Of a stretch of DNA of 64,000 nt, positions 1 to 64,000 are shown in pieces. Origin of the DNA: Anolis carolinensis (Eukaryota); assembly GCF_035594765.1 (NCBI RefSeq), contig NC_085843.1, positions 210,963,971 through 211,027,970 of the forward strand, in the 5' to 3' direction. Under the pieces are notes generated by a model, which saw nothing but the letters and a program-made list of their open reading frames with translations, was not told the origin of the DNA and did no database searches. The position numbers were made by a program, and so were the translations under genes. The first letter of the stretch is position 1. Each line of letters begins with the position of its first letter.

Positions 1-112
1 CCACCCCATTTTCTTTTCAGACAAAGGAAGTCTTCTGTTACTTTTGTCATCACATTAATATTGTCATTTTTAAAATATTATTCTGAATTCTAACTGCTTT
101 GAAAAATAATTA

Positions 113-537
113 CCGTGTTTCCCCAAAAATAAGACAGTGTCTTATATTATTTTTTACTCCCAAAGATACGCTAGGTCTTATTTTCAGGGGATGTCTTATT
201 TTTCCATGAAGAAGAATTCACATTTATTGTTGAACAAAAAAATGAACATTTATTATATACTGTACAGTAGTTGTCACCACAAACCAACATAACTAAACCA
301 GACAAACTGTGACTCCTGTCAAGAATTTCTTGTTACTACCATTATTTCCATATACAACTGGTATGTACATTTACCAATCCTGCATGCTATGGTGTTTTGT
401 TTGACGGGCGCCGGGCATGCTTCCAAACAAAAGCTTTGCTAGGTCTTATTTTCAGGGGAGGCCTTATATTTAGCAATTCAGCAAAACCTCTACTAGGTCT
501 TATTTTCTGGGGATGTCTTATTTTAGGGGAAACAGGG
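113..537. mobile_element. Non-autonomous Tc1/mariner-superfamily (Tc2/pogo-like) DNA transposon
   Basis: TIR CC(G/C)TGTTTCCCC.AAAATAAGAC, TA flanks, repeated subterminal CTAGGTCTTATTTT motifs. Confidence 0.75.
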
Positions 538-1244
538 TAGGTGGCAACCAATATTGTAAAAACATCATGATCAAGTCTCCCACTTTTTTCTGTGATCCCA
601 TACAACTCAAACACAATATTCAGATTTTATTCCATACTTATTAGGGCTACGCAAAAGTTGTTTGTGCATCATATGTTGGATCTATTTAGTAAAATCTGTA
701 CATATGACATGATTTTCAAACGATAAGCTTATATTTATCCCACAAAACCCCAAGACAAGCTAATGAGCAAAATAAAAGTCTGTTTTTTATATCTGATTTA
801 GTCCTCAGCCCTGAAAGTCTTGGAAAAACAGTAGATCAACCGCAGTTTCTAGAACGCTGCAAAACAGGAAACTGCATTATACCAAGTTACACCATTGGTC
901 CAGAAACTGTCATCTGGCAGCAGTTATCTGCAAGATTGTAGGCACATTTCCTGGTCCTCTCAAAAAATTCCTTTTATTACCAATGGTCTCCTATCAAACT
1001 TCTATCCAGTTTTCAACATCAAGTGCCTTGGTGTATGGTGTAAACGTTCACACAGCAATAGCAGCACCATTCAAGGCAGCAAGCCATCATCAACTTCTCA
1101 TCAACTTCATCAAAATCAGAAAGTTGCCATTTGTTCTGCTTTGGACTTAATAACCACCATTTCATGTGTTTAAGCTAAAACTCACTGTTTGCCATGATAT
1201 ACGATTTGAAAACTTCAGAAAACAATATTTACTTAATTCAATTA

Positions 1245-1565
1245 CAGTAGAGTCTCACTTACCCAACATAAACAGGCCGGCAGAATGTTGGATAAGCGAA
1301 TATGTTGGATAATAAGGAGGGATTAAGGAAAGCCTATTAAACATCAAATTAGATTATGATTTTACAAATTAAGCACCAAAACATCATGTTATACAACAAA
1401 TTTGACAGAAAAATAGTTCAATACGCAGTAATGCTATGTAGTAATTACTGTATTTACGAATTTAGCACCAAAATATCACGATATATTGAAAACATTGACT
1501 ACAAAAATGCGTTGGATAATCCAAAACGTTGGATAAGCGAGTGTTGGATAAGTGAGACTCTACTG
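1245..1565 (+). mobile_element. Tc1/mariner (Tigger/pogo-like) MITE family A
   Basis: TIR CAGTAGAGTCTCACTTATCCAAC, TA TSD, ~320 bp, multiple copies in window. Confidence 0.85.
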
Positions 1566-1994
1566 TATACTATTTTCCAGCAAATTTTAAATACTAGGAC
1601 ACAAAGCAACAAAGAATGCAAAATACGGTGGTGTACCTCTGTGAAAACAAAATACTACAGGAACAAAGTAGATACATCTGTGATGACCTCCTAGGCCAAA
1701 GGTCCTCAAACTACGGCCCACATTTAGTCTTGCTGCTCTCACTGCCGCCATTTGCACCTGAGCCCACTCCTGTTACCCCTGTCATTTATGCCCACCCCCT
1801 GCTCCCACCCCCATTTGTGCCCGGCCTATGCGCCCATCGCTGCTGCCTTCTGTGCCAGCCCACCACCGCCATTCGTGCCTGTGTTTGAACTTTCTTTATA
1901 GTTGTTAAGAATGAAGATGTTGTGTCTTTGGATGTATTCTTTCTCCTCTCCCCTTGTTTTTGTCATTGTTGTGCCAAAAGTAAGGCAGATTGAT

Positions 1995-2402
1995 GGGACA
2001 GCAGAGAAAGTGAGGAAGGCAGAAGGAGAACAAACAAGAGCGAGAGAAAGGAAAGGAGAGGTGGAAGGAGAGAGGGAAAGAAAGACAGAGAGGAAGGAAG
2101 GAAGGAAGGAAGGAAGGAAGAAAGGAAGGAGAGGGAGGGTGGGAGAAGGAAAGAAAAAAGAGGAAGGAAAGGGGAAAGGAGGAGGGAGAGAAGGAAGGAA
2201 AAAGAGGAGACAGAAAAAAGAAAATGAAAGACAGAGGTAGAAAAAAGAGGGAAAGAGGGATGAAAGAGTGGGGGGGGAAAGAAAAAAGGAGGGAGGGAAA
2301 AGGGAGGGAAGGAGGAGGGAGAAAAGGAAGAAAGTTAGCTAGAAAACAGAGAGAAGGAAGAAAAGTAAGAAAGAGAAAGAAAGGTGGGAAACAGAGGGAA
2401 GG
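1995..2402 (+). repeat. Purine-rich (GA/GGAA) low-complexity tract
   Basis: ~400 bp almost entirely A/G; produces spurious R/K/E/G ORFs. Confidence 0.9.
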
Positions 2403-2691
2403 ATTTCAGAAAGTGCGGCATAGTGGTTTGAACCTCGGACTGTGGCTCTGAACCTACTGGGTGACTTTCCCCAAGTCCCACTCTCTCAGCCTCAGATGAA
2501 GACAAAGGCGCATAGCATACCCTTTGAATAAATCAAATTTTGTGAGACGGTCATCTTAGGTTGACATAAATCTAAAATGACTTAAAGGTACACAGCAAGA
2601 AACTACCATTTCTATTTGAAGCAGGAAAAGAACTGAAAGGAAGTGTATTTAAAACTATTGAAGAATAAAAATCAAGCATTTCTCAAGATTA

Positions 2692-2901
<210 letters not shown>

Positions 2902-3005
2902 TTAGTATAAAAAACTGATTCCAAAAAGAACTTTAAAGAGGGGTTTTTATGGATATCAAAAAGAATTAAATTATGCTAAATAATTATGTTGATTTAAATA
3001 CTCTA

Positions 3006-3185
3006 AAGGCATCAGATCTCCTCTGAACTTGGAAGGTAAGCTCTGGTTAATACTTTGTTCGGAGACCACCAAAAAATACCAGGTGTTATAAGTTAAATTT
3101 CAGAGGAAAACAATGGGGAAAACACCTCTGAATATCCCTTACCTAATCCTATGGAATTCATAGGAAACTGACAGGCAACATTAAG
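3006..3185 (+). mobile_element. Degenerate 5S rRNA-derived SINE (similar remnants ~30940-31085, ~46085-46270)
   Basis: 5S-like TGGTTAATACTT..GGAGACCACC motif followed by a shared SINE tail. Confidence 0.5.
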
Positions 3186-3506
3186 GTGTGTGTGCACATG
3201 CACACACAATTTAGCCATGCTAACAAATGTAACCATTTCTAAGCTAAAGTTATTGATAAGTCATCAACTGCAAGTATGGACTATTAAAAGTCTTTTTCCT
3301 AAGAAAAATGTTTGCAAAAAATACCTGCAACATTTGAATCGCCGGTAGTAGTACTGGTGAAAACATTTCCAAGCTGTCAATGAGCTCGGCATTTAATGTA
3401 AACCTGATATAATGCACACTGTTGAAAACACTACATGCATTATAGATGCTCCAATATATAGCTTATTTATATGTTGTCAGCATTATATCTATTAAACAGT
3501 AGTTAC

Positions 3507-4863
3507 TAGAGATGTGCACGAAAAAATTTCCTTCATTTCTTTCGTGCTATCTTTTCATGTTGACCGTTCGTCTACGCAATAGATGACATTTTTGTACAAA
3601 ACTATAGGCGACACGATATTAAAAGTGGTACAGTTTCGTGCTTGCTTTTGTTTTCAGCCACATGGCCTCCATGCCTGCAATTCACTTCCTCATGAGTCAG
3701 AGAAGGAGGTAAGAAGGTGATTTTTGGAGAATCGGAGGCCAAGGAATCACTGAAGTGGGCTGGGCAGGGAGTGTAAAGGGAGGACTGCACCAAAAAGAGC
3801 CATTGCTGCTGCTGCTGCTGGGAGCTGGGGCTGGCTGGGTTGGTTGCTGGCTGCTGCTATTGCTGTGTCTCTGCTTGGGCTTGCCTTGGCTTGCCTTTTC
3901 TTGTGCCTTGCCTTTCTGGTGAGGGCACTTCTGGGACTGGGAAATTGGGGCTTGGGGATTTTCACTGGCTGCTGCTTGCCTCATTTAAAAAAAATCCTTT
4001 TCTTGTTGGGTTTCCTTTCCTTTCTCCGTTTATCTCAGTGGCTCAACTGCCTGCCTCTGCCTTGGTCTCCATTTCCTTTGGTGTTTTATTTTACATTTTT
4101 GAAAGCAAATACATATTTGGGGTTTGTAATCTCCAACCCTTGAGTGCTCCGCTTCGCCTTGCTAGGGCGCAGTGATTTCTGACTGGCTGGCTGCAGTGCT
4201 CTTGCCTTATTTTAAAAATTCTATAATGTAATAATAATTTAAAAATAAACAATATCAGGGAAGGAGCTGGGATTTTTCAAGTAGGTTTGGCTGGGGAGTA
4301 CTTGGCCTTTGGGAAAACTACGTTTCCTTTCCCCTCCTTGGTATAGAGCTTTCTACTTTTCTGATCCCCACTCAACCCGTGAGAACTACCTCTTCTTTCC
4401 TTCATCGCTACATACAGGCCAGCATCCTTTGGGTGGTTGGGTGTCGTGTGTCGCCCTTTCAAAGGGAGACTGGCCATGTCTGGCCAGTTTGTCTAAGCTA
4501 TTTTGGGGCGCACGGGGAACTAACCCTTGAGAACTAGCTCTTTATTTCCTTCATCGCTGCATAATGCATACAGGCCAGTGTCCTTTGGGCGGGTTTGGTT
4601 GTTGCGTGTTGCCCTTTCAAAGGGAGACTGGCCCCCTTTGGGAGATTTTGACCCCTCTAGCCCTAAAACTGAGTGGGAGGTGAGCCTCTGAAGCTCTCCC
4701 ATTGCCGCCAATGGCACGAAAAGTTTCATTTTTCGTTAGCGAGACCAAAATTCTATTTGTATAGGGCCCCCCATTTTCGTTAGCAGAAACAAATACAAAA
4801 ATGAGACAAAACGAATGAAACTACACAAAACGAACAGCAATTCCATACAAATGCACAACACTA
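3507..4863. mobile_element. Old non-autonomous hAT-like DNA transposon
   Basis: Imperfect TIR TAGAGATGTGCA/TAGTGTTGTGCA, degenerate 8-bp flanks GTAGTTAC/TTGGCTAC, subterminal CGAA/TTCG repeats, internal direct repeat ~4400-4480/4550-4635. Confidence 0.5.
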
Positions 4864-5886
4864 TTGGCTACCTTATCTTTTGTATTTTGTCAAAGACAAG
4901 AAATGAGAAAGAGGATAGACTCATACTTCTCTAAATGTTAATTTATAGACACTGCTAACTTATCATATTGGGCAGCCATGGAACAAAGCAATGTAAAGTA
5001 ACTTCCAGATACTCTTTCAATGTAACACATAAAAACAAAGAATCCTATTTTTCCCACTGTACACATCTATTAAAAAGATCTAAACGGTTTTATCAATCAA
5101 GAACTATGTCAGGATACGACACACACTAAAGGCTAAAAGATAATAAGAGTGGGCCACATGCACAGCAATAAACTGATTTAGCATCTCTTGGAACTGGCTT
5201 AGAGCTTGATTTGTTTAAATGATGAACATATTAACAATGTCAATGAACTGAAACATGTAGGTAAATACGAACAGAACAAACTGCTTTTCTTATTTCAAAA
5301 AGTATAGCTAATTCCTAATGATTGCTATACTGTTGTGCCTCAAATAATGATGTCACACCAAGAATCAACCTCCACAACAAAGTCACACCAGCCAACCAAA
5401 GAAGCTTTCAAAGGACCTGTAATATGACTATAACTTGAGGGAAAGTTGGAGGGGACGTATCACATTTCCATTCAACATTCTAAGCATGACAGATTCATTA
5501 TGTGCCTGTCAATTTAGTTGTGACTTTAATAAAAAATAGAAATATGTGGATTAGTTAAGCTTGAGATAAAGATTCATCCATGGTCACAAAGTAACCAATA
5601 ACTGATTTAGGATTTGAGTATAGATTTTCCTGTTTGCAGTCTTGACATTATACCATATTGGGTCTACTGTATCTAATCCAGCACTATCTTCTGTGGAAAT
5701 GCTTTCCAATGGACACAGACCCATGTATAGGTCAGCCCTATTTATAAGTCGACAGTAGCAACTGATATGTTGATAGTTGAAACTTAATTTGTCAGAAGGC
5801 ATATAGGGATAAATTTTAAAAAGTGGTAAATGTACAACAATTTGCTTTCCAATGTAGTACAGTTTTATAATAGTTTATATGTCTCA

Positions 5887-6111
<225 letters not shown>

Positions 6112-6731
6112 CTACAATGAAAAAGAACAGCAGAAATATTTAATCATGTGTAATATTTTCACAGCTTGTTACCTTAACTGACTTCCATGATTTACAGCAT
6201 AGAAATGAATCATAACAGCTGTATATAAGCAAATCTGTCTATCTCTACAGACTCTCTTCCAGATTGAGAAATTTAGCATAACTCTAATAAGCCCAAGTAA
6301 GCAACCCTAAGAAAAGGTCTGGGACACTTCTCTACTCTAGAAAAGAAAATACCAGAAGGAAACACAGAACATTAAAATGAAGTTTTCGCTTCTGCCCATA
6401 TTTGGGCTGCATTCAAACAAAGAAGATGGACTTGTCTCACGTTTTTTTCTCCTATGAAACTAGTATGAAATTGGTCTCATATATATTCCTGTACTTCTTA
6501 ACATGGAGCACATTATAACATTTAAGTTAAAAAAAATCCGATTTGTATGAATGTTTATGTACATTCAGTATTTCTTGTTTTTCCTCTTTAAAGTTAGCTT
6601 CTTTATTCCTTTCACTTCTCCCTACAACATATGATGTTGCACTCTAGATGAGATGACTGAGGGTTATTCAGGCCTTGTATTACATCAAAGCCAATGAAAG
6701 TTAATACATCATGAAAGCATTTCAAGAAAGT

Positions 6732-6831
6732 ATAGAATCATAGAATCATAGAATAGTAGAGTTGGAAGAGACCTCATGGGCCATCCAGTCCAACCCCCTG
6801 CTAAGAAGCAGGAAATCGCATTCAAAGCACC
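6732..6831 (-). mobile_element. CR1 LINE 3' end fragment
   Basis: (CATAGAAT)n tail and TCCAGTCCAACCCC motif. Confidence 0.7.
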
Positions 6832-7851
6832 TTACCAGGGAGTAAGAAATGATAAAGATAGGAAGACTAACAAAGTTCACTTTTATAGTGCAAACGTACT
6901 AATATAAAACAGATTAAGATTTACTTGCTTGCTCAAAAGACTATTGCAATGCATCACCACTAACAGTCTGACTGCATAGAACTATGCAAAGTGCAATAAT
7001 CTGTAATGTCAGCTATTGATTTATTTATAATAGTGTGGTAAGAAAAAATTTAGTTCTGATGCAATTATTTATCTCAGAATAAGTAGAAAGGTGCACTGTG
7101 TGTACAGCCCAAGAATTTGGAGGCCAGTTTTGGTCCTTTGCATAGTGTTAGGTGATCCCTCGTAGATCGAGGATGGTCCTCCAATTGTGGGGTCTTGGGG
7201 GTGGGTCCGTAGGTCTTTTTTGGCCGCAGGGTGATGAGCCCTCTGGACATGGCAGTCCAGTCAGGGGTAAGAGAGGCAGACTATGTTTAGGGCATCTTTT
7301 CTAGTGTGAACTAGGCTATCATAAAGTACAACAAAGCTGCTACCTTCTTACTTTAGCTCACAGTTGTTACAATAAAAGTTGAGAGGAATGTTAGACAAAG
7401 GTTGTCCAAACATTATGTGGTTGAGGTCCATACCATATTCTGAACTGCATTGTTGTTAACGCAATCTCATGAATAAGAGACCTCCAAGTCATCCTATTAT
7501 CATATCAATAGCCTTGCTCAGGTCGTGCAGATTACATAACATAGCTTCGTTAATTAAGTCTATCCTTCTGAAATGTGGTCTTCCTCTTTTCCTGTTGCCT
7601 TCTATATTACCAAGCAATACTATTTTCTATCTATCTATTTATTTATTTATTTATTTATTTCAAACATTTATACCCCACCGTTCTCACCCAAGGGGACTCA
7701 GAGCAGCTTACAAGTGGCAATTGATGCCGTTACACTGATATACAATGAACTAAAACGTTAAAACAGTTAAAACAGTTTCTAGAGAGTCCTGTCTTCCCAT
7801 GATGTGTCCGAAGTATGAAAGTGTCATTTTAGTCACCTCAGCTTCTAGAGA

Positions 7852-7860
<9 letters not shown>

Positions 7861-7896
<36 letters not shown>
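7861..7896. repeat. (TG)n microsatellite
   Basis: Direct reading. Confidence 0.95.
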
Positions 7897-7898
<2 letters not shown>

Positions 7899-7952
7899 GA
7901 TTTTAGTAAGAATCTGAGTAGATTCCATCTCCATAGCCTGAAGCAGGTCTAT

Positions 7953-8198
7953 GGTTGTTGTTTATTCGTTCAGTTGCTTCTGACTCTTCATGACCTCATG
8001 GACCAGCCCACGTCAGAGCTTCCTGTTGGCCGTCGCCACCCCCAGCTCCTTCAAGGTCAAGCCAGTCACTTCAAGTATACCATCCATCCATCTTGCCTTT
8101 GGTCGGCACCTCTTCCTTTTTCCTTCCTTTTCCCCCAGCATCATTCTCTTCTCCAAGCTTTCCTGTCTTCTCATTATGTGGCCAAAGTACTTCATCAT
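7953..8198 (-). mobile_element. RTE/BovB-like LINE 3' fragment
   Basis: KYFGHIMRR..LEK..MLG..EGKRKR.RP..RWMDGI motif, (CAA)-type tail. Confidence 0.85.
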
Positions 8199-8658
8199 AT
8201 GTTCCTGGTAATTTATCCCAAGTACTCTAAATGCAGCTTCTACTTCATTTTAAAAAACTGTAGGTCCATCTTCAAACGGATCTTCCTTGAATACATGAAT
8301 CTGTCATTCTTTCATCTCTTATATGTAGTTCTTCACTGCACTGCTTCTATGAACTTTTTATTTCTACTAGGTCATGCAATGTGTTTTCCTTTGTTGGGCA
8401 TATAGCATCCCCATTCTTGCTTTAAATTTTCCTTTAATTCTTGGATCTTATGGAAGAGTTTTCGTTTATCTTTTTTTGTTGTCATTTTCTATTTGCCTGC
8501 ATTAATTATTATAGTGGCTAAACAGTTGCATTTGGGGTTCAAATCCTATTTCCAACAAATAGCAGTTTTGACACTCGTCTGTCCTTAACTGCTTAAACAG
8601 TTTCATTTGTCATCTCTTGAGGCTTCTCTTTCTTTCCTTTCTGACAATGTCCCTGGAT

Positions 8659-9289
8659 TCATAACTTAATCATAACTTAATTTGATGTGTAATAGGCTTT
8701 TCCTTAATCCCTCCAACATTATTATCCAACATATTCGCTTATCCAACGTTCTGCTGGCCCGTTTATGTTGGATAAGTGAGACTCTACTGTGTTTACAAAT
8801 TTAGAACCAAAATATCACAATGAATTTAAAACATTGACTACAAAAACATTGACTACAAAAAGGCAGACTGCGTTGGATAATCCAGAACACTGGATAAGCG
8901 AATGTTGGATAAGTGAGATTCTACTGTAATATGAAATAATTACTGTGGTAATCCAGTCCAACCCAATTCTGCCATTGGACGATACAATCCAAGCACTCCC
9001 AACAGATGGCCAGCCAGCCTCTCAATAATAATAATAATAAGAAGAAGAAGAATAAGAATATCATACAATCCTAAGGTTAACAGATACCCCTAAGGATCAT
9101 CCAGTTCAACTTCCTTATACAATGCAGGACCCCATCTACCCTCACCACTTTCACAGTACACAAACAACCAAATGCATACTAAACATAAAGACAACCATAC
9201 AACAGACATTCAATACCACCACTACCTCAACAAGTTCTCACCAACACCACCGGACAACACCACAGCAACACGTGGCCGGGCACAGCTAG
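8659..9289 (+). mobile_element. Helitron 3' portion ending in hairpin plus CTAG
   Basis: CCACAGCAACACGTGGCCGGGCACAGCTAG ending at 9289; shares ~8670-8950 with 13500-13780. Confidence 0.75.
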
Positions 9290-11438
9290 TCTATATATAT
9301 AAAAGAGTGATGGCATCACGGCAATTCACAAAACAACAAAAGTACAGGCCCCCCAACCTCAAAATTTGACAACACAACCCATCATCCATGCCTCAAGGTT
9401 GATACAACAAAAAGAAAAGAAAAATAAAGTCCTAATTAGAGGGAGAGCAATAATTGTTTTTTATCCAATTGCTGCCAGTTTAGAGGGCTAATCTCTGCCC
9501 ACTTGGTCGCCTAGCAACCAGCCTGTCAGCAAAGGGACAGCCAGGGTTCAGTTAGGAGACAGGCAGATTTAGGCCTAATTTAGGCTTCTTCCACAGATTA
9601 TCTAATTTGCACTGGATTATATGGCAGTGTAGACTCAAGGCCCTTCCACACAGCTATATTACCCATTTAGAATCTTATATTATCTGCTTTGCACTGGATT
9701 ATCCTGACTCCACACTGCCATGTAATCCACTTCAGTGTGCATTTTATACAGCTGTGAAGAAGGAGCCTCATATAATCCACTTTTAGACAGATAATATAAG
9801 ATTATCAATATACAGTAGACTCTCACTTATCCAACATAAACAGGCTGGCAGGATAAGTGAATATGTTGGATAAAAAGAAGGGATTCAGGAAAAGCCGATT
9901 AAACAAATTAAGCACCAAAACATCATATTATACAACAAATTTGACAGAAAAAGTAGTTCCATGCGCAGTAATGCTATGTAGTAATTACAGTAGAGTCTCA
10001 CTTATCCAACACTCGCTTATCCAACGATCTGGATTATCCAACGCATTTTTGTAGTCAATGCTTTCATTGATATTTTGGTGCTAAATTCATAAATACAGTA
10101 ATTACTACATAGCATTACTGTGTATTGAACTACTTTTTCTGCCAAATTTGTTGTCTAACATGATGTTTTGTGCTTAATTTGTAAAATCATAACTTAATTT
10201 GATGTTTAATAGGGTTATCCTTAATCCCTCCTTATTATCCAACATATTCGCTTATCCAACGTTCTGCCGGCCCGTTTATGTTGGATAAGTGAGACTCTAC
10301 TGTACTGTATTTACAAATTTACCACTAAAATATCCAACGCAGTCTGCCTTTTCATAATCAATGTTTTTGTAGTCAGTGTTTTAAATTCATTGTGATATTT
10401 TAGTGGTAAATTTGTAAATACAGTACAGTAGAGTCTCACTTATCCAACATAAACGGGCCGGCAGAACGTTGGATAAGCGAATATGTTGGATAATAAGGAG
10501 GGATTAAGGATAACCCTATTAAACATCAAATTAAGTTATGATTTTACAAATTAAGCACAAAACATCATGTTAGACAACAAATTTGGCAGAAAAAGTAGTT
10601 CAATACACAGTAATGCTATGTAGTAATTACTGTATTTATGAATTTAGCACCAAAATATCAATGAAAGCATTGACTACAAAAATGCGTTGGATAATCCAGA
10701 TCGTTGGATAAGCGAGTGTTGGATAAGTGAGACTCTACTGTAATTACTACATAGCATTACTGCGCATGGAACTACTTTTTCTGTCAAATTTGTTGTATAA
10801 TATGATGTTTTGGTGCTTAATTTGTTTAATCGGCTTTTCCTGAATCCCTTCTTTTTATCCAACATATTCACTTATCCTGCCAGCCTGTTTATGTTGGATA
10901 AGTGAGAGTCTACTGTATATTGATAATCTTATATTATCTGTTTAAAAGTGGATTATATGAGGCTCCTTCTTCACAGCTGTATAAAATGCACACTGAAGTG
11001 GATTACATGGCAGTGTGGAGTCAGGATAATCCAGTGCAAAGCAGATAATATAAGATTCTAAATGGGTAATATAGCTGTGTGGAAGGGCCTTGAGTCTACA
11101 CTGCCATATAATCCAGTGCAAATTAGATAATCTGTGGAAGAAGCCTAAATTAGGCCTAAATCTGCCTGTCTCCTAACTGAACCCTGGCTGTCCCTTTGCT
11201 GACAGGCTGGTTGCTAGGCGACCAAGTGGGCAGAGATTAGCCCTCTAAACTGGCAGCAATTGGATAAAAAACAATTATTGCTCTCCCTCTAATTAGGACT
11301 TTATTTTTCTTTTCTTTTTGTTGTATCAACCTTGAGGCATGGATGATGGGTTGTGTTGTCAAATTTTGAGGTTGGGGGGCCTGTACTTTTGTTGTTTTGT
11401 GAATTGCCGTGATGCCATCACTCTTTTATATATATAGA
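9290..11438. repeat. Large palindrome: two inverted 1045-bp Helitron 5' halves (9290-10334, 10394-11438) with a 59-bp spacer
   Basis: Mirror ORFs 9857..10054(+) and 10674..10871(-) are identical; paired coordinates sum to 20728; one mismatch seen (9786/10942). Confidence 0.95.
9988..10302 (-). mobile_element. MITE family A nested at a TA inside another family A copy within the Helitron arm
   Basis: Both TIRs present; host GTAATTA|CTGTATTT split with TA duplication. Confidence 0.8.
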
Positions 11439-12369
11439 TGAACTTTAAATTCTATGGGGATGTTCTTCAGGTTATATTTTGGCTCAATGGTTGGTTGGTT
11501 TAGTGTTCTTTAGCTTTAATTTTTGATGTTAGCAATTCACGGTCTTTTGAGTTGATGAGATAATCCCAAATTCTAAACTGTAAACATGTGAGAACACATT
11601 TTTTGTAACCATGAAGGCTTCTACCATCCCTACTTTCAGATATTTTTTCTAATTTTGAAATACACTAAATATTTCTGAAATGCCAGGAACTTAATATTGC
11701 TGACTAAATTTTGAGTCTTGGTGTGACAATTTTGATTCTAATATGTTGAAAACAAAGAGTCAGTGTTGACCAGTGGTTTTGTAGATTGGACTGGGTAACC
11801 TTGAGCAAGTCACTCTCTCTCAGAGGAAGGCAATAGCAAACCCCTCTAAACAAACCCTGTAAAGAAAAGCTAATTATAGGTTCACCCTAAGTCTTCGTAA
11901 GCTGGAAATTACTTGACGGCACAGAATCACAATTCTGAACGGTTCTTTTTAAAATCTGAGTTGTAAATAAATATTTATTTAATGTACGTTTACCTTTCTC
12001 CAGATTAAAAATGGCATTCTTATCCAATATAATAAATTACTTCAAAACAAAGTTGCTACTGTGAAATTTAAGAGACAAGCAAGAAATTCGCCTAGAGCAA
12101 CTTAAAAAAATGACTTTAATCATTACAGCATAACAATATTTTGAACTGTTCACAACTATTTCTGCAAACAAGCTAGCAAATTCATTCATGCTAAATTCAT
12201 TCCATAACAAGTTTTGTTTTTTTTAAAAAAGGGGGATTTCATAAAATGTTCCAGATTTTCACCTTCCAGTTGCTACCCAAAGGTAAACAGGGGAGTATTC
12301 CAAGTTTAAAATGTCCATGATTTCCTTAGTATAAACATATATATATATACACACACATATACATACATA

Positions 12370-13256
12370 CTAGCTGTGCCCGGCCACGCGTTGCTGTGGC
12401 GAAGTATGGTAGTATGTTAGAAATAAAGTATTGAGGAATTGGCGGTAGTTAAGATAAAGGGTAAACGTTTTCCCCTGACTCTGGGGGTTGGTGCTCATCT
12501 CCATTTCTAAGCCGAAGAGTTGTCCGTAGACTCCTCCAAGGTCATGTGGGATGACTGCATGGAGCGGCGTTACCTTCCCACCGGAGCAGTACCTATTGAT
12601 GCACTCATATTTGTATGTTTTTGAACTTCTGGGTTGGCAGAAGCTGGGGCTAACAGTGGGGGCTCTCTCCGCTCCCCCAATTCAAATCTGCGGCCTTTCG
12701 GTCCAGAAGTTCAACAGCTCAGCGCTTTAACACGCTGCGCCATCACGGGATATTATTTCCTAAAGGTTGTGAATATACAATATTTCTGATTGGGTTTTTT
12801 TTGTCTGTTGGAGGCAAGTATGAATGCTGCAATTAGGGAAAATGATTAGGATGTAATGGCCTTGCAGCTTTAAAGCCTGGCTGTTTCCTCCCTGAGTGAA
12901 TTTTTTTGTTGGGAGGTGTTAGCTGGCCCTGAATGTTTCCTGTCTGGAATTCCCTTGTTTTCAGAGTGGTGTTGTTTGCAATATTTTATGTGCTTCTACT
13001 GTCTGTGGCCCTGAGAAAACAGATGATTTGCCAGACTTTGATGATGGGAATACTTTGTTGGGAGGTGTTAGCTGGCCCTGATTGTTTCCTGTGTGGAATT
13101 CCCCTGTTTTCAGAGTGTTGTTCTTTATTTAGTGTTCTGATTTTAGAGATTGTATTGTTCTGTTTTATTATACCACATTAATTTTTATATATTCTGATTT
13201 TAGTGTTTTTGAATACTTGGAGCCAGATTGTATTCATTTTCACGGTTGACCGCAAC

Positions 13257-13301
<45 letters not shown>

Positions 13302-14681
13302 GTAATAATAATGACTTCGGTAATACACAGTGCTTCACCCCCTTCTCAGCTTCCTTTCTGGAAGAACCCTTTCTTGGGAGGTGTTAGCTGGCCCTGATTG
13401 TTTCCTTTGTGGAATTTCCAATTTCCCTGCTTTCAGACTGTTGGTCTTTATGTACTGTCCTGGTTCTAGAGATTATATTGTTCTGCATTATTCTATCCCA
13501 GTAATTATTTCATATTAAAGTAGAATCTCACTTATCCAACATTCGCTTATACAATGTTCTGGATTATCCAACACAGTCTGCCTTTTCATAATCAATGTTT
13601 TTGTAGTCAGTGTTTTAAATTCATTGTGATATTTTAGTGGTAAATTTGTAAATACAGTAGAGTCTCACTTATCCAACATAAACGGGCCAGCAGAACGTTG
13701 GATAAGCGAATATGTTGGATAATAAGGAGGGATTAAAGAAAAGCCTATTACACATCAAATTAAGTTATGATTTTACAAATTAAGCACTAAAACATGTTTA
13801 ACAACAAAGATGACAGAAAAAGTAGTTCAATATGCAGTAATGCTATGTAGTAATTACTGTATTTACGAATTTAGCACCAAAATATCACGATGTATTGAAA
13901 ACATTAACTACAAAAATGCATTGGATAATCCAAAACATTGGATAAGTGAATGTTGGATAAGTGAGACTCTACTGTACAGTAATTACAACATAGCATTACT
14001 GTGTATTGAACTACTTTTTCTGTCAAATTTGTTGTATAGCATGATGTTTGGTGCTTAATTTGTATAGTCATTACCTAATTTGATGTTGAATCGACTTTTC
14101 CTGAATCCCTTCTTATTATTCAACTTATCCAACGTTCTGCCAGCCTGTTTATGTTGGATAAGTGAGACTCTACTGTATATTGATAATCTTATATTATCTG
14201 CTTAGAACTGGATTATATGAGGCCCCTTCTACACAGCTGTATAAAATGCACACTGAAGTGAATTATCCGGCAGTGTGGACTCAAAATAATCCAGTGCAAA
14301 GCAGATAATATAAGATTATAAATGGGTTATATAGCTGTGTGGAAGGGTCTTGAGTCTACACTGCCATGTAATCCAGTGCAAATTAGGTGATCTGTGGAAG
14401 AGGCCTAAATCTGCCTGTTCCTCCCTAACTGAACCCTGGCTGTCCGTTGGCTGAGTTGGCTGCTAGGAGACCAAGTAGGCAGAGATTAGCCCTCTAAACT
14501 GGCAGCAACTGGATAAAAACAATTATTGCTCCCCCTCTACTTAGTACTTTATTTTTTTTCTTTTTGTTATATCAACCTAGGATGATGGGTTGTGTTGTCA
14601 AATTTCGAGGTTGGGGGGCCTGTATTTTTGTTGTTTTGTCCGGTGCCCTGATTCCATCACTCTTTTATATAGATATATAGA
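12370..14681 (-). mobile_element. Non-autonomous Helitron (~2.3 kb) containing SINE and MITE fragments
   Basis: 5' TC-TATATA at 14681, 3' GCCAC-N8-GTGGC hairpin then CGGGCACAG-CTAG at 12370; sits between A and T with no TSD. Confidence 0.8.
13258..13312. repeat. (AAT)n microsatellite inside the Helitron
   Basis: Direct reading. Confidence 0.95.
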
Positions 14682-14685
14682 TATA

Positions 14686-15010
14686 CAGTAGTCTCGCTTA
14701 TCCAAGCTCCGCTTATCCAAGGTTCTGTATTAGCCAATGCAGTTTGCCTTTTAGTAGTCAAATGTTTTTGTAGTTAATTTTTCAATAAATTGCAAAATTT
14801 TGGTGCTAAATTCATAAATACAGTAATTATTACATAATGTTATCGTGTATTGAACTGCTTTTTCTATCCATTTGTTGTAAAGCATGATATTTTGGTGCTT
14901 AATTTGTAAAATCATAATTTGATGTTTAATAGGCTTTTCCTTAATCCCTCCTTATTATCCAACATTTTCTCTTATCCAATGTTCTACGTTGGATAAGTGA
15001 GACTCTACTG
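14686..15010 (-). mobile_element. MITE family A, diverged
   Basis: TIRs and TA flanks. Confidence 0.75.
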
Positions 15011-16394
15011 TATATATATCACAAAGAGCTGCTGATGTCACCTGTAGAAAATCACTACAGAGTAACACACTAACTGGAGGCTCATGACACAATCATGAGA
15101 AGAACTAACTGAAGTGGCTCCTTCTGAGAATACACACACTATCCAAGTAGGGCTCACCAAATTCTTTGTAATATTGTATCCATAACTTGAGGTTCAGCTA
15201 ATGTATGACTCTTTTTGAAACAATGTAGTTTCTTTAAATCTAGCTCAGTCAATTTTCTAAACAGACCTCAGAATTATAACTGTTTCACAAAAACTCTTTT
15301 ATTTGTAGTTTCCTATACTTTACTGAAGAATGAAACGTTTTAGAAGGTTTTTTAAAATAAGGAAGGCAAACAAAAAATGGATTGAAATGATGATGCAGAG
15401 AGATACAGTGAGCCACTGTGGAATAGAGAATAGCTTTCCAAACATTTCATGTTGGTGACACACTTTTTAGACATGCATAATTTCATGACATAGTAATTCA
15501 GTTTTACTAGCAATCCAGAGGTTAAACCAACCCAATATGCTACTGCCTGCATTCTTCTTCGAGGAATGGGAGCTATGCACCAAACTGTCTTATATGTATT
15601 TCATGTCTTTGTTTGGGGTTTTCATTACATTTATACACTTCTCTGGTAACTGTAATCATGAAGGGTAGATTAAAAATATTAGCAAAAAGAGGGAAATACT
15701 AAAAAGGTTCCTACTGCAGAAAGTCACTATCAAGAAAACTAAGCCAACAAAATTTTGTAATTAAGATACAAAGAACTATAGAGATTTTAATAAACCTTCC
15801 CATCAGGCATAAGTACAAATGTAATAAGTTAAAGTATGTAGATAATGGTGCTCACAAATTGGACATAAAGAATCCTTCTCTACAGTAGTGACATGACAGA
15901 TCCTCTCCTTCTTGTTAGCTCTTCCTAAGTATGTTCCCTCTATACTATTTTTTTAAAAGGAAGTTTTACCCTCCATATTTTTGGCACAAAAATCTCAAGC
16001 TTATACACAAGTATATCCAGTACATTCCTGTGTCCAAAAATGCAAGGCTTCCCATGATAGTATGTGAAACTTCTACATTTTAACCTATTAATTTGGATAG
16101 GTAAAAATAGAGGACAGCATCTCCAAGTTGTAAATACATGAGTGTGTGTTGGGGGGGGGGGGGGGGGTACTTTATAATCATCTGAAAAAACCCAATGTTA
16201 TTACCTCTTTTATAATTTTGTTTCCACTTATGTCCATTGTGTGTGTTGAGGGGTGGGGGCTGGAAGGGACAGGGCTCACTTTTTGATGGCCCACTAATGG
16301 TATCACCATAGGATTAATTTTTGTTGTTTTATGGCCAACATAGCTACTCCAGAAAAACATTTCCTCATGACACTAAATCACAAAATCTCTAATT

Positions 16395-16529
16395 CAGTGG
16401 TTCTCAACCTGGGGTCCCCAGATGTTTTTGGCTTTCAACTACCAGAAATCCTAACAGCTCATAAACTGGCTGAGATTTCTGAGAGTTGTAGGCCAAAAAC
16501 ATCTGGGGACCCCAGGTTGAGAACTACTG
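16395..16529. mobile_element. hAT MITE (135 bp, hairpin-forming)
   Basis: ~38-bp TIR CAGTGGTTCTCAACCTGGGGTCCCCAGATGTTTTTGGC; 8-bp TSD CTCTAATT/CTCTAATC; partial copy at ~24700-24775. Confidence 0.85.
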
Positions 16530-18260
16530 CTCTAATCTGTTGTTAGGATAAGCTGTACTCCTCTTCAAAACACAAATAGATGACTTCAGAAACCAAAACC
16601 TCCATAAGTGAATCAAAGCTGGTGTCTCTGGTAAAAGAAATGCTGGAAACATGGATGAAGATGGCAGATTTCATGTAGAGCCAGAAATTTGACTTGGAGA
16701 ATTGATGATCTACATGAAATGTTCAGTTGATCTTGGCCATGGATTCAAGAAAGCTATATTTGGACTGGACTTGAGCAGCTATGACGGCCTGCAAGATGCT
16801 GAGTTTTGAAAAGAATAACCTCAGTGCCTAATGGAACAGTGACTAATACAGTCTATATTTAAAAGAACATGCAGGAGCTCCAAGAGTGAGGTATTTAATC
16901 TTCACAATTTAAACAGTAAGTAAATTAAGTCTTGGTCCACCTTATAGGACTTCAGTACACTGGTTGCTATTGGATACCATGTCTTAGGAATATAGCCAAG
17001 CATGGCAATTAAGGCAGCAAAATGCAAATGCTTCAATTTTATTCTTACTGCAATTAAGCGTACATCCATGGAATCAATAGAACTTACATAAAGTAGGTTA
17101 ACCATGAGCTGGAGACTAACAATGGAATTTCAACTGTAATAAGTATTAAGTGGTCCTCAAGACATGGTTGAACTTCAGTTCCTAGCATTCCTCATTCATG
17201 GCCATACCAGAGAGGGTTGCTCAGAGTAACAGTTGAACAACATGTGCAAGGCTACACAATTTAGAACAATCAAATAATCCATACTGTTAGCTTAATTAAG
17301 TTGTAGTCTCCATTTGTTAAAATCATGTCAGGTTCCAAAAACGTAACGTATTGCATTCAACTAATTCTCTATTAACCCTATGGCCTTCTGGCTGCATGCA
17401 AAGCTTCAAGTCTCCTTCTGTATGCCCAACCTTGTGTTTCCCAATATCCTCTAAAATGTATTGCAATTTGTTGTTGGCACAAAAAAATCATACAAGCGCC
17501 TACCACATTCCTGCATCACAGGGACAAGCTGATATGCTTGCTCCTGTGGAAGACAGCAATGGTCGAAGCAATTACTCTGATATTTCTTGTTTGCCACCCA
17601 AAAAAAGTTCAAAAGTGTACACCTGCTGCCCCTTAGAAGAAAAAACTGATGAGTAACCATTGGCACCAGATAGTTCATCATGATTACTGCAGTTAGGGAA
17701 AGAAAAGTACAAAACTCCTTAACAAAACAAAACTAAACAAAAACGATACTAATTGGACTCTCTTAAAATAAACAGAATGTACAATAAAAAATCAAATTGA
17801 TGAATAAAGTTGTAGACATTAATAAAGGAAATTCCATGGAGGTTTTCCAAGCTTCTAGATGCAGACAGTTTAAGCTGTTCAGACATCCAGGATTAAGACT
17901 GAGAATAGTGCAATGAATTGTATGTGTCCGGGGAGAGAAATTATTGTGGCAACTTGCTATCTCAGTCTGCCAGTTACTTAGTCATCAGTGTAGTAGGTAC
18001 AGGTATACTGTACACAGATTTATAGTGACTAAACGATCATAGGAAGTGATCACATAGGATTTGAGAGCACCTTGAGTTTAATTGATTGCTGAACTGAAGG
18101 TTTTGGAATGTGATTGATGGTTTGTGTATGTTTGTTGATATATTGTTGATTGAAAGTTTGACTGAAATAGGCAGTAGGAACGGTGTGTCAACTTGGAATT
18201 TTTGAAGGTCAAGAGTGGTTTACTATAGGAAGGCTTTTTGGAAGGTTATAGGAAATAAGT

Positions 18261-19286
18261 ATGCAGGAAACTCTGAGGAATAATGACCTCTCTTACCTAT
18301 GTGATCTTCTGGGGAAATCGTTCAGTACGGTTTTACATCAGATGGAGATACTGAGCAAGAAAATTGACCATCTTTTTAAAGGAATTTCCCTGATTGTGAA
18401 AAACTCTACTCCTATGGACATTACAACAACTGTACCAGCCAGTTTTATTAACATTGATGAGGAAACAAGTGCTTTGGAAGGCCAGGGAAGGAAGAGGCTG
18501 GAGGGGCAGAAGGTAGCCAGTAGGCTAGGATCTGAAGTTGCTAGGGGAGGGGAGGGGTTTGTGCCTGGGGGAGAGGGAAAGGGGAGGGATGGTTGGAAGG
18601 AGACCAGCAGAGTCTTGCAGAGGACAAACAACTCTTTAACATCTGAATTGTTTGGACAATCTCTGGACACTCCCAGCAATTTTCAACATCTGCTACGAAC
18701 AAACAATGTGGCAGTGGAAGTTTCAGACTCACTACTGAACAGAGGCAGATGGACATCTAAGAGAGCGGTCCAGATATCTCTATCCCAAATTCTATCTGTA
18801 AGCTGGTCGGAAGTGAAGATCAGGACTATTGACTGGCTTCATAGAGATTATCAATCCCGGAACCGCTCCTCGTGTCTTCTTATTGGACTGGAAGACAGAT
18901 TGTTAGTGGAGGAATTGTTCTCACTTGGGCCCAAATTACAACAGTGGGGCATCACTCTTAGAAGGGTATTAGTAGACCCATTGATCCGCCCTTTGGTCAT
19001 CGGGCTGAAATCTGATATACAAGATTCAATAATGTCCAACAATGGGGTTGAATGTTCGCCGGTGTTGGCCCCCTTCTCAGAGTTCCATTTTGAGACTCCC
19101 TCCCCAATTTCGAGTCCTGCCTGCTTCAACTCCCAATCCCACCCACAGACGCTACCCTTGTTCAGTCCCCTTTCCACGTCAGATGACTCCATGTCAGATG
19201 ACTCCTTTTCTCTCCGACCAGTGGAGATGGGCTCTTTCCCTAGACAAACAAGTACATTTGGAGGCTCTTCATCTTTGGACAGCTGA
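18261..19286 (+). CDS. LINE ORF1 (341 aa)
   Basis: ATG after an in-frame TAG; short heptad-like N-terminal segment, S/P-rich C-terminus; lies directly upstream of ORF2. Confidence 0.7.
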   Translation: MQETLRNNDLSYLCDLLGKSFSTVLHQMEILSKKIDHLFKGISLIVKNSTPMDITTTVPASFINIDEETSALEGQGRKRLEGQKVASRLGSEVARGGEGFVPGGEGKGRDGWKETSRVLQRTNNSLTSELFGQSLDTPSNFQHLLRTNNVAVEVSDSLLNRGRWTSKRAVQISLSQILSVSWSEVKIRTIDWLHRDYQSRNRSSCLLIGLEDRLLVEELFSLGPKLQQWGITLRRVLVDPLIRPLVIGLKSDIQDSIMSNNGVECSPVLAPFSEFHFETPSPISSPACFNSQSHPQTLPLFSPLSTSDDSMSDDSFSLRPVEMGSFPRQTSTFGGSSSLDS

Positions 19287-22200
19287 CTAACCCCTTCAGA
19301 AGGCAACCTCAATCAGCCAATCCACCAGGGGAAAGAGGGGTCACACGGATGGGGCACCATCGAGGTGGTGTGGGGGAGGAGGAAGATCGGTCACTTGCTG
19401 CCCAGGGAGAAGCGCAACAGAGTTCTTGCGACCCTGGAGAGGAATAGGTGTGGTAGTCTCCATGACAGACCCCCCGGTCTTAAGGTTCTGCTTTTGAACG
19501 CCAGATCCGTCAATGGTAAGACAGCTGTCATTCAGGATTTGATCCTGGATGAGGGGGCGGATCTGGCATGCATCACCGAGACGTGGTTGGACGAGCTGGG
19601 TGGGGTGAATCTCACCCAGTTGTGTCCACCAGGGTTCGGGGTGCATCAGCAGGCCAGGGCTGGGGGGCGGGGAGGAGGAGTCGCGGTGATCTTTCGGCAG
19701 TCCATCGCCCTGATCAGATGCGCCGTTCCGCAATCTTCGAGGTTCGAGTGTGTCTTCTTGAAGGTGGGAGCCCGAGACAGCTTGGGGATTCTGCTGGTGT
19801 ACCGTCCACCCCGCAACCCAGCAGTCTCTCTGTCTGAGCTAGCAGAAGTGGTCTCCAATTCGGCCCTGGTCTCCCAACAACTCATAGTTTTGGGAGACTT
19901 TAACATCCATGCCGAGACCACATTGACAGGTGCATCTCAGGATTTCATGGTTGCCATGACGACCATGGGGCTTACTCAAGTTATATCTGGGCCCACTCAT
20001 CAGGCGGGACACACGCTGGACCTTGTCTTTATTGTGGACGGTGGGACAGTCAGAGTGGAAGAGCAAAATATTCTTCCATTGTCATGGTCTGACCATCATC
20101 TGATCTGTTTAAGTTTCGCCGTGTCTTCTAATCTCCGCAGGGGTGGTGGACCCACTAAGATGGTCCGCCCCAGGAGGCTGATGGATCCGGATGGACTCCT
20201 GAGGTCTCTTGGGGATCTTCCTGTTCTGGAGACTGGCGATCCTGTCGATGTCCTGGCTGATCACTACAATAGTGAGCTGTCAAGGGCACTTGACACGATC
20301 GCTCCCGAACGTCCCCTTTCGCTGCGTAGAGTCACGTCGACTCCTTGGTTCACTGAGGAGCTGGCTGTGATGAAGCGTGCGAGGAGGGGACTAGAGTGCA
20401 TCTGGAGGAAATCTCAGGATGTGTCCGACCAAGCACGGGCTAAAGCCGCTATTAAGGCTTACTCCGTGGCTTTGCGAGCAGCCAGGAAAGCTTTCACGAC
20501 TGCCCGCATAGCGTCTGCAGCCAACAGGCCATCGGAGTTGTTCCGAGTTGTTGGGGAGCTCCTGCGGCCTCCTGAGACCCAGGGGCTTCCCGATGACTTG
20601 GCAACTCAGTGCAGCGATTTCGCAGACCATTTTGCAGGCAAAGTTGCTCAGATACGCCGTGAGTTGGACTCCAGCTTAACTGTAGTTCCAGCGGAGGTAA
20701 CCGAGGTACCTGTCTGTCCGATTTTGTGGGATTCTTTCCGGCTTGTTCTTCCTGATGACGTGGAGGGGATTCTTGGGTCTGTGAGGGCGACCACTTGCGC
20801 TCTGGATCCTTGTCCTTCTTGGCTGGTTAAACTGGCCAAAGATGGGTTGTTGGATTGGTTTGTGGCTATTATAAATGCCTCCTTGGGCCAGGGGATAGTT
20901 CCATCCTGCTTTAAACAGGCGGTGGTAAAACTGCTATTAAAAAAGACCTCCCTGGACCCATCTGTATGTAACAGCTACAGACTAATCTCCAACCTCCCGT
21001 TTCTGGGCAAGGTTCTGGAGCGGGTGGTTGCCACGCAGCTCCAGGAATTCCTCGATGACACTGATTTTCTGGACTGCTCGCAGTCTGGCTTCAGGCCTGG
21101 GCACAGTACTGAGACGGCTTTGGTCGCCTTGGTGGATGACCTCCGCAGGCAGCTGGACAGGGGGAGTGTGACCCTGCTGGTTCTCTTGGACATCTCAGCG
21201 GCTTTCGATACCATCGACCATGGTATCCTTCTGGGGAGGCTCTCCGGGATGGGGCTTGGTGGCACGGTTTTGCTGTGGCTCCAGTCCTTCCTGGAGGGTC
21301 GTTCCCAGATGGTGAAGCTGGGGGATACTTGCTCGGACCCCTGGCCATTGACCTGTGGGGTCCCGCAAGGGTCTATCCTATCCCCCATGCTATTCAACAT
21401 CTACATGAAACCGCTGGGAGAGGTCATCCGGAGTTTTGGAGGGCGTTGCCATCTCTACGCAGATGACACGCAAATCCACTACTCGTTCCCATCTGACTCC
21501 AAGGAAGCCCCTCGGATGCTGAACCAGTGCCTGGCCGCTGTGGCGGACTGGATGAGGAGGAACAAGCTGAGGATCAATCCCGACAAGACAGAGGCCCTCC
21601 TGGTCAGTCGCTCGTCTGATCGGGGTATTGGGTGGCAGCCTGTGCTGGACGGGGTTGCACTCCCCCTGAAATCACAGGTCCGCAGTTTGGGGGTCCTCCT
21701 GGACTCAGCGCTGACGCTTGAGGCGCAGGTGTCGGCGGTGGCCGGGAGGGCCTTTGCACAACTCAAACTTGTGCGCCAACTGCGACCATACCTCGTGAAG
21801 TCTGACTTGACCACGGTGGTGCATGCCTTAGTTACCTCTAGACTGGACTACTGTAATGCACTCTACGTGGGGCTTCCCTTGAAGACGGCCCGGAAATTAC
21901 AACTGGTCCAGCGGTCGGCGGCCAGACTAATAACGGGGGCGAGTTACAGGGAGAGATCTACTCCCCTGTTTAAGGAGCTCCACTGGCTGCCGTTCATCTT
22001 CCGGTCCCAATTCAAGGTGCAGACCATCATTTATAAAGCCCTAAACGGTTTGGGACCCACCTACCTTCGTGACCGTATCTCCTATCATAAACCTGCCCGA
22101 TCCCTTCGATCGTCAGGGGAGGCTCTCCTGTCACCACTGCCAATATCTCAGGCCCGCCTTGTGGGAACAAGGGAGAGGGCCTTCTCTGCTGTGGCCCCCC

Positions 22201-22304
22201 GATTGTGGAACTCACTGCCCGGTGAGATTAGGCAAGCCCCCACACTAGCAGCCTTTAAGAAAAACCTGAAAACATGGCTCTTCCGTTGTGCCTTTGGAGA
22301 GTAA
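19287..22304 (+). CDS. LINE ORF2, APE endonuclease plus reverse transcriptase; uninterrupted, no AUG before the endonuclease domain
   Basis: NARS, CITETW, VYRPP, GDFN, LDL, SDH (APE); QSGFR, LDISAAFD, GVPQGSILSP, YADD (RT); WNSLP..FKKNLKTWLF (L2-type C-terminus). Confidence 0.95.
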   Translation, partial: LTPSEGNLNQPIHQGKEGSHGWGTIEVVWGRRKIGHLLPREKRNRVLATLERNRCGSLHDRPPGLKVLLLNARSVNGKTAVIQDLILDEGADLACITETWLDELGGVNLTQLCPPGFGVHQQARAGGRGGGVAVIFRQSIALIRCAVPQSSRFECVFLKVGARDSLGILLVYRPPRNPAVSLSELAEVVSNSALVSQQLIVLGDFNIHAETTLTGASQDFMVAMTTMGLTQVISGPTHQAGHTLDLVFIVDGGTVRVEEQNILPLSWSDHHLICLSFAVSSNLRRGGGPTKMVRPRRLMDPDGLLRSLGDLPVLETGDPVDVLADHYNSELSRALDTIAPERPLSLRRVTSTPWFTEELAVMKRARRGLECIWRKSQDVSDQARAKAAIKAYSVALRAARKAFTTARIASAANRPSELFRVVGELLRPPETQGLPDDLATQCSDFADHFAGKVAQIRRELDSSLTVVPAEVTEVPVCPILWDSFRLVLPDDVEGILGSVRATTCALDPCPSWLVKLAKDGLLDWFVAIINASLGQGIVPSCFKQAVVKLLLKKTSLDPSVCNSYRLISNLPFLGKVLERVVATQLQEFLDDTDFLDCSQSGFRPGHSTETALVALVDDLRRQLDRGSVTLLVLLDISAAFDTIDHGILLGRLSGMGLGGTVLLWLQSFLEGRSQMVKLGDTCSDPWPLTCGVPQGSILSPMLFNIYMKPLGEVIRSFGGRCHLYADDTQIHYSFPSDSKEAPRMLNQCLAAVADWMRRNKLRINPDKTEALLVSRSSDRGIGWQPVLDGVALPLKSQVRSLGVLLDSALTLEAQVSAVAGRAFAQLKLVRQLRPYLVKSDLTTVVHALVTSRLDYCNALYVGLPLKTARKLQLVQRSAARLITGASYRERSTPLFKELHWLPFIFRSQFKVQTIIYKALNGLGPTYLRDRISYHKPARSLRSSGEALLSPLPISQARLVGTRERAFSAVAPRLWNSLPGEIRQAPTLAAFKKNLKTWLFRCAFGE

Positions 22305-23536
22305 TCACTACATACATCCCTTTTGCTGCTCTCCTTCAATATTTGTCCTCCACATCGCACCGCCACTTTATGATCCTGTCCTCTGTGGTTTTTACTCCTA
22401 CTTCCTTTCTCACCTCGAGTTTTAATCTAGTGTTCATGTGGCCCGCCCTTGGTTTTATTGTTCTTTGACCTTGTTTAATGTAGTGTATATTTTCTTTTAT
22501 TGTGTTGTTTAATGTGCTATGATTTGTTGTTCTATTATATTTTGTTATATTATATTGTTCTGGGCATGGCCCCATGTAAGCCGCCCCGAGTCCCCATTGG
22601 GGAGATGGTGGCGGGGTATAAATAAAGTTTATTATTATTATTATAAACACTTTAATGGTAGAGTCTTTGTCTTTAGATGCTGAGCTAATGACTCAAAAAT
22701 TCACACAAGGTTAGCAAAGTGTATGAAGATATTGCCTGTTTTTTTTTTTCCTTTTGATGATGCTGGCAATTATGATAGTAGTGGTCATCTCTATGGGAAT
22801 GCCAACTCATGCCAACCCTTTCCTAAAACCTGAGAAGCGACAGCTTGTCCTGTCAGTCCTGAGGACGAAGCCAGTACAAATAACATTATGTAACAAAATT
22901 TGAAGATTTTTCTGTTCCTGGTTTGAAAGTGTTATTTCCTGTTTAATTGTGTGGTACTTACTTTGAAAGTAGTTGTTCTACTCCAGAAACTTTGCTGTTG
23001 TGGTTCCCATAAACTATGTTGAATTGGTTAAGATTTGATCGGATATTCATTGAAAAAATATAGCAAAAAGATTGCAGTTTAATAAATGTATTAAATGCTT
23101 TTATGACAGAACCAATTAGGAAATGACATTTATAACCCAGGAACAAAAATCATGTTACATAGTGTAATAGCTGTTTGGCAGGAGCACTACCCCTCCTGTC
23201 TATCATGCATTTCCCAGCCTAGCAAGCTACTCTACCCTCATGTAACCAAGTTACAGCAACCAGAAAGAAGGAAAGTGCTGTGAGTTTGCCTGAGGGCATA
23301 GATGACGACCAGAAGAACCACAGTTACAGGTATGAAAACTATTCTTCCTTATGGTATCTGTGCCTCCCACAAATGGATGACAATGAGGCTTCCCAGAGTT
23401 TGTGAGTCAGGAAGCTGGAGAAGGGAAGATAGCACAGAACATGCAAAACTAGTATTTGCTCTGGATCTGCAATCTAATTTATGTTGGATGACCATAGATG
23501 ACTGTGCCATGAGGCCAGGTAGAGAAACACCATATA

Positions 23537-23859
23537 CAGTAGAGTCTCACTTATCCAACATAAATGGGCCGGCAGAACATTGGATAAGCAAATATGTTGG
23601 ATAATAAGGAGGGATTAAGGAAAAGCCTATTAAACATCAAATTAGGTTATGATTTTACAAATTAAGCACCAAAACATCATGTTATACAAAAAAATTGACA
23701 GAAAAAGTAGTTCAATACGCAGTAATGCTATGTAGTAATTACTGTATTTACGAATTTAGCACCAAAATATCACGATGTATTGAAAACATTGACTACAAAA
23801 ATGCGTTGGATAATCCAGAACGTTGGATAAGTGAGTGTTGGATAAGTGAGACTCTACTG
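23537..23859 (+). mobile_element. MITE family A
   Basis: TIRs, TA TSD, near-identical to 1245-1565. Confidence 0.85.
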
Positions 23860-26646
23860 TAGTAACACAGCTGAGAAGGTCACTGCTCTAGCGGAGTATA
23901 TTATTTGATGAATTTATAGGCTACTTACATGATCTGTACAATGCATTTCGAGAATCACTGAGATAACACCTGGTTCTTTTTTGAGGATTTCTCATAACAA
24001 ATGAACAGTCTATTACTGAGTATTACACTACTCAGTCATATACTGAATATGAAGTGCAAGTTGCTATCATATGTCAAAAGAATAGTGTTATTTTTTTCAG
24101 TTGCATTGCTGACTACAGATGGAAAGTAGGCAGGACAATCTCCTGGTTGAAATGAAATTGTGACATGACTGTGATATCTGGTCATAGGGCTACCTTGTTC
24201 CAATGAAAAACACAAATGGCTCATCTGAACAAAGTGCCACAATCCCACTTGCTCACCTCATAGAGGTGACAGCTGCAAGAAATGCCACTTTCAATATGAG
24301 GAGACATTCAATAGTAGAAACCTCTGGTTTGAAAAGTTTGCAGATCAGCTACAAAAATACTAGACACAATGGCCATAGCAAAGGAAATAAAGTCACCAGT
24401 TGATTGAAGTGCAATAGATGTTTTAGAAACTTCTTAAGAATGGGATGTAAGGATAGTGTGACTGATCTAGGAGGCACTGGTTGATATGCTACAATCATAG
24501 CCAAATAAATGCTCAATGAAGAGAAGGCCAGTCCTTGCTTGCAAAGATGTAATAGGAAATGCAGGATAGTAGAACCCCCTGCAGATGAAACAAGTTTCTA
24601 TCTAGAGATCACAAAGGAACAGAATTACTACAGTGTGCTGTATTTATATATATAGCAATATCTTTCCCAGTAGCTGACAAAACTGACATGGGTTTAAGAT
24701 AGTGGTTCTCAATCTGTGGGTCCCCAGATGTTTTGGCCTTCAATTCCCAGAAATCCTAACAACTGGTAAACTGGAGTCTGTGCAGGCACAAAACCCATGT
24801 GCGTGAGGCACAGAAATGATGAAGATAAGCTTTAAATAGCCAGTGGCAAGAAGTCTCATTGCCAAATGTTTGGACCTAAACATATTACAGTGGAAAACTT
24901 AGATGACAAAGTAAAAAGACACTTAATGGAAAGACTTTGAACAAGTTAATGTCATTGATAATCAAGCTCAAGGAGTTTGTGAATTCTGAAAGATGAAAGA
25001 TATTAAATATATAAATTCAATTATAAAGCTTTTGAAGATTTTTTCTCTCTCTGCAACTACTTGCATTATGTTTGAGGGGAAGGGGAACTGGCTAACACCT
25101 AAAAATTTACTGGTTGAAAGTGGGGGGCAGGGAGTCATGTTCCTTGCCTTCCAGAACTTTACAGTTCTTTCAGTCAATATATATGATTGATTTCCTAATG
25201 TAGTCTGTATAAAACCAAGAAAGTGTTTGGAACAGAATTTTAATTTTTGAAAGACAGACTAATAGGTAACAATTTACAGAAGGAGGGAGTTTTCAAAACA
25301 CCTTATTTTATTAATTAAAGTTACAATTAAAGCTGCAATCTTTAATCCACAGTGTTTAAGTGAGTATTCTAATTTAATTTTGTCATTCCCTATTAAATAC
25401 AGTCATAGGAAGCTTATCAGAATTAAAATCTGTTTTGCAGTAATCTCGAGGACTATAAATTAAGAACTTTTATCCATTAGTGTAACCATAGGGTAAATAG
25501 TATTTTACAGATAGTATATGGGAAAGGTATGCACTCTTCTTTGTTAGAAGTGCTACATTTTCCACTGCAGTACAATATTGTTATCCTTCATGAGTATAGA
25601 TTTAATGTCAGGAAAAATATGACAATCAGAATATTGCTTGCCACCTTACAGAATCAGTAATTTTATACATCAAACAGGCAAAAATATTTCATCATGTTGT
25701 CAGGGTTCATTTCTCTTGTGCAACAAACAAAAATGAATTCAGAAAACACCTCATTTATCTTCATTGTCATAAGTAGCTGCCTATTGTAACTAAGAATTGC
25801 AAAATATCAACAAAAGAGATAGGTAATCACACATGAAGTCATCATATACCTGTTCACATATATGAGACCAATGCCATTTCTCAAACAGATCTATAGCCAA
25901 ACTGATATATTTCTCATTCCCACTCCAAATTTCATAAAAATAGCCCTTAAATATGAACCTACTTAAAATTCAAAGTAGCTAGAACCATTACACAGAGAAA
26001 TGTTAATACAAAATTTAAAATAAACACATGCAGCAACACATATTGCGTTTCAATCTTCATCCATCATAACAAAAAGTTTTCACTGAGTGAAAATAGGTTA
26101 ATATTGGATTATTTTTGTCCTTTTAAAAAAAGTTGTGCCCGTAAAATATCTAAAAATTATAATTCTGGTTCTATGTGGATTCTGTACCAAAACAAACTTG
26201 GGAACTGAAGAGTTGAAGGTGAAACTGACCATTTATCCAAAAAGCTATGTGAAAACACAGCATCTTTCTATAGATAATACATTTTCTTCTCAAGGAGACA
26301 CTGAGGTTGTTTTTTTAAAGATGTAAGAAGGTCTGCGGAATAACTAAAACTGGATAACTGAATAATGAAGCCACACGAAGACAGAAAAATTGGTCAGTTT
26401 CACCACTTGCAGCATAGGTCAGCAACTTCTTTAGAAAGGACTAAAAATTAATTTGTCATAGTTTAAATCATCTGTATCGAGGAGGCAAAAAGAGTGGACA
26501 GTTCTACATACTTTGTACATGTTAGGGGAAGAGAGATGATCACATATGCAAAACCAACTAATAACCACATAGCAATATTTTATGGATACAGGATGTTTAT
26601 GATTCAGGCACAATTTAAAAATGCCTCCCAAAAAATTTGAGCTTCA

Positions 26647-26973
<327 letters not shown>

Positions 26974-28438
26974 TTAGCCAAGAATTAGACCACTTTTACG
27001 TGTAACGTGCTATTTTAAAATATTTAAAGTGATTACAGGTTTTATACACACTTGCACAATTTGTGGACCACAATGCCAAATACAATCTGTCTTCCTCTTC
27101 TTCATTTTTTACATTTTTTACATTATGTGAATTCATCCTAATGTTTCACCCTGTAAATCTAGTTCAGAAATACCAGTATTATGAAGCATTTTCCAGTTCA
27201 GAATTATTTAACATCACTGAAAATTCAAAACTAGACAACTCTGTTTAGAGCACACTTGATATGTGTCCCAAATCCAAAAAGCCAACACTATATTGTAATG
27301 GATTTTAAGAGTAATGTAAGAAAAGAAGATGGAGCTGACTAATGGGATGGGAGAAGGGCGGGAGCTGCAGAGCATGGCCAAAATATGTTATGTTATCCAA
27401 TATCTACACATATAAGGAGTGTCATCTTTCAAATCTTTATTTCACATTTTGTACAAATTTCTACACTGACTTTCTTATCAGTCAAAACTGTTTACAACAA
27501 ACAAAATCCAAAGAAAGCAATATCAAGTAAAAGTCAGAATACAGTGCAGGAAGGCATCAGAGATAAAAACCTGATGCTCAGCAATAAAAACCAACCTAGT
27601 ACAAGGAAGAAAGAAAGGGAATCTGGGCCTCATGGGACAAGCTGTTCCTTAACAAGGCTACAGGAAAAGGCCCTACCTCCTGTTAGACGTAATCCTGATT
27701 CCACACACTTTGTAACAGCCAAACTTGTAGAGGGCATTAAGTAACCAGAGCACAAATGATTCTGACTTTCAAGGTATTTCACGGTGTAACTAAGACATGC
27801 ATTGCCATAACACACTATTTGATCTGACTACATGAAGAGACAAAATTGGTGAATCAATGTAAACTGAACAATTGCATTTCTGGCCACTGCCATAATCAGG
27901 GCACCAGCCAAATCCAGGAGTAGTCCCCCCCCCCCCAAACTACTGTGATTTTTTTTTTTAGGAAGCAGTACCTCAACCAATAATAGATTGAATATTTCCT
28001 TTGGACAGCAGCACTTTTGACTGTCTGAATTTTGTAACCTATATCTTAGTAGACATAACACCAGCATTCAAGAAAAAAACTACAAATAAACAGTAACACA
28101 AGGGCAATCATACACAATACTTTGCAGGTACCATTCATTGCTGTCATGTAGTGCATCAGAACTCTATTATCTTAATCTACTGGTATATTATGAGTTGCCA
28201 TTGGTCTTGCACTGGGAATATTTGTTCATGTATGTGTGCATTCAGTCGGCACTCCATATATGTGAGGGTTAGGGGCATAGAGATCCTGCAAAAGTGGAAA
28301 AAACATGAATATCTCCAGGGGCAAGGCAATACTTTCTTGTGGAGCCAGCAAGTGGGAGGGGGGTCACTGCTCTTTCAACTATCCCAAAAAAAAGGGGGGG
28401 GGGAGCTGCAATCATCTTTGCCAGCCAACTCTGGAAGC

Positions 28439-28632
28439 GGAATGTTGCGTGGTTTCTGGGCTGTATGGCCATGTTCTAGCAGCATTTTCTCCTGACGTTT
28501 CACCTGTATCTGTGGCTGGCATCTTCAGATGATGCAGGTGAAATATGTCAGGATAAAATGCTGCTAGAACATGGCCATATAACCCGGAAACCACATAACA
28601 CTCCAGTGATTCCAGCCGTGAAAGCCTTCGAC
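28439..28632. mobile_element. Penelope-like element remnant in inverted arrangement, with a minimal hammerhead core
   Basis: Inverted repeat ~28439-28510/28532-28604; minus strand CTGAAGA-TGCC..GGT-GAAACGTC-AGGAG. Confidence 0.65.
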
Positions 28633-31600
28633 TAAACTCTTCAAGTGTAGGCACCTGCTAGTTGCCTGATTTCGTTGGCAAAGGGGCTCATTGCTGTCCT
28701 GCCTCTCCTGTACCTTTTTTTTTTTTGGGGGGGGGGGGGGAGAAAGTCAACCAACTCTGGCAAAGTGACTTGCTGCTCCGTCACCTCTTCTGAGACCATA
28801 GGAGGGGTAGGGCAGAAGTAAATCAGTTTGCCAACCAACTTGGGCAGTCAGTCAGTACATACCATGTCATCACATTGAAGCTGGGAAGTGTTGGAATGAA
28901 ACAGATGATTTCCCTATGTTCATCACACAATTTAATGTATTGTGGTACTCAGCATTCAAACTATAATTCCCAAGACTGAACAGAATGGAAACATGGCATA
29001 ATCATCATCATCATCATCCTTCTCTCCTGGCTTTCCCATGCAACACAAAGCACAGGCACTGGCACAGGCACAGGCATGGAAAGGGAAGAGAAGTGAAAGG
29101 CTATTTTTTTTAAAAAAAATGTTCTGGCAAAATAAAAACTTGGTGAGCAAAAGGTAATGCTCTCCCTAACAAAAGTACTTTTGGCTGCTCCCACAATTTC
29201 CCTTCCACACATTGGGGAAACCTTTCATTTTAAACCTGGGAGCAACAAATGCCATCACATTGGAGAATTGGCCAAACATCCAGATCATTACCAAAAATCC
29301 AGTTCCCCACCACCTCATGAAACATTTGAAAAGAATGCTGCATAAAACATGGAAAGAATGCTCTATCCTACACTTGAAGCCAAACTAATGTGATGAGAAC
29401 AATGGCTTCCCAGATGTTAAGTGCAGTACTTAGTGAAATTTAGTAAATGTGATGAAGTAGATTGAGGTGGTCAAAAAGCAGCTCTTTGCCACCCTGCCTA
29501 TCCCGTAGCCTCAGAAGAGGTGTTGTAAGAACAACAAGCTGACCAATTCTCCCTGCCAGAGTTGCCATTCTGCCTCTTTCGAAGTTATGGGAAGAGCAGG
29601 CAACATCTTACTGTTAAAGGCATTCATTTTAAAACAAACACTGGATGTTTAGAGGAATGCTGTTTTATGAGGTGGTCCCAGCACTGTGATTAACTTGAAA
29701 TCAACACACCACATTCTACAGTTCTTCCACATTCTCTAGGTTAGGGTCACAGGACCTCCACAAAAGTGAAAAGCCACAAATAATAAAATAACTATTTTTT
29801 TAACTTGGAGAACATCTCTCTGGGAATTCCTAGGTCTTCCAGCATGACTCTATGGTCAACATCTGCTGGAAGCTGACCACAGAATTGACTACAGAAGTGC
29901 CCCAACTAAGGCCCACGGGCCAGTTGCGGAACTCCAAGGTCATTTACCCACCACCCAGCTATAACATCACCCTAAATCTGAAATGACTTGAAGGCACACA
30001 ACAATCCTAATTAACTTGACTATCTTATTAGTCAAAAACAGACCCACACTTCCCATTGAAATGCTGGTAAGTTTATGCTGGTTAAAATTGTTCTTCATTT
30101 TAAATATTGTATACTTCTTTCATGGGTTTTTTTGCACTACAAATAAGTTAGTGCAGTATGCATAGAATTTATTCAAGTCTTTTTCTGGACCCCCAACAGT
30201 CTGAGGAACTGTGAACTGGACATCTGTTTAAAAGTTTGAGCGCTACTGGTCTAGGTCCTCCAACATAACAGAAGAAAGCTGACAATTGGAGGACCTACAC
30301 ATTCCGAGAAAGAATGTTTTAAATAAAATCTGTGAATAATCCACGAAAGTCAAAACCCTTTTGTGGAGGGACAACCATACTGACCATACATGTTTCATTC
30401 TTCACTTTTCTTAAGATTCTGACTATCAGTATCATGATAGCCCTTTTTCGTTCATATTTTCATATGGCCCTAATAAAGATGTTGCCTAACCCCTACATGG
30501 CTTACTTTGTTTTGTTAATAAATTGCAAAATTTCAAATGAAACACTTTTGGAATTTTGAGTGTTGCAGGTGTTCAGAAAATAGCAATTATTGGTATATCC
30601 AATCACAAAACACTCATTTTCAAGCAGGCAACCCTTGTGACTCGTGACACAAAAATGGATGATGCTCCCAAACACATACTTTACAACATAATGCCAACTA
30701 ACTAAAAACACACAAAGCAGGACAACCTTGACCATCAAACACTCATTTCTAGTGAAATACACACTACACAAAAACCAACAAAACCCAGGCAATAGATATT
30801 ACAAACGGGAAAGTAAGCTGTATTAAGATCTGTTTACTTATGTATCTTGGATACATTTGTTTTCTACTGTTTGTGTATCAGGGTTTTTTTTTTACCAAAT
30901 TATAATGACGTCAGGACCTAAATACTCAAAAGGTGTTTCGCTAAACAGAGTTGGGCATGGTTAGTATTTGGATGGGAGACCATCAATAAATAGAGCTGCA
31001 GGCTCTATGTCAAAGAAAGGATTGTCAGAGAAAATTGTAAAATTCATGGGATTGCCAAAAGTCAAAAAGTAACATGCACACACACACGGCCACCAACATT
31101 ATTTAGTCAATGAAAAAAATGCATTAAAATGTGTATAATAACAAATGGGACTAGCAAAAATGAAAATATGTTCACATAGAAACCAACAGATTTTCAAAGC
31201 TGTAACAGATAGACAGACACACTCACACAGTCACAAGTAAAATATACAACACAACACTTCCCACCCCAAATCCACAATAAAACAGCTTCGGACATTCTGA
31301 GACATCAAGATGGTGCTAGAAGTTGATCAATCAAACTTTACAGTGTGCTATCTTCCCAGTATGAAATAATAACTACCACCCAAAGAAATGTGAGGGGGAG
31401 TGAATTTGGCAGGCATTTAGGCACAATGTCCATGGTACTATGCATATAAAGAAACAGCAGTCATGTTTCAAACATACTACATTGTTTAATATCGTGAGGA
31501 AGGTTCAGGCTGATCTACTTCCCATCCCCTCTCATGCATCTTATGCACAGAAGAATAAATTAAGGTTTAGGTTTAAGTCCAAACTATGCTAAGATGTTTT

Positions 31601-31853
31601 AGCAAAAAAATTCTGTGTTCTTCAAAAGATATTTCCATTCAAGTATTTTCTGGAAATTGCTCTCCTTTGGAATTGTTAGACACAGATCAGAATTTTTAGA
31701 ATTACGTTTTATTTAAAAAAAAATACTTATTTGATATTAACAATCTAGGACCCATACAGAAAATAATAGATATCGAACTACTAGGGAACTTAAAGCTTGT
31801 TACAACACTAATCTTCCTTCTCAGTTCAAGAGAAACAAAACAAAATAACATAC

Positions 31854-31897
31854 CTCTGCAGTTAAATTTGGCGGTATCATAATGTCGTTCAGCACAT
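31854..31897 (-). CDS. PTEN: PTEN exon 4 (44 nt, CAERHYDTAKFNCR)
   Basis: TTTCAG acceptor, GTATGT donor; contains Cys71. Confidence 0.97.
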
Positions 31898-34800
31898 CTG
31901 AAAGAAAATTATGATATGTTAAGTACAAATTTCATATCTACCATGGAGACACATTTACTACATTCATATACTTTTCAAAACTCCATCACAACAATGGCAA
32001 AAAAAAAAAAAAGCACATTAATATCTGACTAAATGGAAGTTCCAGATATCTTGAATCAGAAGTTCCAAGACAAATCATGCATATCTGAAAATGGAATCTA
32101 AAACATTTGGAAGTTTTCTTAAGGAAACCTAAACACACATAATAGGCCCTCTCTCCTTTGTGATAGTACAAATTGTAACATAAATTCATATACATTTGTA
32201 GCAAAGATATAGTATATGCCAACATATTTACACCAGATGCCAAAGTGATGCAACTGATTGTACCACAAACAAACAGATACTCCATTGTGTAAATGCTGAT
32301 TAGTTCACCAAACATCAAGGCAAAAGTGAGAAAAGGAGTTGAGTATATGCCAGGAGAATGATTGGTTATATTAGGTATTGAACTTACACAATCTCTGAGA
32401 AAGAAAAATGCTTATGCAGCTTTACACTATGATTGCATTTGACAAGATTCTGGTCTAATGCTTAAATAAAGGGTTGGAATCATGCTGCCCTTCCGAATGT
32501 TACTGGACTGAAAATCCTAGCACTCTTACCCATGTTGTTTATAACTGCTGGGAGTTGCTGCTCCAAAAATATAAAAGTATTATTTCCATCTTTGGCTTAA
32601 ATCCTCTTAACTGATCAGATAAGAATACTAGACATGCTGTGATGTCCACTGGTAGAAATGGGGAAATAATGTGTTAGTGCCATGAAGTATGGGACTTGGA
32701 AAAGGAAAATCTATTGTGTTAATCATGATGTGCGCTTAGTGGGTCCAACAGTTCGTTAACTTCTAGCTTTAAAATCTGATCCTTCTGTAAAGATAGAAAG
32801 GGAACTTCTATCTATATCACCCTCAGCTTTCAACAGAAAGGCTGGGATAAAACAAACCTTTGATTAATATGATAAGCCCAGAATATTTCTATTTCCCAAG
32901 AAGAATTATTATTTATTGGCCTATTTATAAATATAGAGTTATTGTGAACAATAGATTTAGTATTAAAATACTATATATTAACTGGCTAGTAAACAAACAT
33001 CTATCATCCTAGAATTAGGCACAATACTACTTATCAAGCTGGATGTACAGTCTATAATTTGATAAAATACAAAAAATATATGAATAAACAAACAGGTGGA
33101 GGAGTCTCCTATGTGGATCCAGACAACTTTTGCTTTCTTACAGTGTATTTAGACTAGAATTCTTTAATTATACCCTCTATCCTAATACTATTTCTCACAG
33201 GTTGCAAACTTAGCTTCCCCAGCTCTAATTCCTATTTCTGATCTATTACTAAATTGCTGAATTTTGTTCCCAAGCATACAAAAAGTTGGATACAAGTGGG
33301 CAAAAAGAGAAGCAATCACAATACGTGAATGGATATTGCTCTCAGTGAATGGTACAATAGAGCAAATGTAGTGTTAATATCTTCAGATCATGAAAATAAA
33401 TTTGTACAACAGCCAGAAGTGCTCATATAGATGCACTACAGTTCATCGTTTAATCAGACTCACTCTTCCAGGCAGTGGACATTCATTGCTTTAGGAATAA
33501 TGGTCAGGCTATATACATACAACCATTGGTACAGTGAATTGAATTGTGAATAAGCAACAGTCATAACTTATTTGTAATTCAACTAAGGAAAGTATCAGAT
33601 CCAGTAGAAAAATATGATAATGTCCAAATATGTCTTATCAAAAGTTTATCACAGTAAATAATTCAATTTACTGACACAAAGTTAGGCAGATACTCAGTGT
33701 AATAGATAACACTAAATTAATACAATATTTTAGCTGTCAGGAACCATGTTATTGCAGTGCATACAATTTCTTTTGGAAAGAATACCATGTTTGACATATT
33801 TTTGATTCAGTTACAATCATTCATTTTCATTTATTTTTTATTCACCATCAAATAATATGCCACATGTAGTATAAAAGGCATAATCCAAAAATATTATCGG
33901 ATAGTACGAAGTTGAAGAAGTGTGTATTGGAAGTTCAACTGTACCATTACAACTGAGGGATGTTCTTGACTGGCAACTATTACCGTGATTTTATATCCCT
34001 TAGAAGACCGATAACATTGTCATGCTATGCTTAGTGCAAACGAACCACAGCTTTCAGATTTGTCACTGTAACTAGTTTAAGAACAGATGTTACTTACTAT
34101 TTCTATAGCCTTATGAATGCAAACTTCTATCTCCATTAAGAGAAAGAAATAATGAGCTGAAACACAGGGTGCTTAGTCAACTCAAGGCAAATGAGACCAA
34201 GCAAATAGGTCTTTGTATGCATAATTAAAATGACTGGAAAATAGAGAATGTTAATTTAATAGTTCATATAGTTTCAAACATAAACTTTTAAATGAAAAAT
34301 GAAGGGTAAATTCACATAGCCCACTGTTTTAATAGAAGGGCTTGGCCAACTGTTTTGAAATTAGTTACATACCGTATGTAGAACCTAAGATCAAATAATG
34401 ATAATGTAAAGGCTTAGTTTAGTGAAGCAACTATAGCTGCTTCCAGAGAGGAACAGCATGATGACAGTTATCTACACTGTTATTCATGGAAATTAATTTT
34501 AATGTGGTATGGTATATGTCAGGTTGCCAGCACTGACAATGAAAAGTCTGTACAAGATCCCTATTTGTGAATATTTTTAACCTCATAAGTGCTAAAGAGT
34601 TTGGCACCTGAAAATAATGTTTTTAAAGTTGTAAACAAATATAATACTTGTGGGGCCAACTTATTCTAGATCAACCTTATAATTCTAGATCAACCTTATA
34701 ATACTGATATTCTAAACTTTTAATGCACAATTGATGGCTGCTACATTTAATTCTCACTTATTCTAGTAATTTTGTTTTGAATACATTTTGTAGTATTTGT

Positions 34801-36169
34801 TTTACTGGTTTAGTATTATCTTTTACTGTAAACTGTTTTGGTTTTCTCATCATTTAAATAAGCAACTAATTTATCAACCCCAAGAAAAATGAGACAGGAA
34901 AATTTATGAGTTGTGTTTTAAAGTTTCTGTTCTTGTGTATTGAAGGAAAATTTATTTCATCTAGGAACATCTATTTTATCCCAATTATGCTCTTGTTCTA
35001 GTAAACCAACAGAAACTATATCAGGGATCAACTGTTTCAGACCACAACTGTGCACAGGGCATAATTTCTTCAACATAGTGATAAATTAATGAAAATACCT
35101 AAACTACATGCTGAATTGAAAATCAGACTTATGAGGTCAGCATTATAGTAAAAGAAAATCATATCTGAAATGTTAGATTTAAGTATTTGTTCCGCATGAA
35201 CCACTTTTTTAATCTGTCTTTTTTAATACTAAAATAGTGACGGGTTTCTTCCAAATTTACTATAATTATAGAGACCAATGCTAACTTCTTCTCAAAATGG
35301 CAACTCAAAGTAACATCATATCACATCACTTCTGATTGCCATTTTGGCAGGCTTTGATAGAGAGAGAAATATCTGGAAGTGTCTTTGGGGTGTCATCATG
35401 CAACCAACGGGCTTTCTGATCAATTTAAGAAGAAAGGTATCTCAAAATCACTATGATTTTTTTTAAATAGAAGGAAGAAGGTTTTGGGGAACTTCAAGGG
35501 CTCCAAGACTGCAAATGAGGATACTGAGGGTTACACACTGCTCATGGATCATGCTTTCCCTACCCTTGATATAAGGCTTAGATTCCCTTACATGAAATTT
35601 AATTACCATATGTACTCATATAAAAGTAAAACTGAGCTGACATACATCGGTCAATGCTGAAAGAGGGACTCAGTGAAGGTATTGTCAAGAAGCAAAGGTA
35701 AGATGTTCCCCTTAACAATGCCTTCACTTCGGGTCCCTATTTCAGGACTGATCATCACCCATCCCTTGCCCAAACTAGAGAATGAAAATCAGCCCTTCAG
35801 AGAGAGAAAGGGGGGCGGGATCTGAAACACAAATGTAGCCTAAGAATAGCAAACTAAAATTTTCCCGAAGATATACTGTAATGAAATAATGCACAACAAT
35901 TTTGTATCACTGCAAAGATATCAACAGAAAACATTTTAATCACTTTCCTTTATCACAATGTTAGAGGATGAAAAGTGAGCTGTTAATCCACTGAAAACAT
36001 TCACCCTCCCACTAACTTCACCTGTGCCAAATAATTAAACCATGCTTACATTCATCATTTTCAGAATACCTCTGAAGTCTAGCTTAGCAGTAAAAAGATT
36101 TTCATTTACTCTATAAATCATATTTAAGATCAACACATGACAGTAAGTATAACTGAGAAACATACTTAC

Positions 36170-36214
36170 AGATTGTATATCTTGTAATGGTTTTTATGCT
36201 TTGAATCCAAAAAC
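36170..36214 (-). CDS. PTEN: PTEN exon 3 (45 nt, FLDSKHKNHYKIYNL)
   Basis: TTTAAG acceptor, GTAAGT donor, PTEN peptide. Confidence 0.97.
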
Positions 36215-37021
36215 CTTAAAGAAAAACAGGGAATTCAAATATATGTGGGATACCAATGTTTTAAACTGCTACTCAATAATATATATACATAGTCAGCTAG
36301 AATCCTGATATTAATTTTCAAATCAGAAATTCATTTCACATGTGTGGAGTACCTAGTCCTACTGCTCTTTTCTTAAGAGCTAATAAGTTAGGGTCATAGT
36401 ACCAAAATGTAACTGCATATTTAAATTTAAAAAGCATTCCGATTATTCAAGTTGCAGAAGTAAAGTTGTAACACAATATAATGTCATTTAACAGATGTCG
36501 TTCCAAGGTTGCATAAAAGCTGTTTTAACATGAAGAAAAGTAAATTAAATTCTTAAAAGTGATATTTATTTCTGGATTTCATAGAATATATTTCAAATCA
36601 AGTGAAAGGAAAACCAGGAATTCAGAACCTGTTCCCACAAACTATATTATAATTCCATTTTAACTCATACTTGCCAAACATCTGTGATTATTCCCCAATA
36701 ACTTGAAAAAGTTGAAGCAGACATCTAATGTGACTAGTCACTCGTTCTCACTGGCTATGCACACTTTCTGATTTCACTAAGTGTGGATAAGATGATGCTG
36801 AGGAAACAAACCTAAGACTCAGTAAGAGTAGGTTCAAATTTACGCAACTATACAGGTAAACGATAACATAAACAGACCTCACATTTATTGGGCAATAGAT
36901 GTCCAACTAATTATAAATGCCAGTCAAAGAAGTATCCCTGATAAAAATTGATCTATTGAATCACAACTAATCAAAGCTCCAAAAAAAATTAACAGAACCA
37001 GTACATCACACAATTCCACTG

Positions 37022-37166
37022 GACATGAGAGAAGCCTCCCACAAGGATGGTAAAAACATCAAAACATCTAGGCGTCCCCTGGGCTATGTCCTCGCAGACG
37101 GCCAATTCTCTCACACCAGAAGCGACTTGCAGTTTCTCAAGTCACTCCTGACACGAGAAAAAAAAA
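37022..37166 (+). mobile_element. Truncated retroelement 3' end with A tail
   Basis: CpG-containing segment ending CTCCTGACACGAG-A9; family not certain. Confidence 0.4.
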
Positions 37167-40030
37167 CTCGACCAAGTAAGATCTCACAAAGGCTACACTC
37201 ACATATAAATCCACCAAACCATGGTTTAAAGTTAGCTTGGGAAAAATGAAGTACTAGTTAGTCATAGTCACACTACAGAAAAAAAATTATTCTGGATATT
37301 AAGACCAGAAGTTATTCTACAATATTGAATTTACACTGCCTTTTTCTGGATGACTTGCAGTATGTCTGGACATCAAATTAAGACAAGTTGGAATTATCTA
37401 ACATCTTCTCATGCTTAGCAAGCTACATACAAAAAAATGAAAGGTAATAGCACCCATAGCCAAATTTATTTTAAATTGGATATTGATGACTGTATATTAT
37501 GCTACAATTACATATCACCATCTTATCAAGCTGCAACTGACCAATAAAAACATCGAATCAACCCCGATATGTCATTGCAAGTTCTGTAAAAAAAAAACCA
37601 ATAGCATTATTTTATGCCCCTTCACACTGTTTGCTGGCTCAGAGTAATTTATCCAATAATAGTATAACAGATATTGTACAAATGTGAATACAATGTTACA
37701 GAAACCTTGGGTTTGAAGTTTGCCAGGACAACATCACTATTTGTCAGAGAAGGCTAAAGACTTGTAAAAAGTCTTTGTATTTTCCTGTATGGCAAGGAGC
37801 TGTACTTGTGGTCTCTTCCATCTCTATAATTCTACGTACAGCTCCCATAAGTCTACAGATTCTACAGTGTAGATGCACCCTCGGTCAACATGCTTTTAAG
37901 AAGGCATATCTTATTAGGTCACTCACTGATTATATTAATACTCTCATTGTAGCTACTGAAATATATTTTACTTGTAGCAACATCCTCAAATACACAAGAG
38001 AGTGTTCAAGTGAATAATTTAACTATTACATGTCAACTTAAGTTGAATTTTCAGTTCGGTACAGTCAAAAATTGTTGCAGAACAGAAGACACTGAAAAGA
38101 CCAGATATTTGGGAATAAAACAGAGGATACGCCACATGGACTCAGTCAGTAACCCCGACAAAATACAAAACAGCTTCATCCAGATTCTAGTACCTGTCAT
38201 GACTTCCTATTTCCTGGTCCATAGTATCAGTACATGAACTGTGGTGCTCGACACAGTTTGCACAGTTAGTGCACTACCTGTGCCTGTTCCTGGAGATGTT
38301 TGATCTGACTATGGTGAGATTCCTTGGTTGCAACCCATTTGAATTACTGTAATGAGCTCTATATGGGGCTGCCTTTGTTAGAATGCTTAGAAACTTCAGC
38401 CACTCTAAAAGCTGTAGCCAAAATGTTAACTGGCACTTGATACAGGGAGCACACAACTCCCTTGTTGCAATAGATTCACTGGCTGCCAATCTGTTTCCGG
38501 GCACAATTCTAGGTGCTGTGACCTATAAAGTCCTACACAGCTTGGGTTCAGGCTATAGTGAAGGATTGTGTCACCCTATAAAAGACTGTGAGGAGTTCAG
38601 AATATGCCCTTCTCTGTCTTCACTACTTCCTAGGTATGTTTGGAAGGAACAAAGGAACAGACCTTCCCAGTGACTGTTAAATGGATATTAGAACTCCTCC
38701 CCTCCCCAACAAATGAAATCTTTCTAATTCTGCCAAGACATTAGGAACTGACTACAAGGGATTTTAAATATGCGCTGTTTTGTTAATTCTTTAATATAAT
38801 GTCTTTTAAGGAATTTTAAATAATTTTAATTCCATAGTTTTGAAAATAAAAACGTTTGTGTGTGCATGCACATATGGCTGTTTTATGTTTTTCATTTGTA
38901 TTGGATTTAATATTTTGTAAGTTATCTTGGGCCCCAATATTGAACCATGCCAAAGGTCAAATGCCAATGAAGAAACAATAACAAATTATAACAACAATTC
39001 TGTTTTCAAAATAGGACTCCTTTCAAAAAAGCTGTAAGGTATTTTTAGTTAATTGCCGTTATCCACCAAACTCTATATGGATTTCTCAAAATTAAGCCCA
39101 TGAATTAAACTTTTCAACCTTTAACACTCTACTTGCATTTTATTTTTTTTCATTTCTCCATTCCATTAACTGAAATTATTTTTCTTACATCTAAATGGCT
39201 CCAATTATCTCAAGAACATATGCAGAAATCTAATTTCAAACAATGGCTATTATCTTGATCTTTTTAAAAAAACATTGTCCACTTCACTGGTTTCTATATA
39301 TTCTTGGTAGATCGATGCAACTAGGTAATACATGTATAACAGATATAACAACAGCATGGTAGCCATTGTTTCAGCAATCTTCTATTGTTTGATTCATCTG
39401 ATCCCATTAAGCTTATTTTCTGTGGAAGTACACATTTCTTAATCTTCGACTTTAAAGGGGTTTTCTTTTAAGCCTCAAATTTTGTGTTAAAAGATTTCTA
39501 TTTCACAGATATACCTGCAGCAACCATTTATATTTTCCCAAAATAATTTCTACTACAATCAAGAACTTTTTAAGTATGTACTTAATATATATTTAAAGTG
39601 TTTAAAATCTGTATATGTTCTCTTAATATAAACGCATGTCTTTCAAATGTTATATATTTTAATGGTTTTATTGGTTTTAACTATGCATTTTAAATTTTCT
39701 ATGCTTAATTCTATTTTAATGGTTATATATGTTAGGTTTTAATTCACATGTTATGGTTTTTAATGTTAGCTGATTTGTGTTTCTTTTGGCAGATAATAAG
39801 CAGGGTATAAATACATATAATAATATTAATATGCATTTGATTCAATAAGAAAACATATGCTGTAAAACATATGCTTCCATGTTTAAAGCAAACATAATTG
39901 GACAAGACCTAGGAATCATAGGAAAGGTTTAGGTTTACTTAAGAGTCATCCTGTTTCACACTATACATTTAGGGTATCTTTAGGTTATCCAAAAGTGTTT
40001 TTGATTTTGAAATACTTTTATTTGCATATA

Positions 40031-40352
40031 CAGTAGAGTCTCACTTATCCAAGCTAAACGGGCCGGCAGAAGCTTGGATAAGCGAATATCTTGTATAATA
40101 AGAAGGGATTAAGGAAAAGCCTATTAAACACCAAATTAGGTTATGATTTTACAAATTAAGCACCAAAACATCATGTTTTACAACAAATTTGACAGAAAAA
40201 GCAGTTCAATATGCAATAATGTTATGTTGTAATTACTGTATTTATGAATTTAGCATCAAAATATCACAATATATTGAAAACATTGACTACAAAATGGCTT
40301 GGATAATCCAGAAACTTGGATACGCGAGGCTTAGGTAAGTGAGACTCTACTA
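40031..40352 (+). mobile_element. MITE family A variant
   Basis: TIRs, TA flanks. Confidence 0.8.
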
Positions 40353-40874
40353 TACATACATAGGGTCAACCACAAACTGGAAAAGATTGCTTTGAGGGCA
40401 ATGAAATACAATGTTTAAATGTTTCTATGAGAAAAAATAATGCTATTCTTAACAGTCTTTACTCTGGAAATCATTTTAAATCTTGGGTTTGGCTTGGTTT
40501 TAATGATGTCATAACATGGACAATAACATGCCCAATCATAATTTGTGTAAAATTAGTTATATTTTCTCAAATGTGATGCCTTGTAGACAATAATATAACT
40601 TATCAGCAATTCTTCACATTTTGTACTTAATGAACGTAATATTTACTCTGAGGTAAAATGAAGGAGTTAAAAATACAGTGATTTTGGGAGTTTTCTGTTT
40701 AGTGGGGCGGGGGGGGGGAGGGCTTTGCAGTAAAAACTTCCATCTCAAAATGTGTACAATATTGTTCTCATCTCTTATATTTTGTATTATTTGCAATGAA
40801 AACTGACTCTTAGGGTAAGCAGATTGACAAACCACAAAAATATTAAGATAGTCAAAAGAATGAAAACACTCTTA

Positions 40875-40973
<99 letters not shown>

Positions 40974-42242
40974 TTAAGGCAAATATTAATGTAACACAAT
41001 ATACTAATATACAATTATTTATTAAGCACATCTTGTACTTAGTGATGTAAACTAGATTTAGAAAGCAATCAAAATTTAGAAGAATGAATTGGAAAAACCA
41101 TCTCTTGAGAATTCCTTGCCTAAGAAAACCCAACAAAGATTTCATGGGGTTACAATAAGTCAACAGGTAACTTGGCGGCACATATACACACATTAGAAAG
41201 AAATTCAGATGCTCCAAGTATTTTAAAGGGGCTTATAACATATTGTATCCAAGAAATTTACCTTTGGAAAACATATTCAAAGTAGCACAAACTCATTAAG
41301 GAGAGAAAGAAAAAATTTTGAAGCCCACAAATAGAAGTGACCAATAGTAATAAACAAGGATTCTTACTCCATATTACAGAAGTGACAACCCTAGCTGCAT
41401 ACTGCAAAGGAGGTTGTGCCAACACTAAAACCAATCTCAAACAAAAAATAGTATGTCTATAATTTCTTCCATTTAAAGGGTGCACAAGCACTGAATAACC
41501 AGTGTATTTAATCAAATGTAAATAATCATTCAGAACAAGAATCATACATCTGTGAACCAATCGTCATATATACCCACATTCAAACCCACAAAGCAAAGAA
41601 CAGCAACTTCCAATTCCATGGGGACAGTTATCTCCCCCCCCCCCCCATTTTCCCTTAACTAAGCATGGACAAAAAAAAGAAGGCACACTGATGTGCAAGC
41701 TCCTAACTTCAGCTCCTATCAAAAAGTGGTCCTTTGGCAACATTAGTTGCTAACCTTTTTGTCAAATGTTTTAATGGAATACAGAATAATCAATCAATTT
41801 GTCCAATGCTCTAATTAGTCAAGTAGTATTACTAGTACTATTATGCAATTACTAACAGTTACAACTGGCTTCCCCTCCAACCCCATCTCCATCACAACAA
41901 CCTCTCATCCCTATATTAAAGATACATAAACTGCAATGTATTTCTAAACAAGGTAACTTTTAAGCACATTATACTATAAATTAACATTACAGTTCTCTTA
42001 CTGTCATACTGATGCACAAATTTGTGTCACACAGTAATCAGAAAAAGTAAAATCCAGATACTTTAGGCATATTAAGGGGGGGGGGGGAGGACTACTTGCT
42101 AATTCTCAGGCTTTTAGTTTATACATCCAGCAGATACAGGAACAGCATCAAACCTCAAGTGGATAGTGACTTAACAAAACGGTATTGCAAAAATTACCTT
42201 TAATATGTACATGAATCACAATAATTATCTATTGTGATTATC

Positions 42243-42810
42243 AGGACCTGCCTATCTCCATGATCGCCTCCTCTCCTATGAACCAACGCGAACCCTAAGA
42301 TCATCCGGGGAGGCGCTCCTCTCGCTCCCACCTTTGTTTCAAATGCGGCTGGTGGGGACGAGGGAGAGAGCCTTCTCGGCAGTGGCCCCCCGGCTCTGGA
42401 ACTCTCTCCCCAAGGAGATCAAGTTAGCTCCTTCCCTGCCCATTTTCCGCCGGGAATTGAAAACATGGTTGTTCCAGAGCGCATTTGAATGAATAGGCCC
42501 AATAGAGCTGTCATCAGAATACTTCTTTATGTTTTAAAAGCGTATGACACTTTATCACTGTTACTCATTTCCACGATACAGCACTTTATGAAACCTGTCC
42601 CCGCTGGTTTGCTTTTAATTACTCTGATTTTATCGGATTGGATTTTAATGTATTGTCCATTATTTTATTTTGTGTATTGTTGAAATGTTTTAAGTTTTTG
42701 TCAAATATGTTGTGTCGTTGTTTCAGGCTTGTCCCTGTTGTGAGCCACCCCGAGTCCCTTCGGGGAGATGGGGCAGGATATAGAAATAAAGTTTATTTAT
42801 TATTACTATT
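42243..42810 (+). mobile_element. 5'-truncated L2 LINE of a related subfamily
   Basis: Similar to 22055-22300 and to the 3' end; AATAAAGTTTATT tail. Confidence 0.85.
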
Positions 42811-45800
42811 AAAAGAGGCAAAATCAGCATTAAACACATTATTCAGACCTACAGTATTTTTAAGATTAAGAGCTTGTCTACATTAAGTAGAACAGCAATA
42901 TTTAACACACAGCAACTTCTGGCGAGTCCTGCTGGCTTTTTTTGGTTTAATCCATTGCTGCCCATTTTTAGCGAAGTCAGGGAATACTCTGGAGTTTGCC
43001 AGAAAATCCTGAGTATCCTAGGCACTCTGGACTTAATTGGCTGTCCAAAGTGCACACCAGCGCCATCATCCTTTTCGTGCATTCATCAGCACATGGAAAG
43101 GGGATGGATCATGCCCATGCTGATGCTGTTCCTAGCCAGACATGGAGCACTGCCTAACAAAAGGAGAGAACAGAGCAGATGCTCTTCCAGGCCACCTAGA
43201 CAGCAACTCTGGATTCACCACATACTGAATTCAGGGCAAATTTCCAATTTTCCAGGGCTAAACTGCATGGTGTATATGAGCTGTAAGTATTACTGCTGTA
43301 ACATACAGCTCAAAATCCTATTCTGCCATTCAGCTATAAGGTGAACAGGTTCAGAACTACTACTTCCCATCATTACAACTGTCACCATGGATTCAATGTT
43401 TTGAATGAAGTTGACCACTGAATGCGACTGGCCACATTCCTCTTTTTTTCCTAGCTTCCAAGCCACAACCCTGTTAATTACTTGTGATTGAATGGCACTG
43501 AAAATCCTTGGCCTAATCAGACAAATATTCAGTATAAACGGAAGCCTGTGCATTTTGGCTGTGGTTGCACAAACTCTCAGTGCTCAGGAAATAGGTAGCT
43601 ACATTTGCCACTAGATAATGCTGAAGATCTTCCTACAGTATATCTGACTTGAGATGCACTGTCTACTCTGCATTATACTGGCAAAAGTTAACCTATGTTT
43701 TTTAACCACAGGACAAACTCTTCTGCAAACTGGAATAAAAAGTAATTTTAATACACAAATCTAAAGTGTAGTTCTGTCAGCTTGGCAGGGATGAAATACC
43801 AGGAGAAATACTAATGGGATACTTGGAGAAAGATGAAAGTTATACATTTGAATTAATCAATTAATTGAATTAATTAATATTTGTACATGCATGCAAATAT
43901 ATGAATGCCTTGGAATCAGATGATCTGATTGCCTCATACCACAGCTAAGGCCTTGGGCAAGTTCGACTCCCTCAGCCTTAGAGGAAGACAAAGAAAAACT
44001 CCCTCTCAATCTTGCAAAGAAAACCCTGTGACAGATTCACCTTACGGTCGCCATAAGTCAGAAATGATTTGAAGGTACACAACCACAAACAGAATAATCA
44101 TTAGATGGTCTCCAGAGCTCCTTACCCAACTGTGTTTCACTGGTGAGATACAGAGGGGACTACCAAAGAAATGACCTTTTAGTGGCTATAGAGTCATAAC
44201 CCAAAGCACTCAGCTGGTACCTATTCTAATTTGTTCAGTGCTAGGTAAAGGATATGTTTTCACAAGTCTTGAATTTTTAAACATCTAGTTATTTTTTATT
44301 CATTTTATTATACTAATTATATTGTCTGCTACTTGAATTTTTGAACTTAACTATATTTTTATAACATTACATGTTAATATTATTGCAAGCCATCTAGACA
44401 ACTCTTACTGGCCAGCATAGGAATACTGTAGAAAATGACAAATGACTGCTATTGAAAGAGTATTTATTATAATCTTTGTCATAAAATTGGCAACTAGCCA
44501 GTGCTAAGCAGCTGTCATCCAAGAGCACATTGCATCGCCTTCTCCCAACACCCCCTCCCCCATATCCAACATCTACTTTTCTTGAAACGCTACTTTAGGA
44601 TCCAAGTGCCACAGCTGTTTGCTAAACTTCAATGTCTGTATCATCAACAGGACCAATCGATCTCTAAGACCAGATCACATATGTATGAATACAGCATTCC
44701 AAATGTTTTTTTACAGTATTACCCAGGCAGGTAATATACAGTATAGAGTTCTGCAGTACCAGTAAAGTTTACCTTACACTTCTTTTATGCCACAGAACAG
44801 AAAGACAAGCATGTAATGCTACCATAGCAATAATGTTTGATACGAGTAATTAACTCCCTAACACCTGACAACTGGCTGTAAGCTCTGGTAAATGTCACAG
44901 CAACAAGAAAATGCTGCACTTATTGTGGGAGTGGACTACTGGGCAAGATGGGAAAGGATAAAGAAATAGCAGCACAAAGTTGAGGATGGCAAACAGTAAG
45001 GCTGGAGACACACAGGAATACAGGCAGAAATGAAGCTCTTTGTTGCTAAGCTTTCCCATGTATGAGGATGTTTTTCTCAAACATTCAACGAGACACCATG
45101 GTATGTTGCTGTTTTCTCTATCTCTTCATAATACAATCTTGTCATATTGTATCTTGGAAGTCTAAGCAGTGGCCTTAATATACAGTATTTTCTTCTAGTT
45201 AAAAGGAATCAGCTAATTTATTACACAATTACAAACATTATTACAAAATAGGAACAAGGCAAGAAAGCTACAATGACAATTATTTCTAACTAGTTCACTA
45301 CTTTTTCTGTTGTGTGGAAAAACAAAAATCAAGATTTGCAAAAAATAAAGTTTCCAAATCTGTGTCTCTTTAAGGTTGTATTTTTCATAGCGGACTCTGA
45401 TATTTAGTACATCAGGGATCTATACGTTTTTTAAAAGCCAAATAATACACCATGAAGTCACCAGATACCACCTGGTCTTCAAAACTAAGCAGAGTTACTG
45501 TTGTTGTGTTTTTTGTACCCTGCTTTTATCTCTTGGTCAAAACTCAAAACAGTCCACAACTTTAAAAACAATATGCTTTAAATCTACAAAATATAAATAT
45601 TAAGATCAAATTACGAATACGATTACGAAAACAAATCAGTTAAAGCACCTTAAATAAAAATTAAAACTCTTGGAAGCTATATGAACAGTCTGGCTCATTC
45701 TTGAAAATTTTCTGCTTTAAAAGCTTGTCTGAATAAAAAGGTTTTAGCTTGCCATAGGAAGGACAATAAGGGGGGGGGGGGCATTCTGGCTTCTCTGGGA

Positions 45801-47620
45801 AGGAAGTTCCAGTGCCAATGGGCATCCATGGAGAAGGCCCTTTCTCATGTCGCCATCAACTGTGCTTGCAATGGTGATGGGATTGAAAGAAGGAACATCT
45901 CAAAAATCTGAGTAGATTCACACAGGGAGATACGTTCTATGAAACAGCCAGGACCAGGACCACATAGGTCTTTATAGATCATAACAAGCACTCCGTATTG
46001 TGCTTGGAAACAAACTGGCAGAAGTAGAGTCCCAACAAGCGAGTTGTGCACTTTTTATAGTCACCCTCCCCAAAAGCATGACAAGTATTTCTATTGAGAC
46101 CACCAATGGCATGGGTAGTATTTACATGAAAGACAACAAATGAACATAAGGTGCTTTAAGAGTGTATTTCAGAGGAAGAGGCTGGCAAAATTGTCTCTTG
46201 ATATTCCTTAAGAAATGCCTATGAAATTAGTGGGAGTTACCATAAGTCAACAGGTGACTTCAATGCACACATACATTCATATATTTCACATATGGGAATT
46301 TATGTATCATTTGTGAATAAATGGCTATCAATTTAAAAGGTTCTAATGGAGAAAATAATTCGTTTATTGAACTCCTAGAAAAAATAGATTAATCTGGTGT
46401 CAATGTCTGCATGAAGTATGTCTTTGCATTCTTTCAGGCATGTTCCATCAGCACAACTATGTACTTTAAGAAGTTCAATGCACTCCTCCTCCGCCCCCCA
46501 ACCCTTAATAAGTGACAACAACAATATTTGAAGACTTGCCACTTATTCAAGCCTGGTGATAACTGGCAGCAAGTCTAGTAGTTACTTTATACCATTACCC
46601 GCAGGTTGGAAAGAAGCAATGCCATAGAATAACAATGGACAGGTCGGGATAACACAACATCAGAAAACAAACATACTTCTTTCAGAAATTAAAGCTTAGC
46701 TCAAAAAGAACTGATCTCCAGGAAAATATGGTGTACAGAAAGTTTAAGCATCTGTTTTTTAACTCAATTACTTAACAACTCTGCAATTAACTCTTTGAAA
46801 GTGGCAAGAACCATAGTTTACTTTTGGAGGTAAGTGTACTAGATGTTTCAAAACAGAAAAGTCCCTATCTCAGCCTTTAATAAAAAAAAAAAAACTATGA
46901 TCTAGCTGGGGTTGTTCTAAGAACATCGGCTGCTTTTTCTTATGTTAAAGTTACACAGTACGTACAAGACAGGGCTTGCCAAAAAGTCTGGCATTACAAT
47001 ACTGTGTACACTTTTTTGGATATAGGTAACTTTGAACTTAATGGGACTTTCCTTAAACATGTCACAGGATTTATTCATTAGCAGCATGTGATGAGCCGAT
47101 TTTGAAAAGAAACAGGAGTATTTGTCTGGAAGCAGATCCCTTTCAATATATCTTGTGTCATTTAAAATAAATCAAATAGCTAAAGAAGACATGGCCAAAT
47201 ACATAACTGAAGATTTATCGTTATAAGTGTACAGAACACTTAAGTTACTCATTTACTGCTTCCTCTAGTATAATGTAATGAGCAGTGGAGAAATTTATCT
47301 ACAATTCTGTTTTTGATAGCAATGCTATACACACACACACACACACACACACACGTGTGTGTGTTTGTGTGCATGTGTGTGTGTATATAAGGTTATGCCC
47401 GGGGGAACTAGTATGAATTTAAACAAAAGACATGAATGAAATGTAGTCATTTAATTACTTGCATGTAATTATTGGGGGGGAAAGACTCCACATAACATTT
47501 AACAACAGGCATTAGAACCAAGATGCTAAGGATCAAGAAATCGTAGATATCACAAATGTATCCATGTCAGAAGAGCTTGATGACATTCACCCACACAAGT
47601 TAATTGCTCTCTTAAAACTA

Positions 47621-47942
47621 CAGTAGAGTCTCACTTATCCAACACTCGCTTATCCAACGTTCTGGATTATCCAACGCATTTTTATAGTCAATGTTTTCAA
47701 TACATCGTGATATTTTGGTGCTAAATTCGTAAATACAGTAATTACTACATAGCATTACCATGTATTGAACTACTTTTCTGTCAAATTTGTTGTATAACAT
47801 GATGTTTCGGTGCTTAATTTGTAAAATCATAACCTAATTTGATGTTTAATAGGCTTTCCCTTAATCCCCCCTTATTATTAAACATATTTGCTTATCCAAC
47901 GTTCTGCCGGCCCGTTTATGTTTGATAAGTGAGACTCTACTA
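47621..47942 (-). mobile_element. MITE family A, inverted orientation
   Basis: TIRs, TA flanks; spurious ORF matches 1356..1694 on the opposite strand. Confidence 0.85.
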
Positions 47943-50180
47943 TATTACCAACAGTGTGTGTATGGACTTGTGGAAAACTAGTACTGCCCCAAAAGAAACT
48001 ATGAATAAAAATGTAGTGTGGCTATTTTGGGGGGGAAAGGGAAGAAGGAGGAAGTTACAGTTTGACTTCCCTACTGTGAAAGATGTTTCAGGATAATTGT
48101 CAGAAAATTAACAAAAAACTGCATCAATCCAAACCTATTGGCTTTTTTTTTTTCAGTAATATGACTGATTAGGAGAGTTAACCCACTGAAAAATCTTTAC
48201 CAGATCTACTGACCAATGTCTCCATGACAACCACACAAGAAATGCTCAGAAAGAAAGAACATATTGAAAGAAGAATAAAAAATTAGTTGAAAAGAAACAC
48301 AAAGAATCTGGTAAAATAGATCAATATCAAATTGGGAAGAGGCACCCAGCAGAGCACTGTTGGGTTCCTTTCTATATTTTATCAATGGCTGTGCTGAAAG
48401 GGTTGACAATACATTAATCAAATCATGAGCAATCAAAATCAGTGATGTCGCAAACACATTATAGGAAATAAAATCAAGTATGTTTCGAAGGAGAATTAGT
48501 TATGGAACATTTTAATGAGAAAAAAGAGACAGATGTTGTATCTTTGAAATAAAAAGTCATATAAATAGAGGGCAAAGGAAAGAGAATGCACAAACACACA
48601 ATGCAAGGATGGACTAAAAACAAGATATTGTAAATGGCTAATTTCCTACAATTCCTCAAAAAAATTATAGAATTTCAATAGATAAACGGAGTCTGAGTCA
48701 AATGATGTGGTGGCACAAAAAAAGCCCAATGCTATTACAATTAACCATACCACACTAGTCAGCCTACAATAAAGATCTAATTTGTGTTCAATGCTAGGCA
48801 GCAGAACTCAAGAATTATGAAAGAAGGGATTTGCACCATAGTAAGGTCAATCAAAAGGCCCTTCTAGTTCAATTAGCTGTTCCTAATATTAGACACAAGA
48901 AACTTGTGTGCCCTACTTATTCTAAGAAAATATGTTCCTGTTTTTAATAATTCTCTCATATTAGTATTGGCATTAGTTCTGTTTCACAGTTTTACAGGAG
49001 AGAAAAAGAAAGGTTGACAAATTTATCCTTGATTATTCTTTCTCATACCAACTTAAAGATAGCTAAGATTTAAAAAGAAGAAAACTTTATGAATTCCCTC
49101 AAATCCCTTTTCAATGCTTAAATTTACAGCCCCCATTAGTTCTTGCGTCAGTCTGTTCTACAGCTCAATTATACACTGTGTGAAGTATTATATACTTTCT
49201 TATGTGCTGGCTCTCTTACCATTCTACTTTCATGGATTACACCAGGTTCTACTATTATGAAAAAGAGGGAAAGCTTCCACTTTCTTTCTGCCATACAAAC
49301 AGACCTTTCTTATTATTTTTACACACAAAAGTTAAAATATTTTGTCACAGGAGTGTTGCTTCATGCTTTGATTTTTCTAACTACTCTTCCTCCACTTTAT
49401 AGTGCTCTAATTCTTGTGTAGTTCCAATAACTTCATATACTACAGATGTAAATCCAACCTGGATTTAGAAAACTAAGTTTTATTTTCAATACTTTTTCTA
49501 ACTGTATCAAATATGGAGGTCCCACCCCCCATTTTATGTGCCAATATTTTGATCAAGCTATTGACAACCAGAAACAAAAGCTACAAATGAACATGCAAAA
49601 CTCTTATACCTCCACAAAGAACTGCACAAACACCTCCCCCCCCCAAAAAAAAGAACACTGAAAAAGTCTGACAAATATACTCACACATTCAACAGTGACA
49701 GACAGAAGGGTCAACTTGTTTTTCCTTTCGCTCTTCCCAACTAGCTCTAAATAGCCCTCCACATGTATGGGGCAGTATAAGACTAGTGCTTTGCTTTTTA
49801 TCCAATTTAATTTGGAAGTGATAAGCTGAAATGCACAGACACTGACTCTTTTTCTGATATTAGCAAAAATACTGTAAGAAGTCTTGCATTATGCATAATG
49901 CTGAAGAAAATTAAATCTAAACATTTTGGTCAGAAAAAGCAGTAATTTATGTGACTCTGCCAACTACAAGGCAAGTCATGACAATGTGCAATTTGTGTGA
50001 GAATAAACACCGAACTTATTACTATGCAGAAATATGATAATCTCTACTAAATAATTTGCGTTAAAATTCACCAGTGTTCATTTGTAATAGTTTTGGCCAA
50101 TTTTTATTCAGAATGAAGAATGATCTGCATATAAAAAAATGTGTGAGGAAATCAGACATCACTATAGTTGGCTGCCACTA

Positions 50181-50587
50181 CAGGCAGTCCCCAAATTACA
50201 AACAAGATAGGTTCTGTAGGTTTGTTCTTAAGCTGGGTTTGTTTTTAAGTCAGAACAGATACATTTTTAAATGTAACTCCAGCCTGTGTGTGTGTGTGTG
50301 TGTGTTTTGGATAGCTGTGGTGTTGGGTTTTGCTGTCTGTGCCCCTGTTCAGAGGATTGCACCTCACTTTCTGTCCCTGTGAGAATTGGATTTTGAAAAA
50401 ATGGCTTGTTGTGAAAACAAGGATTAGCAATAAAGCTTCAGGTGAGACACGCTTTGCCTTATGATAACTCTTTCAGATATGCATTTCCCTTCTGAGGGGT
50501 AGATTTCTCTCACTTCCTGTTGTCTCACCCCCGTTCTTAAGTATGAGTTGTTTGCAAGTAGGGTGATTGTAAGTCAAGGACAACCTG
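50181..50587. mobile_element. Tigger-like MITE
   Basis: Imperfect TIR CAGGCAGTCC/CAGGTTGTCC, TA flanks. Confidence 0.6.
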
Positions 50588-52866
50588 TATTCAATTTGAG
50601 TGTGTACATACATATAAGGAAACCAAAGAAAACTACTGCCTAATACTGTCAACTCAATTAAATAAAAACATTAATAACTTAGTTTATTGCAATAGCAATT
50701 ATGAAATATGATATTTTCAAAGTAGTGTAGTAAAGCCACAGAGAGAATGGCTGAACGTTATATCCAAATACTAAAATGACAGAAATGGTTTGGACCTTCC
50801 ACTTTACACAGACCCTACACAAGCTGATTCAGAAGTAAGTCCAGATGAATTCAACAGCCCTTATTTCTAGTTGTGGGTATGGGACTGCAGCCTAAAGTAG
50901 GATTACTTCAAGTTGGTAGATTTACTTCAACTAACAATTACATTGGTACTTATGAAGAACTTCAAATGTATTCAATGAGACATCACAGCCTAATCTGTTA
51001 AGCTGCATTTTAGCTTAGCTCCTTGTAGGACAAAACTCCAGAATATTAGTGCAGGCATATAAGCCTTGCATCTCAAAAGTTAAAATTTAATTAATAAGAC
51101 TCGATATCATTTCAAATTTAATAAATTTACGCTTTTCAAATTTATTAAGTGTTCTACATTGCAAGAAATACAAAGGACCTATCAGTTTCATGATGTTGGG
51201 CAGCATATAAAGGACTTTTAAAATCAGGTTCAAAGCAAGAAGAACAACCCAATTTGGCATTGGCATTTGTCTGAATTTTATACCACCTTCTTAAACCAAA
51301 TATGTCACTAGAACATTTATCAAAGCAGCAATAAATCAACAACTTATTGTTGAGATATTAGTAAAGACACCAGAAATCCTAAGCCAAATCTTACATCTCC
51401 TAAGCCAAATCTGAACTATTTTCATTCATTATTCATTTTGCATAATTTCTTTTCAGAAATTACTGAGAATGCATGGAAAATATCAAGAGAGTTTCTACAT
51501 GAAAAGATGTATTTGGTTATAAACGTTCTTAAGAAATATAACACATGTACATTTTTCTGTTTAAAACATGCAATCTGCTAAAGATACTCAGCTACTTATC
51601 ATGATTTTTATTCAAAGCTCTCCTGACATTAATTTATATGCTAAAACAGCTCACCTTTTCAGTCTCATGAGCCAACTTAAACAACACAAAGATTTCACAG
51701 AATAACTATCATAAATTGCATCTACATAAGGATATATCCCTCCCACCCCAAAGCATGAAAATCATGCATTACTTAAAACTGACTTGCTTGGAATTTCGTT
51801 GCACCCTGAATAAATTTCAGTCAAATGGTACTAAATAGCTGGGGTTTAAACCCATAGCTTTGAATTTTCCTCTAGGAAAACACAACAAAGGGTCGCAAAG
51901 AACATATCCATCATGAACATAACCACAGCATTTTAGCGACACACACTGACATACAGCATTCTTTTACAAGAACCGGCATTCTGTAGTGGCTCCTAGACTG
52001 TGAAATTCATGTCCTCCACTCTGTTGCTCTTCTACTGACAGGTAAACCTTTTTAGTAAAACAGGCATTTGATGATTAATCTTCTTGTGCAGAAGAATCTG
52101 TTATTGGGATGTGTCCACTCCATTTTTATTCTTACAATGTTATTTATAAATAATGTTCTACAGTTTCAAATATTGGTGTCTTTATATTACATATATATTA
52201 TTATATTAATAGTTTTTATTTTTTATTATCAGGTTTTCAGCTGCTCCTGGTTTCCATCTTTTTGTAAACCGCTAAGAGCCCCTTGTCAGAAGAAAAGCAA
52301 GATATGAAGAAATACTGTAAATAAAATTAGTAGAATCCAAACCACTAAGTATCAAAAGAATTGGTCTTGTGTTTTCATTTATCGATATTAGTAAGCAAGA
52401 AGCCTGAAAGAAAGCCATTCACTAACTTTCTGGAAAATTCAGGTAAATATCAGCTTTAGAACAGGATTCTTTCTGATTTCTTTGCAAATGTGATCAGATG
52501 CAAGTAGATGATGTTGCCAAACTTTGACACTGCCAAATGATGTGTTCTTTTTAACTAGAAACTATACAGCCTGGAAACACTGTTACGGTAATGGCTTAAT
52601 TTGTCTACCATGCCTTTGCAATGGTGAGGGTTTTATTATCCACAACTCTCCAATCAAACACAGCTCCATCTACTTTGGAATCACAGAACTAACCCAACCT
52701 GTTAAGAAATCACATTACAAATTCTTTTTTGTGTGTACTGTAATGTGATGAAAACTGGTTCAAGAAAAAAGGCCTACACACATGCATATGCACCAAATAT
52801 GGGACATTACATAACTAAAATGGCATCAACATACTTCTTTTGCAATTATTAGCAGCATGCTAATAA

Positions 52867-53187
52867 AAGTAAAGGTTTCCCTTGACGTTAAGTCCAGTCA
52901 TGTCTGACTCCGGGGGTTGCTGCTCATCTCCATTTCTAAGCCGAAGAGCCGGCGTTGTCCGTAGACACCTCCAAGGTCATGTGACCGGCATGACTGCATG
53001 GAGCGCCGTTACCTTCCCGCTGGAACGGTACCTACTGATCTACTCACATTGGCATGTTTTCGAACTGCTAGGTTGGCAGAAGCTGAAGCAACAGCAGGAG
53101 CTCACTCCGCTCCTGGGATTTGAATCTGGGACCTTTCGGTCTGCAAGTTCAGCAGCTCAGTGCTTTAACACACTTCGCCACCAGGGC
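52867..53187 (-). mobile_element. Sauria SINE, full length
   Basis: tRNA-like head with A box (TGGCGAAGTGTG) and B box (GATTCAAATCC), ACCTTT-type tail; second copy at ~12455-12750 inside the Helitron. Confidence 0.8.
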
Positions 53188-55349
53188 TAATAGAAACTCC
53201 TAAAAAGGGAAAGTCCTATTTGCTACAATTACAAGTGCCTTTTTCTAATGCAGGAGATTACAGTTATTCTGTCTATCAGAAAAGATTACAATCACAAAAG
53301 CCATTATGATGGAGCTAATAGATATAATATGACATTCAGGTGCAAGAATTGGCTTCAAATATTGTTCATGAACTCATTTAATAGCCATGTGCAACTCTTC
53401 TTAGCCATGTCCATACCACAGGGCTGATGAAATCACAAAATACATGCCACCCCAAGACTCTTGAAGGAAGGAACAAAAATGTTTTTGGAGTATCAAGTAG
53501 CAAAATATTATGGAAGATAGACAATCATGCAATAATGACTGAGTACTTGATATAAATTTATTTTAAGACCTATCAGCATAGTTGCAGTTTCTCAAGTCGT
53601 GCCTGACACAAAAAAAGTAGAGTCAAGTATGCTCACATTCTTATTAGCCAATCCAAATGTCAGTTGCTTAAACAGATCCAATGAGGTCCCTTAATACAAG
53701 ACCCCGAAAGAGATTATATCCACATCTACTTTAATATGAAAGAACTACTGACTTTTAAGTGGAATTAGCATAAATGCATAATGCCAGCACTTAGCAGTGT
53801 GATGTGGACTTTAATAAGTGTAACTCAAATCGTTGTAGAAATATTTTATGAACTTCTCAAAGCAACAATGATCCTTGTATTTTAAAACTGTGTAACATTA
53901 AAAACAATGTACTTTTCTGGGTGAAATCAGATTATTACTGAAAGCTTTCTTCATGTTTATGCTATAAAATACAGACAATGAGAGACTGCGTCCTATATAG
54001 CCCAAGTGGACTTTCACTGCCGTATACATCAATCAACTCTCCTGACTGTTCATAATAATGTTAAGGGTCCACAAGGGGCTGAAGAGCAAAAGGAAAAACT
54101 ATTTTAGCAGGGATGTCCTTCCATTTCCAGATGGCCATCATTGAATGCAATGCAATGCAATGTAAATCTTACTACAAGCTACATCTAACAAATGGACAGC
54201 CTCCTTTCATTAGCAGAATGAAACAAGATCCAGAAAGTTGCCAGTGCAGGGAGGGAATCAAACAATTATCTGATTCTTCCTTCCTTGATTCCTTTTTCCA
54301 AAGTCAGCTCCCACACTGTTATAGGGAATCCACCCACCCACTAGAAATAGCATTTGGTAACATCAGGAATTTAAATTGCCATCAGAATATGATTATTATA
54401 CTTTTTCTCCTACACAAGTAGCGTGCCCTAAAGCTTTCAATTTCATTAATTTAATATCCTCTTTCTCCCAATATGGGACACATGTTGGCTTTTTGTTGTC
54501 ATGTGCTTTTGTTGACTCTGACTTATGGTGATCCTACCATATGATTTTCTTAACAAGATTTATTCAGAAGAGATTTGCCATTGCATTCTTCTAAGTCTGA
54601 GAGTGTAGCCTCATGCCTGATCTGAGTGTTTGAACTCTGGTCTTAGGGAGACAAATCCAATATCCAAGCCATAACACTACATTGCTTCTGCAAGGCAGCT
54701 CCGAAGAATGCTAAATCAATACTTAATTGTGTAGTGGGATTACTGACATAGTGCATGCTTATGCTTTCTTCATGCCACCATTTATATTTTTGAAATCTTA
54801 CTCATTTTCATTTCTCAATTCTTAGGAATTGTGTGAGGAATTCTATCTTAACGTGTACATTATCTTTCCTAAACTATTTGCAGTTATCCGAAAACCAGTT
54901 AATTTATTCACATGGTTTAGTATTAGTAATGATTTCTATTGTCCTGCTTTATGTAAAAAAATGACATAAACTATGGATCTCAAAAATGTACTTAAACAAT
55001 AGCTGCATTTCCTCTTCACAATGAGAGTAAGAAATAAGTTTTGTCAAACAGTTCCTGTAAGATGAAAGCAGCTGATATATGAACTGTATATAATAATTTA
55101 TTAATATCAAGGTATTAGCCTCTCTCTATCTCCAGAAATTCCCATTCTACAACTACTTCTGTTTCGCAATCATCAGGCATAATGGGGCTTAAGAGTTCAA
55201 CAGCTGTCCCCCTAGGTTAGAAAGGGCATTTAGATAACAGTAGTTTCTAAATGAAATGAAGCACAGAATTAAGAAATATTTAAAATTGTGGCATTTTGAA
55301 CTAAATATCTTGCATGTAAAATTAATGGAATAGCACTTGCTCCATTTTG

Positions 55350-55745
55350 GGCTACCAAAATGATCAAAGGGTTGGAAGCCAAGCCCTATAAGGAGTAGCT
55401 TAGGGATCTGGATATGTTTAGGCTGTGAGCGGACACGACAGACATTATTTCAAACAATATCACATCAAGTAGTCAGGCTTGTCTTATGCTGCTTTAGAGA
55501 CTAGGTCACAAAGCAATGGATTCAAATTGCAAGAAAAGAAATTCCAACTAAAAATTAGGAGAAACTTTCTTATGGCAAGAGGAGTGGAATATGCTCCCTC
55601 TGAGTGTTGTGGAGGCTCCTTCTCTGGAGATATTTCAAACAGAATCTACATAAGCATCTGTAAGTAAGCAGTGCTTTGATTATGTGTTCCTGCATGACAG
55701 AATGGGATTAGACTGGATGGTCCTCATAGTATTTTCTAACATTAT
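55350..55745 (+). mobile_element. Degenerate CR1 LINE 3' fragment
   Basis: TRSQSNGFKLQEKKFQLKIRRNFL remnant and CR1-like 3' UTR. Confidence 0.65.
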
Positions 55746-56890
55746 TATGCTGGGACCTTCCGTCCAATCACATCTGGAGAAACACGAGTTCCACCCCAAG
55801 CTTTTGATTTTCACTCAGATGTTCTATTAGCATTCCTACTCACACGTGACCACAATAAGACTTCAAAAATTAAAATGCAATACAATGAGCTCTTGGTATC
55901 TGCTGTGGCTCGGTTTCAGGAATGCTTGTAGATACCAAAATCCAGGGATGCTCAAATCTCATTATATACATTAGTGTACGAAAATAACATCCCTAACATA
56001 AAATGGCAAAATGGGGGGGGGGATATTTTTAGGAGAGCGGTGCCTATTTTTAAGCAGTGGATGCAAAATCCGTGGATATGGAACACAGAAAGGTTAAAAA
56101 CATACAAGCAACAGTACAACAAATGCTGTACACCCATGGAGTCCCAAGTTAAATATTTTATATCTGTAATTTAAAATGATCTCTTTTGGCATAGCTGAAA
56201 ACGATTTGTTCCTAAGGCCTTAGGAAACCTACTAATCAGACAAAACAAGCAATGCTAGCCAGGTGGACCAATAGTCTTACTGTGTATTGTCGGAATATGT
56301 ACAGTCACAAATACATAAAAATACCAAGACTTGATTATTTGTTGTTTTACACTCCAATCACTGGTAACTTACATACAATTATTAAAGGACAGACCATCTC
56401 ACTACTGCTTATCTGGAATTCCAAAATACACCAAAATAAAAACATGTTCACATAAGTGGTTGCAATAGTGAAGCATTTTGGATAAGGGATACTATATCTG
56501 TATTGTTACAACAATAGACCAAAAGAATACCAAGAGTTGTGACTTAACTGTGTACACAAGCAAGGCTTGTTAATTTTTAACTTTATGCTTCGTTTGCATA
56601 ACCTTACAAATACACACATTTTAACTGCAAATTTCAGGTACAGAAGTCAATCAATTCCAACTTAATGGGACACTATTCCACAGCACTTGGGAGACTACAA
56701 TTCACAGACGAAAAATAAATTAATTTCACTATGAATCAGACATTCAATGGCTCACTTTGCCAAATATATCAATGATCTCACATATTTTGTCAACTGCCTT
56801 AAAAATATATTATTTGAATAAAATCTTTCTGATGCTTGTATCTAGAGATAAAAATACAATTGCACTGTCATTTACATATTAATGCATATA

Positions 56891-57233
56891 CAGTGTTCCC
56901 TCACTTATTGCGGAGGTTATGTTCCAGGACCACCTGCAATAAGTGAAAATCTGCAAAGTAGGGACACTATATTTATTTTAATATTTATACATTATTTTAG
57001 TAGTTACACACTATTTTAAGTCTTTATCAACCAATCGTGTGTTGATAAATCGCCACCTCCTCCTCCTGTTGCCGCTTGGGCTCCTTGTCTCTCCCTTCAG
57101 CTTCTCCTTCCTCCCTTCCTTAGGCTGTAAATTGTAATTTTTTATTATTTAGAATACTCTTTTAGAGTTTATTGAAAAACCTCAAAACAGCGAATGCACA
57201 AAAAGTGAACCGCAAAGTAGTGAAGGAACACTG
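56891..57233. mobile_element. Tigger/pogo-like MITE
   Basis: TIR CAGTGTTCC(C/T)TCACT, TA TSD. Confidence 0.75.
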
Positions 57234-59699
57234 TACACTTTTCTTACAAAGTAATAACACTGTTAGGGAAAAATGCAACCCCCACTAACTAAAATTGCTC
57301 CTCATACTAGGTTATGTATCTTACCATGCTTACTGTGAAAGAAATTGTAATGCATGTAGATGTTTACTTCCAAGAAAACATCTTCTGTTAATCTGATATT
57401 TGAACTCCAGAATAAGTATTACTTTCATGGTCTAACAATGCCCCCTTCACTTCAAAAATGACATTTTACACATACTACACAGAACTTACTACATGATATA
57501 AATTATGTATATGAAGTAAAGACTTTGTTAATTTAAAACCAAAGTCCAATACATTGAAGGTAAATTAATTTACATAATTTCTAGGTTTTTATCCAGTTCC
57601 ACTGAAAACAACTGAATGGGATTTATAATATAATTAAGAGCAAGTTTTTTTCTGAATACATTTCTCTGTGTTTAACTTCACAGTAAGCCAAGACAGGACT
57701 CCAATTATTTATTTTTATTGTCTCAATTTGACTTTCATATTCACATACACATCACATAAAGTCTTGCTCCCACAGTCCCATGAAATTAAAGTGGAAAGCA
57801 TTTTTTCTGAAAAGGCAAAAAGTGAACTATTTCCAAACTACATTTGAGGAAATGTCAACATCACAGCAGTTAAAATCTCCAGGCAATTAATTCCAGAAAT
57901 ATAATTCTGAAATAGACCTATAGATTAATAAATAAAATATTTAAATTATCTTTCATTTCTTTAGCAATTTTATTTTTTCATTCACTACCAATTAATACAC
58001 GATGTCTGTATATTATTTAATGTAAGTGTCAGAACTAAAAAAAACTATTGCTGAACAACTCATTTGCATTAGTTTACCTAATCTAGCAGCATAACCCTAG
58101 CTATTTTTACTCAGAAGTAAATCCATCCAAATTAATGTCCCATGCAGTCAAATCATACATATTTTGAACGGAAAAAGTAATTTTCATTTTTATCTAAAAC
58201 ATACTTTTTAAACCTTCTTGATCAAGTATTGAAAATTCTATCATAGATATAATCACTATTCTTACAAAAATAATTTAATAACTTTTATTCACTTGTGAAG
58301 TCATCTCTCATATCATCCCAGTCCACTGAGTACAGATGAACCAACTTTAGAGTCAAAAACATGACTGTATGGCAAATACGAGAAACCAATAAGTAAACTA
58401 AATTCAGAATTTTAACAAGTTAATCCTTCCCCTTTTAGAGGAATATGTACCCGTTGACAAAAAGAATATTAGAAAAAAACAGCTGGTGTTATATTATGTA
58501 GCTATTAACAAAAAATACCTAATTAGAGGGGGGTGGGGAACAGTTGCTATACCTAAGTGTCAAAGATGGGAGAAGCTATCAAATGGTATAAGGCTGTTCT
58601 GCATGCAATTCTGAACAGGTAAATTTCCCAGTATTGAAACCTAGAACAAATGGATATTCTTCTTTCACAGAATCTTAGCATTTTCCAAAAATACCTATGA
58701 ATTACATATTTCATTACTTATTCTAGTTATTAACCTGTTAACTGACAAAACGTCCTTTGCTTTCAATTAGTAGTCCCTACGTGTTCGAAATATCATTTAA
58801 GACAGTGACATCACTACTATACTACACTATACTAAACCAATTTCTGCTGGACAGATAATATAATTCAAGAGAGCCAACCCCACGCTTTAAACTTTTAAAG
58901 CATAGAGTTTAAGACATATTAATGTCATGCCTATATTATTTTAAAATGTCATGGAGGATCAACTTCCTGTTTTAGTTGTTAGGGGTATTATTATTCACCT
59001 AATAATCAAATACATGTACTACATGGATTTTTAAATACATAATCTTTCATCCATACATATTTTAAGTCGTTCCCACATCAGCAGACACAAAGAACCTATG
59101 CCCATGCGTACACTGGCTACACTTCCAGCACTACATTTATAAAAAAATACAGTAAATTCTTCCGAAGACATCAAAACATACCATCAAACTCAGAAAATTA
59201 AAACTTTCATTGCAACAGAGATGCTAGGTTGTACTTGATCTTTGGATGAAAAAGTTTTGTATTCAAGTCAAATTAACTTTCCAGATTCCACCACTTAACA
59301 AGAAAATACATTTTAAAATCTTATCTGAGCCTCAATAGGTACATTATTTCAGAAAGACATGAACATTCACAAAAGTATGGCAAAGACAATCCATTGTCTA
59401 ATCTCAAATCAACAGCAGTATCTTGGCAATCATTTGCAGCCTATAAAATATACTCTGATCTACATGACACTATTTAGTATCAAGTAACTACTGAGGTATC
59501 CGATTGCACAAAATGCCAAATCTTACTACCGTCAATACCCATGGTTGTATCTTCCCACCCACAATCAGCGGCCAGGAAATGAGGACTATGCAAACTGACC
59601 TATAGTGTGCATTTTTCTATACCACAATAAGAAAACATTTTCCCGAAGACAAAGGCATTGTGGTGCACCTATATCTTTTGTCACTGTGACCGATAAAAA

Positions 59700-59734
<35 letters not shown>

Positions 59735-60134
59735 TACAATTGCCATCATAAATACTGCCGCAGCAGATTATCCGAGAGTTACGGAAAAGAAACATATTAG
59801 ATAATAGCTGCAGGATTCTGATGCAACAGCTGTACGTGCACAACTGATTTCCACTGGCATTTCATTTCTACCTTCCCTGTGCCAGGCCTAGGCCTCAGCC
59901 TGCCAGAGTCTCTCGCTTCGGCAAATCAGCAGAGGAGGGAAATCACAACCACTTTTCAACAAGAAACATGGGGCTGGGAAAAGGAACCAAAGCAGCAGGG
60001 GCCTTAAGATTGGGGGTAAGGAGAGTGCAGGGTACATCTATATTGCAGAAGGAAACCAATGACTACAACTGCCATGGCTTAAGGCTGTGCAACCAGGGGC
60101 GTCACAGTTTGCACTCTTTGGCAGAGAAGGCTAA

Positions 60135-62640
60135 GGGCCCTTCCACGAAGCCATATAACCCAGATTATCAATGCAGATAATCCATATCTACTTTGAACTC
60201 AGTAATCTCAGTCCATGCTACCATACAATCTAGTTCAATGTGGAGTTTATACAGCTGTGTAGAAGGGGCCTAAAGAGACCTTGGCCCCTTCCATAGCTGT
60301 ATAAAATCCACATTCAACTGGATTATATGGCAATGTGGACTCAGGGCCCTTCCTCACAGCCATATAACCCAGAATATCAAGACAGATAATCCACAATATC
60401 TGCTTTGAACTGGATTATCTGAGTCCACACTGCCATATAATTTGGTTCAATGCTGATTCTATATAGCTGCGTGGAAGATAATCTAGTTCAAAGCAGATAT
60501 TGTGGATTATCTCTCTTGACATTCTGGGTTATATGGCTGTGTAGAATGACGACTCCCATGAATTCAGGTGTCAGGCTGCACTCATTCCACAAGGTAGATG
60601 CACCCTGCCCTGACTCAACGGTATGGTATCCTAGGTGTAGTTTAGCAAGGTAGTCTTCGGAAAGCGAAAGACACTGTAAAACTACAACTCCTATGAGCTA
60701 TTGAGGTGAAAAGCGGTTTCACACCATCCTCCTTCTACAGTGCAGATGCAACCCGAGCCATAGAATGCTCCGATTGGTAGTGAGGCACCATAGAAAGCCT
60801 TGGGGTCTTCCACACAGCCATAACCCAGAATATCAAGGCAGAATAATCCACAATATCTGTTTTGAACTGGGTTATCTAAATTCACACTGCCATATAATCC
60901 AGTTCAATGTGGATTTTATACAGCTGTATAGAAAGGGCCCTTGTGAAACTTCACCTTCACAGGAACCGGGGGGGTGGGGGGGGGGGGTGGAAAAGCGGGA
61001 TCAAACTGAATACTGATGCAGAGAGACTAGGAGCCCTTCCACACAGCCACATAGCCCAGAATAGCAAGGAAGATAATCCACAATAACTGCTTCGAACTGG
61101 GGGCTCTTCCACACAGCTGAATAAAATCCCACAATATCTGCTTTGAACTGGAATATATAGCAATGTGGACCCGGGGCCCTTCCACACAGCCATATAACCC
61201 AGAATGTCAAGGCAGAAATTCCCACAATGTCTGCTTTGAACTGGGTTCTCCGAGTCCACAATACCATATATTCTAGTTCAAAGCAGATATTGTGGTATTT
61301 TCTGTCTTGATATTCTGGGATATATGGCTGTGTGGAAGGGCCTTGAGTCAGCCTACTCATCCATCTAGTCTGGTGGTTCTCTGGCTCCTTTGACAGGCCC
61401 TTCCACCCAGCCATATCAAGGAAGAAAATCCTACAATATCTGCTTTGAACTGGGTTATCTGAGTCCACACTGCCATACATTCCAGTTCAAGCAAAACATG
61501 TGGGATTTTATTCAGCTGTGTGGAAGGGGCCTCAGATAACCCAGTTCAAAGCAGATATTGTGGGATTTTCTGCCTTGATATTCTGGAATGCAGGGCTGTG
61601 TGAAAAGGCCCCTGGGTTATCTGAGGACCCTTCCACATAATCATATAATCCAGAATATCAAGTCAGATAACCCACAATATTTGCTTTCAACTGGGGGCTA
61701 TCTGAGATTATCTGAATTATCTGCCTTGCTATTCTGGGCTATATTGCTGTGTGGAAGGGCCCCTAGTCTCTCTGCATCAGTATGCAGTTTGACCCCACTT
61801 TTGCAACCCACCCAGGCTCCTGGGAAGGTGAAGTTTCACAAGGGCCCCTTCCACACAGCTGTATGAAACCCACACTGAACTGGATAATATGGTGGCGGTG
61901 TGGACTCAGGTAACCCAGGGGCCCTTCCACACAGCCATATAACCCAGAATATCTGCTTTGAATTGGATAAACTGAATTGACACTGACATACAACCCAGTT
62001 CAAAGCAGATAATGTGGGGTTTTCTGCCTTGATATTCTGGAATACAGGGTTGTGTGGAAGGGTCCTGAGCTATCTGAGGGCCCTTCCACACAGCCCTGTT
62101 TTCCAGAATATCAAGGCAGAAAATCCCATATTATCTGCTTTAAACTGGGTTACCCGAGGACCCTTCCACATAGTCATATAATCCAGAATATCAAGGCAAA
62201 TAACCCACAATATCTGCTTTGAATATCTGAGGTCCCTTCCACACCACTGAATAAAATCCCACATTATCTGCTATTGTAGGATGTTCTGCCTTGATATTCT
62301 GGGTTATATGGCTGTGTGGAAGGGCCCTGAGTTCACATTGCCATATAACCCAGTTCAAAGCAGATAATGTGGGATTTTCTGCCTTGATATCCTGGAATAC
62401 TGGGCTGTGTGGATGGGCCCTGAGCTATCTAAGGGCCCTTCCACACAGTCATATAATCCAGAATATCAAGGCAGATAACCCACAATATCTGCTTTGAATA
62501 TCTGAGTCCATACTGCCATATAACCCAGTTCAAAGAAGATAATGTGGGATTTTATACAGCTGTATGGAAAGGGCCTGGGTCCACACTGCCATATAACCCA
62601 GTTCAACGTGAATTTGACACAGATGTGTGGAAGGCGCCTC
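60135..62640. mobile_element. Cluster of nested, tandem and inverted PIF/Harbinger-type MITEs (~135-bp unit)
   Basis: TIR GGGCCC(C)TTCCACACAGC recurring more than 20 times in both orientations; first unit 60135-60270 has TAA TSD. Confidence 0.75.
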
Positions 62641-62654
62641 AGGACGGAGGATCA

Positions 62655-63432
<778 letters not shown>

Positions 63433-63506
63433 TCCTGCCTTCCTGCCTCCCTTCCTTCCTTCTTCTTTGCCTTCTGCCTTCTCCCGCGCGCACGCGCAGT
63501 CGATCC

Positions 63507-63550
<44 letters not shown>

Positions 63551-63689
63551 GCGCGCGCACACTCACGAGCCTCCTCTCCTCCTCCCCCCTCCCTTCTTCT
63601 CTGTCTCCGAGCGGCTGTTCCTTCCAACGTTAACCACCCCCCTTTTTTTTTCTTTCTTTCTCTTTTTCTTCTTCTTCTCCTTCAAAGCC

Positions 63690-63734
63690 TCACTTGTGCA
63701 GCTCCGAGCCCCAGCTCCAACCGCCAACCATCAT
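63690..63734 (-). promoter_or_regulatory. uORF2 MMVGGWSWGSELHK*
   Basis: GCAGCC-ATG-ATG-G, good Kozak context, TGA at 63692-63690. Confidence 0.6.
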
Positions 63735-63886
63735 GGCTGCAGCTTCCGAAAAGAGAAAGACAGCGAGAGAGGGAAAAGGGAAGCAGCAAGAGAGGGAAAA
63801 AGGGAGGGGGGGGGGAGAGAAAAAGGAACAGCGCCGAAAGAGAGAGAAAAAAGTCAGGGTGTACGTATCACGCCGCTCTTGATTGG

Positions 63887-63931
63887 TCAGCTCCCTCCGC
63901 CGCTGGCGAAAAAAGGAGTCCGCTGCCACAT
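63887..63931 (-). promoter_or_regulatory. uORF1 MWQRTPFFASGGGS*
   Basis: GGCGGTG-ATG-TGG at 63931, TGA at 63889-63887; requires a TSS upstream of 63931. Confidence 0.5.
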
Positions 63932-64000
63932 CACCGCCTCCTGAAATCTCTTCCCTCGACTTTCCCCCCCGCTTTGCTTTCTTTCCCAAGGTCTCCCTCT

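What the first reader, a model, noticed from the sequence alone, without database searches (positions are those of the whole stretch)
19260..19400. L2 LINE ORF1 and ORF2 share one frame, separated by a single TGA in a readthrough context (TGA-CTA)
Seen: ORF1 (ATG 18261) and ORF2 are in the same frame. The only stop between 18261 and 22301 is TGA 19284-19286, followed by CTA ACC CCT TCA... with no stop into the endonuclease domain. The first in-frame AUG of ORF2 is at 19947, after most APE motifs, so AUG initiation cannot give an intact endonuclease. Established: UGA-CUA is a classic leaky-stop context (alphavirus nsP3/nsP4; UGA-CUAG in vertebrate genes); characterised LINEs mostly use re-initiation or translational coupling. 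Inference: this family may express a 1347-aa ORF1-ORF2 fusion by programmed readthrough, setting ORF1:ORF2 stoichiometry like gag-pol. CCCCT (19291-19295) could pair with AGGGG (19336-19340) as a weak 3' stimulator.
Basis: partly seen in the sequence, partly recalled or inferred. Interest (0 to 1): 0.8.

Follow-up and report, generated by a model that had tools for sequence, protein, structure and literature searches.

The report
Lizard L2 LINE with in-frame leaky stop
An apparently intact L2 jumping gene of an Anolis lizard has its RNA-binding gene and its enzyme gene in one reading frame, split only by a conserved UGA stop in a known leaky context, so the enzyme is probably made as a rare fusion by reading through the stop, which sequence alone cannot prove.

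Summary
ORF1 (18261-19286) and the endonuclease/reverse-transcriptase ORF (open 19287-22304) share one frame. TGA 19284-19286 is the only stop, and the first in-frame ATG (19947) lies three quarters into the endonuclease domain.

The stop is not a defect of this copy:
- The dominant family contig in a public run keeps TGA-CTAA and has no ATG.
- Five of six complete, diverged ORF1 proteins from Anolis carolinensis (29-74% identity) end at the same place on Ser.
- A diverged L2 family (locus L003; ORF1 38%, ORF2 76% identical) keeps the same frame and the 9-mer AGC-TGA-CTA amid flanks about 50% identical.
- The six bases after the stop (CUAACC) equal those of the Sindbis virus opal readthrough site.
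- Four mutually distant LINE contigs from metagenomes also have ORF1 and ORF2 in one frame with a single stop; three are UGA-C.

- No downstream RNA structure is more stable than shuffled sequence.
- A sister subfamily has an ATG five codons after the stop site.
- ORF2-only L2 relatives have their own AUG, so termination-reinitiation is not excluded.

My odds are readthrough fusion about 0.55 and reinitiation or non-AUG initiation about 0.3.

This scan had already noted the same arrangement on two other pieces of this genome (s1-535981, s1-552482). I found no published description.

The parts
18000..18260 (+). 5' UTR of the L2 copy. The true 5' end is not determined; it lies at or upstream of 18000.
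   Evidence: Multi-copy depth already at 18000-18155 in all four runs. No homology in other loci and no target-site duplication found to set the boundary.
18261..19286 (+). ORF1, 341 codons plus TGA. It encodes a predicted long N-terminal helix (aa 3-47), a disordered stretch, an RRM-fold domain (aa 146-239) and a disordered tail.
   Evidence: No Pfam family. Only 7 cluster representatives in 1.84 billion proteins, those with a named source from Anolis carolinensis, none fused to ORF2. AlphaFold model and RRM matches, best with the human L1 ORF1p central domain 2w7a_B at Z 7.3.
18696..18977 (+). RRM-fold domain of ORF1p (aa 146-239)
   Evidence: pLDDT 64-90 with beta-alpha-beta-beta-alpha-beta order. 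Nearly all of the top 50 PDB matches are RRMs.
19281..19292 (+). Conserved junction signal AGC TGA CTA ACC: the last Ser codon, the in-frame UGA and the leaky 3' context
   Evidence: The same 9-mer AGCTGACTA is at L003 7003-7011, in frame with that copy's ORF1 and ORF2, amid flanks about 50% identical. CUAACC equals the Sindbis virus site. The dominant family contig is identical here (record 21).
19287..19358 (+). Poorly conserved 24-codon linker between the stop and the conserved start of the ORF2 core. It contains no AUG.
   Evidence: It is 25 codons in L003, an in-frame length change. 8 of the 19 codons comparable with sister subfamily proteins differ. The other two frames are also largely free of stops here, so openness alone is not evidence of coding.
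19359..19370 (+). I-E-V-V motif, where cross-family and cross-species conservation of ORF2 begins. It includes GTG 19365.
   Evidence: GTIEVV here, GSIEVV in L003, GLIEVV in P0064, GAPIEVV in L004/L005 and GTAIGVV in Varanus. DNA identity rises from about 55% to 75-87% from 19355 on.
19287..22304 (+). ORF2 open frame, 1005 codons plus TAA, with endonuclease 19503-20096 and reverse transcriptase 20943-21692
19947..19949 (+). First in-frame ATG of ORF2, inside the endonuclease domain. Database gene models of 785 aa start here.
   Evidence: Cluster P0048 (785 aa, 193 members).
22305..22646 (+). 3' UTR ending in an (ATT)n-type short tandem tail
   Evidence: High multi-copy depth at 22524-22660.

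Best explanation
This is a young, apparently intact L2-clade LINE of an Anolis lizard, most likely A. carolinensis. Its mRNA carries one long reading frame. Most ribosomes stop at UGA 19284 and make ORF1p, a coiled-coil plus RRM RNA-binding protein. A small fraction decode the UGA with a near-cognate tRNA because of the weak UGA-CUA context. These continue through a flexible 24-residue linker into the endonuclease and reverse transcriptase, giving a 1347-aa ORF1p-ORF2p fusion. This would set a low enzyme-to-coat ratio and tie the enzyme to the ORF1p/RNA particle, as gag-pol readthrough does in gammaretroviruses. Shown here: the anatomy, the lack of a usable AUG, and the conservation of stop position, frame and context. 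Inferred: that readthrough happens, how efficient it is, and that the fusion is the active enzyme.
For: 1. One frame, one stop, and no in-frame AUG before residue 221 of ORF2. 2. The stop is family-wide. In run X16 the dominant contig across 19217-19378 (depth 194 of 205) differs from the window only at 19252, 19269, 19291 and 19349, so it keeps TGA, CTAA and GAA. Four contigs bridging the junction at 85-97% identity have no gaps. 3. The stop position is old. ORF1 proteins at 74, 47, 37 and 37% identity (P0001, P0021, P0023, P0024) end at the aligned position on Ser, as this copy does. None of the 7 representatives is an ORF1-ORF2 fusion. 4. L003, a diverged and degraded L2 family copy, has ORF1 and ORF2 in the same frame. 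It has AGC TGA CTA G, the only 9-base identity in about 300 nt of roughly 50% identical sequence, and a linker that differs by exactly one codon. 5. The context UGA CUA ACC matches Sindbis virus nsP3/nsP4 over six bases (review PMC13517186). 6. Four mutually distant LINE contigs (25-30% identity) that were retrieved without regard to frame all have ORF1 and ORF2 in one frame split by one stop. Three are UGA-C and lack an AUG before the endonuclease motifs, and a fifth is one continuous ORF. With the window and L003 that makes 5 of 5 UGA stops followed by C. 7. Conserved residues (G-x-I-E) lie upstream of the only well-placed near-cognate codon, GTG 19365. 8. ORF1p ends in a predicted disordered tail of about 100 residues, which suits a tether.
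Against: There is no direct measurement. No downstream RNA structure beats shuffled sequence in the window, L003, L009 or L010. The +7 base is A here, not the G of the strongest vertebrate motif CUAG. The linker is weakly conserved and the other frames are also open there, so coding constraint right after the stop is not shown. A sister subfamily has Met five codons after the stop site. ORF2-only L2 relatives start with their own AUG in this region. From published work on human L1 (Alisch et al. 2006, as summarised in PMC5972666), ORF2 can be made by an unconventional termination-reinitiation. DNA was seen for only two ORF1-type families. The environmental sample is small and of unknown taxa. 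None of the runs laid is on record as RNA, so expression is not shown.
Confidence: 0.55

Rival explanations
1. Termination-reinitiation or AUG-independent initiation. Ribosomes finish ORF1 at UGA 19284, the 40S subunit stays on the RNA, and translation restarts within the next few dozen bases. It would restart at AUG in the sister subfamily and at a non-AUG codon here, giving a separate ORF2p as proposed for human L1 and shown for SART1.
For: Sister subfamily proteins P0064, P0069 and P0070 start with Met five codons after the stop position. ORF2-only L2 relatives have an AUG 12-86 codons upstream of the IEVV motif, so an independent ORF2 N-terminus in this region is functional. Reinitiation has published precedents in LINEs (PMC5972666). 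GTG 19365 and ATC 19359 have purine at -3 and G at +4.
Against: Reinitiation does not need a shared frame. Yet the frame is shared in the window, in L003, in two earlier-noted copies and in four distant LINE lineages. It also does not predict conservation of the bases after the stop (CUA) or the recurrence of UGA-C. There is no AUG in the dominant contig of this subfamily or in L003. The only near-cognate codon upstream of the conserved G-x-I-E residues is ATC 19320, in poor context.
Confidence: 0.3
2. The arrangement has no function in this subfamily. Copies without an ORF2 start codon are non-autonomous and are copied in trans, through the shared 3' tail, by L2 relatives that have an AUG. 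Alternatively, the copy is simply a recent dead insertion.
For: L2-type LINEs are of the stringent type, in which the enzyme recognises the 3' tail (PMC3880073, PMC4176376), so trans-mobilisation is possible. AUG-bearing relatives coexist in the genome.
Against: ORF1 (341 codons) and ORF2 (1005 codons) are both intact. Hundreds of database proteins of this family keep the 785-aa stretch open (cluster of 193 members). Thousands of contigs are at least 99% alike. The stop context is conserved across families that differ by 62% in ORF1.
Confidence: 0.1
3. The TGA is a private CGA-to-TGA (CpG) or TGG-to-TGA mutation of this one copy, and the family really has a single fused ORF.
For: The preceding base is C (AGC TGA), so a CpG transition from CGA would be easy. 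L011, a distant LINE, is one continuous ORF.
Against: The dominant family contig keeps TGA. P0001 and three more distant ORF1 proteins end at the same residue. L003 has TGA in the same 9-mer. No ORF1-ORF2 fusion protein is among the relatives found in 1.84 billion representatives.
Confidence: 0.03

Closest known systems
Alphavirus nsP3/nsP4 opal readthrough (Sindbis virus; type II motif UGA-CUA / UGA-CGG)
   Same: An in-frame UGA sits ahead of the polymerase-encoding region. The six bases after the stop are identical (CUA ACC; review PMC13517186). The product would be a minor fusion that carries the polymerase.
   Different: This is a cellular retrotransposon, not an RNA virus. Alphaviruses have an extended 3' stem-loop starting 9-16 nt downstream, and no such structure is supported here. 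Readthrough has not been measured here.
Gammaretrovirus gag-pol readthrough (MoMLV type III, UAG plus pseudoknot)
   Same: The logic is the same: a structural RNA-binding protein and the reverse transcriptase in one frame, with their ratio set by a leaky stop and the enzyme tethered to the coat protein.
   Different: The stop codon is different (UAG), and a downstream pseudoknot is required. It is an LTR element with protease processing. No protease or pseudoknot is present here.
Vertebrate cellular UGA-CUAG readthrough genes (OPRL1, OPRK1, AQP4, MAPK10; Loughran et al. 2014, from my own knowledge; OPRL1 mutagenesis mentioned in PMC13517186)
   Same: The host translation machinery and the core UGA-CUA motif are the same. 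L003 and the two earlier-noted copies have the full CUAG.
   Different: This subfamily has CUAA. The cellular cases add short C-terminal extensions, not a 1005-residue enzyme.
LINE bicistronic translation: SART1 UAAUG coupling and human L1 unconventional termination-reinitiation
   Same: The problem solved is the same: making a little ORF2p from an ORF1-ORF2 RNA. The element class is the same (PMC5972666).
   Different: SART1 has an overlapping stop-start with an AUG. L1 has a 63-nt spacer and an AUG, and the frame is not an issue. Here there is no AUG, and the frame and 3' context are conserved.
Lizard L2 families as described in the literature (Ruggiero and Boissinot 2020, PMC7140322; Metcalfe and Casane 2014, PMC4120745 group L2_1)
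   Same: Two ORFs, with an AT-richer ORF1 and a GC-rich ORF2 (composition). ORF1 has no recognisable domain by sequence.
   Different: Those papers do not mention the shared frame, the single stop or how ORF2 is translated. The RRM fold of ORF1p seen here is also not reported there.

Membership tests
L2-clade LINE (non-LTR retrotransposon) | ORF2 with an N-terminal apurinic-type endonuclease followed by a reverse transcriptase | tested here: met
   Pfam Exo_endo_phos 1.1e-14 (aa 73-270) and RVT_1 8.9e-37 (aa 553-802)
L2-clade LINE (non-LTR retrotransposon) | 3' end with a short tandem-repeat tail rather than poly(A), and many 5'-truncated copies | tested here: met
   (ATT)n-type tail at about 22628-22646. 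Depth over ORF2 and the 3' end is 10-100 times that over ORF1. L001, L006 and L007 are 5'-truncated copies.
L2-clade LINE (non-LTR retrotransposon) | Reverse transcriptase groups with L2 in a phylogeny of reference LINE clades | not tested
No reference set of LINE clades was available.
Programmed stop-codon readthrough (type II, UGA-CUA) | A single in-frame stop between two coding regions, with the downstream one lacking its own usable start | tested here: met
Programmed stop-codon readthrough (type II, UGA-CUA) | Leaky context: UGA followed by C, ideally CUA | tested here: met
   UGA CUA ACC, equal to Sindbis virus. L003 has UGA CUA G.
Programmed stop-codon readthrough (type II, UGA-CUA) | Stop, frame and context conserved in diverged relatives | tested here: met
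   Distant LINEs. DNA was seen for only two ORF1-type lizard families.
Programmed stop-codon readthrough (type II, UGA-CUA) | Coding constraint on the codons right after the stop | tested here: inconclusive
   The frame is kept across a one-codon length change and in four gap-free contigs. But the linker is poorly conserved and the other frames are open too.
Programmed stop-codon readthrough (type II, UGA-CUA) | Stimulatory 3' RNA structure (frequent but not obligatory) | tested here: not met
   z-scores -0.07 to +1.74, with no fold better than shuffles in the window, L003, L009 or L010
Programmed stop-codon readthrough (type II, UGA-CUA) | A measured readthrough product | not testable with these tools
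   Needs a reporter assay, ribosome profiling or mass spectrometry
Termination-reinitiation coupling (SART1 / calicivirus type) | A start codon overlapping or close to the stop | tested here: not met
   No AUG in any frame between 19287 and 19348 in this copy. The out-of-frame ATG at 19349 is absent from the family majority (A>G).. A sister subfamily does have Met five codons downstream.
L1-type (type II) ORF1p | Coiled coil followed by an RRM and a C-terminal domain; Pfam Transposase_22 | tested here: inconclusive
   A helix at 3-47 and an RRM fold at 146-239 are predicted, with the best match to the L1 ORF1p RRM at Z 7.3. There is no Pfam match and no folded C-terminal domain. The model has a mean pLDDT of 52 from a 7-sequence alignment.

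The most novel reading that the evidence does not exclude
Readthrough of an in-frame UGA-C stop is the regular way of making ORF2p in a broad, old group of L2/CR1-like LINEs, not only in anole L2. These elements would in effect be single-polyprotein retroelements with a gag-pol-like leaky stop. That would be the first programmed readthrough described for non-LTR retrotransposons, and a second, mechanistically distinct answer to the long-standing question of how LINEs translate ORF2.
Probability: 0.4. Interest if true: 0.85.

Novelty: new variant of a known kind. Interest (0 to 1): 0.7.

Why it matters
How LINEs make a small amount of ORF2p from a bicistronic RNA is settled only in outline for human L1 and for one insect element. 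A LINE family whose ORF2 has no start codon, and whose in-frame UGA and leaky context are conserved, gives a simple and directly testable alternative. It would also show convergence between non-LTR elements, retroviruses and alphaviruses. It predicts an ORF1p-ORF2p fusion, which would explain cis-preference physically. It would add a natural, compact vertebrate readthrough cassette that lacks the usual downstream structure. The anole genome holds many near-identical copies, so the element is probably still active and can be studied experimentally.

Tried and rejected
- Other copies in the window: only 3' fragments are present (38321-38614, 42244-42812, 45719-46021), with no second junction.
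- The look-up of encoding contigs used all 12 look-ups. P0001, P0002, P0023, P0024 and P0064 are not on record. L001 (Varanus), L006 (Anolis) and L007 (Rhineura) are 5'-truncated copies without a junction.
- Read laying returned Logan contigs only, and 745 variant rows were not shown. Absence of a variant at the TGA is therefore inferred from one fully accountable contig, not from a complete table. No run is on record as RNA, so expression is not shown.
- Downstream RNA structure was rejected as unsupported.
- The 5' end and target-site duplication were not found.
- The viral-contig scan found nothing. The scan with the ORF1 alignment failed for lack of conserved columns.
- Literature: nine full-text searches found no paper describing an in-frame stop or readthrough in L2 or CR1 LINEs. 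Novick et al. 2009 on anole LINEs is not held.
- From memory, Wright et al. 1996 described the Arabidopsis LINE Ta11-1 as having ORFs separated by an in-frame stop. I could not verify this here.
- Selenocysteine, splicing across the stop and frameshifting were considered. They were set aside because nothing points to them and the frames already agree.
Full report
**Observation**

The window holds one full-length LINE on the + strand.
- In the frame of ATG 18261 the only stops between TAG 18249 and TAA 22302 are those two and TGA 19284-19286.
- ORF1 is 341 codons. The frame then stays open for 1005 codons.
- Pfam finds the endonuclease at residues 73-270 and the reverse transcriptase at 553-802 of the second piece, and nothing in ORF1.
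- The first in-frame ATG after the stop is 19947, residue 221, well inside the endonuclease.
- The junction reads GAC AGC TGA CTA ACC CCT.
- The element ends in an (ATT)n-type tail near 22646.

**Whose element it is**

The closest proteins are Anolis carolinensis reverse-transcriptase proteins at 92-97% identity, and squamate LINE proteins beyond that. A published survey states that lizard L2 has two ORFs, with ORF1 AT-rich and ORF2 GC-rich (PMC7140322). This matches the composition shift seen here, from about 0.36-0.46 GC over most of ORF1 to about 0.55-0.62 in ORF2. I did not build a clade phylogeny.

**Is the stop a private defect? No.**

1. Contigs of four public runs were laid on 18000-22660. 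In run X16 two contigs cover the junction. The main one (record 21) spans 19217-19378 at depth 194 of 205, has no gaps and has four differences from the window. The table lists exactly four differences carried by it: 19252 G>A, 19269 T>C, 19291 C>T and 19349 A>G. It is therefore identical to the window at TGA, at CTAA and at GAA 19299-19301. Three more contigs at 85-88% identity cross the junction without gaps, so the frame relation holds in more diverged copies. The variant table was cut, with 745 rows not shown, so this rests on that one accountable contig.
2. An exhaustive profile search of 1.84 billion representatives with ORF1 found seven proteins of 236-356 aa. The four with a named source are from A. 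carolinensis; the other three are MetaClust/UniParc-only records without an organism. None runs on into ORF2. In the alignment P0001 (74% identity), P0021 (47%), P0023 and P0024 (37%) end at the same aligned position as the window. All end on Ser preceded by Asp, Glu or Lys, although their tails are otherwise unalignable.
3. P0022 led to locus L003 on an A. carolinensis chromosome. This is a degraded copy of a diverged family, with ORF1 38% and ORF2 71-84% identical. It has a private TAA and a TGG>TAG change. Even so, ORF1 and ORF2 are in the same frame, and 36 bases after the private TAA stands GGG AGC TGA CTA GGC.
4. In a pairwise alignment the ORF1 tail and the linker are about 50% identical with many gaps. 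AGCTGACTA is the only 9-base identity in that stretch. Identity rises to 75-87% only from CC ATC GAG GT (the I-E-V-V motif) onward.
5. The linker is 24 codons here and 25 in L003, an in-frame length change.
6. I estimate the chance of such a 9-mer at the stop of both at about 0.01-0.02.

**Context**

A 2026 review lists the Sindbis virus site as UAC UGA CUA ACC GGG and classes UGA-CUA as the type II readthrough motif (PMC13517186). The six bases after the stop are the same here. L003 and the two copies noted earlier by this scan have CUAG, the strongest vertebrate context.

**Where ORF2 begins**

Conserved residues G-x-I-E-V-V are shared by:
- the window (GTIEVV);
- L003 (GSIEVV);
- sister subfamily proteins (GLIEVV);
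- an ORF2-only anole L2 family (GAPIEVV);
- a Varanus L2 (GTAIGVV).

GTG 19365 encodes the first V, so translation must start upstream of it. Between the stop and that motif the only near-cognate codon is ATC 19320, in poor context.

**Evidence that cuts the other way**

- Three UniProt proteins of a sister subfamily (P0064, P0069, P0070; 1001 aa; 88% identical over the N-terminus) start MGNLNQ, where the window reads SEGNLNQ. That subfamily therefore has an ATG five codons after the stop position. I could not obtain its DNA.
- ORF2-only L2 relatives carry their own AUG: Varanus L002 (MSTSVYPGEHTGTAIGVV) and anole L004/L005.
- An independently initiated ORF2 N-terminus in this region therefore works. 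Termination followed by reinitiation, for which LINE precedents exist (PMC5972666), stays a live rival.
- No RNA structure downstream of the stop is more stable than shuffled sequence in the window, L003, L009 or L010.
- The other two frames are also nearly free of stops between 19290 and 19445. The open linker is therefore not evidence of coding by itself.

**A wider pattern**

One scan of metagenome contigs with the ORF2 N-terminus returned seven distant LINE loci. Four are informative and mutually only 25-30% identical.

| Locus | ORF1 (codons) | Stop and next codon | ORF2 |
|---|---|---|---|
| L008 | 275 | TAG GAA | 1025 codons |
| L009 | at least 468 | TGA CTG | endonuclease |
| L010 | 328, with a weak PHD-finger match | TGA CAT | 937 codons |
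| L012 | ORF1 tail | TGA CTT | endonuclease |

- In all four the two ORFs are in one frame with a single stop.
- In L009, L010 and L012 the first in-frame AUG lies inside or after the endonuclease.
- L011 is one continuous ORF.
- None has ORF1 in another frame.
- Four of four in frame has a chance of about 1%. With the window and L003, five of five UGA stops are followed by C.
- A restart mechanism predicts neither the shared frame nor UGA-C. Leaky termination predicts both.
- The sample is small and the hosts are unknown.

**ORF1p**

- A model from the seven-sequence alignment has a mean pLDDT of 52, but 64-90 over residues 150-238.
- It shows a long helix (3-47), a disordered stretch, a beta-alpha-beta-beta-alpha-beta domain (146-239) and a disordered tail of about 100 residues.
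- A search of 48,161 PDB chains returns almost only RRMs. The human L1 ORF1p central domain is first (2w7a_B; Z 7.3, rmsd 3.8, 84 residues aligned), which is in the middling range for this tool.
- Metcalfe and Casane list group L2_1 ORF1 as type V with no hits (PMC4120745).
- A coiled-coil RRM protein with a long flexible tail suits a gag-like partner tethered to the enzyme. That last step is inference.

**Verdict**

The stop, the frame and the leaky context are conserved features of ORF1-bearing lizard L2, and probably of a wider LINE group. My odds:

| Explanation | Odds |
|---|---|
| Programmed readthrough giving an ORF1p-ORF2p fusion | 0.55 |
| Reinitiation or non-AUG initiation just after the stop | 0.3 |
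| A non-autonomous subfamily copied in trans | 0.1 |
| A private mutation | practically excluded |

Nine full-text searches found no description of this in LINEs, and the key 2009 anole paper was not available. This scan had already flagged the same arrangement on two other pieces of this genome (s1-535981, s1-552482). The present copy adds:
- a CUAA variant of the context;
- the ORF1 C-terminus conservation;
- the AUG-bearing sister subfamily;
- the distant LINE lineages.

Noticed in passing
L004 4051-5584 and L004 6001-9209; L005 6001-9216: A second structural type of anole L2. It has no ORF1, its ORF2 has its own AUG, and the 5' UTR is made of 8.5 tandem 181-bp monomers that are 99% alike, reminiscent of mouse L1 promoter monomers. 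L005 carries an intact 1071-codon ORF that is annotated as an isoform of a glutamate receptor gene.
   Followed up: partly
L008 248-4150; L009 1-2484; L010 359-4156; L012 662-1531; L011 1620-2954: Distant LINE contigs from metagenomes (hosts unknown) also have ORF1 and ORF2 in one frame with a single stop (TAG-G, TGA-CTG, TGA-CAT, TGA-CTT). L011 is one continuous ORF. This may be a general design in this LINE group.
   Followed up: partly
window 18261-19283 (ORF1p), domain at 18696-18977: ORF1p has no Pfam match, and the literature lists it as unclassified. It is predicted to have a long N-terminal helix and an RRM fold, whose best PDB match is the RRM of human L1 ORF1p (Z 7.3).
   Followed up: partly
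protein P0026 (UniRef A0A803TWV0, Anolis carolinensis): This database protein joins the N-terminal half of an L2 ORF1 in frame to the middle of the reverse transcriptase. It probably comes from an internally deleted L2 copy.
   Followed up: no
window 19173-19205: A 15-bp tandem duplication (TCCACGTCAGATGAC, 2.2 copies) in the ORF1 tail gives the repeated peptide SDDSMSDDS. It lies in the poorly conserved, predicted disordered tail.
   Followed up: no
window 38321-38614, 42244-42812, 45719-46021 (minus strand): Three further 3'-terminal fragments of L2-type LINEs, 39-69% identical in protein to the C-terminus of ORF2. They are typical 5'-truncated copies.
   Followed up: no
window 19349: The out-of-frame ATG at 19349 in this copy comes from a private G-to-A change. 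All contigs in the four runs have G there, so the family majority has no AUG in any frame between the stop and 19462.
   Followed up: partly
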